The notes under the pieces were generated by a model. That model made no database searches, was not told where the DNA came from, and saw nothing but the letters and a program-made list of their open reading frames with translations. Of a stretch of 64,000 nucleotides of DNA, positions 1 through 64,000 are shown piece after piece (position 1 is the first letter of the stretch; every line of letters starts with the position of its first letter). The DNA is from Planctomycetota bacterium. Lineage in GTDB: Bacteria; Planctomycetota; PLA2; JAEUHO01. The stretch covers positions 320,001-384,000 of the forward strand of contig CBDCTJ010000001.1 of NCBI GenBank assembly GCA_965222115.1. The letters run 5' to 3'. The translations under genes were made by a program, and so were the position numbers.

Positions 1-324
1 CGCGCGAAGGGATGCAACCGTAGCGGTCAACTGAGCGCCAAAGTCAATCGGGGCAGAATCGTTGCGCTGTGACCACAGATAAACACTCACGCCTACGGCC
101 AAGATTGCCGCTACGGCAGCAAGGAGTGGCGCAACCTTGACGTGTTTCGTTCGAAGTTCACGCAGCATGAGTTGCGCTTCTGGATCAGCGGCAAGTCGGC
201 GTTCTAACCGAAGCCGTTTCAATGCGGGGAGTGTGCGCTCGATGTAAGCCGCGATGGTGGAAGGGTCCACGTCGGGGTGCTTCCTAAGCAGATCCGCAAT
301 GCGATCGTCTACGTCCTTGTTCAC
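1..324 (-). CDS. Putative membrane anti-sigma factor, running off the left edge of the window
   Basis: Not in the ORF track; translated by hand. GTG at 324 overlaps the ECF stop (GTGA). Reads MNKDVDDRIADLLRKHPDVDPSTIAAYIERTLPALKRLRLERRLAADPEAQLMLREL, then a TM helix (LLAAVAAILAVGVSVYLW), and stays open to base 1. Confidence 0.75.
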   Translation of the reverse strand, partial: MNKDVDDRIADLLRKHPDVDPSTIAAYIERTLPALKRLRLERRLAADPEAQLMLRELRTKHVKVAPLLAAVAAILAVGVSVYLWSQRNDSAPIDFGAQLTATVASLRA

Positions 325-1229
325 TGGTCTCGCTCCCTCGAATCTCGCTCTAGCTCCGCCGCGCCACGCTGCAACATGAGGTCCAGCGCAGCAACAAGTC
401 CAGGCCAATCCCTACCCACATCAAGCCCTTCGGCGGACACGCGCTTACCGAGTGCCACTCGTAACTTCTCGCAGGCGGCACGGAGAATTCGTGTCACCCG
501 CGGTGGACTAATTCGCAAAGCCTTCGCAATCGCCCGTTGTGGAAGTCCATGGCGGTACTTCAACACGATCACTTGAAGTTGGCGTGTGGTCATTGCTTCC
601 CACGCCGACGCCAACGCCTCCGAGACGATCCGCTCACTCTCGGCATCCATGAGCGCCGATACGTGCGACTTGGTTCGCGCCGGGACAGATTCATCGATTT
701 CGCTGGTGCCACCGGCGCTATCGCGACGCCAGCGGTCTACAGAACGTCGCCAGGTAACCGTCGCGAGCCAGGCGAATAGAGAGCCTCGTCCGTCGTAGGT
801 GCCCAGACGGGTACGCGCATTGCCGGATGTCGGCGGTACGGCAAGCGCGCCCCAGAGTTCACTCAGGAGTTCGCGCGTGTCACGGGACGTGCTACCGCGG
901 CGACGCATGAGTGCTCGGAGTGGTTGGGTGTAGCGACGCTCCAAGCACTCCCATGCCCCGTCGGCGCGAACATCGCACGCGGTGGCCAAGAACATGTCCT
1001 CCGCATGTAGCGGTTCGCCTCGTGTTTGCATGGCGTGAGCGAAGGCCTCGTAGGGCAACGACACCTCGGGATAGGCGCGGCAACCGAGCGCGTAGGTACG
1101 TTGCTGCCAATGGGCACTGCCTTGGAGAGAACCGCCCCGGCCGGTGTCTAAAGGCCCTACGGTCGAACGAACACCTTGACGCGGTGGCTGATTGGCGCGG
1201 ACGTTGGCGGCAGAAAACCGGCGACTCAC
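321..1229 (-). CDS. ECF sigma-70 factor with N-terminal extension (resembles the Myxococcales-type TIGR03001 family)
   Basis: Motifs EDMFLATAC and LGTYDGRGSLFAWLATVTWRRSVDRWRR (region 2); region-4 HTH LKYRHGLPQRAIAKALRISPPRVTRIL; GAGGAG SD before the GTG. Confidence 0.9.
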   Translation of the reverse strand: MSRRFSAANVRANQPPRQGVRSTVGPLDTGRGGSLQGSAHWQQRTYALGCRAYPEVSLPYEAFAHAMQTRGEPLHAEDMFLATACDVRADGAWECLERRYTQPLRALMRRRGSTSRDTRELLSELWGALAVPPTSGNARTRLGTYDGRGSLFAWLATVTWRRSVDRWRRDSAGGTSEIDESVPARTKSHVSALMDAESERIVSEALASAWEAMTTRQLQVIVLKYRHGLPQRAIAKALRISPPRVTRILRAACEKLRVALGKRVSAEGLDVGRDWPGLVAALDLMLQRGAAELERDSRERDQ

Positions 1230-1363
1230 GACGGACTCCTCACGTCACCATGATGGCATGGACACCAAAGTTGACGGGGGCGATGTGGAAAATTAACCCC
1301 AAAAGAACAGGAGAATCGCCACCCGCCCGAAACTGCGCGTTCACAGCCTGTTACGCTGACTAC

Positions 1364-4273
1364 ATGAGGTCGAGGATTCTGCTCTTTGCGATGCTGATCG
1401 CTATGCAGGGCCTGCCCTACGCCCAAGCAAAAGATGAGAAGGCGGAGGGTGCCTCCAACGCTGCGAACGTGCTGGAGTTCGTCCGTCAGATTCGCGACAC
1501 CCTGGAGAAGAAGGAGGCGGATCGCGCGCGGATGATACTTATGGCGTCAAAGTGGGATGCGTGGATCGTGATCGAATCACTGGCGCGTGAACTAGCATGG
1601 GACGCCGCTAAATTCGCCGCCGACGTCTACAAAGACAAGGTTCCGGACGGGGCCGAGCTCGCGTCATACGTCGCATGGCGGCGACTGCATCCAATGGGAT
1701 CTACGCTCGACGGCGTATCGAAGGTGGTTTCGCTCCAAAACAAGGCGATGGATCCGAACGTTGCGCCCACGGAGAGGAAACGCTACGAGCGCTTGCTTGT
1801 TGCCGCAGAAGCCGCGGGGGCCATTCGATGGTTCAATCGAGAAAACACGCTGTTGATGCGCGCGCAAGCTATCGCACAGAAGAGCAAGCCGCAACTCCCC
1901 TATCTCCCCATCGTTGAACGCCGCCTGACGCTCGCGGAAGCGGTCGGCATGGACGCGAGCAAGATCTGGCGATACCTCGACTTCCTTTGTCGCGAATACT
2001 CATCGCGCCGCCAATTTGAAAAGGCAAACGCCTATGCGGCACGTTCGCTCAAGCTCGCGGCGGACGACGACCAACGATCCAAGTCGCTGAGACGGCTGGT
2101 GACGCTTGCGTCGAAGCGCGGCGAGTCCACGCAAGTAATTCGGTATGTTCGCGCGCTTCGTGCATTGGCAGCACGACATAAGAATGCGGTAGGCGTTGCT
2201 GCGGCCGACATTAAGTGGGCAGCGGCCGACGCGACACTCGGTCGACCCAATGCTGCCATGGCGCGACTCGAGCCCGCGCTCGAGATTCTAGAAGCCCACG
2301 GCACCAAAGAACATTTGCGTGGCGGGCACTTGCAGGCTGCAATGATCGCAATTACAAGTAATGATTTCGAGCGGACGCTCCGTCATGTTGCTCGTGCAGA
2401 TGCCGCGTCGAAGGGGCTCCCTTACAAGGACTACCGACTCCGACAATTTGAAGCGCACTCGTTGTGGGCGTTAGGCGAGCAGGATGAGGCTCGGCGGGTG
2501 CTGGACGAATTACTTGAACGAATCCCAGTCCACGAACGGGAGGAGCGCGCGAAAACAATCGCGATTCAAATCATGTACGCGAATCGCGCGACTGATGTAG
2601 TCGAGAATGAAGCCCGACTGGCCGAACTCAGAACCCTACGGGCTAACTCAACGTCGTCCTCGGCAGTGGCCCAACTCGCGTTCTGTGACATGAAGGTTGC
2701 GTTTCAAAAAGGGCTGCATGCTGAGGCAATTCGCGCAGGAAAGAGGGCAAGGCTGCACGCAGAGCGATCCGTGAATCCGCTGGATCAGATTCAAATCGAC
2801 TATCTCCTCGCGCGCGCCTATGTCGCCTTAGGTGAATACGCGCATGCAAGACGGCAAATCAAAGTGACGCTTCGCCTTCTCACAGAGTATTCAGAATCCA
2901 TGCCCGAGCAAATGGGCGTCACGTTTCGCGAACCACTACGCTCGATCCCGCAACTCGCCGCTGATCTCGCTAGCAAACAAGAAGACTATGAAGCGTTGTT
3001 TCAGATCGCGGAGCGCGCGTTCGCGGTCACACTTCGAGGCCGTGTTGGCGAAGAGGCAACAACGCAACAGGCGCTCTCGAAGGACGATCGAGACCGATTG
3101 GACGAGCTGAGGGCGAAGGAGTCGCGAGCCGCGAAACAGCTTCGTATCTCAGCGATTGCGGACGCAGGCAAGCCTATCGAGTCGCGCGCCGGTGCACCGA
3201 CGCCGCAGGTGGCGTGGGCCAACGTCCAGGATGAACTTGAGCGCCATCGAACGGCCATTCGAGCCAAGAACGTTATTGCGGGCCAGATTCTATATCCCGT
3301 GATCGATACATTCGCGAGTGCGCAAAAACGACTGACGGCAGCGGAAGCACTACTTGTGCTGATTCGCGGCACGTCTGTCGTCCACGGACTCGTCATTACG
3401 TCGCAGTCCGTTCGTTACATCGACCTGGGATCCGCTGATGAATTCGAAAGCGCGATCCGCGATCTTACATTGAGCGATCCGCTCTCGGACGAGAAGGCGG
3501 AAGTCGAGCGGTTGCACGGACTCGTTGCCAATCCAGTCAAGCTGCCTCCGTCAGTGCGGCACATCGCGGTCATGGCACAGGAAGGTTTTTCGCGTGTCCC
3601 CTACGCGGCAATCTGGCCGACACGCGAAGTACGCATGATCCCCTCGGCCACCGTAGATCGACTGCTTAATGAACGCGCTGACGACGGCAAGGGCATCTTG
3701 GCACTCGCAGATCCACGTGCGAAGGATGTGCCGAGACTTCCGGGCGCCAACCGCGAAGCACGAACCATCGGCACCACTGTATTGGTTGAAGACAAGGCTA
3801 CCGAACCATCTTTCAACCAAGCATTGCGAAGTGAGCCGTCGTGGCGATCGATTCACATTGCATGCCATGCGGCCATGAACAATGAACACCCGTTACGCTC
3901 GGCACTCATACTTGCGCCCACCAAAGACAGCGATGGCTTGTACACCGTTTCCGAGCTCCTTGGCGCACGCATCAATACAGACCTTGCCGTCCTTGCCGCG
4001 TGCTCCGCTGGGCAACGCAGTTGGATGGACTTCGAAGGCGCCATGACATTTACGCACGCCTTCTTTGTCGCCGGTGCAAAGCGTGTGTTGGTGAGCCTGT
4101 GGGATGTCAATGACGCTGCATCATCCGCGCTGTTGACCAAGTTCTATGAATTCTGGACACCCAAGACGTCTCCGGCAACAGCATTGACCAAAGCGCAGGC
4201 ATGGATGCGAACGAAAAAGAAGTGGGCTCACCCAGCATTCTGGGCAAGTTGGCAGCTTTGGGGAGCACGCTGA
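1364..4273 (+). CDS. Exported TPR-CHAT (caspase-like, clan CD) protein 1
   Basis: Start moved to ATG 1364 (signal peptide MRSRILLFAMLIAMQGLPYAQA; TGtTACGCT box 6 nt upstream). Helical TPR-like body; CHAT motifs IHIACHA, VLAACSAG, AGAKRVLVSLWDVND, HPAFWASW. Confidence 0.9.
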   Translation: MRSRILLFAMLIAMQGLPYAQAKDEKAEGASNAANVLEFVRQIRDTLEKKEADRARMILMASKWDAWIVIESLARELAWDAAKFAADVYKDKVPDGAELASYVAWRRLHPMGSTLDGVSKVVSLQNKAMDPNVAPTERKRYERLLVAAEAAGAIRWFNRENTLLMRAQAIAQKSKPQLPYLPIVERRLTLAEAVGMDASKIWRYLDFLCREYSSRRQFEKANAYAARSLKLAADDDQRSKSLRRLVTLASKRGESTQVIRYVRALRALAARHKNAVGVAAADIKWAAADATLGRPNAAMARLEPALEILEAHGTKEHLRGGHLQAAMIAITSNDFERTLRHVARADAASKGLPYKDYRLRQFEAHSLWALGEQDEARRVLDELLERIPVHEREERAKTIAIQIMYANRATDVVENEARLAELRTLRANSTSSSAVAQLAFCDMKVAFQKGLHAEAIRAGKRARLHAERSVNPLDQIQIDYLLARAYVALGEYAHARRQIKVTLRLLTEYSESMPEQMGVTFREPLRSIPQLAADLASKQEDYEALFQIAERAFAVTLRGRVGEEATTQQALSKDDRDRLDELRAKESRAAKQLRISAIADAGKPIESRAGAPTPQVAWANVQDELERHRTAIRAKNVIAGQILYPVIDTFASAQKRLTAAEALLVLIRGTSVVHGLVITSQSVRYIDLGSADEFESAIRDLTLSDPLSDEKAEVERLHGLVANPVKLPPSVRHIAVMAQEGFSRVPYAAIWPTREVRMIPSATVDRLLNERADDGKGILALADPRAKDVPRLPGANREARTIGTTVLVEDKATEPSFNQALRSEPSWRSIHIACHAAMNNEHPLRSALILAPTKDSDGLYTVSELLGARINTDLAVLAACSAGQRSWMDFEGAMTFTHAFFVAGAKRVLVSLWDVNDAASSALLTKFYEFWTPKTSPATALTKAQAWMRTKKKWAHPAFWASWQLWGAR

Positions 4274-4356
4274 TTCGGCTTGGTTCAAGGCGCATAACGT
4301 GTGGGACCGTGTCACGCCGTAGTTGCAATCATTCCAGTCGTGGAAATACTGATGTC

Positions 4357-7251
4357 ATGCGAGCGAAACCTCGAATGTGTTCACGCGTGATTCTATTGGC
4401 AATGTCTCTGCTAGCCATTTCATCACTGATGCCAGTGTTCGCCGAAGAACCGCTCCTCGCAAAGCCCGTTCAAACGTACGCCAAGACCATTGCAGAAGCC
4501 GTTGACGAGGGAGACGACGCGAAGCTGGATGCACTCGTAGCCAAGAACACGCATGACCCGTGGCTCGTTGTAGAAGCACTATTGGCAAAGGACGATAACA
4601 AGGCCGCACACCAACTTGCAGTTCGATTGCCGGCATCGCCGGACACACGCCAACTCGCTTCCTACATCAAGAAGTGTCAAGGCGCCGCCCGTGTAACGAT
4701 CGATCGAGTCTCTTCCCTTCTCCGTGATCTTCGCAATCTGGAGCAAGATGAAGCCAAAAATGACCTCGATTTCGATGCGACGGCCCGGTTGGCCATTGCC
4801 GAGCGGGCGCAGGCACTCGGTTGGCTCTCGTTCGCAAGCAGGATTCTCGATCTGAGCCACGCGACGTCAAAACAGGACGCTGCATTCACGCTCAAGTGCC
4901 TTCAGTTGTGGATTGCGGTCGAGCAACATCGGGAACAACCCGATCGTGAAGTGCGAGTGCGCGGAGCGATTGCCAAAGTTCTTTCACAACAGCAGCGTCC
5001 GCGCGAAGCGCTGGCTTATGCCGAACCGGCCCTGCGGCTTAAGTTGCCGTCGAAACTGAGGCACTATGCGCTTGTGATGAATGTTTCGTTACTCGTGACG
5101 TTAGGCGAGAACGCGCGCGTGCTGGCGCTGGTACCCGAGTTGCGCAAACAAACTACCGCACAGAAGAACGCGATTGGCACAGCGATCGTGGATCTGCAAT
5201 GGGCCGCCGCCAACGCGAATTTAGGCCGACCCGCAGCGGCGCTTGCTCGTCTCGATCATGCCCTACGAGTGATCGAAGCTGCGGGCCCGATCCACCTACA
5301 ACAGTCTGCTCACATGCAAGCTGCCAATATCGCGATCATTCACAGAGATCCCGAGCGGGCGACAAAGCACGTCCAACGTGCGCGCGCAAAGGGTCAACTC
5401 AACAAGATCGTTAGGCTGCATTTGGATCGACTGGAGGCAGATGCGCTGTTTATGATGGGGCGCATTGACGATTCAATGCGTGTCACACGAGGGTCAGTTC
5501 AACAAATTCCCAAGAACGACGTGCGGTCGCAGACACCACCCCGCACTCGACTCATGTCGCTCCATCTCGCGAAGCGAGACGTTGACGCGGCAAAAATTGA
5601 GCTGGACTGGCTGACCAACGTGCTTCAGTCCGGCGCGCTCGATGCAAAGTTGCGCCGCGAAGTTGTGCGAAACATCTGCTATTTTTATGTCTTCACCGGC
5701 GCCTACGAACGTGCACTGACAATAGCCGAGCGCGAACTTGCACGAGAGACAGACTACGATGACCCTGCCCATCGACGAGGGCTTCGGTACCACGCGTCTC
5801 AGGCGGCACTTCAATTGGGCGCAACCGACAAGGCGCTGCAACACGTAGACGCGTTGATCGCGCTCACGGTCGATACCACCAATGAAATGCCCGAACGCAC
5901 ACTGAAAGAGTCTCGCGCTAGTTGGGTCGGTTTGGCGACCATGGCCATCGATGCGGCTATGGCCGCCAAGGATGCAGGTCGAGTTGTCTCCTATCTTGAA
6001 CTCATACGCGCCGTTTCGACACGGGCTCGAATTGGCGTGGAGCATGTGGAGTCACGCACGCTACGCAAAGAGGATAAGGAGACGCTCGACAAACTTCGTG
6101 ACGCGGAACGCATGACCATCGCCGCGTTTCAGAAGTTGAACGACGACAAATCGAAGCTCGCCACTACGAAGCGAGTGGAATTGGTGAAGCGGCTATCATC
6201 GATTCGCGAATCACTCGCCGAGCGGAGAGAGGCTATTCGGGCGCAGCGAGTCGTTGCTGGACACATACTCTACCCCTCCGTTGACTCGCTCCGAGATGTA
6301 CAACTGCGATTAGCAGCCGATGAGGCCTTTATCTACTTCGCGTTTGGACGGGTACGAGCTGTGGCGCTGCTTGTCACAGCCAAAGCGACAAAACTAATGA
6401 ACCTTGGCATGCGTTCTGACGTTGCTTCGGTACTGGAAGGGCTCGCGATTGGTGATTCCATGTCATCTTCGGAAGAGGATCTGGAAATACTGCGAACGGC
6501 GATCGGCAAGCCTTTGGCGCTACCGAAGCACATTGTGCGCGTGTCAATCTCCGGCGAAGCCGCATTCACCCGGGTGCCGTACGCACTGCTTTGGCCTACG
6601 CGTGAGATTGTCATGGTCTCCTCCGCCACCATTCAACGCCTGCTCCAGACGGAGTCGAGTTCGGGTAAAGACGTGCTGGCCGTAGCCGATCCAGCGGCGC
6701 CGAACGTCTCGCGGCTTGTTGGCGCACGGGCCACTGCAACATCCATTGCCACGCGCGTACTTGCCGACAAGGACGCGACGGAGGAAGCGATCGATATCGC
6801 GCTCAAGCGAAAGGAACGTTGGCGAAGCGTACACTTTGCGTGTCATGCAGCGATGGATGAAGCGAAGCCCCTGCAATCAGCGTTGCTCGTATCACCGTCC
6901 AAGCACAACGACGGCTTTATGACCGTCTTGGAGCTCCTGGACGCCTCGGTTCAATCTGAGTTGGTCGTGCTGGCAGCTTGTTCTACGGGGACTCGCAATG
7001 CGCGCGATGTGGACGGGACCCTCACATTCGTGAATGCATTCTTCGTTTCGGGCGCAACCCGCGTCATTGTTAGTCTCTGGGACGTCAATGACGAAGCTAC
7101 GGCGGCGCTCTTCAAGAAGTTCTACGCCCTGTGGAAGCCGGCGACGTCACCTGGCGCAGCGCTAGCGAAGGCGCAAGCATGGATGCGAACTCAAAAGAAG
7201 TGGAAGCATCCGGCGCACTGGGCAGGGTGGCAGATATGGGGACCGCGGTAA
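4357..7251 (+). CDS. Exported TPR-CHAT protein 2, tandem paralogue of protein 1
   Basis: Signal peptide SRVILLAMSLLAISSLMPVFA; motifs VHFACHA, VLAACSTG, SGATRVIVSLWDVND, HPAHWAGW; C-terminus nearly identical to protein 1. Start is 4357 or 4375. Confidence 0.9.
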   Translation: MRAKPRMCSRVILLAMSLLAISSLMPVFAEEPLLAKPVQTYAKTIAEAVDEGDDAKLDALVAKNTHDPWLVVEALLAKDDNKAAHQLAVRLPASPDTRQLASYIKKCQGAARVTIDRVSSLLRDLRNLEQDEAKNDLDFDATARLAIAERAQALGWLSFASRILDLSHATSKQDAAFTLKCLQLWIAVEQHREQPDREVRVRGAIAKVLSQQQRPREALAYAEPALRLKLPSKLRHYALVMNVSLLVTLGENARVLALVPELRKQTTAQKNAIGTAIVDLQWAAANANLGRPAAALARLDHALRVIEAAGPIHLQQSAHMQAANIAIIHRDPERATKHVQRARAKGQLNKIVRLHLDRLEADALFMMGRIDDSMRVTRGSVQQIPKNDVRSQTPPRTRLMSLHLAKRDVDAAKIELDWLTNVLQSGALDAKLRREVVRNICYFYVFTGAYERALTIAERELARETDYDDPAHRRGLRYHASQAALQLGATDKALQHVDALIALTVDTTNEMPERTLKESRASWVGLATMAIDAAMAAKDAGRVVSYLELIRAVSTRARIGVEHVESRTLRKEDKETLDKLRDAERMTIAAFQKLNDDKSKLATTKRVELVKRLSSIRESLAERREAIRAQRVVAGHILYPSVDSLRDVQLRLAADEAFIYFAFGRVRAVALLVTAKATKLMNLGMRSDVASVLEGLAIGDSMSSSEEDLEILRTAIGKPLALPKHIVRVSISGEAAFTRVPYALLWPTREIVMVSSATIQRLLQTESSSGKDVLAVADPAAPNVSRLVGARATATSIATRVLADKDATEEAIDIALKRKERWRSVHFACHAAMDEAKPLQSALLVSPSKHNDGFMTVLELLDASVQSELVVLAACSTGTRNARDVDGTLTFVNAFFVSGATRVIVSLWDVNDEATAALFKKFYALWKPATSPGAALAKAQAWMRTQKKWKHPAHWAGWQIWGPR

Positions 7252-7336
7252 CTGCAGTGGGGTAGAACGGTTGGCTGCGCGTGTCGTGCTCACTGGTCTT
7301 TGCGACCTCCGTTTCGCATGCGTGTACCATCCATGG

Positions 7337-7570
7337 ATGTCCCGCGCCGACCGTCGCCAACGCATCGCACGTATAGTCCAACGACGGACAACGCAAGCCC
7401 GCGCCCTGAATTGGCGCGTCGGCGAGCAACCCGATGATCGTGACCGTGGCCGATGGCGGCGACACGCGCCTATGGACTGTGGTCGACCTCGATGCGGACT
7501 GTGCTCGGGACCGAGGTGGCGGCAAGAGCGGGCGAGACAGAAATCAGGCTACGACACTCTCGATGAGTAG
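7337..7570 (+). CDS. Small Arg-rich protein with a CxxxxCxxC motif (77 aa)
   Basis: MSRADRRQRIARIVQRR...DCGRPRCGLCSGPRWRQER; TACCAT box 6 nt before the ATG; fills an otherwise empty gap. Confidence 0.55.
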   Translation: MSRADRRQRIARIVQRRTTQARALNWRVGEQPDDRDRGRWRRHAPMDCGRPRCGLCSGPRWRQERARQKSGYDTLDE

Positions 7571-7661
7571 CGCAATAGGGGTGACGCCCGTCCGATCGTA
7601 AACACCCATGGTGCTTCCCGGTACAAGAGTCGCTCATTCGTTGCTCTAGGAGTCGATTTCG

Positions 7662-9434
7662 TTGGCACTTCTTCAGCTCAAGTCCCTTTCCGTCGCATTT
7701 GGCGGACCACCGTTGCTTGACGACGTGAATTTGTCGGTCGAGCGGGGTGAACGACTCGCGTTGCTGGGGCGCAACGGATCGGGGAAGTCCACGTTGATGC
7801 GCGTGATTCATGGCTCCCTTGAACCCGACGAAGGCCGTGTGATCAAGGAGAGCCGTGCCCGCATTGCGATGTTGGATCAACGCGTGCCCGACGACCTCTC
7901 CGGAACGATTGAAGAGGTGGTTGTGTCCGGTGCGGGTTGTATCCCCCACCGCGCAACGGAACGCCACATTGCGCGCGCCACCATTTCGCGTGCTGGCCTG
8001 GACGGCGAATTGGATGTGGCCACACTGTCGGCAGGGCTACGACGACGCGTGCTGATTGCTTCGGCGATTGCAAGCGATGCCGACATTCTTCTGTTGGACG
8101 AACCCACCAACCACTTGGATCTCGATTCGATTGCGTGGCTGGAGTCGCTCATTCTTCGAGAAGACAAGACATTGATCTTTGTCACACACGACCGAGCGTT
8201 TTTGCGTCGCATCGCAACCGGCATTCTCGATCTCGATCGGGGCACCGTTGCACGCCATGACGCCGACTACGACAAGTACTTGGATCGCAAGAGCGGTGCA
8301 CGCGAATCGGAGACGCGCAAGCGCGCGCAGTTTGACAAGGTGCTTGCCCAAGAAGAGTCGTGGATTCGTCAGGGCGTCCGCGAACGCCGCAAACGCAACA
8401 TGGGCCGCGTGAGTCGACTGAAGGAGATGCGCGAGGCGTATCGAACCCGTCGCAGCGAGAGCGGTACGGCGCGTATGACGGCCCAAGAAGCCGGACGGAC
8501 GGGTCGCAAGGTCATTGACGCCAAAAACGTGAGCTACGCGTGGGACGGTATGCCCATAGTGTCGGCATTTTCAACCACGATCATGCGCGGAGATCGTATT
8601 GGATTGATTGGTCGCAATGGCTCGGGCAAAACCACGTTGGTGCGACTGTTGTTGGGTGAATTGGAGCCCTCATCGGGTGACGTGACGCACGGCGCGAATC
8701 TGGAAGTGGCCTACTTTGATCAGCTCCATGCCACGCTCGACCCCAGCAAATCGGTCGCCGACAATGTGGGTGACGGAAGTGCCACGATCACGGTGAATGG
8801 TGCTACACGGCAAGTGATTGGCTACCTCGCGGAATTTTTGTTTACGGCCGATCAGGCGCGCAATCCGATTTCCCATCTGTCGGGCGGTGAACGCAATCGT
8901 TTGTTGCTGGCGCGTCTCTTCGCACGTCCATCCAATGTGCTGGTGCTGGATGAACCTACGAACGATCTCGACGTAGAAACACTCGAGGTCCTTGAAGACT
9001 TGCTGGTCAACTACAACGGTACGGTCATCATCGTGAGTCACGACCGCGAACTACTCGATCATGTTGTCACAAGTACGCTCGTCATGGAGGGCAAGGGGCG
9101 CGTTGGTGAGTATGCAGGCGGCTATAGCGACTGGTTGGCTCAGCGAAAAGCCTCGGCGCCGGCCGCCAAAGCGAAAAAGTCAAAGTCGAAACCCAAACCT
9201 ACGACGAAACTGCCGCCAAAACTCAACAAAGACGAACGCAGAGAGCTGCGTGAGCTACCCGCACGCATTGAAAAACTAGAATCCAAGCAGGCCGCGCTAC
9301 ACACCAAGATGACCGACCCCGCCTACTTCCAGCAGACCGGCGATGTCCTCGCCCGCGACAAGGAAACGCTCGCCGCACTCGACGCCTCCATCACCGCCGC
9401 CTACGCCCGCTGGGAAGAACTCGACAACCGCTAG
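7662..9434 (+). CDS. uup: ABC-F family ATPase Uup
   Basis: Two ABC domains (GRNGSGKS/T, LSGGE, LDEPTN), no TM segments, C-terminal coiled coil ending ARWEELD; AGGAG SD before the TTG. Confidence 0.9.
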   Translation: MALLQLKSLSVAFGGPPLLDDVNLSVERGERLALLGRNGSGKSTLMRVIHGSLEPDEGRVIKESRARIAMLDQRVPDDLSGTIEEVVVSGAGCIPHRATERHIARATISRAGLDGELDVATLSAGLRRRVLIASAIASDADILLLDEPTNHLDLDSIAWLESLILREDKTLIFVTHDRAFLRRIATGILDLDRGTVARHDADYDKYLDRKSGARESETRKRAQFDKVLAQEESWIRQGVRERRKRNMGRVSRLKEMREAYRTRRSESGTARMTAQEAGRTGRKVIDAKNVSYAWDGMPIVSAFSTTIMRGDRIGLIGRNGSGKTTLVRLLLGELEPSSGDVTHGANLEVAYFDQLHATLDPSKSVADNVGDGSATITVNGATRQVIGYLAEFLFTADQARNPISHLSGGERNRLLLARLFARPSNVLVLDEPTNDLDVETLEVLEDLLVNYNGTVIIVSHDRELLDHVVTSTLVMEGKGRVGEYAGGYSDWLAQRKASAPAAKAKKSKSKPKPTTKLPPKLNKDERRELRELPARIEKLESKQAALHTKMTDPAYFQQTGDVLARDKETLAALDASITAAYARWEELDNR

Positions 9435-9468
9435 GCATACACCTCGGTGTCGGGCACAGCGCGTATGG

Positions 9469-11478
9469 CTAACGGAGGGAGTTGAGCGCGGATTGCGTTA
9501 GGGCACGAATGTAGGGATCACTGGATCTCACATTCTTCTCGAGTACCTGCATTGCTGCCGCCGGACGCTCCTTCAGTGGCTTGAGCACATTGGCCAATGC
9601 GATGGCAGCGTAGCCGCGCCCCTGAAACGACGAGTCGCCCAGAAGTTTCACCAATGGTTCGATGGCGGGTCGTCCAAGCGCCTGCAGCCGGGCGACGATG
9701 CGATTGTTGGTAATGCGGTGGGCATTGCCATCTCGCAGACGCTTTGCAAGAGCGGCGGGATCGTCGCCCTCCCACGGGACGTCAGTGCCGGCGCGCTTGA
9801 TTGCCTTCGCTTCTTCCGCCGTGACGGCGTCTCGCGCGTCGGATAGGCCCTTCCAGGTGAGTCCCGAGGCGCGCAACCCCGAGCTGGACAACCCCCGAAC
9901 GTAATCGCTCTTGTGCTGGAGCCCGCGTACGAGTGCCATCTTCGCAGCGAGTGGGTGACTCTTTGTGGCCCCCATGACTTTACCCAAGGCGTATGTTGCG
10001 TACCCACGGCCGAGGTAATTCTCGTCGTTCAAAACCTTGAGCAGTGCGTGAAGTGCAGGTGCGCCTGTCTTTACGAGTTTCTCGACGAGCACATTGTTGT
10101 TGGACACATGTCGATTGCCGTCGCGCAGTTGTTGAGCGAGTACGACGGCATCATGGGGCGGATCATTGCTGGGCGCGCCGCGATCGGGACTTTCCCTGTC
10201 TCCCGAAGACTGGGGTCCGGACGACGTTGGGCCCGCCGCGCCACCGTTCGGTGCCGAATTCGGCGCATTAATCTTCCATTCCTTCTGGTCATAACGTGGG
10301 CGAAGCTTCCTGTAGATCATGCACGACGTGTTGTGCTCCTGCTCAATGTGATGCGTTCCAATGTTGCCCTCGTACTCCGATCCCCCGAGTTCCGGATTGG
10401 GATAGGGCATCGTTTCGTGAACCGCAGCAATCTTCGCGCGCATGGCGAGGCGACTCTGCCGCCGTTCGTGCCAGATCCACATCCAGTGAAAACGCGCCCA
10501 GTCGCGTTCGCCCGCAAACCACGAGGCCACGCCCAAGGAAAAGTGAATGTCGGTCGCTCGTGGATTCGCGTCGTGACGATGGACAACACTGCGACCCAAC
10601 GCTATTGCTGCCTTGTGCTTCTTCTGATGTACCAACAAATACAAAGATTCCGCATCGAGGTCTGCCGCGAGGATGCTGCGAATCGCCTCATCACCTTCGC
10701 GAACTCGCTTGATTGAATTACCGAGCGCTTCCCATTGCTCAGTTGCGCGCTGCATTCGCATGCGTGCCCGAGCGATCTCCGCGCGTTCATTCACACGTGT
10801 GTCTTTCCCAATCGCATTCAGCGTTGCCATCGCGTCGTCATAAGACGCGAGTCGTTCATACAAGCGCGCCAGCACAAGCCTTTCCGCGACGGACGCACCT
10901 TCCGCCATGCCTCGCTTCTTGACTCGCTCTTCCTCTTGGGTCCACGCCGCGAATTTAACGTGTTTCCTCAGAAGTGAAGCCAGCCACTCGCGTGCTTGGT
11001 TTTTGTCTGCATAGATGGCGGACTCATCCAAGTACGTACCATCGGGCGCAAATGCCGCCAAGTAGGCATAGGGGTTCTTGGTCTTGTCTTTGGTGAACGC
11101 GCTTGCTTCTGCGTTTCCACCCCGTCCGTTGCCACTACGATTGAAGTAGTACGGCACAAATCGGCTGTTGACGAGATGGATGAACGGCAAATCGGCGAAG
11201 GCACCTGCCCTCTGGGGTTCGGCACCCGGTCACCACATGCCGTCGGTTGCGCACTTGGCACCGGCATCGTCGATGCCAAAGGAAACGCCTTTGATGAGCA
11301 AGATTCGGTTCTTTGACTTTGCTTCCTTGAGCGCATCGGAAAACTGATGAGGCAGTTTCCACTGAATAGCCGCGCGATCCCGTGCCCAGCCCGGATGCGC
11401 CTCCTTGGCGTCTACGGGGCTCGAGGACCAGATGAATATCGAAATGCAGGTCGCAGATATCCAACCGAACGAACGCAT
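9469..11478 (-). CDS. Exported selenoprotein candidate: SelN-like thioredoxin fold, TPR region and duplicated HEAT-like domain, Sec at codon 83
   Basis: ORFs 11230..11493 and 9469..11190 are in the same frame, separated by one TGA (11232-11230) and 13 sense codons: GIDDAGAKCATDGMW-U-PGAEPQRAGAFADLPFIHLVNSRFVPYY. GGAGG SD before ATG 11478; signal peptide. Confidence 0.8.
11200..11226 (-). promoter_or_regulatory. Candidate bacterial SECIS hairpin
   Basis: mRNA GGUGCC-GAA-CCC-CAGA-GGG-CA-GGUGCC begins 3 nt after the UGA; the G-containing apical loop lies about 16 nt from the UGA. Confidence 0.5.
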
Positions 11479-11606
11479 GGCTGCCTCCATCATTTTCGCT
11501 TAAGACGACACAACTCTCTACGTCATGCGTAACTTGCCAGTCATGATCGCCAAAATTATGCTGATGTGTCACGGATCAATCACCCCCACGCACCGACAGA
11601 ATCACC

Positions 11607-12398
11607 ATGGCCAACGACGAAGCCCGATCGCCCGAGAATGGACAGTACACAACGGACCGCTTCCTGAGCGCTCGCATGCGAATGCATCGCGAATACAGCA
11701 CCAATCGGTACGGTTGGTTTCGGTGGTTGCTAGACCGCCTTGCACTCACACGAGGTGATCGAATTCTTGATGTCGGGTGTGGAAACGGAACATTTTGGCG
11801 TGTCGTCGCCGATCACGTACCCGCCGACTGCACGCTTCTCATGACCGACAAGTCGCCAGGCATGATCGAACAGGCGGCGGTGGCTCTGAGTGAAACGAAT
11901 TTGGACGTACGCTTCGCCACGATGGACGCGGAGTCGCTCGACTGCGCGTCAGAGAGCCGAACGCTCGTACTGGCCAGTCACATGCTCTACCACGTGGCCA
12001 ATCGTCAACGGGCAATATCCGAGATTCGACGCGTACTGGTCGGCGGAGGAAGACTTGTTGCTGCGACCAACGGCATGCGCCACATGCAACAGCTCGACGC
12101 GATGGCCAAGCGCTTTCTCTCCCAGTTCGACCCAGGCAGCGAGGTGGAGCGCTTTTCTTTGGAGTCGGGACTGGCGCAGCTCGAGGCACACTTCGACGCG
12201 ATCGACCGATTCGATTACAAGGATGGCTTCGTCGTTCCAGACGCGGACACTGTTTTCAACTACATCATGTCCTTGCCCGACGCACAACGAGCACCGAAAG
12301 CGGAAGTGAATGCCCTTCGTGAACATCTCGATCACACGGTGGATGCCGATCACCCGATGGTGATTGACAAGGCATCAGGCGCGTTCGTTTGTATGTAG
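11607..12398 (+). CDS. Class I SAM-dependent methyltransferase
   Basis: ILDVGCGNG motif I; TDKSPGM; HMLYHV. Confidence 0.9.
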   Translation: MANDEARSPENGQYTTDRFLSARMRMHREYSTNRYGWFRWLLDRLALTRGDRILDVGCGNGTFWRVVADHVPADCTLLMTDKSPGMIEQAAVALSETNLDVRFATMDAESLDCASESRTLVLASHMLYHVANRQRAISEIRRVLVGGGRLVAATNGMRHMQQLDAMAKRFLSQFDPGSEVERFSLESGLAQLEAHFDAIDRFDYKDGFVVPDADTVFNYIMSLPDAQRAPKAEVNALREHLDHTVDADHPMVIDKASGAFVCM

Positions 12399-12476
12399 CC
12401 CATGCGCTGCGCCGCGACCCATCGACGCGCACGCGGCGACGAGTCCGAAACCGAGATCTGCTACACTCGTTCCACA

Positions 12477-13058
12477 ATGCCCCTCAACGAACACGATCCC
12501 GTCTCGCGCCTGTTGGAGCGTATGGCCGAAGGTGATGCGGCAGCGGGCCACGAACTCTATCCGCAATTGTTTCGCGAACTGCATGGTATGGCCCACCGCC
12601 TAATGCGCGGCGAGCGCCATGGCCATACGCTCCAGACAACAGCCCTTGTCAACGAAGCGTGGTTGCGGTTCAAACCCGAGGCATCCACGCCGGAGACGCG
12701 TGCTCACTTCATGTTTCTGGCGGCACGCGCCATGCGCCAAGTGCTCGTGGATCACGCGCGAAAGCGAAACGCCAAGAAACGCGATGGCGGAGAACGTCAT
12801 GCACTCTTTGACGATGTGCTTGCGCGGTGGGAAGGCGACCCCACCGAGCTGCTCACGCTGGACGCCGCGCTCGACAGACTGGGTGAACGAGACGAAGCGC
12901 TGCGTCGCTTGGTGGAGCTTCGCTACTACGCCGGTTGCACGCTAGAAGAAGCCGGCAACTTGATGGGCATGACGGTGCGGCAAGTGCACCGTCGCTGGAC
13001 ATTCGCACGTGGGTGGTTGCGTCGTGAACTCGACAAAGGGCTGCCGGATGAGCAGTGA
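12477..13058 (+). CDS. ECF sigma factor, kinase-associated type (TIGR02999/PF07638-like)
   Basis: HTLQTTALVNEAWLR, AARAMRQVLVDHAR, VELRYYAG; overlaps the downstream kinase gene. Confidence 0.92.
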   Translation: MPLNEHDPVSRLLERMAEGDAAAGHELYPQLFRELHGMAHRLMRGERHGHTLQTTALVNEAWLRFKPEASTPETRAHFMFLAARAMRQVLVDHARKRNAKKRDGGERHALFDDVLARWEGDPTELLTLDAALDRLGERDEALRRLVELRYYAGCTLEEAGNLMGMTVRQVHRRWTFARGWLRRELDKGLPDEQ

Positions 13059-15431
13059 CTGGAAACGACTCGAGTCCATCGTCGCTCGGGCGTCGGAACT
13101 TGATCCCGATTGTCGCACAGAGTTCGTTGAGGAAGAGACGCAAGGCGACGACGCGCTGCGCGACGAAGCACTCGCGATTCTCGAAGCCGGTCTCGCCAAC
13201 GATGCGTTCCTAGACCCAATCATTGAGCGTGCCGAGTTGGAGCCCGGTACCCAGGTTGGACCGTTCACAATACAACGACCGATTGCGAGCGGCGGCATGG
13301 GCGTGGTGTATGAGGCCACGCAGACTTCGCCTTCACGAGTCGTCGCGCTCAAGACCATGCGCGCCGACCTCATCTCATCGATGGCACGCGCACGATTTCA
13401 GCATGAGATTGAAGTGCTTGGCACACTCACCCATCCCGGCATCGCGGAAATTTACCAGGCGGGTGTGCACGCATCCGTTCCATGGTTTGCGATGGAGTAC
13501 ATCCCCGACGCACAGCCCTTGGTTCGTTTCTGCCGCGAGCAAAAGAAGTCCCGTGCAGAACGCGTAGCATTTGTTGCCGATGTGGCCGACGCCATTCACC
13601 ACGGTCATGTACGGGGTGTGATGCATCGCGATTTGAAACCCGACAACCTACTTGTCGGCCGCGATGGCCGTGTGCGCGTAATCGACTTTGGCGTTGCGGG
13701 TGTCACCGATCCCGATCAGCGTCTGAACACATTGCAAACCAGCACGGGGAGCATTGTGGGCACGCTGGCCTACATGAGCCCAGAACAGGCCCGCGGCGAG
13801 TCGGGCGACGCGCGTAGTGATCTCTACAGCCTCGGCGTTGTGCTCTACGAGTTGTTGACGGGAGCGCACCCCATCGCGCTGAGTGCCAAAGACTTCTTAT
13901 CGTCTGCAAGACGTATTGTTGAGGAGCCGCCAACACGACCGTCCACGCACGACAAGACCTTGCGCGGTGATCTCGACGCCATACTCATGCACGCACTTCA
14001 AAAGGACCCCGATCTCCGCTATCCGTCAGCGAACGCGTTTGCGAACGACCTCCGTGCCTATTTGGATCGCCGCCCCATTTCCGCATCGGTTCCTTCTGTC
14101 GTGGCGCGCGCCCGCTCGTTTGTTCGTCGCAATCGTATTCTCGTGGGCTCACTCGCGTCCGTGACCGCGGCCCTCCTAATTGCGACATGCGTGAGTATCG
14201 CGTTTGGTGTTCGTTCGAAACGCGCCGAGTCCAAAGCCGTATCGAGTGAGCATGCAGCGCGCGCAGAGCGAGACCGCGCCGAGGAGCTGTTGTCCCAGTC
14301 CCTCAAGCAAAATCTCGATGCCACATTCGGTGCCGTTCCTAAGATCCATAAACTTCCAGGTGGCGCCGAAACCGCGGAGCGCGTCATAAAGACCACGATT
14401 GACAATCTAGAAGCGCTGAACAAGACGTCGAACGGCGACGAGCGGGTGCAATTGGCACTTGCAGAGGCCCATGCCAAGTTGGGTGACATTCAAGGCAATC
14501 AGTACTACGCGCATCTTAGCGATGCCAGAGGCGCGGCCGCGACCTATGAGCGCTCGCTTTTCCCTGCTACGTACACTGAAGAACAAGGCTGACTCCGATT
14601 CAGAGACGATCCGTCACGCGCGATTGCTTGAGATCAGCGTGCTTCGAAAATCTACGGAACTACGCCCCGGCCCCCTTTCCGATACGGCGCGTAACCGACT
14701 AGCCACTGCGTTGACGCTCGCTTCGGCGCTGACCAAAGAACCCGAGACGGCACCTCAAGCCGAAGGGCAGCTCGCGCTCATCCAGCTTCGCTTATCGCAT
14801 GATCGACTGATGCACGACAAGTACAACGAAGCGGCTGCGCTGGCGAAGAGTGCCATCGCCATCTACGAGAAACGTCTCGCGTCGTCCAAGGATCGGACGT
14901 GGAGTGTTGAGCTGCTTGCCGGTGCACTGGGTCGACTGGGACGCGTGCAGACCCATCAAGGCGAACTCGACGACGCCACGTCGCAACATACGACCGCGCG
15001 CTATGTCTTTGATTGAATCGCTGTCGCCCGATCAACAGCAACGCCTCGACAAACGCCGTCTCAATCTCTGGATGAAACGCGGATGGCTCGCACGAAAACA
15101 AGGCGATTTCGACGACGCGCAAGATTTCATCGGCCGCGCCAAAGCGCTCGCCATCAAGCGCTGTAAGGCCGATCCCAAGAATCCCGGCCACCGAATCGGC
15201 CTCTGCACAGCGCTCAGCGAGTGGATTATCACGGCCGAACTCGAATACGGCCCTACCGACGGAGGTATGCCGCCGAACCAAGCGCGAGAGCGCGCTCGTG
15301 AGGCAGCCGACATTGTTGAATCACTAGCACCCAAGGGCTCGCGCATGATCGCCATGTTCGTAAAGCCCTTTCGCGCGTACGCGGATGGCAAGCGCAAAGC
15401 AGGCACATTGACGGGGGCCTTTGGGGGATAG
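13048..15431 (+). CDS. Hanks-type Ser/Thr kinase with TM and TPR-like C-terminus, interrupted by two apparent frameshifts
   Basis: GGMGVVY, VALK, HRDLKPDN, DFG, GTLAYMSPEQ, then a TM helix. Reading continues in ORFs 14459..15016 and 14850..15431 after shifts at T4 (14558-14561) and a CG run (about 14995-15001). Confidence 0.85.
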
Positions 15432-15476
15432 CATAAAGGGCAATGCTTCTGCCGATTCGTTCAGGACCTAGGAAAC

Positions 15477-18400
15477 CTATCGCGGCAAGCCCAGCGTAAT
15501 GCTTGTTCCACGCTCATCCAAGATGCCTGTACGTTCTGTAGTTTCTCCTGATACATGAACGCGAACGGGCCAGGTTCCGACCGGGATTCCGTGGAACGTA
15601 ACCGTGAGACTCGTACTTACACGCTCCACGGTCAGTGAGCCAAGCTGGATGGATGCGCGCAAGGTCTTAGAGCCGAAGTCCGGTGCGTGAATCGCAACCG
15701 TACGCGCTGACGCCATGTCGACGGCCTGCACGCCATCAAAGGGCCGGGCGGACTTCAGAAACACGCAAGACGAGGGTGGTGTGTCCTCGTCAGTGGCTTC
15801 AGGAACGACCCATAGCGAGTATTCCTCGTTGGCATCAAGCCCGTAGACTTCGATCAATGAGGTGTCAGGGGAAACATGAACGTGCCTCGACTTGGTGCCG
15901 GATTGGGTTCGCCACGCTATGCGGCCATGCCCGGCAATACCCTTGGGCCAACCACGAGGTTGCAAGCGAAGCGAGGGCCCGGGGTCGAGGACGAGCGAAA
16001 CTTGTTCGTCGCCTGCCGTTACCCATTGACCGCCGGTGTCCCCCATCGGTGGAGCACTCTCGTGACCGGAACGTGCTTGCAATCGATGCTTGCCCTCGGC
16101 CAACGCGACGCTCCAGGTATGTCGCGGAAACTCCTGCACGAGGTGCCAACGACCGAGATCGTCGGCGCGCCAAACGCGCGCGCGATGCAATGGACGGTCT
16201 TTCGAATCGACAATGACGCCCGTCGTCGCTTGCGCAGCCGGAAGTACAAGACGTCTCGGCTCGCGATTCCATCCTTGAACGATCGCCATATCAAGTGCAC
16301 CGCCCGGGTAGCTGGCATAGAGATCTAGGGGCGGTACGTTGTATGGAATCTCTAAGGTTGCCTTGCCATCTCCCCCCGATGTCGCGTTCGCCACATGCTC
16401 CTTGGACGTTCCCGACGGAACAACATAGACGTAGGCACCTCGTAGTGGATTGCCCTCACCATCGACCGTGGTGATGTCAACGGTCTGCGTTCCCCGGCCA
16501 ATTCTGAGATCGATCTTGCTCTCCGCGGACAAAAGTTGAACGAATTCGCGACTTCGCTCGCCACCTCGTTTGATTACCGAAACTTCGTAGTCCACACCGG
16601 ATAGAACATCCATCGTGAAACTGCCATCCGTATCAGTCAGCGCTGTCACGGTCGGCATGCGGCCATACGATATGACGCCTTCGATGACGACACGTGCACT
16701 CACATACCGGAGAGCGAGGGGCGATCCGGATGCATTCGTTGCGCGGCCCGTAACGCGCTTCAGCGGTCTTAGAACGACATCGAGCGATTCATCCGGCCAG
16801 TGGCCTTGCTTCGATGTGGTAATGGGACCAACAAGTGCGCCCGCATTTGAAGTCGGCGAAACGAAGTAGATCCAACAAGCATCTGACACGTGAGCGAGTG
16901 GCCACAATCCTGTTGTCCCCAGTGATTGAGTTAGCTTCTGGCCCCACGCACGTTGAACGTGTCTCCCCCGCCGCACGAGAACTTGTGGACCTGCAACGAC
17001 GCGTTTTCCAGATTCAAGCATGGTTCGAATCCGCATTGCGCCGGAAGGAACAGAATCGCTCAGTGCGAACTCCACGTCCTGCTCCCCTGCCCGCACTTCT
17101 TGCTGCGCACACCACCATGCCAACTCAGAAGAGGCCGACACGCGTACAAGGACGGGCTTATCCGGCGAAACACCCGTGATGGTGAGGTGCCCCTCCGCGT
17201 CAATCTTCGTGCGCGCTTCATAGGAACTCAAGGACCGTGAGTCGCCTACCTCTATGAGCGGCTGCCCAAGCTCGACGCCCGCAGGAAACAAGATTCGTCC
17301 TCGAATTGCAGGCGCAGGGGCAAGTCGAAGTGGCAACTCGATGTCGCCACGGCCAGCGCTGCCTTCGAGGGCCACCAAGCTCGTTCTCGACATGTACCTA
17401 TCCGAGCGAAACACAAGTGCGGCAAACTCACCGGGAGGCACATTCGTAAACTCAGCTACGCCTTTGGCACTTGTAGTCGTCGTCGCGCCTCGAAGTTCCC
17501 AGCCGCTACCGTTTCTCGACCTCAAGTTCACTTCTACGTTCTCAGCGGCTTCACCCGTTTCACGATTCGTCACGAGCAACCGCACCGATCGCCCTACCAT
17601 GAGACGCAGTTCGATGTCGTCGATCCCACGCTGACCGACCTCCACGGGCTCGACGCGCGCCTCGATCATGCCGGGATACGTTGCGCAGGAGTCGGACAGG
17701 GCGATGTGGTGGAACGGCTGAAAATCGAAACCGACCTTCGCCGTCCGAGGCCGTGATTAGCGTTGTAGTGCCTTACCGCCGGGTGCACCGTTGGGTCATG
17801 AACAGCTTGCAGCATAACGCGCGCGCCTACCCTCGGCTCGCCCATTGAGTCAACCACACGCCCCGCGACGGTCGCAGTACGTTCGATCGTAAGATCAAGG
17901 TTGCGAACCTCGCCGGCTACGATTCGAATGGCATGGGACACTTCGTGTCCCTTTCGCCACGTTGACACGGATCGCGACACAAGGCTGCTGCTTTGGGCCC
18001 AAACCCAAGCACGCCCCGGTGGCACTTTGGTGCGATATGCGCCATCGTCATCGGTGATCGCGTGCGTCCGAAAAATCTGAGCTGCTTCACTCCCCTCCAC
18101 ATATATATTCACTCGAACATCTGCACCTACATGAGCGCCCGATGCGTGGCGAACCACACCCTGAACCTCACCCACCTGAGGCGACAACACATCGTACGTG
18201 GCCAGTTTCGCCAGAGCCCGCGGGTGTATCCAGCCATGGGGTTGCATGGCGTAGACGCCCCCTTCACCGTCGACGGGAAAGCGTACACGATATGCGCCGT
18301 TCGCATCCGACTGAACCCGATGGTGAGTCAATAGCCCGTCGACTCTTCCATAGGCATTGAGTACGACGTTGGGCTGCGGACGGCTATGCTCATCAAGGAC

Positions 18401-19687
18401 CCGACCACTGCGTTCCTCAAGATCTTCATCCAATAGAACGTGCATCTCGCTCTCGTTCGGCGCCAGTGTCAATGGGCGGACGATGCGAAGCGTGCCACCA
18501 AACAGACGGGTTTCGCACAGCAACAGGAAGGGGCCTTGAGGGCGCCACATCACGTTGGCCATTCCATGAGCGTTGAGTTCCACGAGCACCGTAGCGCCTC
18601 CGCGCTTTCGCAGCACGACGTCCCCGCGAATGGGCTCGCCGTTCTTCCAAGATACATGGAGCTTCCACCTGTCTTTGTTGGAGGGCAGTACAAGATCCTG
18701 CTGGTAATGGACACCGTCTTCAACAAGGATTCGCGGCGACAGCACGCGATGATCGCCCCATGGTGTCGTGAGCATGTGACTACCCTTGGGAACATCAACG
18801 AAGTTAAACGCATGACCTGCGCGCATACCCATCGTTGCAAAGACCTCGCGCCGCGGCAGATCCAAACTCAGTGCACGCGTGGATGGATAGAGCGAAACAG
18901 TTCGTTGGCTCGTCGTCTCACCTATGCAGTTCCCAAACACGCGTGCCGTGTGGCTTTCGGTTGGCGTCGCCATTGACTGGGCGCCTTGACCAGATAACGT
19001 TGGACGTTCGTGCGTTGCCGCGGTCTCGGTCGAATGTGTGCTACCGGCGTCTTGACGACATTGCGAAGTCCCGAGAAGAGCGCCTGCCACAATGCCAACG
19101 ATGGCAATCAAACCAACAATCGCGCTGGTCAGCGAAAGCGCAGTAGGGCTGCCCGTAGCGCCGGGGAAGGCGACAATCGCAAGTTCACGCTTGGTGCGCT
19201 GGTCGTTTAGCTTGAGCCGAAGCTTGGCAAGGCCTCGTTTGACGCGCGTGCGTACGGTCTCAACCGAAACGTCCAACAGGGCGGCAATTTCTGACGGCTT
19301 TCGTTCCTCCAAGTAGCGCATGCGGATGGCTTCTTGCTGCACCAATGGCAGAGTTCGCATGGCTCGCGCGAGGTCTTGAAGAACATCGCGAGGAACCGAG
19401 TGCTCGCTTGTCCCTTGCGCCGCCGCTGCCACCCTCACTCGTTCCTCGCGCCGTGTGCGTCGTTTCTCGCCTCGATGTCGCTGGCGAACTACGTTTCGCA
19501 CCACTCGACTCAGCCAAGGCTTCGTGCGGCGCACATGGCTGCCTCCCCCACGCACGGCTGCAATCCACGTGTCCTGAACGACGTCATCGACGTCGGCATC
19601 CCCTCGTACTAGGGCGCGCGCGAGCACGCGCACGTAGTGCATGTGCCCAAGGAGTTGGCGTTCAAAGCTGGAAACGTCGTCTGTCAT
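15477..19687 (-). CDS. ECF sigma-TM-carboxypeptidase-regulatory-like repeat fusion, with two apparent frameshifts
   Basis: DDVVQDTW, WLSRVVRN, EIAALLDVSVETVRTRVKRGL, TM helix, repeated GRVVDxxGxPxxGAxV...TDxxGxY units. A third frame at 17760-17690 bridges the two ORFs with LITASDGEGRFRFSAVPP. Confidence 0.8.
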
Positions 19688-19750
19688 ACACCTACATGAT
19701 GCCGCCGCGCAGACGAATCGGTTCACGGAAGGCTCACTCGAACGCCCGCT

Positions 19751-20473
19751 TTATACAACGGGTCGGTAGCACCCATCTTTCAATATGGGAACAACCGATG
19801 AAGCATCATATGCTGCGATCACGTCGATGTCGGCCGCATAGCCAATCGACGTGAGTTCGCGCCCGCCAACGCATTTTTGGAGGCGCCGTCGAAGATCGTG
19901 TTCGGCCTCGTGGAATGCAGCGACCGCGCCCTGCGCTTCGGGAGACGTGCTTCCCTGTAAATGCGTTAGTATCGCGCCCGCACCAACCAAGTCTTCGTAG
20001 GCCGGTCGCAGCGACTCATCCTCGTTCCATCGTTCGCCCGCGGCTACAACGCCCACTGTTTGACCGCATTTCATGGCGAACCGTGCGCAGGCAGTCGCGT
20101 TTCTCAGACACCCCGCAACGGTGATTGCGTTGCCCGTTGCGAACGAGAGGGTTGAGCCGTTGGGCGAGGGGAGCACAATCGATTCGCCGGCGTTTAGCGC
20201 CTGGAGTGACACGGGCGAAAGCGACAATCCGCCATCGTGCCGCGAGCCCGCGAGCGAGGCGCCATGGTTTGAGGCGAATGTGGCGGCCGTGTCATCTCGC
20301 CACACGTAGGGAAACACGGTGGCGCCCTGTTCCAGGGCAACGACCACAGCCGTTGAAAAGCTCATGACGTCCACGATGACGACGACGTCGCAATGCTGGC
20401 CAAGCAGAGCGGCACCATGCCGTCCCCACATGAACCGCACACGAAACGCTTCCTGGTGATAGAAACCTGCCAT
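19751..20473 (-). CDS. 2-phosphosulfolactate phosphatase (ComB-like) family protein
   Basis: VVIVDVMSFST, SLSP, SPNGS, GCLRNA, AAGERW, EDLVGAG. Confidence 0.88.
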   Translation of the reverse strand: MAGFYHQEAFRVRFMWGRHGAALLGQHCDVVVIVDVMSFSTAVVVALEQGATVFPYVWRDDTAATFASNHGASLAGSRHDGGLSLSPVSLQALNAGESIVLPSPNGSTLSFATGNAITVAGCLRNATACARFAMKCGQTVGVVAAGERWNEDESLRPAYEDLVGAGAILTHLQGSTSPEAQGAVAAFHEAEHDLRRRLQKCVGGRELTSIGYAADIDVIAAYDASSVVPILKDGCYRPVV

Positions 20474-20510
20474 CTAGTGAACCAGGAACTGCTCGCCCGA
20501 TCGCGTGCGA

Positions 20511-21524
20511 TCACTTTCTGCGTTTTTTCGGGACATCGATACGCGGCCGGTCGAAATTGTCCGGAATAAGATTGATCCCGTCGTCTAGCAGTTCATGCTC
20601 CTGAAGTTCAATGACTTCGGCACGCACGAGTGAAACGAGTTCGATCGACTTGCCTTCTTTGTTGGTGGTCTTTTTTCCACTGCCGATGAGCAACCACCCG
20701 GCATCAGGCATGGCGGCATCATCGACCGTGAACTTCGTAACGTGTACTTCCGGAACTTGGATCGTCACTTCTTGATGCGGCTCGGGTAGCGCGGCGTTTT
20801 TGTCCTTGAGATTGATCTTCTTTTGGGGAATAGGGCGTGCGACGGATGCGTGGGTCGATGAAATGCTTACGATGATTTTCTTCTTGTCTGCAGTGATCGT
20901 GGGGCGCATATCGAGCGTGATCCCCTCTTGGATGATGCCGATCACGGGATCGGCGATCACTGACACGTCGGCCACCTCGACTTCGTAGTCCTTCACGTAG
21001 GAGATTTGGTTCAACATGCTCACGTTGCACTTCTGATTGTCATAGACAGTGATTCGCGGCGCCGCCACGACCGACGCCTTGGGCGAGGCCTCCACACGCT
21101 TCATGATGGATTCAGCTTCGGCGACCGTGAGTGCCAACGAGCGCGCATCTTGCGCCGGTCGGCGATGGCCAAGCACTGCATCAGCGACCCTGGCATCAAC
21201 TTCAATGACGTGTGTCTCGATATTGACGAGATGGCTTGCTTGGGGGAGGGGCTCACTGGGATCCGTCGCATCGTGCCCACCTTGCGTTGCGGGCAAGGGG
21301 ACCCGTCGCGCACTGCGACGAATGCGAAGTGCGCGAAACACGGCAATCAACTCCGCGCGGTCTGCCGACTCCAGCCACGCAGCCACCAAAGCGTGTTCCG
21401 CCTCGTTGCCATCAAGGATCATTGCTGCGAGTTCATCGGCAGATGGCTCCCCTTCGGCAACGGCGGACCCTGACCCCGCGATGAGAAAACCGATGAATGC
21501 CGCTGCAAATAAAACGTGTCGCAT
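20511..21524 (-). CDS. Short secretin-domain protein without N-domains
   Basis: GGAGG SD and signal peptide at 21524; LVNIETHVIEV, AAPRITVYDNQ, EGITLDMRPTIT, IQVPEV, PDAGWLLIG match the secretin core. Confidence 0.75.
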   Translation of the reverse strand: MRHVLFAAAFIGFLIAGSGSAVAEGEPSADELAAMILDGNEAEHALVAAWLESADRAELIAVFRALRIRRSARRVPLPATQGGHDATDPSEPLPQASHLVNIETHVIEVDARVADAVLGHRRPAQDARSLALTVAEAESIMKRVEASPKASVVAAPRITVYDNQKCNVSMLNQISYVKDYEVEVADVSVIADPVIGIIQEGITLDMRPTITADKKKIIVSISSTHASVARPIPQKKINLKDKNAALPEPHQEVTIQVPEVHVTKFTVDDAAMPDAGWLLIGSGKKTTNKEGKSIELVSLVRAEVIELQEHELLDDGINLIPDNFDRPRIDVPKKRRK

Positions 21525-21645
21525 CTCGACCTCCGTGGCACCACCGTAGATGGGTGCGCGTAACGGGTGAGTCATCGAGGCGCGGGATCCAAAGAAATCG
21601 TTATGAAGGTATGACGTTCGACCCGCTCGTAAGGTGATGGACGTC

Positions 21646-22476
21646 ATGAGCGACAAAGAATCTCCAGAACACGAGTACATCCTTGGCACGGACCACGCTG
21701 AACTTGCGCGCCTGGCGAGCCAACACGACACATGGCGCGAACAGGCAACCGCACTCTGGAACGTCGTCGGACTTGAGGAGGGTCACCGCGTCCTGGATCT
21801 TGGATGTGGACCCGGGCATGTGACGCTCGATCTTGCCACTCGCGTTGGTAAGTCGGGAGCCGTGGTAGGGCGCGATCAAAGCGCGCGATTCATTGCGCAT
21901 CTTCAGAACGAAGCACGGATGCAAAGCCTGTCTCACGTATCCACGTCACTTGGCAATGTTGAAGAGATCGATCCAGCGCTTGAGCCATTCGACTTCATCT
22001 ATGCCCGCTGGCTCTTCTGCTGGCTGGAACACCCCGAGCGAGCGCTGAGCGCCTGTCATCACTATCTAAAGCCCGGCGGTAAACTCCTGTTGCAGGAGTA
22101 CATCGACTGGGCCACCATGGCGCTTATCCCTCCCAGTGACGCGTTCACACGCGCGGTCAAGGCCGGCATGGATAGTTGGGCAGCGGGCATTGGTCGCATC
22201 AACATCGCGCGCCACATCCCCGAACTTGCCAGCGCGACGGGCCTCCGCGTAACACATATTCAACCCGTCGCTCGTATAGGCGCGGTGGGTTCACCCGTGT
22301 GGAGGTGGATTGGTGGATTCGTTCACTCGTACGTGCCGCGGCTGATTGGGCAAGGCCTGATTACGAGCGACGAGGTAGACGCCATGCGCAACGCGTGGCG
22401 AGAGCGCGAAGCAACCCGCGAGGGGTACCTCATGGCGCCCACGATGTGCGACCTTGTGTTGGAACACGCCTCGTAG
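21646..22476 (+). CDS. Class I SAM-dependent methyltransferase
   Basis: EYILG...ELARLASQH, VLDLGCGPG, FDFIYARW, LKPGG. Start lies between 21634 and 21646. Confidence 0.9.
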   Translation: MSDKESPEHEYILGTDHAELARLASQHDTWREQATALWNVVGLEEGHRVLDLGCGPGHVTLDLATRVGKSGAVVGRDQSARFIAHLQNEARMQSLSHVSTSLGNVEEIDPALEPFDFIYARWLFCWLEHPERALSACHHYLKPGGKLLLQEYIDWATMALIPPSDAFTRAVKAGMDSWAAGIGRINIARHIPELASATGLRVTHIQPVARIGAVGSPVWRWIGGFVHSYVPRLIGQGLITSDEVDAMRNAWREREATREGYLMAPTMCDLVLEHAS

Positions 22477-22592
22477 GTCGAGCGGGCAACGCCCATTGAT
22501 TCGCCGTTTCAAGACCATGCGGGCGTGGATTCGGCCCCTCCTCCGCCCTGGAATTGCGGTAAGATTTCGCTCATCCCAGCGGAGAACTCACC

Positions 22593-23300
22593 ATGACCGA
22601 TGTCACCATGCGCCCCGGCCAAGTTGCGGTTGGTAGGCTCGACAGCGACGCACGCGCCGTGTTCATTACGAAGACCTATAGCCACCTCTTCTTGGGTGTG
22701 ATGGCCTTCATCGTGTCGGCGGGTCTCATGTTGCGCATGGGTGTCGGTGAATCCCTGATTGAATGGTTCGGTGGCAGCACGATGAAGATGCTGCTCTTCT
22801 TCGGCGGCTTCGTCGTCGCGGGTTGGCTCGGCACGCACTGGGCAGCAACCGCGCGCACGAAGCCTATGCAGTACACGGGTTTCTTTATCTACGTGCTGCT
22901 GCAAGCGCTCTTCTTCTGCCCTCTGCTCTATATCGCCGCCACGCACTACGACGGCGTTATTACGAAGGCGGCCATCGCCACTGTAGGCGGCTTCTGCTGT
23001 TTGACCGGCATCGCCTTCTGGACCCGCAAAGACTTCTCCTTCCTCGGTGGGCTGGTGAAGTGGGGCTTCATCTGCGCCCTGCTGCTCATCGTGGGCAGCC
23101 TCGTGTTCGGTTTCGAACTCGGCCTCTTCTTCTCGATCGTGATGGTTGCCCTCGCCGGCGCGGCCATTCTTTACGACACCTCCAACGTGATTCACCACTA
23201 CCCCGAAGACCGGTACGTGGCTGCCGGGCTCGCGCTCTTCGCCTCCGTTGCGGTAATGTTCTTCTACCTGATCCGCATCTTCATGGAACTTCAGGAATAG
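22593..23300 (+). CDS. Bax inhibitor-1/YccA family membrane protein
   Basis: About 7 TM helices; FITKTYSHL, RKDFSFLG, ILYDTS, YVAAGLALF; GGAG SD. Confidence 0.9.
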   Translation: MTDVTMRPGQVAVGRLDSDARAVFITKTYSHLFLGVMAFIVSAGLMLRMGVGESLIEWFGGSTMKMLLFFGGFVVAGWLGTHWAATARTKPMQYTGFFIYVLLQALFFCPLLYIAATHYDGVITKAAIATVGGFCCLTGIAFWTRKDFSFLGGLVKWGFICALLLIVGSLVFGFELGLFFSIVMVALAGAAILYDTSNVIHHYPEDRYVAAGLALFASVAVMFFYLIRIFMELQE

Positions 23301-23397
23301 CGGCTACACGTACGATCTAGCGTTCGACCCGCCGCCTCTACGGGCAAAATTCGAAAGTTCTCGCAACGCCACGCCCTCGTACGTGAAGTAGAGGGTG

Positions 23398-24435
23398 ATG
23401 GCGAGCGTCGAGACCCTTTTCAAGCGCTACCAGACCCGCGGCGACGCACGGGCGCTTGCCAAAGTCTTTGATCGCACCGCCGACGAAGCGTTGCGGGTGG
23501 CGATGCATTTCGCACGTCATCCCGCCGAAGCCGAGGAGTGGCTTCAGCAGACGTACTTGATCGCGATTGAACGCGCGTCGTCGTGGGACGCGTCGCGCCG
23601 CTTCATGCCGTGGCTGCTAGGGATCTTGCGAAACGTTGTCCGACGCACACATGCGAGTGCCTCCACGTTAGCGCCCGGCACGCGTCCTCCGCTGTCAAGG
23701 CCTGCACAGTCAAGGGCGGCTCGCGACCCGCTCGATGGGTTCGAGTGGACGCGTGCCGTCGCTGAGGCCGTAGAACGAATCGACGATCCGTATCGCGCCG
23801 TTCTCATCCTGCGCCTGCAACATGACCTCGCGCCCGCTGAGATCGCACAACTTCATCGCGTGCCGCCAGCCACGATTCGCTCTCAGCTACACCGCGGGCT
23901 CGCATTGCTTCGACGCAAGCTGGCACCGCAACACCAACAACGTTCGTTACACGCACTACCCATGCCGCTCGGTATCGCTGCGATTCGTGAAAACGTTCTT
24001 ACGCGAGCGGTGGCAACCACTGCGCTATCCACGTCGGCAGTGAGCTCAAGCACGTTGCTTCTTGGAGGATTGGCCTTGAACAAACTCGTTGCCGGACTTC
24101 TGGGAGCCGCACTGCTCGCCTTTGTACTCACCGATCCCTTGTCTCTGTGGCGAACGAATTCAAAGATCAATACCACGACCGTGTCAGACGTCGCCACGAG
24201 CCAATCCGAAGCGGATGTCGAGCAAGCACCCACGTTGTCGCCGATCCAACCAAACACCGCGTCGAGTGGTACGGAGACGGGCAACGAGGCACTGCACGTA
24301 GGCCCCGACGTAGACCTGAACAAGGTAGATCGCGACAGGGATGTGCACGGAACTGTCGTGCTCAAAGATGGAACGCCGGTGCCTGGCGCGGAAGTGGTGT
24401 TCGAGCATCAACCGGGGCGATTGAGTTGGTCATGA
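23398..24435 (+). CDS. ECF sigma-TM fusion, truncated within its first extracytoplasmic repeat
   Basis: FMPWLLGILRN, AEIAQLHRVPPATIRSQLHRGL, TM helix, then VHGTVVLKDGTPVPGAEV and an abrupt stop. Confidence 0.8.
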   Translation: MASVETLFKRYQTRGDARALAKVFDRTADEALRVAMHFARHPAEAEEWLQQTYLIAIERASSWDASRRFMPWLLGILRNVVRRTHASASTLAPGTRPPLSRPAQSRAARDPLDGFEWTRAVAEAVERIDDPYRAVLILRLQHDLAPAEIAQLHRVPPATIRSQLHRGLALLRRKLAPQHQQRSLHALPMPLGIAAIRENVLTRAVATTALSTSAVSSSTLLLGGLALNKLVAGLLGAALLAFVLTDPLSLWRTNSKINTTTVSDVATSQSEADVEQAPTLSPIQPNTASSGTETGNEALHVGPDVDLNKVDRDRDVHGTVVLKDGTPVPGAEVVFEHQPGRLSWS

Positions 24436-24511
24436 AACCAAGGTGACTGCACGTGTACCGCATCTGCTGTTCTCGCAGGCCGGGCCCCAACTCGCCGACT
24501 ATCCTCAAAGA

Positions 24512-24814
24512 ATGAACACACACTCTCTCGACGACTCGCTCTTTCAGGACATCAAACACTCGTTTCGCGGTGCTTCGCGAGCGACAACGATCGTGGTTTG
24601 GCTGGAGACCCTTGCGTTCTTTGCCGTAGCGGTGTGGGCGGCGGTAAAATTTTTCGATGCGGAGACAACGCGCGATCACATTTTGTACGCCACCGTGTTT
24701 CTCAGCGCATGGGTGTCGATGCTGGCGTGCAAGATCTGGTATCACAATCGATTGAATCGGGCCGCTATGCTGCGCGCGATTTCCCGCAGAACTGATTGTC
24801 ACGCAGATCCGTGA
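24512..24814 (+). CDS. Small 2-TM protein (DUF6768-like)
   Basis: SFRG...WAAVKFFDA...KIWYHNRLNRAAMLRAI; TATCCT box 6 nt before the ATG. Confidence 0.6.
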   Translation: MNTHSLDDSLFQDIKHSFRGASRATTIVVWLETLAFFAVAVWAAVKFFDAETTRDHILYATVFLSAWVSMLACKIWYHNRLNRAAMLRAISRRTDCHADP

Positions 24815-25010
24815 CGCGTGACGGCTGAATTCGAAGGAAGACCTAATTTACAATTGTGTAACACGGATGGGGCTCGCTGAGCTCCTGCCGTTCCCAGAGG
24901 CGCCTAGGATTCATGAAGTCTCAGAGACTACAGAGTCACCCCGCCTACTGGGCAGCCTGGGTACTATGGGGGCTTCCCGATTAGCACGTCCTCCGCGAAG
25001 GATCCACAAG

Positions 25011-25397
25011 ATGCGCCTTGAACATATCAATATGACGGTATCGAATCTCAATCGATCGATTGAACTCTACTCACAAGTGCTCGGCCTGCACATCCGATGG
25101 CAGGGCCACACCATGAGCGGACGCCCCGCAGCACACGTAGGAACTCCGAGTTGGTACATCGCCATGTTTGAAGGCGACGAAGCGGACGTCGCCACCAACT
25201 ATGATCGGACGGGCTTCAATCACTTCGGCGTCGTTGTGGAGAACCTCGATGCAGTGGTAGCCAAACTTGGGGAACTTGGCATTGACACGCACATGGAAAC
25301 CGACATTCACCACATGGACATGCACGGCAAGAACGCCTACTTCTACGATCCCGATGGGCACGAGGTCGAACTCATTGAGTATTCATCGGAGGGGTGA
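25011..25397 (+). CDS. VOC/glyoxalase family protein
   Basis: LEHINMTV, FNHFGVVV, YFYDPDGHEVELI. Confidence 0.9.
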   Translation: MRLEHINMTVSNLNRSIELYSQVLGLHIRWQGHTMSGRPAAHVGTPSWYIAMFEGDEADVATNYDRTGFNHFGVVVENLDAVVAKLGELGIDTHMETDIHHMDMHGKNAYFYDPDGHEVELIEYSSEG

Positions 25398-25444
25398 TTC
25401 CTCGAACCGTGTCCGTCTCGGGACACAGGTCGCTATACTCGGGC

Positions 25445-26815
25445 GTGCGATTCGGTTTGATCATGCCCGTGTTCGTTCTGTGCGTGGTGATCGTATGCCC
25501 GAGTACATACGCCAAAGAGGAGGCGGCTCTCGACGAACTCGTATGGCGTTCCGTCGACGCGGACGACGCGAACTACTCGCGTGCCCTTGATGCGGTTCTC
25601 AAGGCCTCAAGCAACAGGTGGGAAGACGTGGTCGGCGTCCTCAAGCGCGGGAGACGCTATAGCGATGTCAGAGGATTCCATCTAGGCGAAGACTTTGATG
25701 CCATTGCGAAGGACTGGCACGCCGCCAAATGGAAACCGGGAACCGTAGGCATTCACACCCTGGGATCGCACCCCGAACATTGGTATGGACTCTATGTGCA
25801 CAAGTCCACGTCCAAACACCGCAAGATCCCCGTCCTCTTCGAGGTTGGACCCAGACGCGTCACACTTCCGGACGGCAGATTTCCAGCCGCAGGAAAGGGA
25901 TTGGAACAAGAGATCTACCGGCCACCGGGTTGGGCTGTCGTGATACCTAACTGGCGTATGTTTCAGATGGCGGAACAGAAGGGCATGCCCATGGCCCTCA
26001 CCGCGGGACGCGGATTTCAGACGTGGATGCTCTCCGTCATAGCCGACCTGGAACGTCGTATCCCTGTAGATCGCGACCGCATCGTGATTACCGGCTTTAG
26101 CCGTGGAGGCAACTGCGCGTGGTACTTCGCAACGCACTACCCAGATCTTTTGGCGGGCGCTGCGCCGGGATCGGGCTATTACCCGACCGCCGCCACGATG
26201 GAACAGAACCTTAGGAACGTCCCCCTACTAATCGGGTCGGCAGACGATCGCATGCACCGCGCGGCGAATATCTGGAGCAAGCGCATTGCAGCACGTTTTC
26301 AACGCCAAAAGTACCGCATCTCGCCTGTGGAACTGAAGGGCAGACTTCACGGAATCAAGTGGCTGACGCCAGTATGGGAATGGGCAGAGGCAAGACGACG
26401 ACAGCCACTGCCCGATCACATTGACTACACACGACAGGATCCTATACACCGACGCGCCTATTGGATTGAGATTCAAGAGACTAAGAATCCGGGCAAGCCG
26501 CGTACGGTCTCAATACAGGGCCCTGGAAAGAACACGATTGAACAGTTCCAGATTCATCAGCGCCCAACTCGTGTGAAGGTCTATCGCACAGGCAAGAACG
26601 CCATCAAGCTCGTGCTAAAGAACGTCGCCAAACTCCGCATTTGGCTCTCGCCCGACCAACATGACTTGAGCAAGCCCGTTCACGTCACGATCCGCAACAA
26701 GACGAAGACCTACACCGTCGCACCGTCCATCGACACGTTGCTTCGGCACTTCCGCGTGCATCGCGATAACCGGCGACTGTTTCCTGCGTACATCGACATT
26801 GATACGAATCAGTGA
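25445..26815 (+). CDS. Exported alpha/beta hydrolase (esterase/peptidase-like)
   Basis: VDRDRIVITGFSRGG nucleophile elbow, YPDLLAG. GTG 25445 gives a clean signal peptide and has TATACT 5 nt upstream; the ORF track starts at 25394. Confidence 0.8.
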   Translation: MRFGLIMPVFVLCVVIVCPSTYAKEEAALDELVWRSVDADDANYSRALDAVLKASSNRWEDVVGVLKRGRRYSDVRGFHLGEDFDAIAKDWHAAKWKPGTVGIHTLGSHPEHWYGLYVHKSTSKHRKIPVLFEVGPRRVTLPDGRFPAAGKGLEQEIYRPPGWAVVIPNWRMFQMAEQKGMPMALTAGRGFQTWMLSVIADLERRIPVDRDRIVITGFSRGGNCAWYFATHYPDLLAGAAPGSGYYPTAATMEQNLRNVPLLIGSADDRMHRAANIWSKRIAARFQRQKYRISPVELKGRLHGIKWLTPVWEWAEARRRQPLPDHIDYTRQDPIHRRAYWIEIQETKNPGKPRTVSIQGPGKNTIEQFQIHQRPTRVKVYRTGKNAIKLVLKNVAKLRIWLSPDQHDLSKPVHVTIRNKTKTYTVAPSIDTLLRHFRVHRDNRRLFPAYIDIDTNQ

Positions 26816-26819
26816 GCTG

Positions 26820-26940
26820 GCGGGATGTTGCCATGGAATGAATCGGAGCGTATCTGGAGGATGTCGAACGGGGACCAGGTTACGGAATGGGACAAAGGCT
26901 AGGAAAGAGCGATGGCGCGAACGGTTTAGGGAATCGTTGA
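26820..26940 (+). ncRNA. Candidate GGA-repeat (CsrB/RsmY-like) small RNA
   Basis: Ten GGA trinucleotides in 110 nt of intergenic DNA, several in loops of short stems. Confidence 0.35.
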
Positions 26941-27006
26941 TGATGTTTGTAGATCGAGTCGCGACTTCCACTCGCGCCTGCCGCCCATTTCCCGTAGAGT
27001 GTACTC

Positions 27007-27528
27007 GTGCATGAGAACCACCAACGCGAGCAGTATTTCTTTGAGTCGAGCACGGTACAGATGCTGGCCGACACACTTGACGCCTTCGAACGCGTTTGTT
27101 GCTTATGTACGCCCACACTGGGTAAGGCATTGATAGAACGGGGAAAGTCGCCGCGCATTCTCGACATTGACGAACGCTTTGCAGACCTCGACGGTTTTCG
27201 CAAGTACGACCTCTATCGTCCTGACGTGTTGAATGAAGACTACGACGTCATTGTCTGCGATCCGCCGTTCTTCAACGTGTCGCTATCGCAGCTCTTCCAT
27301 GCCATACGCACGCTTTGCCGGTTCGACACGAGCCGGCGCGTCATGGTGTCCTATCTTGTGCGTCGCGAAGCGACCATCCTCGGCACATTTCATCCGTTCG
27401 ACCTAAGGCCCACATCAATTGAGCCGCGCTACATCACCGTCCAAGAGAGTGAGCGCAACCGCATCCGCCTTTACGCCAACTTCCCCACCGTACGGTGCAC
27501 TGCACCCGACGGATCGTATGACAGCTAG
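27007..27528 (+). CDS. N6-adenineMlase-family (EEF1AKMT1/ZCCHC4-like) methyltransferase
   Basis: EQYFF..ST, VCCLCTPTL, ILDIDERF, YDLYRP, DVIVCDPPFF; TAGAGT box 6 nt before the GTG. Confidence 0.75.
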   Translation: MHENHQREQYFFESSTVQMLADTLDAFERVCCLCTPTLGKALIERGKSPRILDIDERFADLDGFRKYDLYRPDVLNEDYDVIVCDPPFFNVSLSQLFHAIRTLCRFDTSRRVMVSYLVRREATILGTFHPFDLRPTSIEPRYITVQESERNRIRLYANFPTVRCTAPDGSYDS

Positions 27529-27724
27529 CCCGGACTATTCATGAACTAGCGAAAATCGCGCGGTTCTCGCTGGTCTTCGAACCCAATCTCTTTGCGGAGA
27601 AAGTGACTGGATACGCGCCATGACACGCGCGCGCTCCGCATCGTCAAACAGCGATTGCAAGTGGGTTCTCCTTCAAGTCTAGGGCGCCGATCTTATCCAG
27701 ATCGGCCGCGGAATCACATTGAAG

Positions 27725-27752
27725 GGACAATTTTTCTCTCTACGCCCGTCTA
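27725..27752 (+). promoter_or_regulatory. ECF-type promoter candidate
   Basis: GGACAA-N16-CGTCTA upstream of the lipoprotein gene. Confidence 0.45.
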
Positions 27753-27790
27753 CGTTTTGACACGGCACACTGGATTTCACGGGAGCAACC

Positions 27791-28705
27791 ATGGTCTCGA
27801 ACGCATTTCGCACGGGGTCTTTACTCTTGACGGTGTTGCTCGCCGGCTGCGGTGGCGGATCTGGATCCGGAGGCGACGCTGGAAGTGGTGGTGGTGGTGG
27901 TGGCGGGCCAAGCGCGTTGGAGCTCATATCCGACGAATTTGATGACGCGACCACGCTTAGCGATTGGCAACGCGTCTATGTCGAAGAGTCGTGGGGCTTT
28001 GACCAACTCGAAACCATCGACATCGACACGACCGAACCCGGGGCAATGTACCTACTCCCCCATACAAACGCGTGGTTTCAAGACTGGCGAGGCGTGCTGG
28101 TGTTCAAGGAGATCACGGGCGACTTCATTGCCACGGCCCATATGGAGGTGAGCAACCGCGCGGGAACCGGAGCCCCCGGGGAGCTCTACTCGTTGGCGGG
28201 AATCATGACCCGCGCCCCGCGCAGTGTCACGCCCGCCACGTGGACGGCGGGTGGCGAGGATTACGTCTTTCTTAGCATGGGCACTGCCGACACGCCGGGC
28301 ACGTGGCAAACCGAAGTTAAGACCACCGACAACAGCGTATCCGTACTGGAGATCGACGCCGGGCAAGCCGAAGGCACACTTCGCACGGCGCGCATCGGGC
28401 CGCATGTCATTGTGTTGATTCGCTGGCCCGGGATGGATTGGCAAGTGCATCGGCGTTATCGACGGGACGACTTTCCAAACACACTCCAAGTGGGCATTAC
28501 GACCTACACGGATTGGGACACGTGTTCCGCAGCAGGCGTAGACACCCACAACACGACGCCGCTCGCGGGCAATCCCGATCTCGTTTGCCGGGTTGACTAC
28601 ATGCGCTTTATCGAGCCCAATGTGCCGGCCGCTCTCGTGGGCGCGGATCTCTCCAATCCCGCGGCCGTCACAGACGACGAGTTGCTGGCCTTCATGGGGT
28701 TCTGA
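27791..28705 (+). CDS. Lipoprotein with a Gly-rich linker and a beta-sandwich (ConA-like) domain
   Basis: Lipobox LLAGC, poly-Gly/Ser tether, SDEFDD, ITGDFIATA, LAGIMTR, LQVGIT. Confidence 0.75.
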   Translation: MVSNAFRTGSLLLTVLLAGCGGGSGSGGDAGSGGGGGGGPSALELISDEFDDATTLSDWQRVYVEESWGFDQLETIDIDTTEPGAMYLLPHTNAWFQDWRGVLVFKEITGDFIATAHMEVSNRAGTGAPGELYSLAGIMTRAPRSVTPATWTAGGEDYVFLSMGTADTPGTWQTEVKTTDNSVSVLEIDAGQAEGTLRTARIGPHVIVLIRWPGMDWQVHRRYRRDDFPNTLQVGITTYTDWDTCSAAGVDTHNTTPLAGNPDLVCRVDYMRFIEPNVPAALVGADLSNPAAVTDDELLAFMGF

Positions 28706-28811
28706 GCACCATAACGTTCCGCCAATCCTGAAAAAAAGTGCCCAAAAAGGTGCTGGGAGTAAATTTGCGGGATTCGCGCCCGGGCCCCGGCGATGTGCCA
28801 CAATCGGCACC

Positions 28812-29111
28812 ATGTGCCGCAACATCAAAACACTGCATAACTTCGCACCGCCTGCAACCGACGAGGAGATCCGAGCATCGGCGCTTCAGTACGTTCGAAA
28901 GCTGAGTGGTTCGACAAAACCATCCAAGGCCAACGAAGCCGTGTTTGAACAGGCTGTCCGAGAAGTCTCCGACGCGACAAAGCGATTGCTTCGTGGACTT
29001 GTCACCAAAGCCGCGCCTCGCGATCGTGCGGTGGAGGCTGAAAGGGCTCGCATTCGAGGGCAGAAACGAATGCAGCGCCTCGCACGCAACTCAAGCCCGT
29101 CCTCGGGGTAG
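28812..29111 (+). CDS. DUF2277 family protein
   Basis: MCRNIKTLHNFAPPATDEEIRASALQYVRKLSG is the characteristic N-terminus. Confidence 0.9.
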   Translation: MCRNIKTLHNFAPPATDEEIRASALQYVRKLSGSTKPSKANEAVFEQAVREVSDATKRLLRGLVTKAAPRDRAVEAERARIRGQKRMQRLARNSSPSSG

Positions 29112-29149
29112 CAATCAACATACGCTCGGTCCGTGTTCGGAGGCTGTCC

Positions 29150-30220
29150 ATGACGGCTCGTCAAGTCATTGCGTGCGGAATGGCCGCCTTCATGGTGGTA
29201 GCGCTGTCGTGTGGATCCGCACAGGGCGAAGAAAACACACCTGGAACAACGGCCCCACAGCCATCCGGGTCGTCAACGTCTCCAAAGAGCGCGACCGGCA
29301 AAGCGCTCCGCGTCGTGAAGCACCTCGACATCCCCTACGCCAAACGACCCGGCACGCGCAAGAACCTCTTGAGCCTCGACATATATCGACCGGTACCTAT
29401 CGGTACACAGTCGTCTACGCCTACGAGCCAAGCAAAGTACCCCGTACTGGCAATGATCCACGGCGGCGGTTGGCGTATGGGCGACAAGAGGAACGACAGC
29501 ATGGTGCGCTACAAAGTGCCCTATTTCGTCACGCGTGGCTACGTCTACATCAGTATCAACTACCGCTTGTCGCGCAATCCGCAGGTAAAGCACCCCGATC
29601 ACATTGACGATGTTGCGCTTGCCATAGCGTGGATCCATAACCACGTCGCGAAGTACGGCGGAGACCCAAATCAACTGTTCGTTATGGGCCACTCGGCCGG
29701 TGCTCACTTGGCTGCCCTCATCGCCACCGATCACCGCAAGCTGGAGAAACTTGGCAAGTCAATCAAGATCATCAAGGGTGTCGTTTGCCTGGACGGCGCT
29801 GGCTACGACGTGCCCGCGCAGATGAAATCAGCAAACATCGGACCGCTGCTTCGACTCATGTATCGCGGCGCATTCGGCAACAATGAAAAGGGCTGGATCG
29901 CCGCCTCGCCGCGCTACCACGTCGCCAAGGGGAAGGGCATCGCACCCACGCTCGTCTTCTACACCGCACGCGCACCGGCGGAACGCGCCTCAAAGGACTT
30001 CGTTCGCGCCCTAAACGCGGCCGGCGTGCCTGCTCGTGTCGTCCACGCCGCCGACAAAAACCACGCAGAAATCAACCGCTGCATTGGTCAGCGCGGCGAT
30101 CCCTACACAAAGATCATCATGCGTTTCCTCAACGCGCCACACAAGGTTGCGGTCAATGCAGCCGCCAAGCAGACGAAACCGGTTGCGCCTTCACGCGGAG
30201 CGGCAAACAAAGGCAACTAA
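29150..30220 (+). CDS. Exported alpha/beta hydrolase (HSL-like esterase)
   Basis: IHGGGW, NYRL, MGHSAGAHL; GGAGG SD; signal peptide. Confidence 0.9.
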   Translation: MTARQVIACGMAAFMVVALSCGSAQGEENTPGTTAPQPSGSSTSPKSATGKALRVVKHLDIPYAKRPGTRKNLLSLDIYRPVPIGTQSSTPTSQAKYPVLAMIHGGGWRMGDKRNDSMVRYKVPYFVTRGYVYISINYRLSRNPQVKHPDHIDDVALAIAWIHNHVAKYGGDPNQLFVMGHSAGAHLAALIATDHRKLEKLGKSIKIIKGVVCLDGAGYDVPAQMKSANIGPLLRLMYRGAFGNNEKGWIAASPRYHVAKGKGIAPTLVFYTARAPAERASKDFVRALNAAGVPARVVHAADKNHAEINRCIGQRGDPYTKIIMRFLNAPHKVAVNAAAKQTKPVAPSRGAANKGN

Positions 30221-30257
30221 CGTTCCGCCCCGTATCCGCGCGCGCTACAGTGTAGCC

Positions 30258-33200
30258 ATGAGCTATCGTCAGTTCGCATGGGCGTTGACTGCTGTTGTTG
30301 CAGCAGCAATCATTTATAGCCTTTCACGTTCACCGTCGAATTCGACGCGCACACCATCGAGTCGTTCGGGCAGTGCCACGAATCCATCGTCCAATTCAGA
30401 TTTGATGCGTTCGGCTGACAGCGACCTCAATGATGAAGCGAAGAGCGTTGGCTTGCGCGCACCGGTTCGAGATGCAGCGTCGCAGGGATTCGTTCGCCTT
30501 GCGGGCCAAGTGGTAGAGGCGGGGAATAAGAAGCCGATCGCAGGCGCCGCAATTTATCTGAAGCTGCAATCGCGCCACGTAGAACGCCAATTTGAGGACG
30601 AAGTCGACGAAGCGACGCTCAAGAGTGCGAAAGACGGAACATTTGAGTTTGGAAAACTCACGCCCGGAGTCTGGCTTTGCGTAATCTGGCATCCTAGCTA
30701 TACGCCGCCAGGTGCCTCCGGGGTTCTCGCTTCACTTGCGAACTTGACAGGGCTAGGCCGATCGCCCTTCATGCTCGACGTGCCGCCGAGAGCTCGTGGC
30801 GTGATCAAGAAGACTTATGAAATGTCCCGCGGCAGAGTCATTCATGGTCGAGTCATTGACGCGAATGGAGAGAGTATCTCGGACGTAGCGATTCGAATTC
30901 GGCTCCCCGAATCACTCGCGGATGATCTTCCGTACGGCATGGCTTCGACCTTGAACCAAATTACGGCCGCATGTCCACCGAAGATCGCGAAAGATGGCGC
31001 GTTTACGTTGGGGTGCATTCCAGCAGGAATTAGGGGCATTCGTATAGCTGCATACAAGAAGGGTTGTGCTTGCAAGTATGAATACGTAGACGGCGACCAA
31101 GAGGTGGTTCTTCGAGTCTTGCCTTGCGCTTCGATTGAGGGAAGGGTCACTGACTTCGATGGCAACGCAGCGAGCGACGCGTTTGTCGGCCTTTGGTCGG
31201 AAGAGGGAACCAGCGTTGACAACTGGGCCTACGAGGAAGTTCGGGACACAAAGACTAAGAAGGACGGCACCTACTCACTGATCGGGTTGCCGCCCACCGA
31301 CTGCCTGGTCTCTGCGGGATGGCAGGAGTCGTACTGGGAGACCAGTCGGTGGGTTGAGGCAATACGTCCAAGTGAGACGAGAAGCGACATCGAGTTGGCA
31401 ATAGGCACGCCACCGCGCCATATTCGCGCCTGCGTTCTCGGCCCCGACGGGGAGCCGAGACCCAACGCGTTTGTTTCGGTGCGCTCAAAAGCAACCGATC
31501 AACGTGATGCGGGAGGTGACGATCGCTTTGACGAAGATATTGAAGGAGTGACCCAAGCCTCTGGGCATGTAGATTTCTTCACACGACTGCCTGAACCGCT
31601 AGAATTTGTACATCGGACGAGGAATGCCGTCCATGTGTTGAAGCTCACGGGGACATCATCTGATGGTGAGCTCCGTCTCGTTACGCCGGCGACCATGCAC
31701 AACATAGATATTCACGTGCGGACGAAGTCGGGTGCGGCCATGAGATCATTTGAGGCACATATTGATCAGACCGGCGAGAGCGATGAGTTTCTAGTAACCG
31801 TAAACGGGCGGAATGGGAAAGCCTCGGCTCGCCGTTACGAAAAGCCACCCTTCACCATTCGAGTGCATCACGCGGTGGGAGGCGATGGCTCGCTGTACAA
31901 GCCCGAGGCACGCGTCGCTGATGCTAAGAACCTTCTAAAACCTCTTGAATTTGTGCTTTCGCCATCGGGTCCTCGATGCATCAAAATTCTGGATTCAAGT
32001 GGTCAACCACTCCCCGGCGTCGATGTTTCCATTCATACACGCCGGTGGAACGCGACGCCAAATACAACCGTTTCTTCGATTCAACCCAATAGCGACCGAG
32101 CGTTTCCCGTACCAATCCCAGATGAAACTTTCTACAGCGATTCCACACTTGTCATATCGCTTCCCGCTGGATTCGTGCCCGTTCGTGCGCGCTATGACAA
32201 ACGCTCCTACTATGAACCGATCGTCCCGATGCGCGCGGGTGAGATTGGCGGTCGAGTCATCTTTCCGGATTCCCTTTCGCTACCCCGTCCCCTGTCTCTC
32301 GAAGCGCGCTGGGACTGGAAGCAAAGTGATCCGCCCTGGCTGGATTACAAGGTTGAAATTCCTGTGGACGAACGCACCGGAGCGTTTCGCTCCCACAAAG
32401 TGCCACTCGATCGACCCATCGAGCTATTCCCAAAACACGCCGCGCTGATGAAACTTCGCCTTGTAACGCCGCCAACGATCTCCGTGCGAGCGGGCAAGAC
32501 GAACATCGAACTACCGCTTTCTTCAGGTTTGACAATTCAAGGGAAGGTGACTGTATCGGGCGCATCAGGACCCATGCATGTGGTCGCTATACCTACGCGA
32601 GGGCATTACACAAACAAGTTTGCCAAGGTTCGCCGAAACGGGACATTTGTACTTGAAGGCGTCTCGCCAGTTCCTCACAGAGTCATACTGTATAGCACAG
32701 ACGGATCGGGCATCAAATATGACGAAGCCATCGTTCCCGTGGGCAAGAATGTACACTTCGACATTGGTCGTCTCGATGTCCTCGAGATTCACGGCACCGT
32801 ACACAATGGAAAGGATGTGTGGATCTGGGAATCAAGTTCCACCCGAGTACTTGCCAATCTGTATGAATCCTCAGAGATCGACGCTCAAGTAGCAGCCGCC
32901 TTGCCCACTCGCTTACGCTACGACGTGGTGCTCGTTGCTGACAACTCAATTGGCTACAAGCTCGGCGTTAAGGCTGGCGATTCGATTCGAATGTCAACTT
33001 CACCCGCAGTATTTGTTGCGGGCGAGGTGGATCGCGAGCCAAGTAAGGATGATCGCTTAGTCTTCATTCCGACGGGTCGAGGCCCCAAGTTTTTGTGCTA
33101 TTTCAAAGGCACATCATTCGTCACGCCAGTCCTGCCTGGCCAGTACGACATCGCGTATCAGCCACGAGCGGGAACGCTGACGACGATTGCCAAGGACGTG

Positions 33201-33260
33201 AGCGCGGGTGGACGCGGACTGATGCTTCAATTGCCCACGCGCAAATCCAAGGCCAAGTAG
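30258..33260 (+). CDS. N-terminally anchored carboxypeptidase-regulatory-like repeat protein with no sigma domain
   Basis: N-terminal TM helix; repeated GQVVEAGNKKPIAGA / GRVIDANGE / GRVTDFDGN units; TACAGT box 6 nt before the ATG. Confidence 0.8.
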   Translation: MSYRQFAWALTAVVAAAIIYSLSRSPSNSTRTPSSRSGSATNPSSNSDLMRSADSDLNDEAKSVGLRAPVRDAASQGFVRLAGQVVEAGNKKPIAGAAIYLKLQSRHVERQFEDEVDEATLKSAKDGTFEFGKLTPGVWLCVIWHPSYTPPGASGVLASLANLTGLGRSPFMLDVPPRARGVIKKTYEMSRGRVIHGRVIDANGESISDVAIRIRLPESLADDLPYGMASTLNQITAACPPKIAKDGAFTLGCIPAGIRGIRIAAYKKGCACKYEYVDGDQEVVLRVLPCASIEGRVTDFDGNAASDAFVGLWSEEGTSVDNWAYEEVRDTKTKKDGTYSLIGLPPTDCLVSAGWQESYWETSRWVEAIRPSETRSDIELAIGTPPRHIRACVLGPDGEPRPNAFVSVRSKATDQRDAGGDDRFDEDIEGVTQASGHVDFFTRLPEPLEFVHRTRNAVHVLKLTGTSSDGELRLVTPATMHNIDIHVRTKSGAAMRSFEAHIDQTGESDEFLVTVNGRNGKASARRYEKPPFTIRVHHAVGGDGSLYKPEARVADAKNLLKPLEFVLSPSGPRCIKILDSSGQPLPGVDVSIHTRRWNATPNTTVSSIQPNSDRAFPVPIPDETFYSDSTLVISLPAGFVPVRARYDKRSYYEPIVPMRAGEIGGRVIFPDSLSLPRPLSLEARWDWKQSDPPWLDYKVEIPVDERTGAFRSHKVPLDRPIELFPKHAALMKLRLVTPPTISVRAGKTNIELPLSSGLTIQGKVTVSGASGPMHVVAIPTRGHYTNKFAKVRRNGTFVLEGVSPVPHRVILYSTDGSGIKYDEAIVPVGKNVHFDIGRLDVLEIHGTVHNGKDVWIWESSSTRVLANLYESSEIDAQVAAALPTRLRYDVVLVADNSIGYKLGVKAGDSIRMSTSPAVFVAGEVDREPSKDDRLVFIPTGRGPKFLCYFKGTSFVTPVLPGQYDIAYQPRAGTLTTIAKDVSAGGRGLMLQLPTRKSKAK

Positions 33261-33498
33261 CTAAGAGCGGGTCCTCCCGTCCACGCCGACAACTCCGCAT
33301 CGCGTAGGGAAACTTCCCATCAACGAAGTCAAGATCTTTCCGAACTGATGGCGGCGCGAATGTGACGTGTTCTTTACAGTACGTCCATATTGGGCCGATG
33401 TATGCGTGTACGAAGTTTCGGAGAACTGGCCGAGCCGAATGGGGCGGGTACCCTTTTGGAACCGACGGTCATCTTGGCCCGCCAGCGAGACACGACGA

Positions 33499-34518
33499 AT
33501 GTCGATTACCGGTACGAAAAAGCCCAAGGACGGCAATACGCTCAAGGACCGCAGCAAGCCCAAAGACAGCGGCAAGTCGAAGGGATCCCGAAAGCCCAAG
33601 GGCAATAAGAAGATTCGTACGCTTACGAAGAAGCGTGCTGGCGATCTTCCCGTTGCGCCCAGCAGGAGCTACTTGGATATGCTGGCCAAGCGCCTGAAGA
33701 CCAAAGACCGTGAAAAAATCATGAACGCGGCCCTGGCAAAATTTGCAAGCTCCGAGGCCCTTAAGCCCTACCAAGCAGAGCTCATCAAGTTGCAGGCCCA
33801 CCTGGAGCGCACGAAACGCAAACTCATCATTTTGTTTGACGGTCGCGATGCATCGGGCAAGGGCGGCACCATTCGTCGCCTAACGCGCTACATGAATGAG
33901 AAGCACTACGATGTTGTGGCGCTCGGCAAACCAAGCGATGAGCAACGCACCGAACTTCACATGAAGCGTTACATCGAACGCTTCCCTCACGCGGGTGAGA
34001 TCACACTCTTCGATCGCAGTTGGTACAACCGCGCCATGGTGGAACCGGTCATGGGGTTTTGTACGAAGGCGCAGTACCGCAGCTTTATGGCACGTGTAAA
34101 CGACTACGAAGAGAGCTTTATCGCCGACGGAAAGACGACGCTCATCAAGCTCTACTTTTCGGTCACCAAGAAGGAACAGGCGCGTCGCTTTGAGCGTCGC
34201 CGCAACGATCCCTTGCGCCAATGGAAGTTGAGCGAGGTCGATCTTCAGGCGCAGGAGCTCTGGTCGGAGTTCACAAAGGCAAAATACCGACTACTACAAA
34301 AGACCCACACCAAGAAGAACCCCTGGTTTGTCATCCGGTCAGACAACAAACACAAGGCGCGCCTTCAAACCATGAAGCTCATTCTCTCTCGAGTGCGCTA
34401 CCAGGGACGCAGCCGCAAACTCGACTTCACACCCGACCCCAAGATCGTAATTCCCGGGGATGTCGAGTGCCGCCGCATGGAACGAGAACGCCGAAAGTAC
34501 GGCAAGTTTAAGAGCTGA
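33499..34518 (+). CDS. ppk2: Polyphosphate kinase 2 with a Lys-rich N-terminal extension
   Basis: FDGRDASGKGGTIRR, FDRSWYNRAMVEPVMGFC, QWKLSEVD. Start position uncertain. Confidence 0.93.
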   Translation: MSITGTKKPKDGNTLKDRSKPKDSGKSKGSRKPKGNKKIRTLTKKRAGDLPVAPSRSYLDMLAKRLKTKDREKIMNAALAKFASSEALKPYQAELIKLQAHLERTKRKLIILFDGRDASGKGGTIRRLTRYMNEKHYDVVALGKPSDEQRTELHMKRYIERFPHAGEITLFDRSWYNRAMVEPVMGFCTKAQYRSFMARVNDYEESFIADGKTTLIKLYFSVTKKEQARRFERRRNDPLRQWKLSEVDLQAQELWSEFTKAKYRLLQKTHTKKNPWFVIRSDNKHKARLQTMKLILSRVRYQGRSRKLDFTPDPKIVIPGDVECRRMERERRKYGKFKS

Positions 34519-34689
34519 GTCGTGCGCGGCGCCCCCTCGGGCCATTGAGATACGCCCGGCCCACGGATCGCACGCTTTCACGGAAGGAGCGCCCGTGCGA
34601 AGCGGGCGAAACGTTGTGGGTAGACGCTAGAATCTCGGGGCCCCCGGAGCGCGAATGAATCGCCTTTCGGCGCGGCGTGGGAGTGATCC

Positions 34690-36624
34690 ATGAGCATGCG
34701 GACGCGTTTGAGAACTTCAAGGCACTTGTTCTCCGCCCGAGCGCTTTCCTGGGGACTCCTGGTCTGCGCGGCCACGCTCTGCTCCGCCTGTGGGGGTGAC
34801 AAGAAGAAGGACATCACGGCCACCGCCGTGAAGGACTACAAGGTCACCTTCCCCGATCCCGTGCCCTTCAATCCGGACGAGTGGACGACGAACACCGACT
34901 ACCCACTCATTGGCGACCCGCGCGCCAAACGCGATATGCAGGACCGACCATTTGTAGAAGTCTGGCAGTCGTTTTTACCAACGCTTCGATTGGATGGCCC
35001 CAACTCAAATCGAGTCGAGTCTCGAACGATTCAACTCATGATGTATGAATCGTTGATTGATATCCACCCCGAAACCGAAGAGTACATTCCGCTTCTGGCC
35101 TCCCACTGGAAGGTTGAAGAAAACGCAGATGATGGCACACAGACCTTTTGGTTTCGGATTAACGAGAATGCACGATTTTCGGATGGCAGCGAAGTAACGG
35201 CGGACGACGTTCAAGCCACATGGTGGCACCTGTCCCAGGAGGACCGGAAAGACCCCATGCGACGCCTTGTGTTTCATGAAGGGTACGAAGAACCCGAGAT
35301 CATTGATAAGTACATCGTCAAAGTGAAGTCGAAGAAAAAGTCGTGGCGTCAGTTTCTATACTTCGGCGGCATGCTGATTCGACCGGCCAAGTATCTTCGT
35401 ATACCCGGAAAGCAATTCTTAAAGGAGTACAACTGGAAGTATATGCCCGGAACAGGACCCTACTACCTCGCAAGCGGCAAAGACCTCAAGAAAGGCACCT
35501 CCATTACCATCACTCGCCGAAGGGATTGGTGGGCCGAAGACGAGCGCTGGGCCAAACACATGTACAACTTCGGGAAGATCAAGTTCCTCACGATCACGGA
35601 TCGAGAACTACAGTATGAAAAATTCAAGAATGGTGAACTCGATTGGTTCCGCGCAACTCGAGCACAGCGTTGGGTAGAAGAAATACCCAAGGAAAAGATC
35701 GTGAAGAACGGGTGGGTGCAACGCAGAAAGATCTTTAGCGAAGCGCCCGAAGGATTCTCGGGCTTCGCATTCAATATGCGAAAGCCGCCCTTCAACGACA
35801 AGCGCGTGCGTCTCGCATTTGCCCACCTATTCAACCGCAAACGATTGATCAATCGACTCTTCTTCAATGAGTACGACTATATAGATAGCTACTTCCCCGG
35901 GCGTGACTGGGGCGATCCCGATGCCAACGAGAAGATTCGATTTGATCCAGATCGCGCAGAAGAACTTTTGGCAGAAGCAGGGTACAAGGAGCGCGATGAA
36001 GAAGGCTACTTACTCGATAGCAACGGCAAGCGATTTGAAGTCACACTTCCCTATGGCTATCAGAATTGGGAGCGAATTTGGCTAGTCGTCAAAGAAGACT
36101 ACGAGAACGCCGGCATCAAATTCAATCTGGAACTCATCGACGCATCGACACTGATCAAGAAGGTGTCCCAACGTCAATTCGATATTCACTTTCAATCGTG
36201 GGGCGCGCTCCTGTTCCCGAATCCAGAGACATCGTGGCGGTCGGATCTAGCGGAGAAGGACAATAACAACAACCTTCCTGGCTTCAAGAGCAAGAAAGTG
36301 GACGATTTACTCAAGAAGTACGACATAACCATGGATCGAAAGCAGCAGAAGGAGATTATGCGCGAAATCGATCGCACAATCTTTCCAGAGGTTCCTTACG
36401 CGCTCGGTTGGTATGCCGGATACAAGCGCATTCTCTACTGGAACCGATTTGGCCATCCCGATTCGTACTTCACGCGTATTGGGCAAGTACCGCCACGTGA
36501 AATGATGAAGCTTTGGTGGTACGACAAAGACAGGCACGATTCCCTGGAGGCCGCAAAGAAGGCGGGCGACTCACTCCCTATTGGCGAGACAGATGTGAAG
36601 CCATGGGCGGATAAGAAGAACTGA
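34690..36624 (+). CDS. ABC transporter substrate-binding lipoprotein, family 5 (YejA-like)
   Basis: Lipobox CSAC; MYESLI, ARFSDGSEVTADDV, GTGPY, FNMRKPPFNDKRVRLA. Confidence 0.9.
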   Translation: MSMRTRLRTSRHLFSARALSWGLLVCAATLCSACGGDKKKDITATAVKDYKVTFPDPVPFNPDEWTTNTDYPLIGDPRAKRDMQDRPFVEVWQSFLPTLRLDGPNSNRVESRTIQLMMYESLIDIHPETEEYIPLLASHWKVEENADDGTQTFWFRINENARFSDGSEVTADDVQATWWHLSQEDRKDPMRRLVFHEGYEEPEIIDKYIVKVKSKKKSWRQFLYFGGMLIRPAKYLRIPGKQFLKEYNWKYMPGTGPYYLASGKDLKKGTSITITRRRDWWAEDERWAKHMYNFGKIKFLTITDRELQYEKFKNGELDWFRATRAQRWVEEIPKEKIVKNGWVQRRKIFSEAPEGFSGFAFNMRKPPFNDKRVRLAFAHLFNRKRLINRLFFNEYDYIDSYFPGRDWGDPDANEKIRFDPDRAEELLAEAGYKERDEEGYLLDSNGKRFEVTLPYGYQNWERIWLVVKEDYENAGIKFNLELIDASTLIKKVSQRQFDIHFQSWGALLFPNPETSWRSDLAEKDNNNNLPGFKSKKVDDLLKKYDITMDRKQQKEIMREIDRTIFPEVPYALGWYAGYKRILYWNRFGHPDSYFTRIGQVPPREMMKLWWYDKDRHDSLEAAKKAGDSLPIGETDVKPWADKKN

Positions 36625-36683
36625 GCGTGCCACCGGTTGTCGTCGAGCAATAGCGTCAAGAGCGGACGAAGGAGAATCTTCAC

Positions 36684-37769
36684 GTGCACGGGATGGTCAG
36701 CTACTTCATTCGGCGACTGTTGCTAGTACCCGTCACATTCGTTTGTATTACTCTTCTCGTCTATACCGTAATTCGTCTGGCGCCAGGCGGTCCAATCGAG
36801 CAGGCCAAGGTCCAAATGCAGCAAGCCATGGCCAACGAAGGTGGTGGCGGTTCTACAGCATCAGAAAATTTAGACCTCCCCCAAGAAGCAATCGATCAAC
36901 TCAAACAGTACTACAAGCTCGACAAGTCAATTCCCGTTGGCTACCTCATCTGGCTCGGCTTGTACCCCGACGAAGAGAAAGGTGGATTTAGCGGCATTCT
37001 TCAAGGTGACTTTGGCACATCATACCGCTTTTCGGATCCCGTCCTTGACACGATTATTTCAAAGTTCCCGATCTCTATTTACTTCGGCTTGATTGGTTAC
37101 TTACTTACGTGGGTCATCTGCATACCGCTTGGTATCAAGAAGGCACTTAAGCACCGCTCGATGTTTGACACCGGGACATCCATGGCTGTATTCCTGGGCT
37201 ACTCCGTGCCCGGATTTGTAGCTGCGTTGATTCTCATGCTTCTGTTTGCCACAGATCTGATCGGCTTGAATATCTTCCCACTCGGTGGATTCCGATCCGA
37301 CAACTGGCAGGAAATGTGGGACGAGGGGAACTACTGGTGGTGCATCAAGGATCAGTTGCACCACACCGTCATTCCCATCGCGGGATACGTCATGGGAGGG
37401 TTCGCCACCATGACGATTCTGATGAAGAACTCATTACTCGACAACCTAGGCGCCGACTACGTACGCACCGCGTTCGCAAAGGGACTCTCAGAAGGTCGGG
37501 TGACCTATGTCCACGCCCTACGCAACTCACTCATCCCCATATGCGTCGGTGCAGGACACGCGATCGGATTGCTGCTTGCGGGGTCATTCCTCATAGAGAA
37601 GACATGCAACATTCCCGGCATGGGTCTGCTGGGTTACATGTCGCTCGTTGAACGTGACTATCCGGTGCTCATGGGCATTCTGGTGTTTGCGGTGTCGCTA
37701 CGATTGCTGGGGAACATTCTCTCCGATCTAATTCTGGCCTTGGTTGACCCAAGGGTTCGGTTTAGCTAG
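36684..37769 (+). CDS. ABC transporter permease (YejB-like)
   Basis: YFIRRLLL, LAPGGPIEQA, YVRTAFAKGL, DPRVRF. Confidence 0.92.
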   Translation: MHGMVSYFIRRLLLVPVTFVCITLLVYTVIRLAPGGPIEQAKVQMQQAMANEGGGGSTASENLDLPQEAIDQLKQYYKLDKSIPVGYLIWLGLYPDEEKGGFSGILQGDFGTSYRFSDPVLDTIISKFPISIYFGLIGYLLTWVICIPLGIKKALKHRSMFDTGTSMAVFLGYSVPGFVAALILMLLFATDLIGLNIFPLGGFRSDNWQEMWDEGNYWWCIKDQLHHTVIPIAGYVMGGFATMTILMKNSLLDNLGADYVRTAFAKGLSEGRVTYVHALRNSLIPICVGAGHAIGLLLAGSFLIEKTCNIPGMGLLGYMSLVERDYPVLMGILVFAVSLRLLGNILSDLILALVDPRVRFS

Positions 37770-37786
37770 AGGAGGGCGCGAAACAC

Positions 37787-39181
37787 GTGGGCGTACTATT
37801 CACCGTTCTCCAGCTCGCCGTGGCTCTCTTCTTGGGCTACGCGGTCGCGCACAAAGTGATCCCATGGATCGTCGTACGCGTGGGACGGCTGCTTGGCTTT
37901 CGCATGCAGGCCACCCCCACGACCGCAAAGCGATTGCGCCGATTTCGGTCGATCAAACGAGGCTACTGGTCCTACATCGCCATTACCACGCTGTTTGTTA
38001 CGTCCCTCTTTCTGGAAGTTTTGGTGAACAAGCGGGCCATCGTGGCGTCGTACGATGGAAAGCTTGCTTTCCCGGCAGTGTCTGAATGGCTCGACAAAGC
38101 ACTGTTTTTCGCAAAGATCAATCCGTTCGAGAAGAAGAGCGACTTTGGTCAAATCGGCGATAGCGAAGTGGACTATCGCCTTTTTGAGGATTATTCAGAG
38201 AATCCCGAACTACTGAGAAAGAACGTTGAAGAAAAACGCGCGGAGCTAGACCTGCAGCGCGCGCAGCATAAGGAGAACACGCCCGGGCCCAACGCCAAGA
38301 ATCACCAAAAACGCAAGTGGGAGCGCGAAGCTCGAAAGCTCGCAAAACACGAAGGCCAAATCAAGGAGATGGAGAAGCATCTCAAGGTGTTCGAAAATGG
38401 CAACGCATGGTGCATCATGCCGCTCTACCCCTACTCGCCCGAAGACATACGCGATGAGATAGACGCCCGCCCGCCCAACCCGCCGAGTATGCGTCTCGGC
38501 ATTCCGCTTGGCACCGACGTATCGGGTCGCGACCTTGTGCCGATCATGCTCTACGGATTCCGAATCTCAATACTGTTCGCACTTATCGTCGCCTTCGTGG
38601 GCTATCTCGTCGGGATTGTTGTGGGTGGGTTCCAAGGCTATTACGGTGGCTGGGTAGATATTTTGTCGCAGCGATTCGTCGAGATTTGGGGATCAATCCC
38701 GTTTCTATTCGTAATCATGATTCTCGCCTCGCTCATTAGGCCAGACTTCATTGTGCTGGTGATCATGCTCATAGTTCTCCGAAGCTGGCTTGGAATTACC
38801 TACTACGTGCGCGGCGAGTTCTATCGTGAAAAGTCGAAGGATTATGTTCAGGCCGCTGTAGGAGCGGGTGTTTCCGACTGGAAGATCATTACGCGCCACA
38901 TACTTCCGAATGCGCTGGTTCCCGTTGTCACGTTTGCGCCCTTCGCCATAGTGGCCTATATCTCTACGCTCGTTTCGTTAGATTACCTCGGCTTCGGATT
39001 ACCCCCAGGCACACCTAGTTGGGGCGCCCTGCTTCGTCAGGGACTCGAACGAGTAAAATTTTCCCCACACCTACTCATCGTCCCCACTGTGGCCATGGCC
39101 GCCACGCTCTATTGCGTGGTCATGATTGGCGAAGCGGTGCGTGAAGCGTTCGACCCCAAGGTCTTCTCGAGGTTGAGGTAG
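37787..39181 (+). CDS. ABC transporter permease (YejE-like)
   Basis: RRFRSIKRGYWS, LGTDVSGRD, LDYLGFGLPPGTPSWG, REAFDP. Confidence 0.92.
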   Translation: MGVLFTVLQLAVALFLGYAVAHKVIPWIVVRVGRLLGFRMQATPTTAKRLRRFRSIKRGYWSYIAITTLFVTSLFLEVLVNKRAIVASYDGKLAFPAVSEWLDKALFFAKINPFEKKSDFGQIGDSEVDYRLFEDYSENPELLRKNVEEKRAELDLQRAQHKENTPGPNAKNHQKRKWEREARKLAKHEGQIKEMEKHLKVFENGNAWCIMPLYPYSPEDIRDEIDARPPNPPSMRLGIPLGTDVSGRDLVPIMLYGFRISILFALIVAFVGYLVGIVVGGFQGYYGGWVDILSQRFVEIWGSIPFLFVIMILASLIRPDFIVLVIMLIVLRSWLGITYYVRGEFYREKSKDYVQAAVGAGVSDWKIITRHILPNALVPVVTFAPFAIVAYISTLVSLDYLGFGLPPGTPSWGALLRQGLERVKFSPHLLIVPTVAMAATLYCVVMIGEAVREAFDPKVFSRLR

Positions 39182-39188
39182 TGATTCG

Positions 39189-40208
39189 ATGAGCCAAGGC
39201 GAACGAAAGAAGCTCCTTGAGGTCAAGGGCCTCAAGACCTATTTCAAGGTCGAAAACCGCGTGGCCAAGGCGGTGGATGGTGTCGACTTTCACATCTACG
39301 AGAACGAGGTGTTTGGACTTGTTGGCGAGTCCGGTAGCGGCAAGTCGGTCACGGCGCTTTCGATCATTCGCTTGATTCCCAATCCACCCGGATGGATCGA
39401 GGCCGGTGAAATCAACTTCCGCGGCAAGAGTATGCTCGACATGCCCATCGAAGACGTGCGCGCGATTCGCGGCAACGACATCTCAATGATCTTTCAAGAG
39501 CCCATGACGGCGCTCAACCCGGTATTCAGCATTGGCTTCCAACTTATGGAGGCCATCCGCGAACACGCCGACGTCGATAAGGACGAGGCACGCGATCGCG
39601 CGGCAGAGATGCTTCGCCGCGTGGGAATTCCCGATCCACGGGCGCGGCTCAAGAACTACCCCCATCAGTTTTCAGGCGGCATGCGGCAACGCGCCATGAT
39701 TGCTATGGCATTGTCGATGCATCCCGCGCTCTTGATAGCAGACGAACCGACCACGGCGCTGGACGTAACGATTCAGGCGCAGATCCTGGAACTCATGTTG
39801 AAGGCACGTGAGGAGACGGGCGACGCCTCGATTCTCCTGATCACACACGACCTCGCCGTTGTTGCCGAAACGTGTCAGCGCGTGGCCGTGATGTACGGCG
39901 GAAAGATCCAAGAGATTGCGCCGGTGGAAGAACTCTTCGCCGATCCCAAACATCCCTACACACGCGGGTTGCTCAAGTCGCTTCCGCGTCCAGACCGCGA
40001 GCGCAAGGCGCGACTCGACGCCATTCCCGGCATCGTGCCAAGCGTCTTTGAGTTCCCCAAGGGCTGTAAGTTCTGGACGCGCTGCGATGAGAAGATCGAC
40101 CTGTGCGAACAGGAGGAGCCGGCGCTCGTGGATGTGGCTCCCGGACGTCGCTGCCGTTGTCACCTCGTAGACGCGATGGAGTCGCCCTCATCGGAGGCGT
40201 CCCAGTGA
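39189..40208 (+). CDS. Oligopeptide ABC transporter ATPase (OppD-like)
   Basis: GESGSGKS, IFQEPMTALNP, YPHQFSGGMRQR, HPYT, Cys-rich tail. Confidence 0.95.
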   Translation: MSQGERKKLLEVKGLKTYFKVENRVAKAVDGVDFHIYENEVFGLVGESGSGKSVTALSIIRLIPNPPGWIEAGEINFRGKSMLDMPIEDVRAIRGNDISMIFQEPMTALNPVFSIGFQLMEAIREHADVDKDEARDRAAEMLRRVGIPDPRARLKNYPHQFSGGMRQRAMIAMALSMHPALLIADEPTTALDVTIQAQILELMLKAREETGDASILLITHDLAVVAETCQRVAVMYGGKIQEIAPVEELFADPKHPYTRGLLKSLPRPDRERKARLDAIPGIVPSVFEFPKGCKFWTRCDEKIDLCEQEEPALVDVAPGRRCRCHLVDAMESPSSEASQ

Positions 40209-41221
40209 GCGGCTACCAACCCACCGACGACACCATCCTTGAGGTCAAGAACCTCAAGATCTATTACCCGATTCACGCCGGTGTGTTCTTGCGCCATGTG
40301 GGTGACGTCAAAGCCGTGGACGGCCTCAACTTTCACATTCGACAGGGCGAAACGCTCGGCCTCGTAGGCGAGTCGGGATGCGGCAAGACCACCGTCGGCA
40401 AAGGCATCATGAAACTGGTCAAGATCACCGAGGGCGAGCTCAATTTCACCCGCCGTAATGGTGAGACCCTCGACTTGGTGCCCCTCTCGCGCGGCGACAT
40501 GCGGCCCATTCGCGCCGAAATTCAAATGATCTATCAAGATCCCTACTCCTCGCTCAATCCGCGTTGGTCGGTACGCGACATCATCGCCGAACCCATGCGC
40601 GTACACACGCCCAAGATGACGCGCAAGGAACGCGACGAAAAAGTGGCATGGCTGCTTGAGAAGGTGGGACTTCGCGGCGAGCAAGCCCATCGCTACCCCC
40701 ATGAGTTCAGCGGCGGGCAACGTCAACGCGTAGGCATTGCGCGCGCGCTCTCGACGAATCCTCGACTCGTGCTCTCCGATGAACCGGTTTCGGCGCTCGA
40801 CGTGTCGATTCAGGCGCAAGTCATCAACCTCATGCAGGATCTGCAGGAAGAGTTTGGCCTCACGTATCTGTTCATTGCCCACGACTTGTCGGTGGTGGAG
40901 CACATCAGTCACCGCATTGCCGTCATGTACTTGGGCAATATCGTTGAACTCGGGCCGGGCCAGCGCGTATACGAGAACGCGCTGCATCCCTACTCAAAGG
41001 CGTTGCTCTCGGCCGTGCCGCTTCCGGATCCTTCGCTCAAGCGGCCGGAACGTGTCACGCTCGAAGGCGAAGTGCCGAGCCCCCGAGCCAAACCCTCGGG
41101 ATGCGCATTCCGCACGCGCTGCCCACTCGCGGAAGATTCCTGCGCCGAGACAATCCCTCAGCTCCAAGAGCTTGAGAAGGACCACTTTGTTGCCTGCCCG
41201 ATCATTGCCAAGAAGGGCTAG
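40205..41221 (+). CDS. Oligopeptide ABC transporter ATPase (OppF-like)
   Basis: GTG 40205 overlaps the upstream stop; GESGCGKT, YPHEFSGGQRQR, DEPVSALD. Confidence 0.95.
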   Translation: MSGYQPTDDTILEVKNLKIYYPIHAGVFLRHVGDVKAVDGLNFHIRQGETLGLVGESGCGKTTVGKGIMKLVKITEGELNFTRRNGETLDLVPLSRGDMRPIRAEIQMIYQDPYSSLNPRWSVRDIIAEPMRVHTPKMTRKERDEKVAWLLEKVGLRGEQAHRYPHEFSGGQRQRVGIARALSTNPRLVLSDEPVSALDVSIQAQVINLMQDLQEEFGLTYLFIAHDLSVVEHISHRIAVMYLGNIVELGPGQRVYENALHPYSKALLSAVPLPDPSLKRPERVTLEGEVPSPRAKPSGCAFRTRCPLAEDSCAETIPQLQELEKDHFVACPIIAKKG

Positions 41222-41227
41222 CAGGGA

Positions 41228-41758
41228 CTAACTCTCTTCCGACGACTCTTCCGCTTCGGGAAAGCACCACAATGTGATGCGTATGCCATTTGGCGTCTCA
41301 AGTTCGCCGGTGAGCATAGGCGAATCCATATAGTTCGAAACAGGCTTGCTAAACACGATGCCTCGGGCTTCAAGTTCAGTGGCCACATTCTTGAGGTCCT
41401 TCACCATAAATCCAAAGTCCAAGCATTCCGGCGGCATGGCCTTGAGCTTTTCGCTTGCGGGAATCACGCTAAAGAAAAACTCCCGCTCGGGACTCGTAAA
41501 CATGGCGAAGTCGGCACTAAACGCATTCACCGACAGGCCGAACACGTCATAGTAGAATCCGATTTCGGCCGCATAGTCTTCGACCGCATAACCAATGCAC
41601 TGGTTCCAACACGACCCGAATGCAAATGGAAACTTGTATTTAGGTGGCGTCCAACGCTCCTTCCATTCGTCGGGCGTCTTAAGCTCTGCGGCGAGCTTGA
41701 GCCGCGCGTTACCGATTTCACGATACCGTTCCGTGGTTTCGGCTGTATTCGTACTCAT
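41228..41758 (-). CDS. VOC/glyoxalase-like protein
   Basis: YAVEDYAAEIGFYYDVFGL, FMVKDL..VATELEARGIVF, TPNGIRITL; GAGG SD. Confidence 0.75.
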   Translation of the reverse strand: MSTNTAETTERYREIGNARLKLAAELKTPDEWKERWTPPKYKFPFAFGSCWNQCIGYAVEDYAAEIGFYYDVFGLSVNAFSADFAMFTSPEREFFFSVIPASEKLKAMPPECLDFGFMVKDLKNVATELEARGIVFSKPVSNYMDSPMLTGELETPNGIRITLWCFPEAEESSEES

Positions 41759-41963
41759 GCGCGTTCCTCAGGCATTAGGTGCAGGTCAACCATAGCACAT
41801 CCGCTGCGTCCATTTCCAGCAGGCTCGAGCGCCGCGCTCGATCGGGAAAAAGAGGCCGGCAGCGACCCGAGTCTCGGCGGCCCACGGCAGCCGTGTGAGC
41901 CATGCAAGCTCATCGTTTCGGCGCTACTCGATACGCACATCCGCACCGTCATAAGCACACCGC

Positions 41964-42287
41964 CTACGCCACGTGGATTCGCTCCACAGGCTTCTTGTCG
42001 CTACCGGCGACGGCGCTCTTCATGACGTATTCGCGTAAATGCACGCAGGTAGCATCATGGCGTGTTGCACAGGGCAAACACATCAGCGCCTCACGTACAA
42101 TTTCCCACCCAACCCCGCCGGGGTCATGGGGACGAAACCAAACCCACTTCTTCTTCTCCTTCTTATAGCGAAGGATGAAGCGATTGGCTTTCTCGCGTTT
42201 CGGATAGGCCTTAGGCCGAAGCTCCGTCGCGCGTCGTGTGGATCGCCCAGCACGGGCCTCACCACAACTCTCACAGCGAAATGACAT
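41964..42287 (-). CDS. Small basic zinc-ribbon protein
   Basis: MSFRCESC...RPKAYPKREKAN...DPGGVGWEIVREALMCLPC; two CxxC motifs around a Lys/Arg-rich insert. Confidence 0.65.
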   Translation of the reverse strand: MSFRCESCGEARAGRSTRRATELRPKAYPKREKANRFILRYKKEKKKWVWFRPHDPGGVGWEIVREALMCLPCATRHDATCVHLREYVMKSAVAGSDKKPVERIHVA

Positions 42288-42569
42288 CTCGCTGCAGCGG
42301 GTATCCACTCCCTGTTTCGTCAATCAGAGACGTCTCATCGATCAGAGACGCCGAGGCCCGCCTGCGTATAGATATGTTCAAGTTTGATTCCCGAATGAAT
42401 GCGCACCATCGCGCTCGGGACCCGCGAACCATAGCGAAGGCCTAGCGGTCGTCAACACACAATTTCCTGCTTCCACCCTGCAGGGCATGCATGCGAGCTA
42501 AAATTCGCCCGTGACAGCGAAATATCCGCCATCACTGCACCCTCGAGCGGCCATAGCTAGGTGGAGGCT

Positions 42570-45500
42570 ATGACTGCACCCGTGACGTCAACATCTCACG
42601 ATCGACTGATATCGGACTCTCGGCGTCTTCGATCGCTTGCGATCGCGCTGTTGGGTTGTCCGCACGCAGCCGATGATGCCGTGCAGGAAGTTTGGACGCG
42701 CGTACTCGTTCGAGATCCCGGTGCAACCGAGTTGCACGCGGGGTGGTTGCGTGGCGTTGTTCGAAACGTAGCACGGGAAATGCGCCGTTCGCGACGTCGC
42801 AGACTCGCTCGAGAAACCGTGGCGTATGCCATGCACGCGCGGGACAAGTGCATCGACCGTGGCGCTGCGGATGTCGCCGCTCGGCTTGAAGCGCATGAAG
42901 TACTCGTGCGTAGTGTACGCAGCCTTCCGGAGCCCATTCGCACCGCCATTGCACGACGCTACTTTGACGGTTGGACGGCTGCGCGCATCGCGCGGTTCTA
43001 CGATGTCCCAGCGGCAACGATTCGCTGGCGTTTGCAGCGAGGACTTGTGCTCCTCCGTAACGACCTTGACGAATCGCACGGAACGGCTGGCAGCACGGCT
43101 CTGCTCACCTCACTAGCTACCAAGTTGGCGCCTTGGGTTGCGCTGGGCAAGGGAGTATTGATCGTGTCAGCAACAAGCTGGAAGATCCTCATCGCGGCAG
43201 CTGTCGCTGCGTTAATTGCGCTCGTTCTCTGGGATCTCGCGGAAACGGAATCCGTGTCCGTTCATCGCTCTAATGCCGAAGAAGGCGCGCCAACGCTCGC
43301 TGCCACCTCAGAGCGTACCGAAATGCGAAGCCCGCACACACTGGACGTAGCGGTTGACGACGTGGCCGCGACCGAGAAAGCACGTGTACGCGTTACGGGT
43401 GTCGTGCTCAATGTACGTGGCGTACCCGTGCCGAACGCACAGGTGCGCGTGTCGTGGCAGTCTCATAAGGGCGTAACAACCTCAACCAATTCGGAAGGTC
43501 GCTACGAGCTTGTTGTAGACCCCGGAAGTGAATCTCGATCGATGTTGGCCGTCGTGGAAGCGACGCACAGCGGGCACGGATCGGGTCATGTATGTGCGCG
43601 ACTCGAACCCACACGATCACGTCGTGAAGCTGTAGAGCCAATTCGATTGCAGGCACACGCCCGACTTTCGATACACGTAAGCGGCGAAGGCACCCCGGTA
43701 AAGGATGCACTCGTTTTGCTCGTACGCACGGCGCAACACCGCGGTTCGCCGGCGTGGACCGAACTCGCGCGAGGCATGAGCCGTGCAAACGGCGAATGGA
43801 CGTCGCCGGACCCCGTCGCTGGATCTGTTGCAATTCATGTCGCTGCCAAAGGCTTCGGCCGCACGACGCTGGCGACGTTTGTAGACGCGCGACAAGACAC
43901 GCCGATTGAGATCGCCCTTGGCGAAGAGCGAGTGGCGCGGGTGCAAGTCCTCGATATCGCAACGGGGAATCCGATACCCGGTGCCGACATTGGCATCGCG
44001 AATTACGCGGACAACATAAAGCACCCTCTGCTTCCACAACTCCGCCCCGTCATCACGGACCATGAGGGCTACGCGACCATCGACCAGCTTCCTCTAGATC
44101 GGGCGCTGTACCTACATCCGACGATCGACGGTTATGCCGGCCCCGTAACTGATCTAAAGAAAAACATGATCCACGTGCTGGCACCGTATCAAACGGATCG
44201 CACCGTGTGGATGCAGCCGGTAGGCACGCTAGCGATACCCATCAAGCCAGGTCCCTATGTACCGCCCGTCGGAACGAAGCTTGCGATCGTCTCCAGATCC
44301 ACCATTCCTGGACAAGAAGCCACCGTTACACAAGACGGCGTTCAGATTACCGGAACGCGCATCAAGCCCGGCTGGGCACCCGTCGCAGAGAGTTTCCACG
44401 GCACGCTCGTAGCGCCGGACCAGTCGTGGTCTCGCATTGACGTGAGCTTTGGACACGGAGCCGACAAGCCCATCGAGTTCTTCCCCGACCGAACATTTAC
44501 CGTGGAGGTGACACACGCCGACGGTTCGCCAGCCGCAAAGCTTCCACTGCAATTCAGCAAGCGCGCACCCGGGTTCGCGCCGGTAGTGACCGACGGCGCG
44601 GGACGTGCGAACGTCTCGCACTGCATGCCCGTTGTCGGGGAACTCCGTACCCGCGCACCGGAGCCCTACGTATACGGTCGCGCGAACTCGGTCCTACTGG
44701 GCGATTACAACCCGTTGGCAGACGATGGCGTGCAGCGCTATGTTCTGCCCACCATCCAGACACTCTCCGTACAACTCACCTGTGGAGGAAAGCCACTAAT
44801 TCCTCACCCATTTCGTGTGCGCCTTGACGGAACGATCATCCACTGGAGCCAGATCGAGCAAGACGTAGACACCGGAATGCTACGAATACAGCATCCGCGT
44901 ACAACGAATGACGCCGTTCTGTTCGAGATCGGAGGCTATGGAATTCAAGACGCCAAGAAGCGTCTCGTCATAGGCGCCGCGGCGACGCACACGTTGGAAC
45001 TCACCCGCGCTTGTCGACTCGTGTGCCATGTACAACCGCCCGCAGATGGCAGTTACGTGCTGGGGATTGAACGGTGGAATGCGGCCAAGCGGCAGTGGGA
45101 ACGGGTGCCGCGTCCGATGGAACTCGACTCAAGTGCGAAAGACAGACAGATGCTCGCTGGTGAACACGAGTGGCGATTCATGCGGCTCGCGCCAGGTCGC
45201 TACCGCGTAATCGACTATCATTCTCGCCTTACGAGTGACGCGATCGAGTTTCAACAGGGTGATGATCCGATCCAGGTTGAGCTGAATCTCTCGCGAGCGA
45301 CGTGGGTTCGCTGCAAGGTCACTGCACCACCCTCGTTCACGCTCGAGGGCATCCAACTTCAGGCCTATCGTGGCGACACGCTGCTGCGGGGCCGCTACAA
45401 CATGGAGCGAACGAGCTACTCGGCGCCGACGTATCGAGTTCGCGGTGTCATCGGAGTACCGCTCCGACTTATCGTCAAGCACCCAACTCTACGCATGTTG

Positions 45501-46141
45501 CAACCCAAGGTGTGACCGTGCGCCCGGGATCGGCAAATGTCGCCAAGCTCGAACTCGTTCGTGGTGAGTCTTCAATGCAATTCCGGCTAAGCGCGGAATC
45601 CCCTATTAAGTCTTCGACGATGACGGCGTGGATAACGGTCGATAGCGACACGAAGCCTCGCCGGTTGAAAGCAACCCGGGTAGACAGCGTTTGGACGTTG
45701 CATTCACTTCCTGCGTCGGAAGCGTTTACTGTGATCCTGGATCCAGGTCGAGCGTATGAGCCCAAACAACTCGGCCCGTTTGAACCCATGCACGGCCAAC
45801 GCGATCTTGGCACCGTTGCTGTCAACAGGGGCTCAACACTTCGTGTCAGCGTACGTCACAGTGAGAGCAAGCGGCAACCGGCGGTCCTCGTCGAGGTGCT
45901 CCTGAAGATCCACGGCTCTACGATTACTCGTTGGGCATGGGCCGAAAGCGGTGCATCAGGCGACATTGTCGTTCGGGGACTTCCATCGGGCACGCATCGA
46001 GCATTCGTCAAGCCCGGCCATATTCCACCGAACGCATTCGCTACATCGTCGGCCGGTGCATCGAAGCGCCCAGACCCCATCATTCGAGACGTCGATATCC
46101 CGATCGATGGGGAAGGCGTCTTGGACGTAACCCTGCGTTAG
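42570..46141 (+). CDS. ECF sigma-TM-carboxypeptidase-regulatory-like repeat fusion, with one apparent frameshift near 45505
   Basis: ADDAVQEVW, WLRGVVRN, VPAATIRWRLQRGL, TM helix, GVVLNVRGVPVPNAQV...TNSEGRY. One added base at CCCAA joins ORF 45302..46141. Confidence 0.82.
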
Positions 46142-46189
46142 AAATAGCATATCGCGTTGTGAGGTTCACGTGCCGCAATCAACTGGCAG

Positions 46190-47536
46190 CTACTTGGCCT
46201 TGCCGTACTTCCCCTGCAACGCCCGCAACATCCGTTTGCGCTCTTTCGCGGCTTCTTTCTTTGCGCCCGATAACGAGGGGGCATCACCACTTGCGAATTC
46301 GCGCATCAACGCCCAAATCATGAGTTTCCGAGTGGTCCACGAGTCTGCGGCATCGGCAGCAACTCGCTCGCCGGCGATCAACAGACCCAGCAGCTTCTTT
46401 CGGTCATCGGTCATCATGACGCCACTTACGGAGAGATCGCCCCAAAACGCTTTGTTCTTCTCTTCGTCGAAGCGCACGCCTGGAAATACATACGTGACGG
46501 CCATGAGCCCCTTGCGCGCAAGCGTTCGAGTATCGTCGGTCTTCTTGGCGCAGTAGGACTGAAACCCTTCGTCCTTCGCCGCCGTGCGAAACACCGACGA
46601 CGACGGGGCTCGATCCAATAGTTGGCTCAGTATCGATTCATACTTCTTCGACTCAAGCAACGGCGCCAACTCCTTTGCATTGAGCGGAAACGCCTTGCCA
46701 TAGGCCTTCACGATCCATCCGCGCAGATCTATTGACTTGCCCGAACTTCCGGCCAGCTCGAAGAGCGCCTTGTCGCGCTTCTCTTTCTTGGAAGGTGACC
46801 ACGACTTGAGCACAGTATCGAGCAGTTGAATGCCTTTCACATCCTTGGGTTCACCTTCGATCTCGGGAGAACTACCCAGCACGCCTTCGGCCCATTCCTT
46901 AATGTTGAACGATACCGGCGCTTTGGCCACGAGCGACTTCATGGAGGCACGTAGCGCATCCTTGTCCTTTCCGAGTGTGGCATCCAAGTACTGTGTAAGC
47001 AACGTCGCAGCACTGGATTCGATGCCGAGCGCCTTCTCAATGGCGGCGTCCGCGCCGTATGGGCCACCCACATAACACACCAGACCTTTACTGTCGATGA
47101 CGTAAGAACTCGGCCAGCTCTTAGGCTTGTAGCGCTTGATACACGCTTGGTCAGGATCGCAGCCCACTGGCATCGTGTATGATTTCTCGTTCAAGAACGA
47201 CTTCACGTCGTCAGCAGCTTCGCGCGTAATGGCAACCACCAACAATCCTCGTGATTGGTAACGTTCCCACAACGTCTGAATCTTGGGCATCGAGCGAACG
47301 CACGGCCCACACCAGGTACCCCAAAGTTCAACGAGTATCGCCTTGTGCTCGGTCCCGTCGCATGGGTTCTTGCCCCCTTCGCAGTTTAGCCACGTCTTGG
47401 CGGAGATCTTGGGTGCCTTCTCTCCCACCGCAGGCCGCGCCGATGCCGGCGCTTCCTTTGCCAACACGCTTGCACTGCTCATCAACGAAACCACGACAAT
47501 GCCTACGCTCAACGTCACCCAAAGCGACTTTTTCAC
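46190..47536 (-). CDS. Exported TlpA-like thioredoxin-fold protein with a helical C-terminal extension
   Basis: Signal peptide; VGEKAP, ELWGTWCGPC, WPSSYVID. Confidence 0.88.
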   Translation of the reverse strand: MKKSLWVTLSVGIVVVSLMSSASVLAKEAPASARPAVGEKAPKISAKTWLNCEGGKNPCDGTEHKAILVELWGTWCGPCVRSMPKIQTLWERYQSRGLLVVAITREAADDVKSFLNEKSYTMPVGCDPDQACIKRYKPKSWPSSYVIDSKGLVCYVGGPYGADAAIEKALGIESSAATLLTQYLDATLGKDKDALRASMKSLVAKAPVSFNIKEWAEGVLGSSPEIEGEPKDVKGIQLLDTVLKSWSPSKKEKRDKALFELAGSSGKSIDLRGWIVKAYGKAFPLNAKELAPLLESKKYESILSQLLDRAPSSSVFRTAAKDEGFQSYCAKKTDDTRTLARKGLMAVTYVFPGVRFDEEKNKAFWGDLSVSGVMMTDDRKKLLGLLIAGERVAADAADSWTTRKLMIWALMREFASGDAPSLSGAKKEAAKERKRMLRALQGKYGKAK

Positions 47537-47682
47537 GTCGAACCCTCCCAGATACGCCTCCGACAGTGCACCTGCCGCGGGTGCCCTCGACGACAGGGGG
47601 TGGACGTATGGGCGCTATACTATTGCGCTTGCAACACCAACGTGTAACGGCTCATGCTCTGCACCACCCAATGGGCGCACGT

Positions 47683-48054
47683 TTACACATGTTGATCGAT
47701 GAGCACGGGATTTCCATCGGGATCCACGAGCATGATGCTCGCCGGGCCCTTGGTGCCGTCTTCCACGCGCGTCAGCAACGTGATGCCCTTGTCGTCAAGG
47801 TGTTTTTGAATATCGCGGACATCGGTAAAGCCCTCGATCGTCTTACCGTCGCGCGTCCAACCGGGATTGAACGTCAGGCAGTTCTTCTCGAACATGCCCT
47901 GGAACAGACCAATCGTGCTCGTCTCATTCTGCAAAATGAGCCAGTTCTGCTTGGGGTCGCCGCCAAACTTTTTGAATCCCAACGATTCATAGAACGCCCG
48001 CGATACGGCGAGGTCCTTAACGGCAAGGCTGACGGAGAAGTTTCCTAGATTCAT
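47683..48054 (-). CDS. VOC/glyoxalase family protein
   Basis: [43 protein letters not shown]; AAGGAG SD. Confidence 0.92.
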
Positions 48055-48137
48055 GATGGCTCCTTTGATTTCCATTGTGGAGGAGTTTGCGGAGCCGTTG
48101 AATAGGGCGCTATCCAAATCTTGCGGAATCTAAATTT

Positions 48138-49040
48138 ATGGACACGAAGCCAACGTCCATCGACTACGTCGAGCGAGTCAATCTGGCGATCGACTACATT
48201 CTCCAGAACCTCGATCAGCCCATTCGGCTCGATCGCGTGGCGGCTGTGGCGTGCTTTTCGCCATTTCACTTTCATCGCATATTTCGTTCGCTCGTTGGCG
48301 AAACGCTGCGCCAGTTCGTTCGGCGACTACGTCTCGAGCGTGCGCTGCGCATGATGAATCATCGTCCAAACCTGTCCCTCACAGACATCGGCCTGGCGTG
48401 TGGATTTTCTTCGTCGTCTGATTTCGCACGTTCCTTCAAACAACGGTTTGGTGTGCCACCAAGCGCGTTCGACATCAAGACCTATCGAGATCAGAATCGA
48501 GACAAACTCATCGAGTCCGCGTCACCGTCGGGCCACCGCCTTGAGCGACTGCCGGTCGGCGAGAATCCCGATGGGTTCACGGTGACCCTTCGCGACGTGC
48601 CCGCTCGCACCGTCGCCTACATCCGTGTGGCCCGACCGTTCGAAGGTGTGCCTGTTATGGAGGCGGCAACGCGACTGGTAACGTGGGCAACGTCCCGTGG
48701 GTTGGAGCATGGACAGTGGCTCGGGTACATGTGGGACGATCCCGAGACAGTCGCGCTCGAAGACTGCCGCTATGACGTAGGCGTTGTTGTCCCCGATGTC
48801 ACGCCCCGCGGCGAAATCGGACGCTTCGACTTTCCACCCATGCTGGTTGCCGACGTGGAAATCCACGGGGAGATCGATCTAGAGCAACGGGCCATCGACT
48901 GGATCTGGGGCACATGGCTCCCGCAAAGCGGGTACGTACCCACCGATCTTCCATCGTTCGAAGCGTGGCAGGGACTGCCGTTCGCTCATGGGGAGAGCTA
49001 TTACGAACTCAACCTGCAGCTACCAGTTGAACGACCGTAG
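48138..49040 (+). CDS. AraC family regulator with a GyrI-like effector domain
   Basis: FSPFHFHRIF, CGFSSSSDFARSFK, DDPE...CRYD, WLPQSGY; divergent from the VOC gene. Confidence 0.93.
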   Translation: MDTKPTSIDYVERVNLAIDYILQNLDQPIRLDRVAAVACFSPFHFHRIFRSLVGETLRQFVRRLRLERALRMMNHRPNLSLTDIGLACGFSSSSDFARSFKQRFGVPPSAFDIKTYRDQNRDKLIESASPSGHRLERLPVGENPDGFTVTLRDVPARTVAYIRVARPFEGVPVMEAATRLVTWATSRGLEHGQWLGYMWDDPETVALEDCRYDVGVVVPDVTPRGEIGRFDFPPMLVADVEIHGEIDLEQRAIDWIWGTWLPQSGYVPTDLPSFEAWQGLPFAHGESYYELNLQLPVERP

Positions 49041-49156
49041 CGTCGAGCGAGATCAATTGCGATCGAGATGCGACCCCGCTGTACCCACCCGCCTCTCGAT
49101 TCGCCACAGGTACGCGCCCTTCCGCGCAGCACCTAGCCTTCGTAGTCGGGTGCATA

Positions 49157-49263
49157 AAGGGGTTTGTCCCCTTGATAAACATGGCAAGGGGGTTAGCTCA
49201 CGATCTTGGTTCGCGACGCGTAGCGGAGCCATCCAAGTCGGGAGCGTAAGGGGCCTGCCCCTT
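49157..49263. repeat. Pair of related short palindromes (REP/terminator-like) downstream of the tRNA
   Basis: AAGGGG-TTTGT-CCCCTT at 49157-49173 and AAGGGGC-CT-GCCCCTT at 49248-49263, followed by GATAAAC and GTAAAAC respectively. Confidence 0.6.
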
Positions 49264-49274
49264 GTAAAACACGG

Positions 49275-49346
49275 AGCCCCGGGTCGGATTTGAACCGACG
49301 ACCCCAGCTTTACGAAAGCTGTGCTCTACCACTGAGCTACCAGGGC
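49275..49346 (-). tRNA. tRNA-Thr(CGT)
   Basis: GCCCTGGTAGCTCAGTGGTAGAGCACAGCTTTCGTAAAGCTGGGGTCGTCGGTTCAAATCCGACCCGGGGCT forms a full cloverleaf with anticodon CGT; followed by CCG, so CCA is not fully encoded. Confidence 0.97.
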
Positions 49347-49591
49347 GTATTGTCTTTCAGGGTGTACTGCCCATGAGACGGTCGGCGCGTGGCCGGCTGG
49401 AGAAGGTATCGGAAAGTCGGCTGTTGGGCGTGTTGTTTTGGAGCCCGTGTAGCCTCGCTCGAGCACATCAGAGCGCACGCCGCGCATGAGTCGTCACGAA
49501 GATAGACGACGAGGCAAACAAAGCCACCGCGATGGCGCCGGGAGGCGCATGAAACGGCCGGCCGGCGCGTAGAATCGGTTTCGAGAGGCCC

Positions 49592-51151
49592 ATGCCGACT
49601 GTTTCCTCCCCTTCCGTGACGACGTGCCCGCGGTGCAATGCGCCGGTTCGGGGGGTGTACAAGTTCTGCCCGGAGTGTGCCTATCGGCTCGCGCCCGTGG
49701 AGGTCATGGCCGAGTCCGTGCAGCGGGCATCAAGGCATTCGTGGCCCATGTGGCTACTCACGGCATTCGTGCTTGCGCTTTTGGGGAGCCTCTTCGCCAT
49801 CGGCTATTCGCTGCTCACCGCCAAGCCCGAGTCCATGGAGGTCGAAGAGCGAACGCCCGAGACGCGACGACTCGAAGTCAACGATATCGATAGCCAGTTT
49901 GAATTCGTGCCGGGAGGTATTGCCCACATTGGAAGCGAGACGGAGATCGTGAAGCAACCGCAGCCGCTTCCCGAAGACTTGATTGCGGACGTAATCGAAG
50001 ACCTAGCATTTGACTGGGGCCACGACGAAGCGCAGGCACTTTTGAATCGCCCCACGATGGTCGCGGGAAGTTGGCCAGCCATCTTTAGCACGGCGTGGAT
50101 GACGTACAAGAGTTCGCTGGAAGCCCTGCGTGAAACGCGCGAGATTCGGATCGCCATGCGCGCGCCCGATGTGTGGCTCATGCGGCAGGAAGTCACGTGC
50201 GGGCAGTACGCTGCCTTCGTTGACGCCATGCACGAGTCGCCAAGTACATTCCGCGCGCCCCAGTGGGCCCATGCGCTCTGGCAGCCAACACACAAAGAAG
50301 GACAAGACTACACACGCGGCTACGAAAAAGCGTGGCGTCGCGCACTTGGGGAGCACTGGGCACACATCAAGGCGTCACCATCATCCTCAGAAGACGAAGC
50401 ATTGACGGAATCGCTGAAGCAACTATTCATGCTACCGCTGTCGCCCAAGGCCGCCGCCTGGCTACTTACGCCAGTCTCCTGGGTGTCCTTGTCGCCCGAT
50501 GGAAGTCTCACGTACGCCATTCCAAAGGATCAAGACGATACGCCCGTGACGGGCGTGTCGTGGTGGGACGCCAACATATTCGTGGAGTGGGTGCGGCAAC
50601 GTCTTGCCAATCCAAACATCAAGTTGCCCAACGAAGCTGAGTACAGCTTGGCGTTTCATGGCGGTCTCAATCTCGATCGGGATGAGGAGCCAAGCTTGAT
50701 TTGGCCCTGGGGCACGGAAGACGATGTGCAGCGCTGCAACAATCTCAACTACGGCGAGTTATCGGGTCAAGTGCGACTGGATTCGGTCCACCGCGAAGTG
50801 GCGCGCCAGCAGCTGCTCGGATCGACGTCTTCCCGCACAAGCATCGTCTCACTTGCAGGCAATGCAGCCGAATGGGTGCTTGAAAGTGACTTCAATCGCC
50901 ACAGCGAGCCGGGCCGTCCCGCATACTACGTAGCTCGCGACGACCTCGACGACGTACGCGTTCATATGAAAGGGGCACGCAAACGCTCCGGCTGGGACCG
51001 TGCCACGCTCGCCGGCGGCTCGTATCGAGATGGATTGGATGACTGTGCCTATCACCCTTCGCGCAGTTGGCCGTCGGAAGACAAACGAGTACGTCGCGCC
51101 TACATTGGATTTCGATTGGCCATGCGACCGGCGCCATTTGGTAGCGATTGA
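49592..51151 (+). CDS. Zinc-ribbon, TM and FGE/SUMF1-fold domain protein
   Basis: CPRC..FCPEC, TM helix, EVTCGQY..F, PVTGVSWWDA, LPNEAEY, WPWG, AGNAAEW, GGSY, IGFRL. Confidence 0.85.
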   Translation: MPTVSSPSVTTCPRCNAPVRGVYKFCPECAYRLAPVEVMAESVQRASRHSWPMWLLTAFVLALLGSLFAIGYSLLTAKPESMEVEERTPETRRLEVNDIDSQFEFVPGGIAHIGSETEIVKQPQPLPEDLIADVIEDLAFDWGHDEAQALLNRPTMVAGSWPAIFSTAWMTYKSSLEALRETREIRIAMRAPDVWLMRQEVTCGQYAAFVDAMHESPSTFRAPQWAHALWQPTHKEGQDYTRGYEKAWRRALGEHWAHIKASPSSSEDEALTESLKQLFMLPLSPKAAAWLLTPVSWVSLSPDGSLTYAIPKDQDDTPVTGVSWWDANIFVEWVRQRLANPNIKLPNEAEYSLAFHGGLNLDRDEEPSLIWPWGTEDDVQRCNNLNYGELSGQVRLDSVHREVARQQLLGSTSSRTSIVSLAGNAAEWVLESDFNRHSEPGRPAYYVARDDLDDVRVHMKGARKRSGWDRATLAGGSYRDGLDDCAYHPSRSWPSEDKRVRRAYIGFRLAMRPAPFGSD

Positions 51152-51154
51152 TTC

Positions 51155-52057
51155 GTGCATCGAGGAACAACCGCCTTATTGGTCGTGCTCATGCTGGCCG
51201 CGGGAGCAGCGGCGTGGTTGCTCATGCGAGACGCGCCTGTAGGCGTTGCCGAGCACGATCCGCGATCCCTAGAGCCCGCACCCTCACCTGCATCGAGCAA
51301 CACGGGGACGAACGCACATACCGGAGCCAACGCTACCTCCGGCGATACCGCACTAAACAGCGAACCGCCAATAGAACTCGAGGTGGACGACGTTCCCCGC
51401 ATCTACCCGCCGGACGCTGCTATCGAAGACCTGCGCGATTTGACCACAGGTAGCACGGAACCGACCTGGCGTGAATGGCAACACGCGACCAAGAACGCAT
51501 TACGCAGTCGCACGTGGCTAAACGAATACTGGAAGGCACTGCGTGTGCTTCCACCGGGGCACATGCGCACGTTGGGGCTATCCGCGCTCGGCATACTACG
51601 CAGCGATGCAGCATTTCGAACACGCGTCACGCGAGCCATTACCCGCCGGGCGAACGTACATCCCGACGACGTGACGGGTTTGTTGTTGGCACTCGCCTAT
51701 GCCAGCGACCCGACGAGCAAGACGGCCAAGACCATCCAAGCCGACGGCTACTCGTTTCAAATCGACACCCTTGAACTCACCCCGCAGACCGCCGACGCAC
51801 TCGCAAGTATGCTCACAGCCCTAGAGAGCAAACACACGCTTGCGATCTCGGTCTTGATGCACAACGTGGAAGCGTCCGTCGACGCTGCACGCAAGCTCCT
51901 GCTTCAAGGCTCGAGACGCGACGCCAAAGATGTCGAACTCAGGGCGTGGGTTGCAGACGTGGTGCCGGCGATTAGAGCGGCCCTCATTGGCGCTGCGCTC
52001 AAGCATGACGGGTGGAACGAACAGGAACGGGCGGCACTCGTTAAAGGACGGGAATAG
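51155..52057 (+). CDS. Hypothetical membrane-anchored helical protein
   Basis: N-terminal TM helix and low-complexity linker; starts 3 nt after the upstream stop. Confidence 0.65.
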   Translation: MHRGTTALLVVLMLAAGAAAWLLMRDAPVGVAEHDPRSLEPAPSPASSNTGTNAHTGANATSGDTALNSEPPIELEVDDVPRIYPPDAAIEDLRDLTTGSTEPTWREWQHATKNALRSRTWLNEYWKALRVLPPGHMRTLGLSALGILRSDAAFRTRVTRAITRRANVHPDDVTGLLLALAYASDPTSKTAKTIQADGYSFQIDTLELTPQTADALASMLTALESKHTLAISVLMHNVEASVDAARKLLLQGSRRDAKDVELRAWVADVVPAIRAALIGAALKHDGWNEQERAALVKGRE

Positions 52058-52157
52058 ACGTACTTCGCACGAGCTAGATGTTCTCGGTACTCGACTTGGT
52101 GAACGATCCCTTTAGTTCTGCCCTTCGATGCGCACGACGCGGATCTTCCGATTTCAC

Positions 52158-52218
52158 CAATTGGTGCCGGGAGCGAATGCGTAAGTTCACAATTCGTGCC
52201 GGGAGCGAATGCGCAAGT
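52158..52218. repeat. Tandem 29-nt imperfect direct repeat, 32-nt period
   Basis: CAATTGGTGCCGGGAGCGAATGCGTAAGT and CAATTCGTGCCGGGAGCGAATGCGCAAGT, between convergent genes. Confidence 0.85.
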
Positions 52219-52228
52219 AAGGCGATTT

Positions 52229-52459
52229 CTACCTACGCGCCCCACGTGGCATGAAGTCTTTGCTGCGGAGGCGTACGCTCTTGCTGGAACCGACGGGGGT
52301 GCCGAGGGGACGAGTCTTACCGTCCAGCGTCTCCTTGCGAGCAATGACGCGTGAGAGCTTCTTGTCCCAGACGGTTTGGACACACTCGGCCATGTACGGA
52401 CAGTCCCGCGTGCGACACACGTAGGTCTCCGATCCGAAACAGTCCTTCTTTTTGGCCAT
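52229..52459 (-). CDS. Small basic 4-Cys protein (76 aa)
   Basis: GAGGA SD; MAKKKDCFGSETYVCRTRDCPYMAECV. Confidence 0.65.
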   Translation of the reverse strand: MAKKKDCFGSETYVCRTRDCPYMAECVQTVWDKKLSRVIARKETLDGKTRPLGTPVGSSKSVRLRSKDFMPRGARR

Positions 52460-52774
52460 ATTGTCCTCTGGGGGGCACCCATGGTATTGCGCCACGCCTC
52501 CTCGAACAAGGGGGTCAGCGCAATCAGCGGAACGTTTGAAACGCGCCCTCCGCGCGCTTCTTCTGACGTGCAATCGGCATGGTGGGAGATCGCTTGATAG
52601 TCGGAAAGCCCAACAGATCGCGCTTTTCTACATACCTTCGCAACCTGTCCGTGCGAAGGTCCGGCACGATGGGTTGTTGTCTCGGTTTCGTTCGTATGCG
52701 GCACAAGACACGACGCAACCCTTGGTACGCATGAAACATCACGGTGACCGTGACAACGAAGTACATTCGCCCGC

Positions 52775-53152
52775 ATGAATACGCGCATTGGTCACGACCT
52801 TGTAGACATCGATCGCTTTGAACGCATCGTGGCAAAGCATCCTGATCGCTGGCGCAAGCGTGTGTTCACGGACCACGAATGGGAACGCGCACAGGGGCGC
52901 CCCCATCCCTACGCCTCACTCGCCGTTCGCTTTGCTGCCAAGGAGGCGGTGATGAAAGCGCTACGAACAGGCTGGGGCAAGGGGGTTGGTTGGCGCGATA
53001 TCGAGGTGCGCGGCGGTGGGCGTGCCGCGCCTACGTTGGCGCTTCACGGACGCGCTAAGGAAGTGGCCGATCAAGCGCGCCTACGATTCGACGTGAGCCT
53101 CTCACACACCTCACAGCTCGCTTCCGCTTCCGTGCTGGCCTACCAACAGTAA
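52775..53152 (+). CDS. acpS: Holo-[ACP] synthase
   Basis: IGHDLVDIDR, RFAAKEAVMKAL.TG, VSLSHT. Confidence 0.95.
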   Translation: MNTRIGHDLVDIDRFERIVAKHPDRWRKRVFTDHEWERAQGRPHPYASLAVRFAAKEAVMKALRTGWGKGVGWRDIEVRGGGRAAPTLALHGRAKEVADQARLRFDVSLSHTSQLASASVLAYQQ

Positions 53153-53222
53153 TCAAAAAACACACCGTCGTGTTGGTCTCATCCACGGGCGAGACCTGTG
53201 ACGGCCACGCGTCACAAAAATG

Positions 53223-53251
53223 AAAGACGCCCGCTCGTGGCGGGCGCCTTT
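53223..53251 (-). terminator. Intrinsic terminator, possibly bidirectional
   Basis: Minus strand reads AAAGGCGCCCGC-CACGA-GCGGGCGTCTTT-CATTTTT, between convergent genes. Confidence 0.7.
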
Positions 53252-53280
53252 GCGATTTGCTGAAGCGAATCGGAGTAGAA

Positions 53281-55488
53281 CTACTCGCCGCTGTCGCCCC
53301 CACCGCCACCGAGGGCGCTAGCCTTCGTGCGGAACTTGAGGAACACCTTGCGTCGCGTCAAGGGGTCCATGCCCTGAATGTTGCGACCAAGGGCTCCAAT
53401 GGCCGCTGTGCGCACGAGATCGCTATCACTATCCGTGGCGTTCATCAGCGCCGCGATATGACCCTGTGCTGCACCGCCAACCTTGGCGAGGACGCGACCC
53501 AAGGCTTCCGCCGCAGCGGCCTGAATCGCTTCACTACCCGAGCCAAGCGCTGTAACCAGCGCATCCGCACCGCCGCCGGCGATATTGCCAAGCGCCTTGA
53601 CCGCACCCAACTGAATCGACTCGTCTTGACCCTTTACAGCCGCTTCGGCAAGTGAGCCGACCGCCGTATTGAGATTGGGGAATGCTGACGAATAGGCATC
53701 GACGTTGGCAAGCGCGTTGGCCGCCGAAGCTGCAACGCGATTGGCTGCTTCGCGGTCGGCGTTTAGATCACCGGCCTCGGCGGCTTGGTTGACCTGATCC
53801 ACGAACGCGGACGCAGCAAAGTTCTCGGGCGAGATATAGCCCGCGACCTTGTCGCCATACTTGGTCTGGAACATTTCCTGAACCTTGTCGGCGTTGGGAC
53901 CATCGATCAACACAAGCACGCGAACTGCGCTTGTACGCGCGTCGGCTTTGATCTCGTCGATCGCCGACATCGCGGTATAGGCGCGCTGCGAGGGAACTGT
54001 TGCAGCCGTTTCGCCAACGTTGGCGCGAATCACTACAACGTCCATGCTGGCATTGCCCTTGGTGCGGTTTACGCCGCTGTGGGCATCGTTGTCCGAACCG
54101 GTAACAAAGCCCGCCTCATTGAGCGCGGCCACCATCATGCCCTGCGTGTCCACGTTGTCGTCCACGACGAGCACCTGGAAGACAGCGCTTCGGGCCGCTG
54201 CACGCGCCGCGATATCAGCAACCCGCTCGGCACCGGGAAATGACGAACGCGGATTCATGTTGAGTGCAGCAATCGCTGCTGCGTACCGCACGCGTTGGTC
54301 GGGCGCATTCAATGCGTCAACGATGGCTGTTTGAGCAACAGGCTCACCGCCGTAGTCGCGTGCCATAGCGTGGCAACATTCGACTGCAACTTCCCAATCC
54401 TTGTCGCCAATGGCGCTTCGCAGGGCGCCGGACTCAGCATCCAGACCTTGGCTCGAAACGAGTTGATCCATGCGCTTGAGGACGCCGGACTTGTCTTCGC
54501 CTCCCTTACCAGCGGCTGCAGCAAGTTCGACTTTTTGGGCGAGCAATGCACGCACAAGCAATGCGCTGGCCGCGCGATTGCCGTTGCCGGCCAACAGCCC
54601 ATCCGCCGCGTATTCTTCGGCTACGTGATAGCCGTAGAGATAGGCGGGAATCTCGTAGCGCTGAAGCGCCCCGTCTTCCCAACGCCACACATCCTTCATG
54701 TCAGTGAAGGCAAGCAAGACTTCCGGATCCTTGTTCAAGAATCGCGTGCCCATCGTGACGAAGGCATCGGCCGCACTACCACCGCCGCCAAGTTGCGACG
54801 CCGCATTGCGCGCCTTCTCTTGGACGGAAGCGTCGCTATCACTCTCTGCTGCGTAGAGCAATGCAGGCAGTGCGCGCTCGTCCTTAAGATCGCCTAGCAC
54901 AACCGCCGCGTGACCACGCACGCGCGCGTTGTCCGACGACATGACCTCAATCAAGGGCATGACCGCATGGTCACCCAAGCGACGCAAGGCGAGGATGGCA
55001 TTCACCACGTACTCGGCGTTGGCGTCGCCCAGATAGGGATAGAGGTATTGCACGGCGTGTTCGCCGGAGGCCTGCAAGGTGGCTGCGGCCGCGCGGCGCT
55101 TATCCCACGCAGAATCTTCCACCGCAATCTTGACCTGCTCTTGGATGTCTTCAGCGTCGCGCAGGCGTTCCCGCTCAGCCGGCGCTGACTTGTGGAGCAA
55201 GTACTTAAAGAGGCGCTCATGTTCGCCACCACGAGCCAACCCGCGGAGCAATACGCGTTGCTCAACATCACGAAGCACGTCGTACACTTCGCTGTCTTCG
55301 GGGTTGGAAGCAACGTAGTCGCGAAGCTTCTGCAACGCTTCGTCGTACTTACCGGCTGCATAATCGGAAAGTGCTGATCGCAAGTCCTCGGGGCCCGCAG
55401 TAGCGGGTGCCGGGAACATCAGTAGCGCAACGATGCCAAGCACCAGCGCAAATCCAAGCGTGTCAGCACGAAGGCTCGTTGCCTTCAT
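53281..55488 (-). CDS. Exported HEAT-repeat protein with a receiver-like domain
   Basis: GGGAGG SD before ATG 55488; signal peptide; HEAT units such as VRGHAAVVLGDL; segment VLVVDDN...DVVVIR. Confidence 0.8.
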   Translation of the reverse strand: MKATSLRADTLGFALVLGIVALLMFPAPATAGPEDLRSALSDYAAGKYDEALQKLRDYVASNPEDSEVYDVLRDVEQRVLLRGLARGGEHERLFKYLLHKSAPAERERLRDAEDIQEQVKIAVEDSAWDKRRAAAATLQASGEHAVQYLYPYLGDANAEYVVNAILALRRLGDHAVMPLIEVMSSDNARVRGHAAVVLGDLKDERALPALLYAAESDSDASVQEKARNAASQLGGGGSAADAFVTMGTRFLNKDPEVLLAFTDMKDVWRWEDGALQRYEIPAYLYGYHVAEEYAADGLLAGNGNRAASALLVRALLAQKVELAAAAGKGGEDKSGVLKRMDQLVSSQGLDAESGALRSAIGDKDWEVAVECCHAMARDYGGEPVAQTAIVDALNAPDQRVRYAAAIAALNMNPRSSFPGAERVADIAARAAARSAVFQVLVVDDNVDTQGMMVAALNEAGFVTGSDNDAHSGVNRTKGNASMDVVVIRANVGETAATVPSQRAYTAMSAIDEIKADARTSAVRVLVLIDGPNADKVQEMFQTKYGDKVAGYISPENFAASAFVDQVNQAAEAGDLNADREAANRVAASAANALANVDAYSSAFPNLNTAVGSLAEAAVKGQDESIQLGAVKALGNIAGGGADALVTALGSGSEAIQAAAAEALGRVLAKVGGAAQGHIAALMNATDSDSDLVRTAAIGALGRNIQGMDPLTRRKVFLKFRTKASALGGGGGDSGE

Positions 55489-55812
55489 GAATGGCCTCCC
55501 TTCGACAGGGACTGAGAACGTCACGAATGTGTCTCATCGTACGCAGAGCCGCCCCAAACGGCGCGCCTCTGCACGCACCCAATCGGTTTCGCGAACGCGT
55601 ACATTGTTATCAACGTAAAAGCGCCGCAACACGCAACGGGTGTTCGGATCACCGCCTATCGCTCGTGATGGCAAAATCACAGGCGGCGGCAACCCTCGTT
55701 TCGATGGTCGACAAAACGACCTCTCTGCCCTCCCTGGCTCCCTGTACGCGTAGGCGCATGGAGTCCAAACCCCAAAAAATCGGGGCTCACGATCCTGCTG
55801 CCTTGCGGCGGA

Positions 55813-55842
55813 AGTGTACGTTCCCGCCGCTCGAACTGTCAA
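55813..55842 (-). promoter_or_regulatory. Sigma-70 promoter candidate
   Basis: TTGACA-N18-TACACT about 325 nt upstream of the HEAT gene. Confidence 0.55.
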
Positions 55843-55933
55843 GAACGACCACCCCCTACACACGACAGAAGCGAAACGTTGCGCACCAACCGTTCGCCAT
55901 GGTTTGCCAACCACGCCTGAAAATTACAAAACA

Positions 55934-57463
55934 CTAACGGCCCTCGCGTGGATGGGGACGCTGGAAAATCCCAAGAATGAGGGCCGCGACGCAGGTCACC
56001 AGGCAGCCGACGGCTGCCGTAAAGATCGACGACATCCCCCAGTTCGAAGCGAGTCCAACGTCCGAGCGCCCCAAAATCCGAGCACTGAGTGGGTGGTACA
56101 GAAACGCGGCAACGTAACCCGCCACCATGCCCCCTAGCGCAGCTCGCTGTGTCACGTGACGCGTGAGCATGCCGAGCAAGAACAGACCCAACAGCGGGCC
56201 CGCGAGGAGCCCCAGCCAGTCCCAAAGACGTTTCAAGATGTGATGATCCCCGTGCTGAACCATGAACGCGGCACCGACAACGACGAATCCATACGCCAAC
56301 GTGAGCCCCCGCGCCAAGCGCAAACGAAAGGAAGGGTCTAGCGGTTTGGTACGCCCACGATCGAGAAAGTCAACCAACGTTGCCGTGCCAAGCGAGTGAA
56401 CCGCCGAATCAACACTCGACATCGTGGCCGCGAAGAGCACAGCCACCATGAGGCCGGCCATACCGGGCGGCAGCCGATCCGCGATAAAGAAACTAAATAT
56501 CTCGTCTTGGTTAACGGATTCGCCAAGATGCACCGGGTCGGCGCCATAGAGCGCGAACAACGCTACACCCAAACCAACCGTGAGCATACCCACCACGAGT
56601 CCCGCAATCCAGCCGGCAACGGCGGCACGACGACTTGCAGCGAGATCCTTGCAACTAACGTAGCGTTGAACCAGTTGCTGATTCGTCCCAAACAACGATA
56701 GGGCAAACACGCTATAGCCCAGCATGGTCGTGAGCATCGTGGGCCACGTACCGAAATCGGCGGACGTATTAATCACGGGCTTCTCTTCAGCCAGCACGCG
56801 CGCGGCCCGCGCGATGTCACCAAAGCCACCGGGCAAATCAAGGGTGACGACAATGAACGAGCCAATCAGGCCGATGGCAATGCACACGAATTGCACCACA
56901 TCGGTCCACACGACAGCCTTTAGGCCCCCGAACGCGGAGTACATCACCGCAAGCAAGCCGACGGCAAGGATGCAGTGATCTACCGACCAGCCGGTGAACA
57001 CCGCAAGGGCGGTTGAAGTAGCGACCAACATGAGGCCCGCGCGCACCAACGCCATGAAGTGAAAAATTACGCTGCCCGTGGTCCACGCGGGGTCGCCAAA
57101 CCGTTGTCCCAAGTACTCGTAGGCGGTCGTGATCTTCAGGCGTTGAAAGAACGGCAGGAATACCAACAAGAGCACGGCCAACGCGGGCAACTCGCCGAGC
57201 CACATTTGAATCCACGTGAATCCTTGGGCATGACCCAATCCCGTAAACTGCAACAAAGCGAGCGCACTAAATGACGTAGCGACCCACGACATGGCAACCG
57301 CAAACCAAGGCACCGTGCGACCGCCCACGAGATAGTCTTCGGTGTTCTCCGTTTTGGTGCGCGCGCGCAGAGCAATCCAAATGACGAGTACCGCATACGC
57401 CAATACGACCACTATGTCGATAGCCGTGAGTGCGGCCATAGGTTGCAGCGGGTCAAGGATCAT
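55934..57463 (-). CDS. Sodium:solute symporter (SSS family)
   Basis: EDYLVGGR, TTAYEYLGQRF, GGLKAVVWTDVVQ, QRYVSCK, FAATMSS; TAGAGT box 6 nt before the ATG. Confidence 0.93.
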   Translation of the reverse strand: MILDPLQPMAALTAIDIVVVLAYAVLVIWIALRARTKTENTEDYLVGGRTVPWFAVAMSWVATSFSALALLQFTGLGHAQGFTWIQMWLGELPALAVLLLVFLPFFQRLKITTAYEYLGQRFGDPAWTTGSVIFHFMALVRAGLMLVATSTALAVFTGWSVDHCILAVGLLAVMYSAFGGLKAVVWTDVVQFVCIAIGLIGSFIVVTLDLPGGFGDIARAARVLAEEKPVINTSADFGTWPTMLTTMLGYSVFALSLFGTNQQLVQRYVSCKDLAASRRAAVAGWIAGLVVGMLTVGLGVALFALYGADPVHLGESVNQDEIFSFFIADRLPPGMAGLMVAVLFAATMSSVDSAVHSLGTATLVDFLDRGRTKPLDPSFRLRLARGLTLAYGFVVVGAAFMVQHGDHHILKRLWDWLGLLAGPLLGLFLLGMLTRHVTQRAALGGMVAGYVAAFLYHPLSARILGRSDVGLASNWGMSSIFTAAVGCLVTCVAALILGIFQRPHPREGR

Positions 57464-57513
57464 TCATGGACTCTACGGGGAGCCCGCGACCGTCATCGCC
57501 AACTGCGTTCGAA

Positions 57514-58968
57514 CTAGGGGAATAGCCGGGCCGCAATGGCTCGCTCGATGGCGGGACCCATGCCGGGTATGTGAAATCCGGATCCGTGCGAACGCGGCGC
57601 ACACCAAATCACCTGATCTTCCCATCCTGCGGCAAGACAGTGAAGTCGAATGGCGCGCACAAGGTCTTGACCCGCCTTGCTGGTACCCGCAACACCTTTC
57701 CAAGCTCGTGCGCGAGAGAACACAACTATCGTCGTTTCACTCAGCGAATGAAAGCGATCGGGCACCCCGGCGTCTTTGGTGCTGACAAAGCGATGCACGC
57801 TACTTCCGTTTTGCTTCGCTACCGCAGTCAAGTCCTTGCCGCGCGAGGCGTCATCATCGTCATCCACAATCATGATGCGTTTGGGTCGAATGTGGAGCCC
57901 ACGACCGCAGAGCAATTGCACGGTGCGGCGGGCAATGGAACCGTCCGGACGTTCACCGCGTCCCGCGTCGGCCAAGGTTGATGCGTGAATCGCTGGGATT
58001 CGGCGCACAAACTCGGTGACGCGCTCCGCACTCTTCCAGATGCACTGTTCCAACACATCGCGTCGCGCGGCATCGCAATCGAAGAGCGTCTCGGCAATCT
58101 GTTCGGGATCGTCGGGATAGAGCAGAATGTCGCATCCGGCTTCGAGCGACGTTCGCGCCGCCTCGACTTCGCCGCCTTCGATCATGGCGCCGGCCATCAT
58201 GAGCGCGTCGGTGATAATCACGGTCGACTCGCCGTGCCGCCCCCAGCCGCGCAGCGTATCGATGATGGGTTTGGAAAACGTGGCAATCGTGCCGGTCGCG
58301 TCGAGCGCAGGATAGGCCACATGCGCCGTCATCACGGCGGGACACAGACCGGCTTCAATCACCTGGCGAAACGGATGGAGATCGCGTGATCGAATCAACC
58401 GGGCGTCACCCTGCACCGAGGGAATCGCGTCGTGGCTGTCTTCGCGCGTGGCGCCATGGCCGGGAAAGTGCTTCGCGACCGGTAACGCACCACCCTGCGG
58501 TGCACCGCGCAAGTAGGCCATGCCATGCGACGCCACGCGATGGGGATCCCATGAAAACGCGCGGGTCCCAATAATGGGATTGTGCGGATCACTGCGCACA
58601 TCGAGCACCGGAGAAAACAACACGTCCACACCTACGCTGCGTGCATCCCGCGCCGCCGCGCGAGCAACGTCGTAGACCTCGTCGGGAGACGCCCCCACGC
58701 CAAGCACGCCGAAGTCAACATCTACGGGCAACCCGCTCACTTGTTGTCCGGCGCCGCGTTCCATGTCGCTCGCGATAAAGATCGGACGCCCCGCGGCTTC
58801 TCGTATGCCGCGCACAAGATCCGCTACGGCTTCACGCTCACCGCCGAACAGACAGAATCCCGCGACCCAAGGCCTTGCGGCGCGTCGCAAGGCGAGCTTG
58901 GCTTCGCCCTCGGCATCGCGATCGAGACGTATGGCGGGCACAACCAGCGGTGTGTCGAGCAGCGGCAT
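57514..58968 (-). CDS. nagZ: GH3 beta-N-acetylglucosaminidase
   Basis: SDMERG, SPVLD, KHFPGHGATREDSH (NagZ signature), VMTAHV, ITDALMM. Confidence 0.85.
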   Translation of the reverse strand: MPLLDTPLVVPAIRLDRDAEGEAKLALRRAARPWVAGFCLFGGEREAVADLVRGIREAAGRPIFIASDMERGAGQQVSGLPVDVDFGVLGVGASPDEVYDVARAAARDARSVGVDVLFSPVLDVRSDPHNPIIGTRAFSWDPHRVASHGMAYLRGAPQGGALPVAKHFPGHGATREDSHDAIPSVQGDARLIRSRDLHPFRQVIEAGLCPAVMTAHVAYPALDATGTIATFSKPIIDTLRGWGRHGESTVIITDALMMAGAMIEGGEVEAARTSLEAGCDILLYPDDPEQIAETLFDCDAARRDVLEQCIWKSAERVTEFVRRIPAIHASTLADAGRGERPDGSIARRTVQLLCGRGLHIRPKRIMIVDDDDDASRGKDLTAVAKQNGSSVHRFVSTKDAGVPDRFHSLSETTIVVFSRARAWKGVAGTSKAGQDLVRAIRLHCLAAGWEDQVIWCAPRSHGSGFHIPGMGPAIERAIAARLFP

Positions 58969-59074
58969 GGCGTCACGCTACCGGGCCACACGCTACGTCA
59001 ATGGACTTTTGTTTTAGCGCGTCTCATACAAAGACGATTGCGCGACGCCAAACTCAGCAAAACACCGGCAGATG

Positions 59075-62000
59075 TTACTCGTCGCTCGCCTCGCCATCTT
59101 CAGCATCTTCGTCCTCACCACCGTCCCATTCTCCGTCTTGTGGCGGCGCCTCATCGGGGAGTCGCGCCGACCCCGGACGTCTGGGCGTTCCATCGTGGTG
59201 CTCGGGTTCGGGTGCGAAGGCTTCGGGCGGATCAGGGAGCTTGGCCAGTTGCTTGAGGCGGAAGCCCGTGGCGGCGCCAAACAACTGCGTCCAATACACG
59301 CCACCGCTTCGACCGGCGCCCATTTCCGTCCACCGCGACAACATGTTGCGATGGTGCCCACTGGAGCCGAACCACGCCCAAAATGCATCCCGGCCTGTTG
59401 GCGTGCCCATGGCGATATTCTCGCCCACACCGCCGCCGTAGCCTTGCTTCTTGGCGCGCGCCCCAGGCGTTACATTCGATTTGGTTTGGTTCTTGCCGGG
59501 CGGCACGTTGTGAGCGAAGTAGCCGTTCACGCGCATGTGGCGACTATGACCACGAGCTGCGCGCACCAACCGCTCGTGAATCTTCACGGCGCGAAGCCCC
59601 ATCATCATGCGGTACTCATTGACGGCGCGGACATTGTCCTTCTCTTCGCCGGTGGCCGTCGTTTCAATCTGTTCATTGAAGCTCAGAACCTTGAGTGAGT
59701 ATGCGCGCGCTTTGGCCGATTTGCTCGTTGGCGTGTGCGATGGCATATCCACTTTGTCATTGATCACTTTGGTCAGTGCCTGAGCGCCTGCCTTGGCGTC
59801 GCCGCCGGCTCGCTCCAATACCTCGCTAACTTCGCTAATGAGCGAGAGGCGTTCACCCATTCGCTTATCCCACTCGGCAATCAGTTCAAGAGGACGTTCC
59901 CAGATCTGACGAACCTTGTCCACGCGGGCTTCGACTTCTGCCTGGTTCTTTTTTTGCGGATTGGGGTAGGGATACTCGGCACGGTTCAATATGAGCGACA
60001 GCGCGTGTACACGGCGCTCCTCGAGCAACTTCCATAGACGCTTGCGATACTTGCCGTAGGAAATCCCCCGGGCGTCGCGAAGTTCTTCGAGCAACGTCGC
60101 ACGCCGTGACGTGAGCGCGCGCAGGAAGCGATCGGCCACGGCATCGCCGAGGGCCAGCAAGTGCTCGTAGGCTTTCTTGCGCGTAGCCGCGTCCTTGTGA
60201 TTGATGGCAGACAACGATGCCGTGATGGCCGCTTCTTGCAGGAGCCGCTCGCGTACCTCGGGCGAAACAAAGCGTCCTTCGTAGTCTACGTAGCCACCCG
60301 CGGGAACGTCTTCGTCACGCCAAAAGGCAACCCGCGTAAACACCGCGTCCTTGTTGGCGCCCGTCTTGACCGCGTGAACCAACAGTGCGTTGGCGCGTTC
60401 GTCGAGTTCCCTGGCATGCGCAAGCGCGGCAAACTTGGAGGCAAGTTCTCCGTCGGGTTTGCGGCGATCGATCAGCGTGCCAAACATCGTTGGCTGCATT
60501 TTGGCCCACGCGATGCGGGTACTACCCGCCTTCAGAATCAGTTGAATGCCTTTGTCGTCGGCCGATTCGATAAATCCGCGCAGCGACTTGGAAGGTCCAA
60601 TGCCGCGATACGAGGTGCCATTGGTGTTGATATGAGCCGAAAGATCAACGGCCGCGTCCTGGCAGTCGCGCATGTCACGAAGCAGTGCAGTGAGCGCCTT
60701 GCGACCCTTTTCGGTACGCATCGTTGCTTTGGCCGCCTCGGCTTGCTTCTGCCCGGCACGAAAGTCGAAGGATGCGACGAACTTGGTCCATTCCGCACGC
60801 ACCTTCGAAAGGGTGTCTTGGTCGGCGATTTCCGCCAAGCGGCGTTGTTCTGCGGAAGTAGGTTCTTTGGGTTGATCGGTCGTTCCGGGTGTGCGCGTGC
60901 GTCCCGGTCGAGGTCCCGAAGCCGCGAGCGCTGCGGTTACGCGCGCGTCGATTTTCTTTGCTTCTTCCAACAGCGTGGAAAGCGTCTTGTGTTCTTCGAA
61001 TCCTTCAAATCGAGACAGTACGCGTTCGATGAGTGCCACGGCTGTGTCGGGGCGCTCGCCACCCATGCTTGTCTCGGCGCGCGAACGAATGGTTGTGGCG
61101 GCTTCCCGTACGCGAATCTCGATGGCTCGCGTTCGCTCGTTAACGACGTCGGAAACGTCGATGCCCGAAGGCGCCGCACGTTTGAGTTTCGCCCACACGT
61201 CTCGCGCGGCGGCATACTTGTGTGCCTTCCACGCCTGCGCTTCACTCGATTCAAGTCGGGCGACTTGATCCGACAGCCATGACGTCTTCGCCTTGCGAAT
61301 TGCGGCGAACTTTTCTTCGAGGCGCGGGAGGAATGACTCGCCAAACTCACGTACATAGTCTTGACGACGAAGCTGGAGGGCGGTGTCGTCGAGGTACAGG
61401 CGTTCTTTCCATACCGCCTCAAGCGCTCGATTGGCGCGGCCCTCTAACATGCCAAACTTGCGCAAATAGGCCGACGCGTCAACGCCAGCCGCACGTGCAC
61501 GCGGATCGTTCTTGACAGCCGTCCATATCGCGCGCGCCTTGTCGTAGCGCTTGGCCTCGAAGTGTGTGAGCCCTTGGGAGAGTTTCATTTCCAGCGACTC
61601 GCGCGCCGTGCTCTTACCTGCACCGGAGCCCGCAAGGAATGCGTAGCCCAAAATGCCCAGGCACAGCGCGCCACCGATCCAAAGAATCGGACTGCCCTTC
61701 GAACGTGCCCTTGAAGACGATCGTCCTTCGGACTTCTTAGTCGCCGTAGTGGCCGCCGAGGGCGTGGCATCGTCGGTTGCACGTGCCGTAGTCACCGCGG
61801 TCGGAGCCACTGACGGCGTTGCCGACTCGGCGTCAACACCCGACGTGCGAGCCGCCGGCTCGCGCGCTTGACCGTTGGCGGCCGAGGCACTCGACGTGCC
61901 GTTTCGTGATGCGCGCTTCGTGCCACCACGATCGTCGCGTGAACGTAGGGCACGCGCTTCGTCGGATTCGTCATCCAACAAACGAAGCACGGCACCACCC

Positions 62001-62254
62001 AAACGAATCTCGTCACCCGTGCGGAGCGAGACTTGCTTGATCGATACGCCGTTCACCATGGTCGGCATGCCACTGGACGAATCGCAAACTTTGAACAGAC
62101 CGCCCGGCAAGGGTTCGAGCCGGCAATGTTCTCGCGCGATGGTCGAGGAGTTGAGTCGCAACTCGCACTCTTCACCGTGGCCGACGCGAACCGGTGCGTC
62201 GGGAAGCCGGGCTTCGTAGCGTTGACCTTCTATCTCAATGCGCAGAACGGGCAT
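59075..62254 (-). CDS. FHA-TM-helical-CAP (SCP) domain protein
   Basis: FHA-like VGHGEECELRL..IAREHC...TMVNG; TM helix; CAP motifs VNEYR, AARGHSRHM..NGYFAH, GENIA, SSGHHRNML, YWTQLFG. Confidence 0.85.
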   Translation of the reverse strand: MPVLRIEIEGQRYEARLPDAPVRVGHGEECELRLNSSTIAREHCRLEPLPGGLFKVCDSSSGMPTMVNGVSIKQVSLRTGDEIRLGGAVLRLLDDESDEARALRSRDDRGGTKRASRNGTSSASAANGQAREPAARTSGVDAESATPSVAPTAVTTARATDDATPSAATTATKKSEGRSSSRARSKGSPILWIGGALCLGILGYAFLAGSGAGKSTARESLEMKLSQGLTHFEAKRYDKARAIWTAVKNDPRARAAGVDASAYLRKFGMLEGRANRALEAVWKERLYLDDTALQLRRQDYVREFGESFLPRLEEKFAAIRKAKTSWLSDQVARLESSEAQAWKAHKYAAARDVWAKLKRAAPSGIDVSDVVNERTRAIEIRVREAATTIRSRAETSMGGERPDTAVALIERVLSRFEGFEEHKTLSTLLEEAKKIDARVTAALAASGPRPGRTRTPGTTDQPKEPTSAEQRRLAEIADQDTLSKVRAEWTKFVASFDFRAGQKQAEAAKATMRTEKGRKALTALLRDMRDCQDAAVDLSAHINTNGTSYRGIGPSKSLRGFIESADDKGIQLILKAGSTRIAWAKMQPTMFGTLIDRRKPDGELASKFAALAHARELDERANALLVHAVKTGANKDAVFTRVAFWRDEDVPAGGYVDYEGRFVSPEVRERLLQEAAITASLSAINHKDAATRKKAYEHLLALGDAVADRFLRALTSRRATLLEELRDARGISYGKYRKRLWKLLEERRVHALSLILNRAEYPYPNPQKKNQAEVEARVDKVRQIWERPLELIAEWDKRMGERLSLISEVSEVLERAGGDAKAGAQALTKVINDKVDMPSHTPTSKSAKARAYSLKVLSFNEQIETTATGEEKDNVRAVNEYRMMMGLRAVKIHERLVRAARGHSRHMRVNGYFAHNVPPGKNQTKSNVTPGARAKKQGYGGGVGENIAMGTPTGRDAFWAWFGSSGHHRNMLSRWTEMGAGRSGGVYWTQLFGAATGFRLKQLAKLPDPPEAFAPEPEHHDGTPRRPGSARLPDEAPPQDGEWDGGEDEDAEDGEASDE

Positions 62255-62516
62255 GGATGTCGACCGACTCCTTTGCGAGGGCGGCACGGAAGGAACCCGG
62301 CAACCCGCTCGTTGTCGGCTCGACCGTGTTCCCCGCGTTGCGGCTACACGACTGGATGAGGAACGGGCTCGACGGGAAGGACGAACGTGCGTTCCGCCAC
62401 GATTTCGGCTAGGCATCAGAGTGTACTCCGGGCGGGCGCTCGGAGTCGTATCGGTGCGATGGAAGTCGAAACTGTAGGTCTCTGGGCCCTAAGGGCTGCT
62501 TTTCTAGTGGATCTGA

Positions 62517-62536
62517 GGTGCCGGGAGCGAATTGCG
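62517..62536. repeat. Third copy of the GTGCCGGGAGCGAAT motif
   Basis: GGTGCCGGGAGCGAATTGCG, intergenic, same orientation as the pair at 52.2 kb. Confidence 0.7.
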
Positions 62537-62597
62537 CCTCGAATGTTCATCGAGCGCAACGCGGCGCATTCGATCGCACGACGAACTCGCGGTTTGT

Positions 62598-63809
62598 CTA
62601 CGCAGGCAGATGCAGCAGAAAATCGAGCAGTTCGTGGGCGCGATCGACGTGAAATCCGGCATCGCGCGCGGCGACTTCAGTAAATGCGCCGCGCTCATGA
62701 CGTCCGCGGCTGGCGCCAAGCACCGCAAAGGGCACGGGGTCATCGAGTGGGCGTCCGGTTTCCGTGCTCACCGCGGGGCCACCAATCACCACCAGGCGCG
62801 CATTGAGGTCGCCCGATTCGATGGCACGCATTATGGTGCCAACCACATAGCCGTCGAGTCGTTCAAGTGCATTGACCTTAGAAACAAATTCACGCGCGTG
62901 CGACGCCGCGGCCAATGCCCCGATGTGTACGAAGACAACGTCCGCACCATCCGAATCAGCACCGTCCAATGCGGCAAATGCCGCGTCGGTCTTCGCACGC
63001 AGATTGGTGGATCCATCTCCAGTGGCACCTTCAGGTACGGTTACACCGGCGCCTTGAAGCTGAGCCGCACCCCGAAGTGCTGCATCTACCGCGACCACAT
63101 GGGCATCAATACCCATACGCGCATGAAACGACGGCAGTGGCATCACAATACCCGGGCACCAAGGCCATACTTGCGTTGCGGGGTTTTCGCCCAGGTCGCG
63201 ACGCAATCGGTTGACTTCGTGATCGGCGAAGACGTCGCGACTCCGTTCCATCACGGCAATCAATCGACTGGTGCCGGTACCGCGTGGCAGCGCGTCGCTC
63301 ATGGGACGATCAATCACATCAAACGGGGACACGGTATCGACGCGCACATCGCGGGCACCGCGCCAGACCAATACGTTTTGACCTCCGTCTCCTGCGTGAA
63401 ACTCAAAGACATCGTCGCCAAAATCACCTGCGAGCGCTTCAAGAAGTTGCGCAGCTTCCTCGCGACGAATGCCACCCGCCCGTGGATCATAGAGCGTGTG
63501 ATCGTCGGCGGTTACGAGGCTCAGCCGAAAGGCTTGATCCAAACTGCCCACCGTGACGCCTAGCGTAGCGGCATCGAGCACGGCGCCAATCTCGTGATAT
63601 TCACGCGGGTCAAGTCCAAACAGCGAGAGTGCGAAGGCTCCTTCTTCGGCGGCGAGTCCCTTGGATGCAGGCGTGACGCGTCCCAAGCGACCGCGACGCG
63701 CGAGCGTATCGAGGTGGGGCGTGGTCGCCGCCTCGAGCGGTGTGCGACCGCCGAGATCTTCCATGGGCCGATCCGCTGCCCCGGCCGCAATTACTACAAT
63801 CGTCTTCAC
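62598..63809 (-). CDS. ApgM-like (cofactor-independent phosphoglycerate mutase fold) protein with a degenerate active site
   Basis: LGGRTPLEAATTPHLDTLARRG, AFRLSLVT, DHEVNRLRRDLGENPATQVWPW and DPVPF are ApgM-family segments, but most metal ligands are substituted. Confidence 0.85.
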   Translation of the reverse strand: MKTIVVIAAGAADRPMEDLGGRTPLEAATTPHLDTLARRGRLGRVTPASKGLAAEEGAFALSLFGLDPREYHEIGAVLDAATLGVTVGSLDQAFRLSLVTADDHTLYDPRAGGIRREEAAQLLEALAGDFGDDVFEFHAGDGGQNVLVWRGARDVRVDTVSPFDVIDRPMSDALPRGTGTSRLIAVMERSRDVFADHEVNRLRRDLGENPATQVWPWCPGIVMPLPSFHARMGIDAHVVAVDAALRGAAQLQGAGVTVPEGATGDGSTNLRAKTDAAFAALDGADSDGADVVFVHIGALAAASHAREFVSKVNALERLDGYVVGTIMRAIESGDLNARLVVIGGPAVSTETGRPLDDPVPFAVLGASRGRHERGAFTEVAARDAGFHVDRAHELLDFLLHLPA

Positions 63810-63841
63810 GCGCTACTCACCTTGGCCTTCCGGTAGGACGG

Positions 63842-64000
63842 CTACGAGTCCTTTGCATCCGCATCCGCTCGCGCGTCGGATCGGTCTTCGCCCGGAAGGT
63901 AGGGCCAGAGGAAGGGCTTGCCTTCCACCGCATGCCGTTCAACGCGTGCGACCGACGTTTGAAGAAAGAGCTCCATCACCGCGCCCGTTTTGCCCTCGTG
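63842..64000 (-). CDS. 3' end of an upstream gene (partial)
   Basis: The only open minus frame reads HEGKTGAVMELFLQTSVARVERHAVEGKPFLWPYLPGEDRS...KDS*. There is a weak, unreliable resemblance to the ACT tail of homoserine dehydrogenase. Confidence 0.5.
   Translation of the reverse strand, partial: HEGKTGAVMELFLQTSVARVERHAVEGKPFLWPYLPGEDRSDARADADAKDS

Follow-up and report, generated by a model that had tools for sequence, protein, structure and literature searches.

An uncultured planctomycete (a Planctomycetota MAG) carries genes for an ECF (stress-type) sigma factor and a single-pass anti-sigma factor, and a tandem pair of TPR-CHAT genes runs in the opposite direction from them (ORF analysis), and gene neighbourhoods of related loci support the view that an ECF/anti-sigma pair and a predicted exported TPR-CHAT protein form a conserved unit. 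We tentatively read this unit, at a little short of probable, as a three-component trans-envelope cassette of sigma factor, anti-sigma factor and exported (predicted) TPR-CHAT protease, the last being duplicated here, in which the protease would trigger release of the sigma factor. Among known systems, DdvA/DdvS of Myxococcus xanthus comes closest. The features lie in positions 1-7251 of the window (the whole stretch of DNA that was analysed, 64,000 nucleotides) and are as follows:

1..324, minus strand: anti-sigma gene, 5' part (ORF, AF2 model, profile matches)
321..1229, minus strand: ECF-type sigma factor (ORF, Pfam/TIGR matches, alignment of 13 homologues)
1230..1363, no strand: divergent intergenic region (read by eye)
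1364..4273, plus strand: CHAT1, exported (predicted) TPR-CHAT protease, 969 aa (ORF, Pfam, AF2, Foldseek)
4357..7251, plus strand: CHAT2, exported (predicted) TPR-CHAT paralogue, 964 aa (ORF, Pfam, tree, dyad alignment)

These reading frames and coordinates bear out the preliminary description, which had reported a translationally coupled ECF/anti-sigma pair and, divergent from it, twin TPR-CHAT genes of roughly 960 aa. The GTG start of the anti-sigma gene (324-322) overlaps the TGA stop of the ECF gene (323-321), giving GTGA at 321-324, and CHAT1 and CHAT2 are separated by 83 bp on the same strand. As that description had proposed, the contig was extended to the left, which completed the anti-sigma gene at 287 aa (L002:11461-12324), so that 540 nt of it lie beyond the left end of the window. 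Genes for an ABC-F ATPase, a HEAT-repeat protein, an HExxH protein and a metal ABC transporter surround the cassette within about 10 kb, a distance over which no genes of CBASS or CRISPR systems came to light. The earlier claim of a CRISPR-independent locus agrees with PADLOC, which gave no match to CRISPR or any other defence family for five cassette and neighbour proteins.

With sigma2 and sigma4 regions only and a curated-model match, the sigma factor (302 aa if the longest ORF is taken) is an ECF (group 4) member of the sigma-70 family: TIGR02937 scored 55.0 bits (cut-off 42.9), and the Pfam models Sigma70_ECF, Sigma70_r4 and Sigma70_r4_2 scored 27.3, 31 and 26.1 bits against cut-offs of 21.1, 24.1 and 25.7. 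Alignment of 13 homologues revealed a conserved N-terminal extension ahead of region 2, a difference from DdvS. The best subfamily model was TIGR03001 (Myxococcales family 1), for which membership was ruled out at 62 bits against a cut-off of 154.6, and the sigma profile found no 8rot chain among 20 matches in the PDB.

In the AF2 model of the anti-sigma factor (pLDDT 89.6), a four-helix anti-sigma domain (residues 1-60) and a TM helix (65-87) are followed by an FN3-like beta-sandwich (136-213) and a helical tail (216-283). The outer domain is modelled as compact and confident (blocks mostly above 90), and no disordered cleavage loop is obvious in it except for a short juxtamembrane linker. 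A profile of 18 homologues matched the anti-sigma factor RslA at positions 7-63 (3hug_B, 3.2e-5), FN3con (1.1e-4) and the N-terminal domain of DdvA (8rlz_A, 0.018). The N-terminal helical domain, the sigma-adjacent gene and the TM helix, as modelled, place this protein in class I (ASD), with sigma binding predicted. The first 59 residues hold no Cys, hence the N-terminal domain is no zinc-binding ZAS, and that subclass (H-x3-C-x2-C ligands) was ruled out; N-terminal Cys is likewise absent from 5/6 of the closest group (one in L027), and more distant cassette paralogues have 2-4. Among longer proteins no fused form of the anti-sigma factor was found, a weak negative.

Both proteins on the other side of the spacer belong by domain and dyad to the CHAT-domain (clan CD) peptidases, with protease activity predicted. 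Pfam CHAT (PF12770) matched CHAT1 at 1.8e-42 and CHAT2 at 1.6e-41 (146 and 143 bits, cut-off 24), and the His/Cys dyad, which had been described as intact in both, is invariant in 14/14 aligned family members (His835 and Cys880 in CHAT1 numbering, codons 3866-3868 and 4001-4003). CHAT1 consists of a signal-peptide-like segment (1-22), about 600 residues of TPR-like repeats and the CHAT domain (~650-969). N-terminal signal peptides had also been claimed; read by eye, both N-termini are signal-peptide-like, with a basic n-region, a hydrophobic core and an A-x-A-type end, and putative cleavage points fall between MRSRILLFAMLIAMQGLPYAQA and K in the first and between a stretch ending in VILLAMSLLAISSLMPVFA and E in the second. 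A simple script for hydrophobicity and charge found such N-termini in 24/27 related CHAT ORFs, the remaining three having a hydrophobic stretch without a clear start. We predict from these N-termini that the TPR-CHAT proteases are extracytoplasmic.

The AF2 model of CHAT1 (pLDDT 85.4) consists of helical repeats (28-643) and then an alpha/beta domain; this long TPR-like array directly ahead of the CHAT domain gives it the architecture of separase, craspase and DdvA. Foldseek placed DdvA first among PDB matches of the model (8rot_A, E 2.3e-13), with separases at ranks 3-11 and Csx29 at ranks 9-35, and the top 35 consist almost entirely of these three apart from ciliary central-apparatus chains at ranks 23, 27, 31 and 33. 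When the CHAT sequence profile was compared with the PDB, 8rot_B/8rw5 was the sole CHAT-domain match (E 2e-7) among the best 60 of 239 at E <= 1. Eukaryotic separase likewise has a caspase-like domain behind a TPR-like helical superstructure, but at about 11% identity the likeness is a remote one, confined to structure, and location and substrates differ.

As nearest precedent, Csx29/Csx30, which the preliminary description had named, has to give way to DdvA/DdvS. In type III-E craspase, Csx29 (TPR-CHAT) cuts the inhibitor Csx30 and an ECF-like sigma (CASP-sigma/RpoE) is released, as described in PMC10028731; the fold is similar, and coupling of a TPR-CHAT to ECF-like sigma release through inhibitor cutting would be common to both systems. 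However, craspase is described as cytoplasmic, RNA-guided and Cas7-11-bound, whereas the proteins here have signal-peptide-like N-termini. Identity with type III-E Csx29 was ruled out: model NF041237 matched CHAT2 alone, at 28 bits where the cut-off is 300, and in the examined flanks none of the genes was recognised as a Cas gene.

DdvA (PDB 8ROT, 8RW5, 8RLZ) is described as a periplasmic TPR-CHAT fused to an anti-sigma factor (PMC11506125, PMC6061681). No other anti-sigma factor is known to bear a protease, and the present locus would be its two-protein version. The present locus has in common with DdvA/DdvS an ECF sigma factor that would be held by a single-pass class I anti-sigma factor, a TPR-CHAT of separase/craspase type with a His-Cys dyad, predicted to lie on the periplasmic side, and an available RseP-type site-2 protease. 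A DdvA-type feature is a CHAT active site without the three-helix motif of separase and craspase. In contrast to DdvA, where TPR-CHAT is the C-terminal domain of the anti-sigma factor, it is here a separate, exported (predicted) protein in two copies, and the anti-sigma factor has its own FN3-like outer domain and no zinc-binding ZAS. Thus a DdvA-type single polypeptide (ZAS, TM, TPR-CHAT) was ruled out by the 287-aa FN3-like anti-sigma factor and the separate TPR-CHAT genes with their own signal-peptide-like N-termini. DdvA/DdvS controls an adjacent CBASS/CRISPR-Cas defence island; beside the present cassette no such genes were seen over the distance given above.

That a periplasmic caspase-like protease gates an ECF sigma factor has already been published as a hypothesis for DdvA/DdvS (PMC11506125, PMC6061681). 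Its central claim, as put in PMC11506125, is that the periplasmic caspase-like domain makes the site-1 cut which frees the sigma factor, and the authors state in the same paper that this claim cannot be validated before the signal is found. New here are the split architecture and the phylum, Planctomycetota, since the DdvA-like fusions reported in the text of PMC11506125 all belong to Myxococcota except for one in a Comamonas. The split form was not described in the literature found, of which only the DdvA papers were relevant, and the main text of PMC7826278 has 0 occurrences of ‘CHAT’; such neighbourhoods may be listed in supplementary tables (S7 of PMC11506125, the ECF-group context of PMC7826278).

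A survey of homologue neighbourhoods, one of the checks proposed at the outset, found conserved linkage, with a TPR-CHAT gene in the examined stretch of 30/37 loci encoding this anti-sigma family. These loci are the window, 16 fetched, 17 with a match to the periplasmic domain and three more in the same genome; at least seven numbered families of the phylum are represented (f1, f2, f20, f34, f35, f55, f68), f68 being represented only by an N-terminal-only match and the other six by listed places. Three of the seven loci without CHAT are short contigs or contig ends, and the other four (L064, L067, L069, C7:1521881) lie away from contig ends, so this anti-sigma family can occur without an adjacent protease. 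No fourth gene is conserved: all-against-all comparison of L002 and L023-L038 gave no other ORF family in four or more loci, shadow frames aside. The genome itself contains four ECF/anti-sigma/TPR-CHAT cassettes, which include all five full-length members of this TPR-CHAT subfamily, and a relative has up to eight matches. A single family of related MAGs supplies many of the loci, and related genomes do not count as independent cases, so chance neighbourhood or mere shared ancestry has to be weighed; but linkage survives three gene orders (CHAT<>ECF-antisigma, CHAT-ECF-antisigma, ECF-antisigma-CHAT), several families and paralogous cassettes in one genome, where the fourth cassette keeps it across an IS110 insertion, and we regard the lack of any functional link as very improbable.

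Modelling of the CHAT:anti-sigma complex, also proposed at the outset, gave weak support for docking of CHAT1 on the outer domain of the anti-sigma factor. CHAT1 180-969 with anti-sigma 90-287 scored 0.42 (runs 0.45, 0.42 and 0.41) against 0.00 for the best of three controls, with partner pLDDT of at least 79 and at least 71% of contacts common to the runs. The pass mark is reached by 58/80 solved complexes and 2/110 mismatched pairs; scores of 0.60 or less include only seven of the 80 solved complexes and both passing mismatched pairs, and for a score in the band of 0.42 the tool expects more wrong models than right ones, except where the pairing was already likely on other grounds. Docking might also serve another end, namely that TPR-CHAT binds the outer domain and sterically blocks RseP until, upon a signal, it leaves, destroys itself or cuts a third protein, the anti-sigma factor being no substrate. 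The conserved linkage, the weak complex support and the compact outer domain without an evident cleavage loop would suit such a shield or co-sensor, as does the report in PMC11506125 that removal of TPR-CHAT from DdvA exposes the anti-sigma factor to RseP. We consider it quite unlikely, however, as the dyad invariant in 14/14 members argues that catalysis matters, and with only three recurring genes there is no candidate third protein.

Our preferred reading remains protease-triggered release. In the resting state, the anti-sigma factor would hold the sigma factor at the membrane, and periplasmic TPR-CHAT would dock on its FN3-plus-helical outer domain. The fast-evolving TPR region would read a ligand, probably a protein or peptide, and activate the caspase-like site; TPR-CHAT would then act as the site-1 protease and cut the outer part of the anti-sigma factor, and RseP and cytoplasmic proteases would complete its breakdown and free the sigma factor. 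In the canonical RseA/DegS/RseP system a single-pass anti-sigma factor receives a periplasmic site-1 cut and is then processed by an M50 site-2 protease. The present system resembles it in the single-pass anti-sigma factor, in the proposed periplasmic site-1 cut and in the M50 protease, an RseP-like protein (Peptidase_M50, 669 aa) being encoded elsewhere in the genome; but where the canonical system uses a PDZ serine protease for the site-1 cut, the enzyme proposed here is a caspase-like cysteine protease of clan CD that has a TPR sensor and is encoded by the cassette itself. We infer the cleavage of the anti-sigma factor by TPR-CHAT, and by analogy the mechanism would be an in-trans version of the DdvA autoproteolysis model, itself proposed but undemonstrated. 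Because anti-sigma factor and periplasmic TPR-CHAT are one polypeptide in DdvA (PMC11506125), the fusion offers Rosetta-stone support for the split pair acting together.

The placement of the genes could also arise if TPR-CHAT were the output, i.e. if the FN3-like domain of the anti-sigma factor were itself the sensor, a conventional site-1 protease were at work and the TPR-CHAT proteins were the main sigma regulon, for example proteases against foreign or envelope proteins. A target gene would show divergent or same-operon placement as well, a motif read by eye is common to divergent spacers upstream of CHAT, and there are orphan CHAT paralogues (four in this genome without a sigma factor of this group beside them) as well as the four CHAT-less anti-sigma loci away from contig ends. 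Yet CHAT-ECF-antisigma cassettes have the protease gene upstream in the same direction, in the fused DdvA the TPR-CHAT lies on that side of the membrane where sensing takes place, and the complex score is well above its controls; we hold this alternative to be unlikely.

The split version shows that sigma/TPR-CHAT coupling is no oddity found in myxobacteria alone. Since protease and anti-sigma factor are separate and individually expressible, binding, cleavage and a Cys-to-Ala control can be tested in trans.

The preliminary description had left the paralogues as two inputs, a cascade or a heterodimer. CHAT1 and CHAT2 are sisters in the tree (SH-aLRT 99), products of a recent, lineage-specific tandem duplication, and are 34% identical over full length, 47% in the last 330 residues (CHAT) and 27% in the first 640 (TPR). 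This sister origin and the greater divergence of TPR are easier to square with two inputs than with an obligatory pair of ancient origin; the paralogues most likely give the same sigma factor two different inputs. In a broader proposal, which is plausible but rather doubtful, exported TPR-CHAT proteins would be gated by ligands and would act in trans as the site-1 proteases of a large family of anti-sigma factors that bear an FN3 domain, the cassettes would multiply within genomes, and tandem duplicates with divergent TPR would connect two extracellular inputs to a single sigma factor. On this proposal the bacterial periplasm would have a signalling layer based on caspase-type proteolysis, with DdvA as no more than its fused special case. 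The paralogous cassettes, together with the duplicated proteases whose TPR parts differ, are a natural series for finding sensor ligands.

The divergent spacer described earlier as 134 bp (1230-1363) has this length only with the ECF start at GTG 1229, and since conservation among homologues sets in near residue 40, both the actual start and the length of the spacer are in doubt. Read by eye, GGAAAATTAACCCC at 1287-1300 is the local form of the motif GGAATTGCCCCC from eight related divergent spacers, and TTACGCT stands 7 nt ahead of the CHAT1 ATG.

Four genes occupy the window's first 7.25 kb, and the arrangement given in the preliminary description, an ECF sigma factor and a membrane anti-sigma divergent from two TPR-CHAT genes, was confirmed by ORFs, by Pfam and NCBIfam models and by alignment. 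The anti-sigma gene crosses the window's left edge, and the leftward extension proposed there, made by fetching 12 kb to the left of the window, gave the full ORF of 287 aa.

321-1229, minus strand: ECF-type sigma factor, 302 aa as the longest ORF (ORF; Pfam, NCBIfam)
1364-4273, plus strand: CHAT1, 969 aa (ORF; Pfam CHAT, 1.8e-42)
4357-7251, plus strand: CHAT2, 964 aa (ORF; Pfam CHAT, 1.6e-41)

The TGA stop of the sigma gene (323-321) overlaps the GTG start of the anti-sigma gene (324-322), the co-directional CHAT genes are separated by 83 bp, and 134 bp lie between CHAT1 and the longest sigma ORF. Pfam sigma-70 region 4 and ECF models, and likewise NCBIfam TIGR02937, exceed their cut-offs in the sigma factor. 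In the alignment of its homologues conservation starts only at about residue 40, thus the start codon and the exact spacer length are not fixed.

The N-terminus of both proteases is basic at first, then has a hydrophobic core, and its end is of the A-x-A type. Among 27 related CHAT ORFs, a simple script (start codon, K or R, then a hydrophobic window) found a signal-peptide-like N-terminus in 24, and the other three have the hydrophobic stretch but no clear start. The AF2 model of CHAT1 (pLDDT 85.4, 14 family members aligned) consists of a signal region that is disordered, helical repeats over residues 28 to about 643 and an alpha/beta domain after that; His835 and Cys880 (CHAT1 numbering) are invariant in the 14 aligned sequences. 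CHAT1 and CHAT2 align end to end with 34% identity, which is 47% over the last 330 residues and 27% over the first 640, and the diverged part is the presumed sensor part. In a quick maximum-likelihood IQ-TREE tree of 38 C-terminal halves the two are sisters (SH-aLRT 99), as are the members of a tandem pair in a genome of another family, locus L070 (SH-aLRT 100), so tandem CHAT duplication has occurred independently at least twice. The latter pair is as follows.

L070:3339-9671, minus strand: tandem TPR-CHAT pair after sigma and anti-sigma, sisters in the tree

At the same locus 1.5 kb lie between the sigma and the anti-sigma match.

The nearest known system is DdvA/DdvS of Myxococcus xanthus, an anti-sigma fused to TPR-CHAT together with its ECF sigma. 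In Foldseek comparisons of CHAT1 with the PDB, DdvA (8rot_A, 8rw5; 2.3e-13) ranked first, followed by human separase, Csx29 in Cas7-11 complexes and yeast separase. With the CHAT family profile, 8rot_B/8rw5 (2e-7) was the sole CHAT-domain chain among the best 60 of 239 PDB matches at E <= 1, and the stronger matches among these 60 were all generic TPR proteins; DdvA was reached by the family profile only, and phmmer searches of the PDB with CHAT1 and CHAT2 as single sequences gave no match at E <= 0.01. The Csx29/Csx30 pair, which the preliminary description took as the analogue of an extracytoplasmic protease pathway, is more distant than DdvA, as judged from an NCBIfam scan. According to PMC6061681, TPR and CHAT modules were noted in the outer domain of DdvA, roughly 900 residues. 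PMC11506125 describes the solved DdvA-DdvS structure and reports that TPR-CHAT removal lays DdvA open to RseP, that the proposed site-1 step is signal-induced CHAT autoproteolysis in trans, which is stated to await the signal, and that DdvA-like fusions are reported in Myxococcota and one Comamonas only. In the main text of the ECF reclassification paper (PMC7826278) the words 'CHAT' and 'caspase' have zero occurrences. The present locus shares with DdvA/DdvS the logic and the protease fold, but lacks what defines a DdvA-type anti-sigma, namely one polypeptide that includes a ZAS domain; moreover, it has an extra FN3-like domain in the anti-sigma and an N-terminal extension on the sigma, and is without defence genes nearby (PADLOC, no match among five proteins). 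The module is real and conserved, and the split form of a DdvA-like system is the new part; it is of use chiefly as a tractable system in which the DdvA mechanism, itself unproven, can be tested.

No Pfam or NCBIfam model attains its threshold in the anti-sigma. Its AF2 model, based on an alignment of 18 homologues, is confident (pLDDT 89.6), with four helices in residues 1-60 and a transmembrane helix at 65-87; after these come a short linker with one more helix, then a beta-sandwich (136-213) and, up to the C-terminus, two helical hairpins. Charged residues precede the transmembrane helix, which points to an N-in, C-out topology. The anti-sigma profile matched the solved anti-sigma RslA (3hug_B; 3.2e-5, positions 7-63) and FN3 consensus proteins (1.1e-4, positions 131-198), and weakly the N-terminal domain of DdvA (8rlz_A; 0.018); the top Foldseek match was the MtxA C-terminal domain (Ig-plus-helix), with FN3 modules next. 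Cys residues are few or absent in the N-terminal domain of this copy and its close group: of the six closest sequences, five have none and that of related locus L027 has one. More distant cassette paralogues have two to four, so the family includes members without zinc and, probably, members that bind it. Arg132 is present in 18 of 18 sequences, usually followed by Gly; a separase-like ExxR site ahead of it was ruled out since the P4 position varies, and we do not claim a cleavage motif. An exhaustive profile search found 25,573 relatives with E <= 0.001, of which 496 have E <= 1e-30, and a near-length word search found one, which marks the word search as insensitive. About 100 of the best 150 profile matches in the representatives library are full-length proteins of 273-354 aa, and a fused form, sought among longer proteins, was not found. 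In the same library, the FN3-like residues ~130-210 (L002:11695-11935, in the fetched left stretch) match repeated stretches, up to 64 of them, in giant proteins whose length reaches 7,296 aa.

The gene-neighbourhood survey of homologues named in the preliminary description was carried out from the anti-sigma. In 41 related genomes, up to 20 kb was fetched around 16 of 19 non-self matches, the other three being excluded because they cover residues 13-71 only. By tblastn the sigma was present at all 16 loci and TPR-CHAT at 15, the one miss (L037) being a 6-kb contig. Across the phylum, a profile search found the family in 17 of 301 sampled genomes, made up of 7 of the 10 sampled from the window's own family and of genomes from several other numbered families. 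Nineteen further places were fetched and two with an N-terminal-domain-only match were set aside; of the 17 scored, TPR-CHAT lies within the stretch at 12 and sigma at 13, and the CHAT-less loci are L064, L067 and L069 together with L059, whose contig is 4 kb long, and L068, where the match lies at the end of a contig. Overall, the linkage is conserved, with the protease at 30 of 37 anti-sigma loci, a count over interrelated loci and not a statistical test. A search with a 6-row sigma alignment gave 16 loci, all from MAGs (15 Planctomycetota/Planctomycetia/Planctomycetaceae and one 'uncultured bacterium'), several of them contigs already among the related-genome matches.

The genome of the window (a 4.55-Mb assembly, G000, in seven contigs and 90% complete) contains four complete cassettes of ECF sigma, anti-sigma and TPR-CHAT by six-frame HMM scan, the first being that of the window. 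The others, with a remnant, are as follows.

C7:2712845-2717803: second cassette, order CHAT-ECF-antisigma
C7:2805896-2811015: third cassette, order ECF-antisigma-CHAT
C7:2971568-2983302: fourth cassette, anti-sigma and CHAT 7 kb apart with an IS110-family transposase inside the gap
L076:8251-9384 (C7 ~2979250-2980384), minus strand: this transposase, Pfam 69 and 54 bits
C7:1521551-1522795: remnant, part of a sigma (restricted to profile positions 59-172) with an anti-sigma of this family (E 2.9e-12) directly after it

All five full-length members of the TPR-CHAT subfamily in this genome sit in cassettes, and outside them lie four CHAT proteins whose N-terminal halves are different. No CHAT lies within 100 kb of the remnant, which is probably what is left of a cassette. 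Two ORFs without a Pfam match also lie between anti-sigma and TPR-CHAT of the fourth cassette. Linkage that persists over three gene orders, among paralogues of one genome and across an IS insertion is difficult to account for unless it has a function, and we consider it very improbable that these neighbours have no link.

In an all-against-all comparison of ORFs from locus L002 and the 16 related loci (L023-L038), the recurring families are the three cassette genes only, and a fourth conserved gene, such as a beta-propeller, was not found.

L002:9934-11388, minus strand: exported 484-aa protein with a HELTH (HExxH) motif, 72 bp downstream of the anti-sigma

This protein, with sub-threshold Pfam matches only (BSP peptidase, 17.6 bits, cut-off 23.8), was rejected as a fourth component since none of the 16 related loci has it; it may belong to the operon, or be a target, in this lineage only.

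As the most likely mechanism, at slightly less than an even chance, we propose that the exported TPR-CHAT acts on the outer domain of the anti-sigma as its site-1 protease: a ligand would gate it, it would make the site-1 cut, and RseP would act next. The genome encodes an M50 protease of 669 aa. The modelling of a CHAT:anti-sigma complex suggested in the preliminary description consisted of one prediction, CHAT1 180-969 with anti-sigma 90-287 and alignments for both. It scored 0.42 (runs 0.45, 0.42 and 0.41; three of three controls 0.00), in a range (<= 0.60) that holds only 7 of 80 solved complexes and both mismatched pairs that passed the mark, which 58 of the 80 and 2 of 110 mismatched pairs reached. 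Partner pLDDT is at least 79 and the runs share at least 71% of contacts. By the verdict of the tool the model gives weak support to contact of CHAT1 with the outer domain, and it is no evidence of cleavage; because linkage gives a strong prior, the score nudges the chance of contact up slightly. That TPR-CHAT is a shield or co-sensor, and not the protease of the anti-sigma, would agree with this contact score and with the effect of TPR-CHAT removal in DdvA; the invariant His and Cys speak against it, and it appears unlikely to us. That it is merely an output of the sigma would agree with the placement of the genes; the contact score speaks against it, and we consider it doubtful.

Right of the cassette are two ordinary-looking genes, which are not conserved with it.

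7662-9434, plus strand: ABC-F type ATPase (two ABC_tran domains and ABC_tran_CTD)
9469-11190, minus strand: 573-aa HEAT/TPR-repeat protein

Consensus promoter and terminator scans gave sites no more numerous than in shuffled sequence. By eye, the motif GGAATTGCCCCC is common to the spacer of the window, where it reads GGAAAATTAACCCC at 1287-1300, and to the divergent spacers of related loci L023, L024 and L026-L031; sigma-ward, these spacers have CAA(T/C)TC-N17-TA(C/G)AGT. The motif was not seen in the other three cassettes of the genome and its four genome-wide regex matches all lie elsewhere, thus it was not used for regulon definition. A TAC(A/G)CT hexamer 7-10 nt ahead of the CHAT start codon hints that the CHAT mRNA is leaderless. 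Left of the window there is one more ORF.

L002:1551-5183 (G000:C1:309551-313183), plus strand: 1210-aa ORF with an ECF-sigma-like beginning, a hydrophobic segment, then ~950 beta-rich residues

From its sequence, this ORF resembles a sigma in fusion with a transmembrane segment and an outer domain of its own.

Follow-up and report, generated by a model that had tools for sequence, protein, structure and literature searches.

A planctomycete gene with an in-frame UGA that very probably encodes an exported selenoprotein with thioredoxin-like, TPR-like and HEAT domains

The window analysed here is a 64,000-nucleotide stretch of the genome of a Planctomycetota bacterium (assembly GCA_965222115.1, contig CBDCTJ010000001.1, positions 320,001 to 384,000). 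On its minus strand, a reading frame spanning 9469-11478 opens at ATG 11478, runs for 82 codons to a TGA at 11232-11230 and then stays open for a further 586 codons before closing at TAG 9471-9469. Read with TGA as selenocysteine (U), the product would have 669 residues with selenocysteine at position 83, and the junction would read ...CATDGMW-U-PGAEPQRAGAF.... An earlier note, made from the sequence of this DNA, had described an open reading frame with a Shine-Dalgarno sequence and a signal peptide that ends in TGA, continues in frame for 586 more codons and is followed at the TGA by a stem-loop; every one of these elements was recovered to the base. The features of the locus are as follows.

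9469..11478, minus strand: the whole putative selenoprotein gene, with 669 codons, one of them the UGA for Sec83, and the stop TAG 9471-9469; AlphaFold model of the mature protein with pLDDT 91.2
11484..11488, minus strand: Shine-Dalgarno-like GGAGG, 5 nt upstream of ATG 11478, by direct reading of the sequence
11407..11478, minus strand: predicted signal peptide, residues 1-24, with putative cleavage after VDA, assigned by eye
11230..11232, minus strand: in-frame TGA, the probable codon for selenocysteine U83, within G-M-W-U-P; homologues conserve TGA in this column
11197..11212, minus strand: SECIS-like hairpin with a 6-bp stem GAGGGC/GCCUUC and the loop AGGU at 11206-11203, encoding part of Q-R-A-G-A-F
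10957..11361, minus strand: predicted thioredoxin-like domain, residues about 40-174, alpha0-beta1-[Sec loop]-alpha1-beta2-alpha2-beta3-beta4-alpha3
10288..10938, minus strand: predicted TPR-like middle domain, helical throughout, residues about 181-397, carrying the conserved motifs W-A-[KR]-F-H-W and M-P-Y-P-N-P-E-L-G-G; from the model, with a weak Pfam TPR_19 match (E 0.0044)
10171..10263, minus strand: predicted disordered linker rich in Pro, Ser and Gly, residues about 406-436, with pLDDT below 50 at mature residues 382-412
9475..10155, minus strand: two predicted HEAT-repeat modules, residues about 442-668, each starting L-R-D-G-N; Pfam HEAT_2 match (E 7.2e-5, below cut-off), helices confident in the model

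A second possible ATG lies at 11493 on the same strand. The N-terminus MRSFGWISATCISIFIWSSSPVDA resembles a Sec-type signal peptide, as judged by eye, and a similar N-terminal start was seen in all 10 homologues examined. The gene stands alone, converging on a gene for an ABC-F ATPase and diverging from a methyltransferase gene. As the earlier note had anticipated for standard pipelines, the gene is split in two in annotation: the protein library holds its halves as separate entries, P0060 (82 aa) and P0002 (562 aa).

The position of the TGA was then compared across homologues. In a word-indexed search with the read-through product as the query, all 15 database homologues of near length (the window's own C-terminal half excluded) begin after the Sec column. 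A six-frame search of related genomes that read through stops recovered nine non-self loci spanning the column, and TGA lies exactly at it in all nine. These loci fall into three subfamilies that differ in their C-terminal part, share G-x-W-U-P-[AG]-[AG]-[ED]-x-x-R-A around the column and N-R-R-F downstream, and each encode a protein with a signal peptide. Across the phylum, 72 of 401 Planctomycetota genomes contain a match to the family. The 21 top-ranking places, the window's own included, all have E ≤ 2.7e-27 and contain exactly one TGA apiece; the next two places have no TGA and carry Tyr at the column.

An exhaustive HMM search across 1.84 billion representatives returned 357 matches at E ≤ 0.001, the best 150 of which were inspected. 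Among these 150, 95 start directly after the column, 41 stop directly before it (all of them terminating in G-x-W) and 14 read through. The family is thus hidden in protein databases because standard annotation cuts the gene in two, and the cut falls at the Sec column in 136 of these best 150 representatives. Family-wide conservation of the TGA column takes the in-frame TGA beyond chance, bearing in mind that the sequences share kinship and that counts across them overstate their independence.

Cysteine is the usual partner of selenocysteine, and the earlier note had proposed a search for homologues with Cys or TGA at the site; alongside TGA in the nine spanning loci, Cys occupies the column in 4 of the 14 read-through forms (P0021, P0030, P0076 and P0155). 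In the others the column holds Asp (2), Gly (2; P0019 and P0025), Ser (2), Tyr (1) or a gap (3). With a TGA column conserved together with its flanks and Cys at that column in four read-through forms, both lines of evidence that classically mark a selenoprotein family by comparison, conserved UGA-flanking sequence and apparent Sec/Cys pairs, are present. Because ten of these 14 forms lack Cys at the column, redox activity may be missing from some parts of the family.

If the TGA were a true stop, the locus would instead consist of two genes, one for an exported peptide of 82 residues and one for a protein of 573 residues with TTG 11190 as its start codon. Gene callers do read two genes here, TGA is an ordinary stop genome-wide (among 1514 stop-to-stop frames that are 400 codons or longer, it closes 414, or 27%), and an Rfam search at E ≤ 10 returned two chance-level matches and no SECIS family. 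Two separate genes would, however, leave unexplained a column fixed across more than 130 representative clusters whose two sides are conserved as one thioredoxin domain. The 'starts' assigned downstream scatter over profile positions 83 to 104, TTG 11190 itself sits within helix alpha1, and the Cys homologues continue straight through the column. We therefore consider a true stop extremely unlikely.

Bacterial SECIS elements are stem-loops 3' of the UGA, with the loop 16-37 nt from it and G/U in the apical loop. In the window, the hairpin that corresponds to the stem-loop seen by the earlier note past the UGA (GAGGGC/GCCUUC, 11212-11197) occupies +18 to +33, 17 nt past the UGA, with the loop AGGU and a folding energy of -7.7 kcal/mol. 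A hairpin about 17 nt past the UGA is found in every family member, its apical loop containing G-G-U or G-U-G. For 27 sequences, the best perfect hairpin whose loop covers +25/+26 was compared with 500 synonymous recodings of the same peptide. The natural hairpins were stronger, with a mean z of -4.36; z lay below -1 in 25 of the 27 (the other two being L039 and L061) and below -2 in 21. The window's own hairpin had a z of -1.97, with 2.8% of its 500 recodings equally good.

The hairpin is found at the same position in 10 of 11 distant Sec relatives and is absent from all three non-Sec homologues, which have Tyr, Tyr and Asp at the column (z of +0.25, -0.19 and -0.79). One of these three is a tandem paralogue of a Sec copy. 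Because this control is small, at three non-Sec homologues, and the sequences are related, we treat the contrast as supportive of a SECIS-type recoding signal rather than as proof of one. Broader measures of folding showed little. Folding of the whole 45-nt region was no better than in synonymous controls (mean z -0.53), and the 63-nt region of the window folded no better than its dinucleotide shuffles (z +0.74). RNAalifold found no consensus pairs in the 27-sequence alignment, since the subfamilies are two columns out of register with one another in the stem. The hairpin lies in the codons for the conserved peptide [LQM]-R-A-[GV]-x-[LF]-[SA], so a protein motif and the candidate recoding signal overlap.

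The genome assembly (4.55 Mb in 7 contigs, 90% complete) was searched for the selenocysteine machinery, a check that the earlier note had also proposed. SelA (416 bits), the wing domain of SelB (53.9 bits, in a frame of 651 codons) and a tRNA-Sec whose anticodon is tca were found. The check came out clean for these three and less so for selD, whose sole match is at the end of contig C1, within its final 1.2 kb. This match has the expected Sec TGA in place; read in one frame it contains five TGA and one TAA, and its similarity to the SelD of a relative alternates among all three frames.

The broken selD raises the possibility that the gene in the window belongs to a real selenoprotein family and is silent here, with selenocysteine decoding on its way to being lost. 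The six in-frame stops and alternating frames of the sole selD match, a pseudogene on this reading, would fit this, as would a genome that is 90% complete. At selD, however, independent contigs built from reads of the same organism (runs X2 and X3) differ from the assembly by 5-12 small indels of 1-2 nt per piece and by 0-2 substitutions, which is the signature of assembly error. We therefore read the breaks as probable assembly errors at a poorly polished contig end and not as a dead gene. Frame by frame, the segments keep 38-67% identity to the relative's SelD, SelA, SelB and tRNA-Sec are present, and the 586 codons past the UGA are still open. Among 12 relatives searched, 10 of 11 SelD matches contain one TGA, and selenocysteine decoding is therefore in active use in the lineage. 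A silent gene in this genome is accordingly very unlikely.

The UGA might also be read as Trp, Cys or Gly, by a near-cognate or suppressor tRNA or through a local change of code. The Gly at the column in P0019 and P0025 could be taken this way, or could reflect a TGA=Gly code applied by the gene caller. A stop codon that closes 27% of the long frames, in a genome that has the Sec machinery, speaks against it, and so do the Cys found at the column and a position-specific hairpin that accompanies the TGA forms and is missing from the non-TGA forms. This is the least probable of the alternatives, and we give it next to no weight. We are highly confident, from this comparative evidence, that this is a true selenoprotein gene with UGA 11232-11230 as its selenocysteine codon. 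The best explanation taken as a whole, that 9469-11478 on the minus strand forms a single gene whose product is an exported selenoprotein of 669 residues, is very probably correct: the conserved TGA column, the Cys homologues, the hairpin and the signal peptide recognised by eye all bear out the single exported product that the earlier note had proposed.

To place the selenocysteine in a structure, we modelled the mature protein with AlphaFold2 from a 47-row alignment (pTM 0.74). From the N-terminus onwards, the model shows an alpha/beta domain, a TPR-like domain made of helices, a linker without order and two HEAT modules. With the whole model, Foldseek matched only HEAT/ARM repeat proteins. 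The nearest solved folds to the thioredoxin-like domain are DsbD-gamma, DsbH and UAS-type domains. In a profile search of PDB sequences, U fell on the leading Cys of a motif in two entries, W-C-G-P-C in 2kuc (E 0.005) and C-P-Y-C in 2lst (E 0.35). Together with the model, these alignments uphold the proposal that selenocysteine occupies the redox site in a thioredoxin fold. The TPR and HEAT regions proposed for the remainder were likewise recovered, the former as TPR-like, by the model and by the TPR_19 and HEAT_2 matches. At E ≤ 1, HEAT and TPR matches were all that Pfam returned for the window protein, with no thioredoxin-type match.

The active-site motif of the window protein is W-U-P-G-A, and the family as a whole has U-P-[AG]-[AG]. 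Cys is missing at +3, so the CxxC dithiol motif is absent, U-P-G-A lacking the second Cys. Between beta1 and the selenocysteine lies an insert of 7-17 residues. The unusual C-x6-U spacing noted earlier is real, with Cys at -7 in 19 of the 23 N-terminal fragments that belong to the window's subfamily (assigned by reading among the 41 fragments). It is a trait of that subfamily and not of the family core, since other subfamilies have Cys elsewhere or none.

A working mechanism can be outlined from this fold and architecture. The UGA is very probably decoded by the bacterial SelA/SelB/tRNA-Sec/SelD route, aided by the in-coding hairpin 17 nt downstream, and the selenocysteine takes the place of the attacking cysteine of CxxC in a fold of the DsbD-gamma/DsbH/Thioredoxin_7 type. 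The protein would be exported by the Sec pathway to the periplasm. There the single selenol might attack oxidised cysteines of a client (disulfides or sulfenic acids) or peroxides, and the resulting selenenylsulfide could be resolved by a thiol from outside the protein or by the loop cysteine of the subfamily (C-x6-U). A client or partner may be held by the TPR-like and HEAT domains, as in the Trx-TPR 'chaperedoxins', the monothiol AGR2 and ERp44. We propose this particular redox chemistry tentatively, and rate it at somewhat below an even chance.

Several known systems share parts of this design. The window gene is a variant of the known thioredoxin-fold selenoproteins of bacteria. Those catalogued in PMC13188914 (Sec-thioredoxin PF00085, thiol:disulfide interchange protein PF13098 and Trx7/PDZ NF041199) also have the UGA at the redox position, an in-ORF hairpin just 3' of the UGA and Cys homologues. 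Unlike them, the window family has the motif G-x-W-U-P-x-x and lacks a further Cys or Sec at +/-3, and the window protein is predicted to be exported and fused to TPR-like and HEAT repeats. Its domain falls in the same thioredoxin-fold subclass as the periplasmic domains of DsbD-gamma, DsbH, Thioredoxin_7 (PF13899) and DUF255 (PF03190) type, from which it differs in having Sec for the first Cys, no second Cys and the insert between beta1 and Sec. The CnoX/YbbN-type chaperedoxins have an N-terminal thioredoxin fold followed by helical repeats, as does the model of the window protein, a likeness of architecture only. CnoX/YbbN, AGR2/AGR3 and ERp44 rely on Cys and reside in the cytoplasm or the ER, and their resemblance to the window protein would be a functional analogy.

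No Pfam or NCBIfam model reached its cut-off. The nearest models, PF03190 and the C-terminal part of NF045694, gave sub-threshold matches for a relative only (L014 on PF03190, 22.5 bits against a cut-off of 27). The 119 prokaryotic selenoprotein families in Table 1 of a May 2026 review (PMC13188914) include no G-x-W-U-P or Trx-TPR-HEAT entry, and 'Planctomyc' occurs 0 times in the main texts, the parts searched, of PMC13188914, PMC13326102 and PMC12013277, the BSepDB and deep-Sep papers among them. Literature searches on selenoproteins of Planctomycetota returned nothing relevant to this family. Supplementary table S9 of PMC4807772 lists selenoprotein candidates of two planctomycetes and may bear on novelty. 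We thus did not find this large Planctomycetota family in Pfam, NCBIfam or the 119-family list. The family adds a large group of proteins with predicted export to the selenoproteome of a phylum absent from the main texts of the selenoprotein papers searched, and it joins an unusual single-selenol W-U-P active site to repeat scaffolds.

The earlier note had called the protein SelN-like, a label that fits in one respect and fails in others. The S-C-U-G motif of selenoprotein N (SELENON) is absent, the window having G-M-W-U-P-G in its place; no EF-hand match was found in the window protein (Pfam, E ≤ 1), and its N-terminus looks, by eye, like a cleavable signal peptide and not a type II membrane anchor. 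The Arg at U+7 and the N-x-x-F of the window family recur in the string that the earlier note gives for SELENON, of which S-C-U-G and an Arg at U+4 were borne out. Three distant relatives (L050, L053 and L055) do have S-C-U-G, in the form S-C-U-G-S-G-K-x-L-R-A-G-P-L-S, together with an N-terminal domain of about 250 residues, and natural Cys forms of this SCUG group exist (P0168 and P0169). In hhalign, the domain of the window family aligned with the Planctomycetota SCUG group at a probability of 97.9% (E 3.9e-13, 111 columns), Sec on Sec.

In the description of PMC12839072, SELENON is marked by the S-C-U-G motif, an EF-hand and a membrane anchor, and it has Arg at U+4 and no TPR/HEAT tail. 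According to the same source, SELENON relies on a SECIS in the 3'UTR, whereas the window gene has a bacterial in-ORF hairpin, and the window protein is without the N-terminal luminal domain of the SelN type and has a TPR/HEAT tail instead. Both proteins have a selenocysteine in a thioredoxin-like domain that faces an oxidising compartment, the ER lumen for SELENON and, by prediction, the periplasm for the window protein.

The nearest ESM Atlas cluster of P0169, a Cys form of the SCUG group, is named 'Selenoprotein N' (98% Eukaryota; score 0.91; 196 of 256 features), a name that ties the group to SELENON as a lead only. For P0021, a Cys form of the window family, the Atlas gave only Thioredoxin_7-type and unnamed or hypothetical clusters. 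Homologue searches with L053 and with alignment A7 returned only unnamed or hypothetical Planctomycetota proteins and no named SelN, and a PDB sequence search with L053 gave nothing at E ≤ 10. The homology to the SCUG group and the name of that group's nearest Atlas cluster suggest, indirectly, that the window family is distantly related to animal selenoprotein N. On this indirect evidence 'SelN-like' appears defensible at the level of the superfamily and wrong at that of the family, where W-U-P stands in place of SCUG, EF-hand and anchor are missing and a TPR/HEAT tail is present. The mechanism of selenoprotein N is poorly understood, and a tractable bacterial relative could help; the family offers a testable bridge to it.

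More broadly, Planctomycetota may possess a large superfamily of exported thioredoxin-fold selenoproteins that includes bacterial counterparts of SelN. Its hairpin would also encode L/Q-R-A-G-x-[LF]-S, the motif and the recoding signal having co-evolved, and its TPR/HEAT branch would be a periplasmic monoselenol protein that binds clients, possibly under the control of ECF sigma factors or Ser/Thr kinases. We offer this wider picture as a possibility that we would not yet back over its opposite.

The neighbourhoods of the genes provide hints of control by such envelope-signalling modules. In the window, an ECF sigma gene and then a Ser/Thr kinase gene lie beyond the methyltransferase gene. Elsewhere in the family, a Ser/Thr kinase gene lies at most 3 kb from a family member at 5 of 20 places. 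Kinase and ECF sigma genes are, however, abundant in Planctomycetota. In the 2.5-kb flanks of 10 further loci, three of which also belong to the 20, a kinase gene is found at three and a sigma factor gene at three.

Upstream of the selenoprotein gene and divergent from it, a block of three genes on the plus strand spans window positions 11607-14592:

11607-12398 (+), methyltransferase gene
12402-13058 (+), ECF sigma factor gene, planctomycete-type (PF07638)
13009-14592 (+), Ser/Thr kinase gene

In other genomes, genes for a sigma factor and/or a kinase repeatedly adjoin members of the family, as do genes of the PF00144 beta-lactamase family (loci L058, L059 and L064). Two family members have a gene for a redox protein at most 3 kb away:

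L075, 4334-5749 (+), AhpC/TSA-redoxin protein
L082, 6688-7893 (-), Thioredoxin_7 protein

Such redox genes are occasional neighbours, without a conserved operon.

Two neighbouring genes in locus L051 (contig C104 of genome G406) are tandem paralogues and form a natural Sec/non-Sec pair. One carries R-C-U-G-G followed by a hairpin stronger than synonymous recodings of the same peptide (z = -2.28); its partner carries R-T-D-G-G and has no hairpin at the corresponding position.

A further group of Planctomycetota proteins has an N-terminal domain of approximately 250 residues followed by S-C-U-G-S-G-K, with members at three loci and two library proteins (P0168, P0169), the latter being natural Cys forms of the group:

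L050, 397-1998 (+), group member
L053, 1417-2643 (-), group member
L055, 1-975 (+), group member

The nearest ESM Atlas cluster to one Cys form was the eukaryotic 'Selenoprotein N' (0.91), and this group is a candidate for bacterial SelN homologues. The phylum search returned eight matches in genome G357, six in G258 and five in G329. Certain Planctomycetota genomes contain many thioredoxin-like paralogues with TGA, and these numbers suggest that their exported selenoproteomes would be large and mostly unannotated.

SelD is itself a predicted selenoprotein in the order of the window organism, because a single in-frame TGA was found in 10 of the 11 SelD matches from 12 relatives searched (L068-L071 and further places). 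The sole selD of the assembly containing the window (positions 1501-2259 of locus L003, contig C1:652943-655637) has the Sec TGA, yet frame changes break the gene. At selD, contigs assembled independently from two sequencing runs that include this organism (X2 and X3) depart from the assembly through numerous indels of 1-2 nt, with hardly any substitutions. This end of contig C1 looks unpolished, and therefore genes close to contig ends elsewhere in the assembly may also be falsely broken. Separately, contig C6 (48,116 bp) has a G+C content of 39.7%, against 55-59% in the remaining six contigs, and may be foreign, mis-binned or a mobile element.
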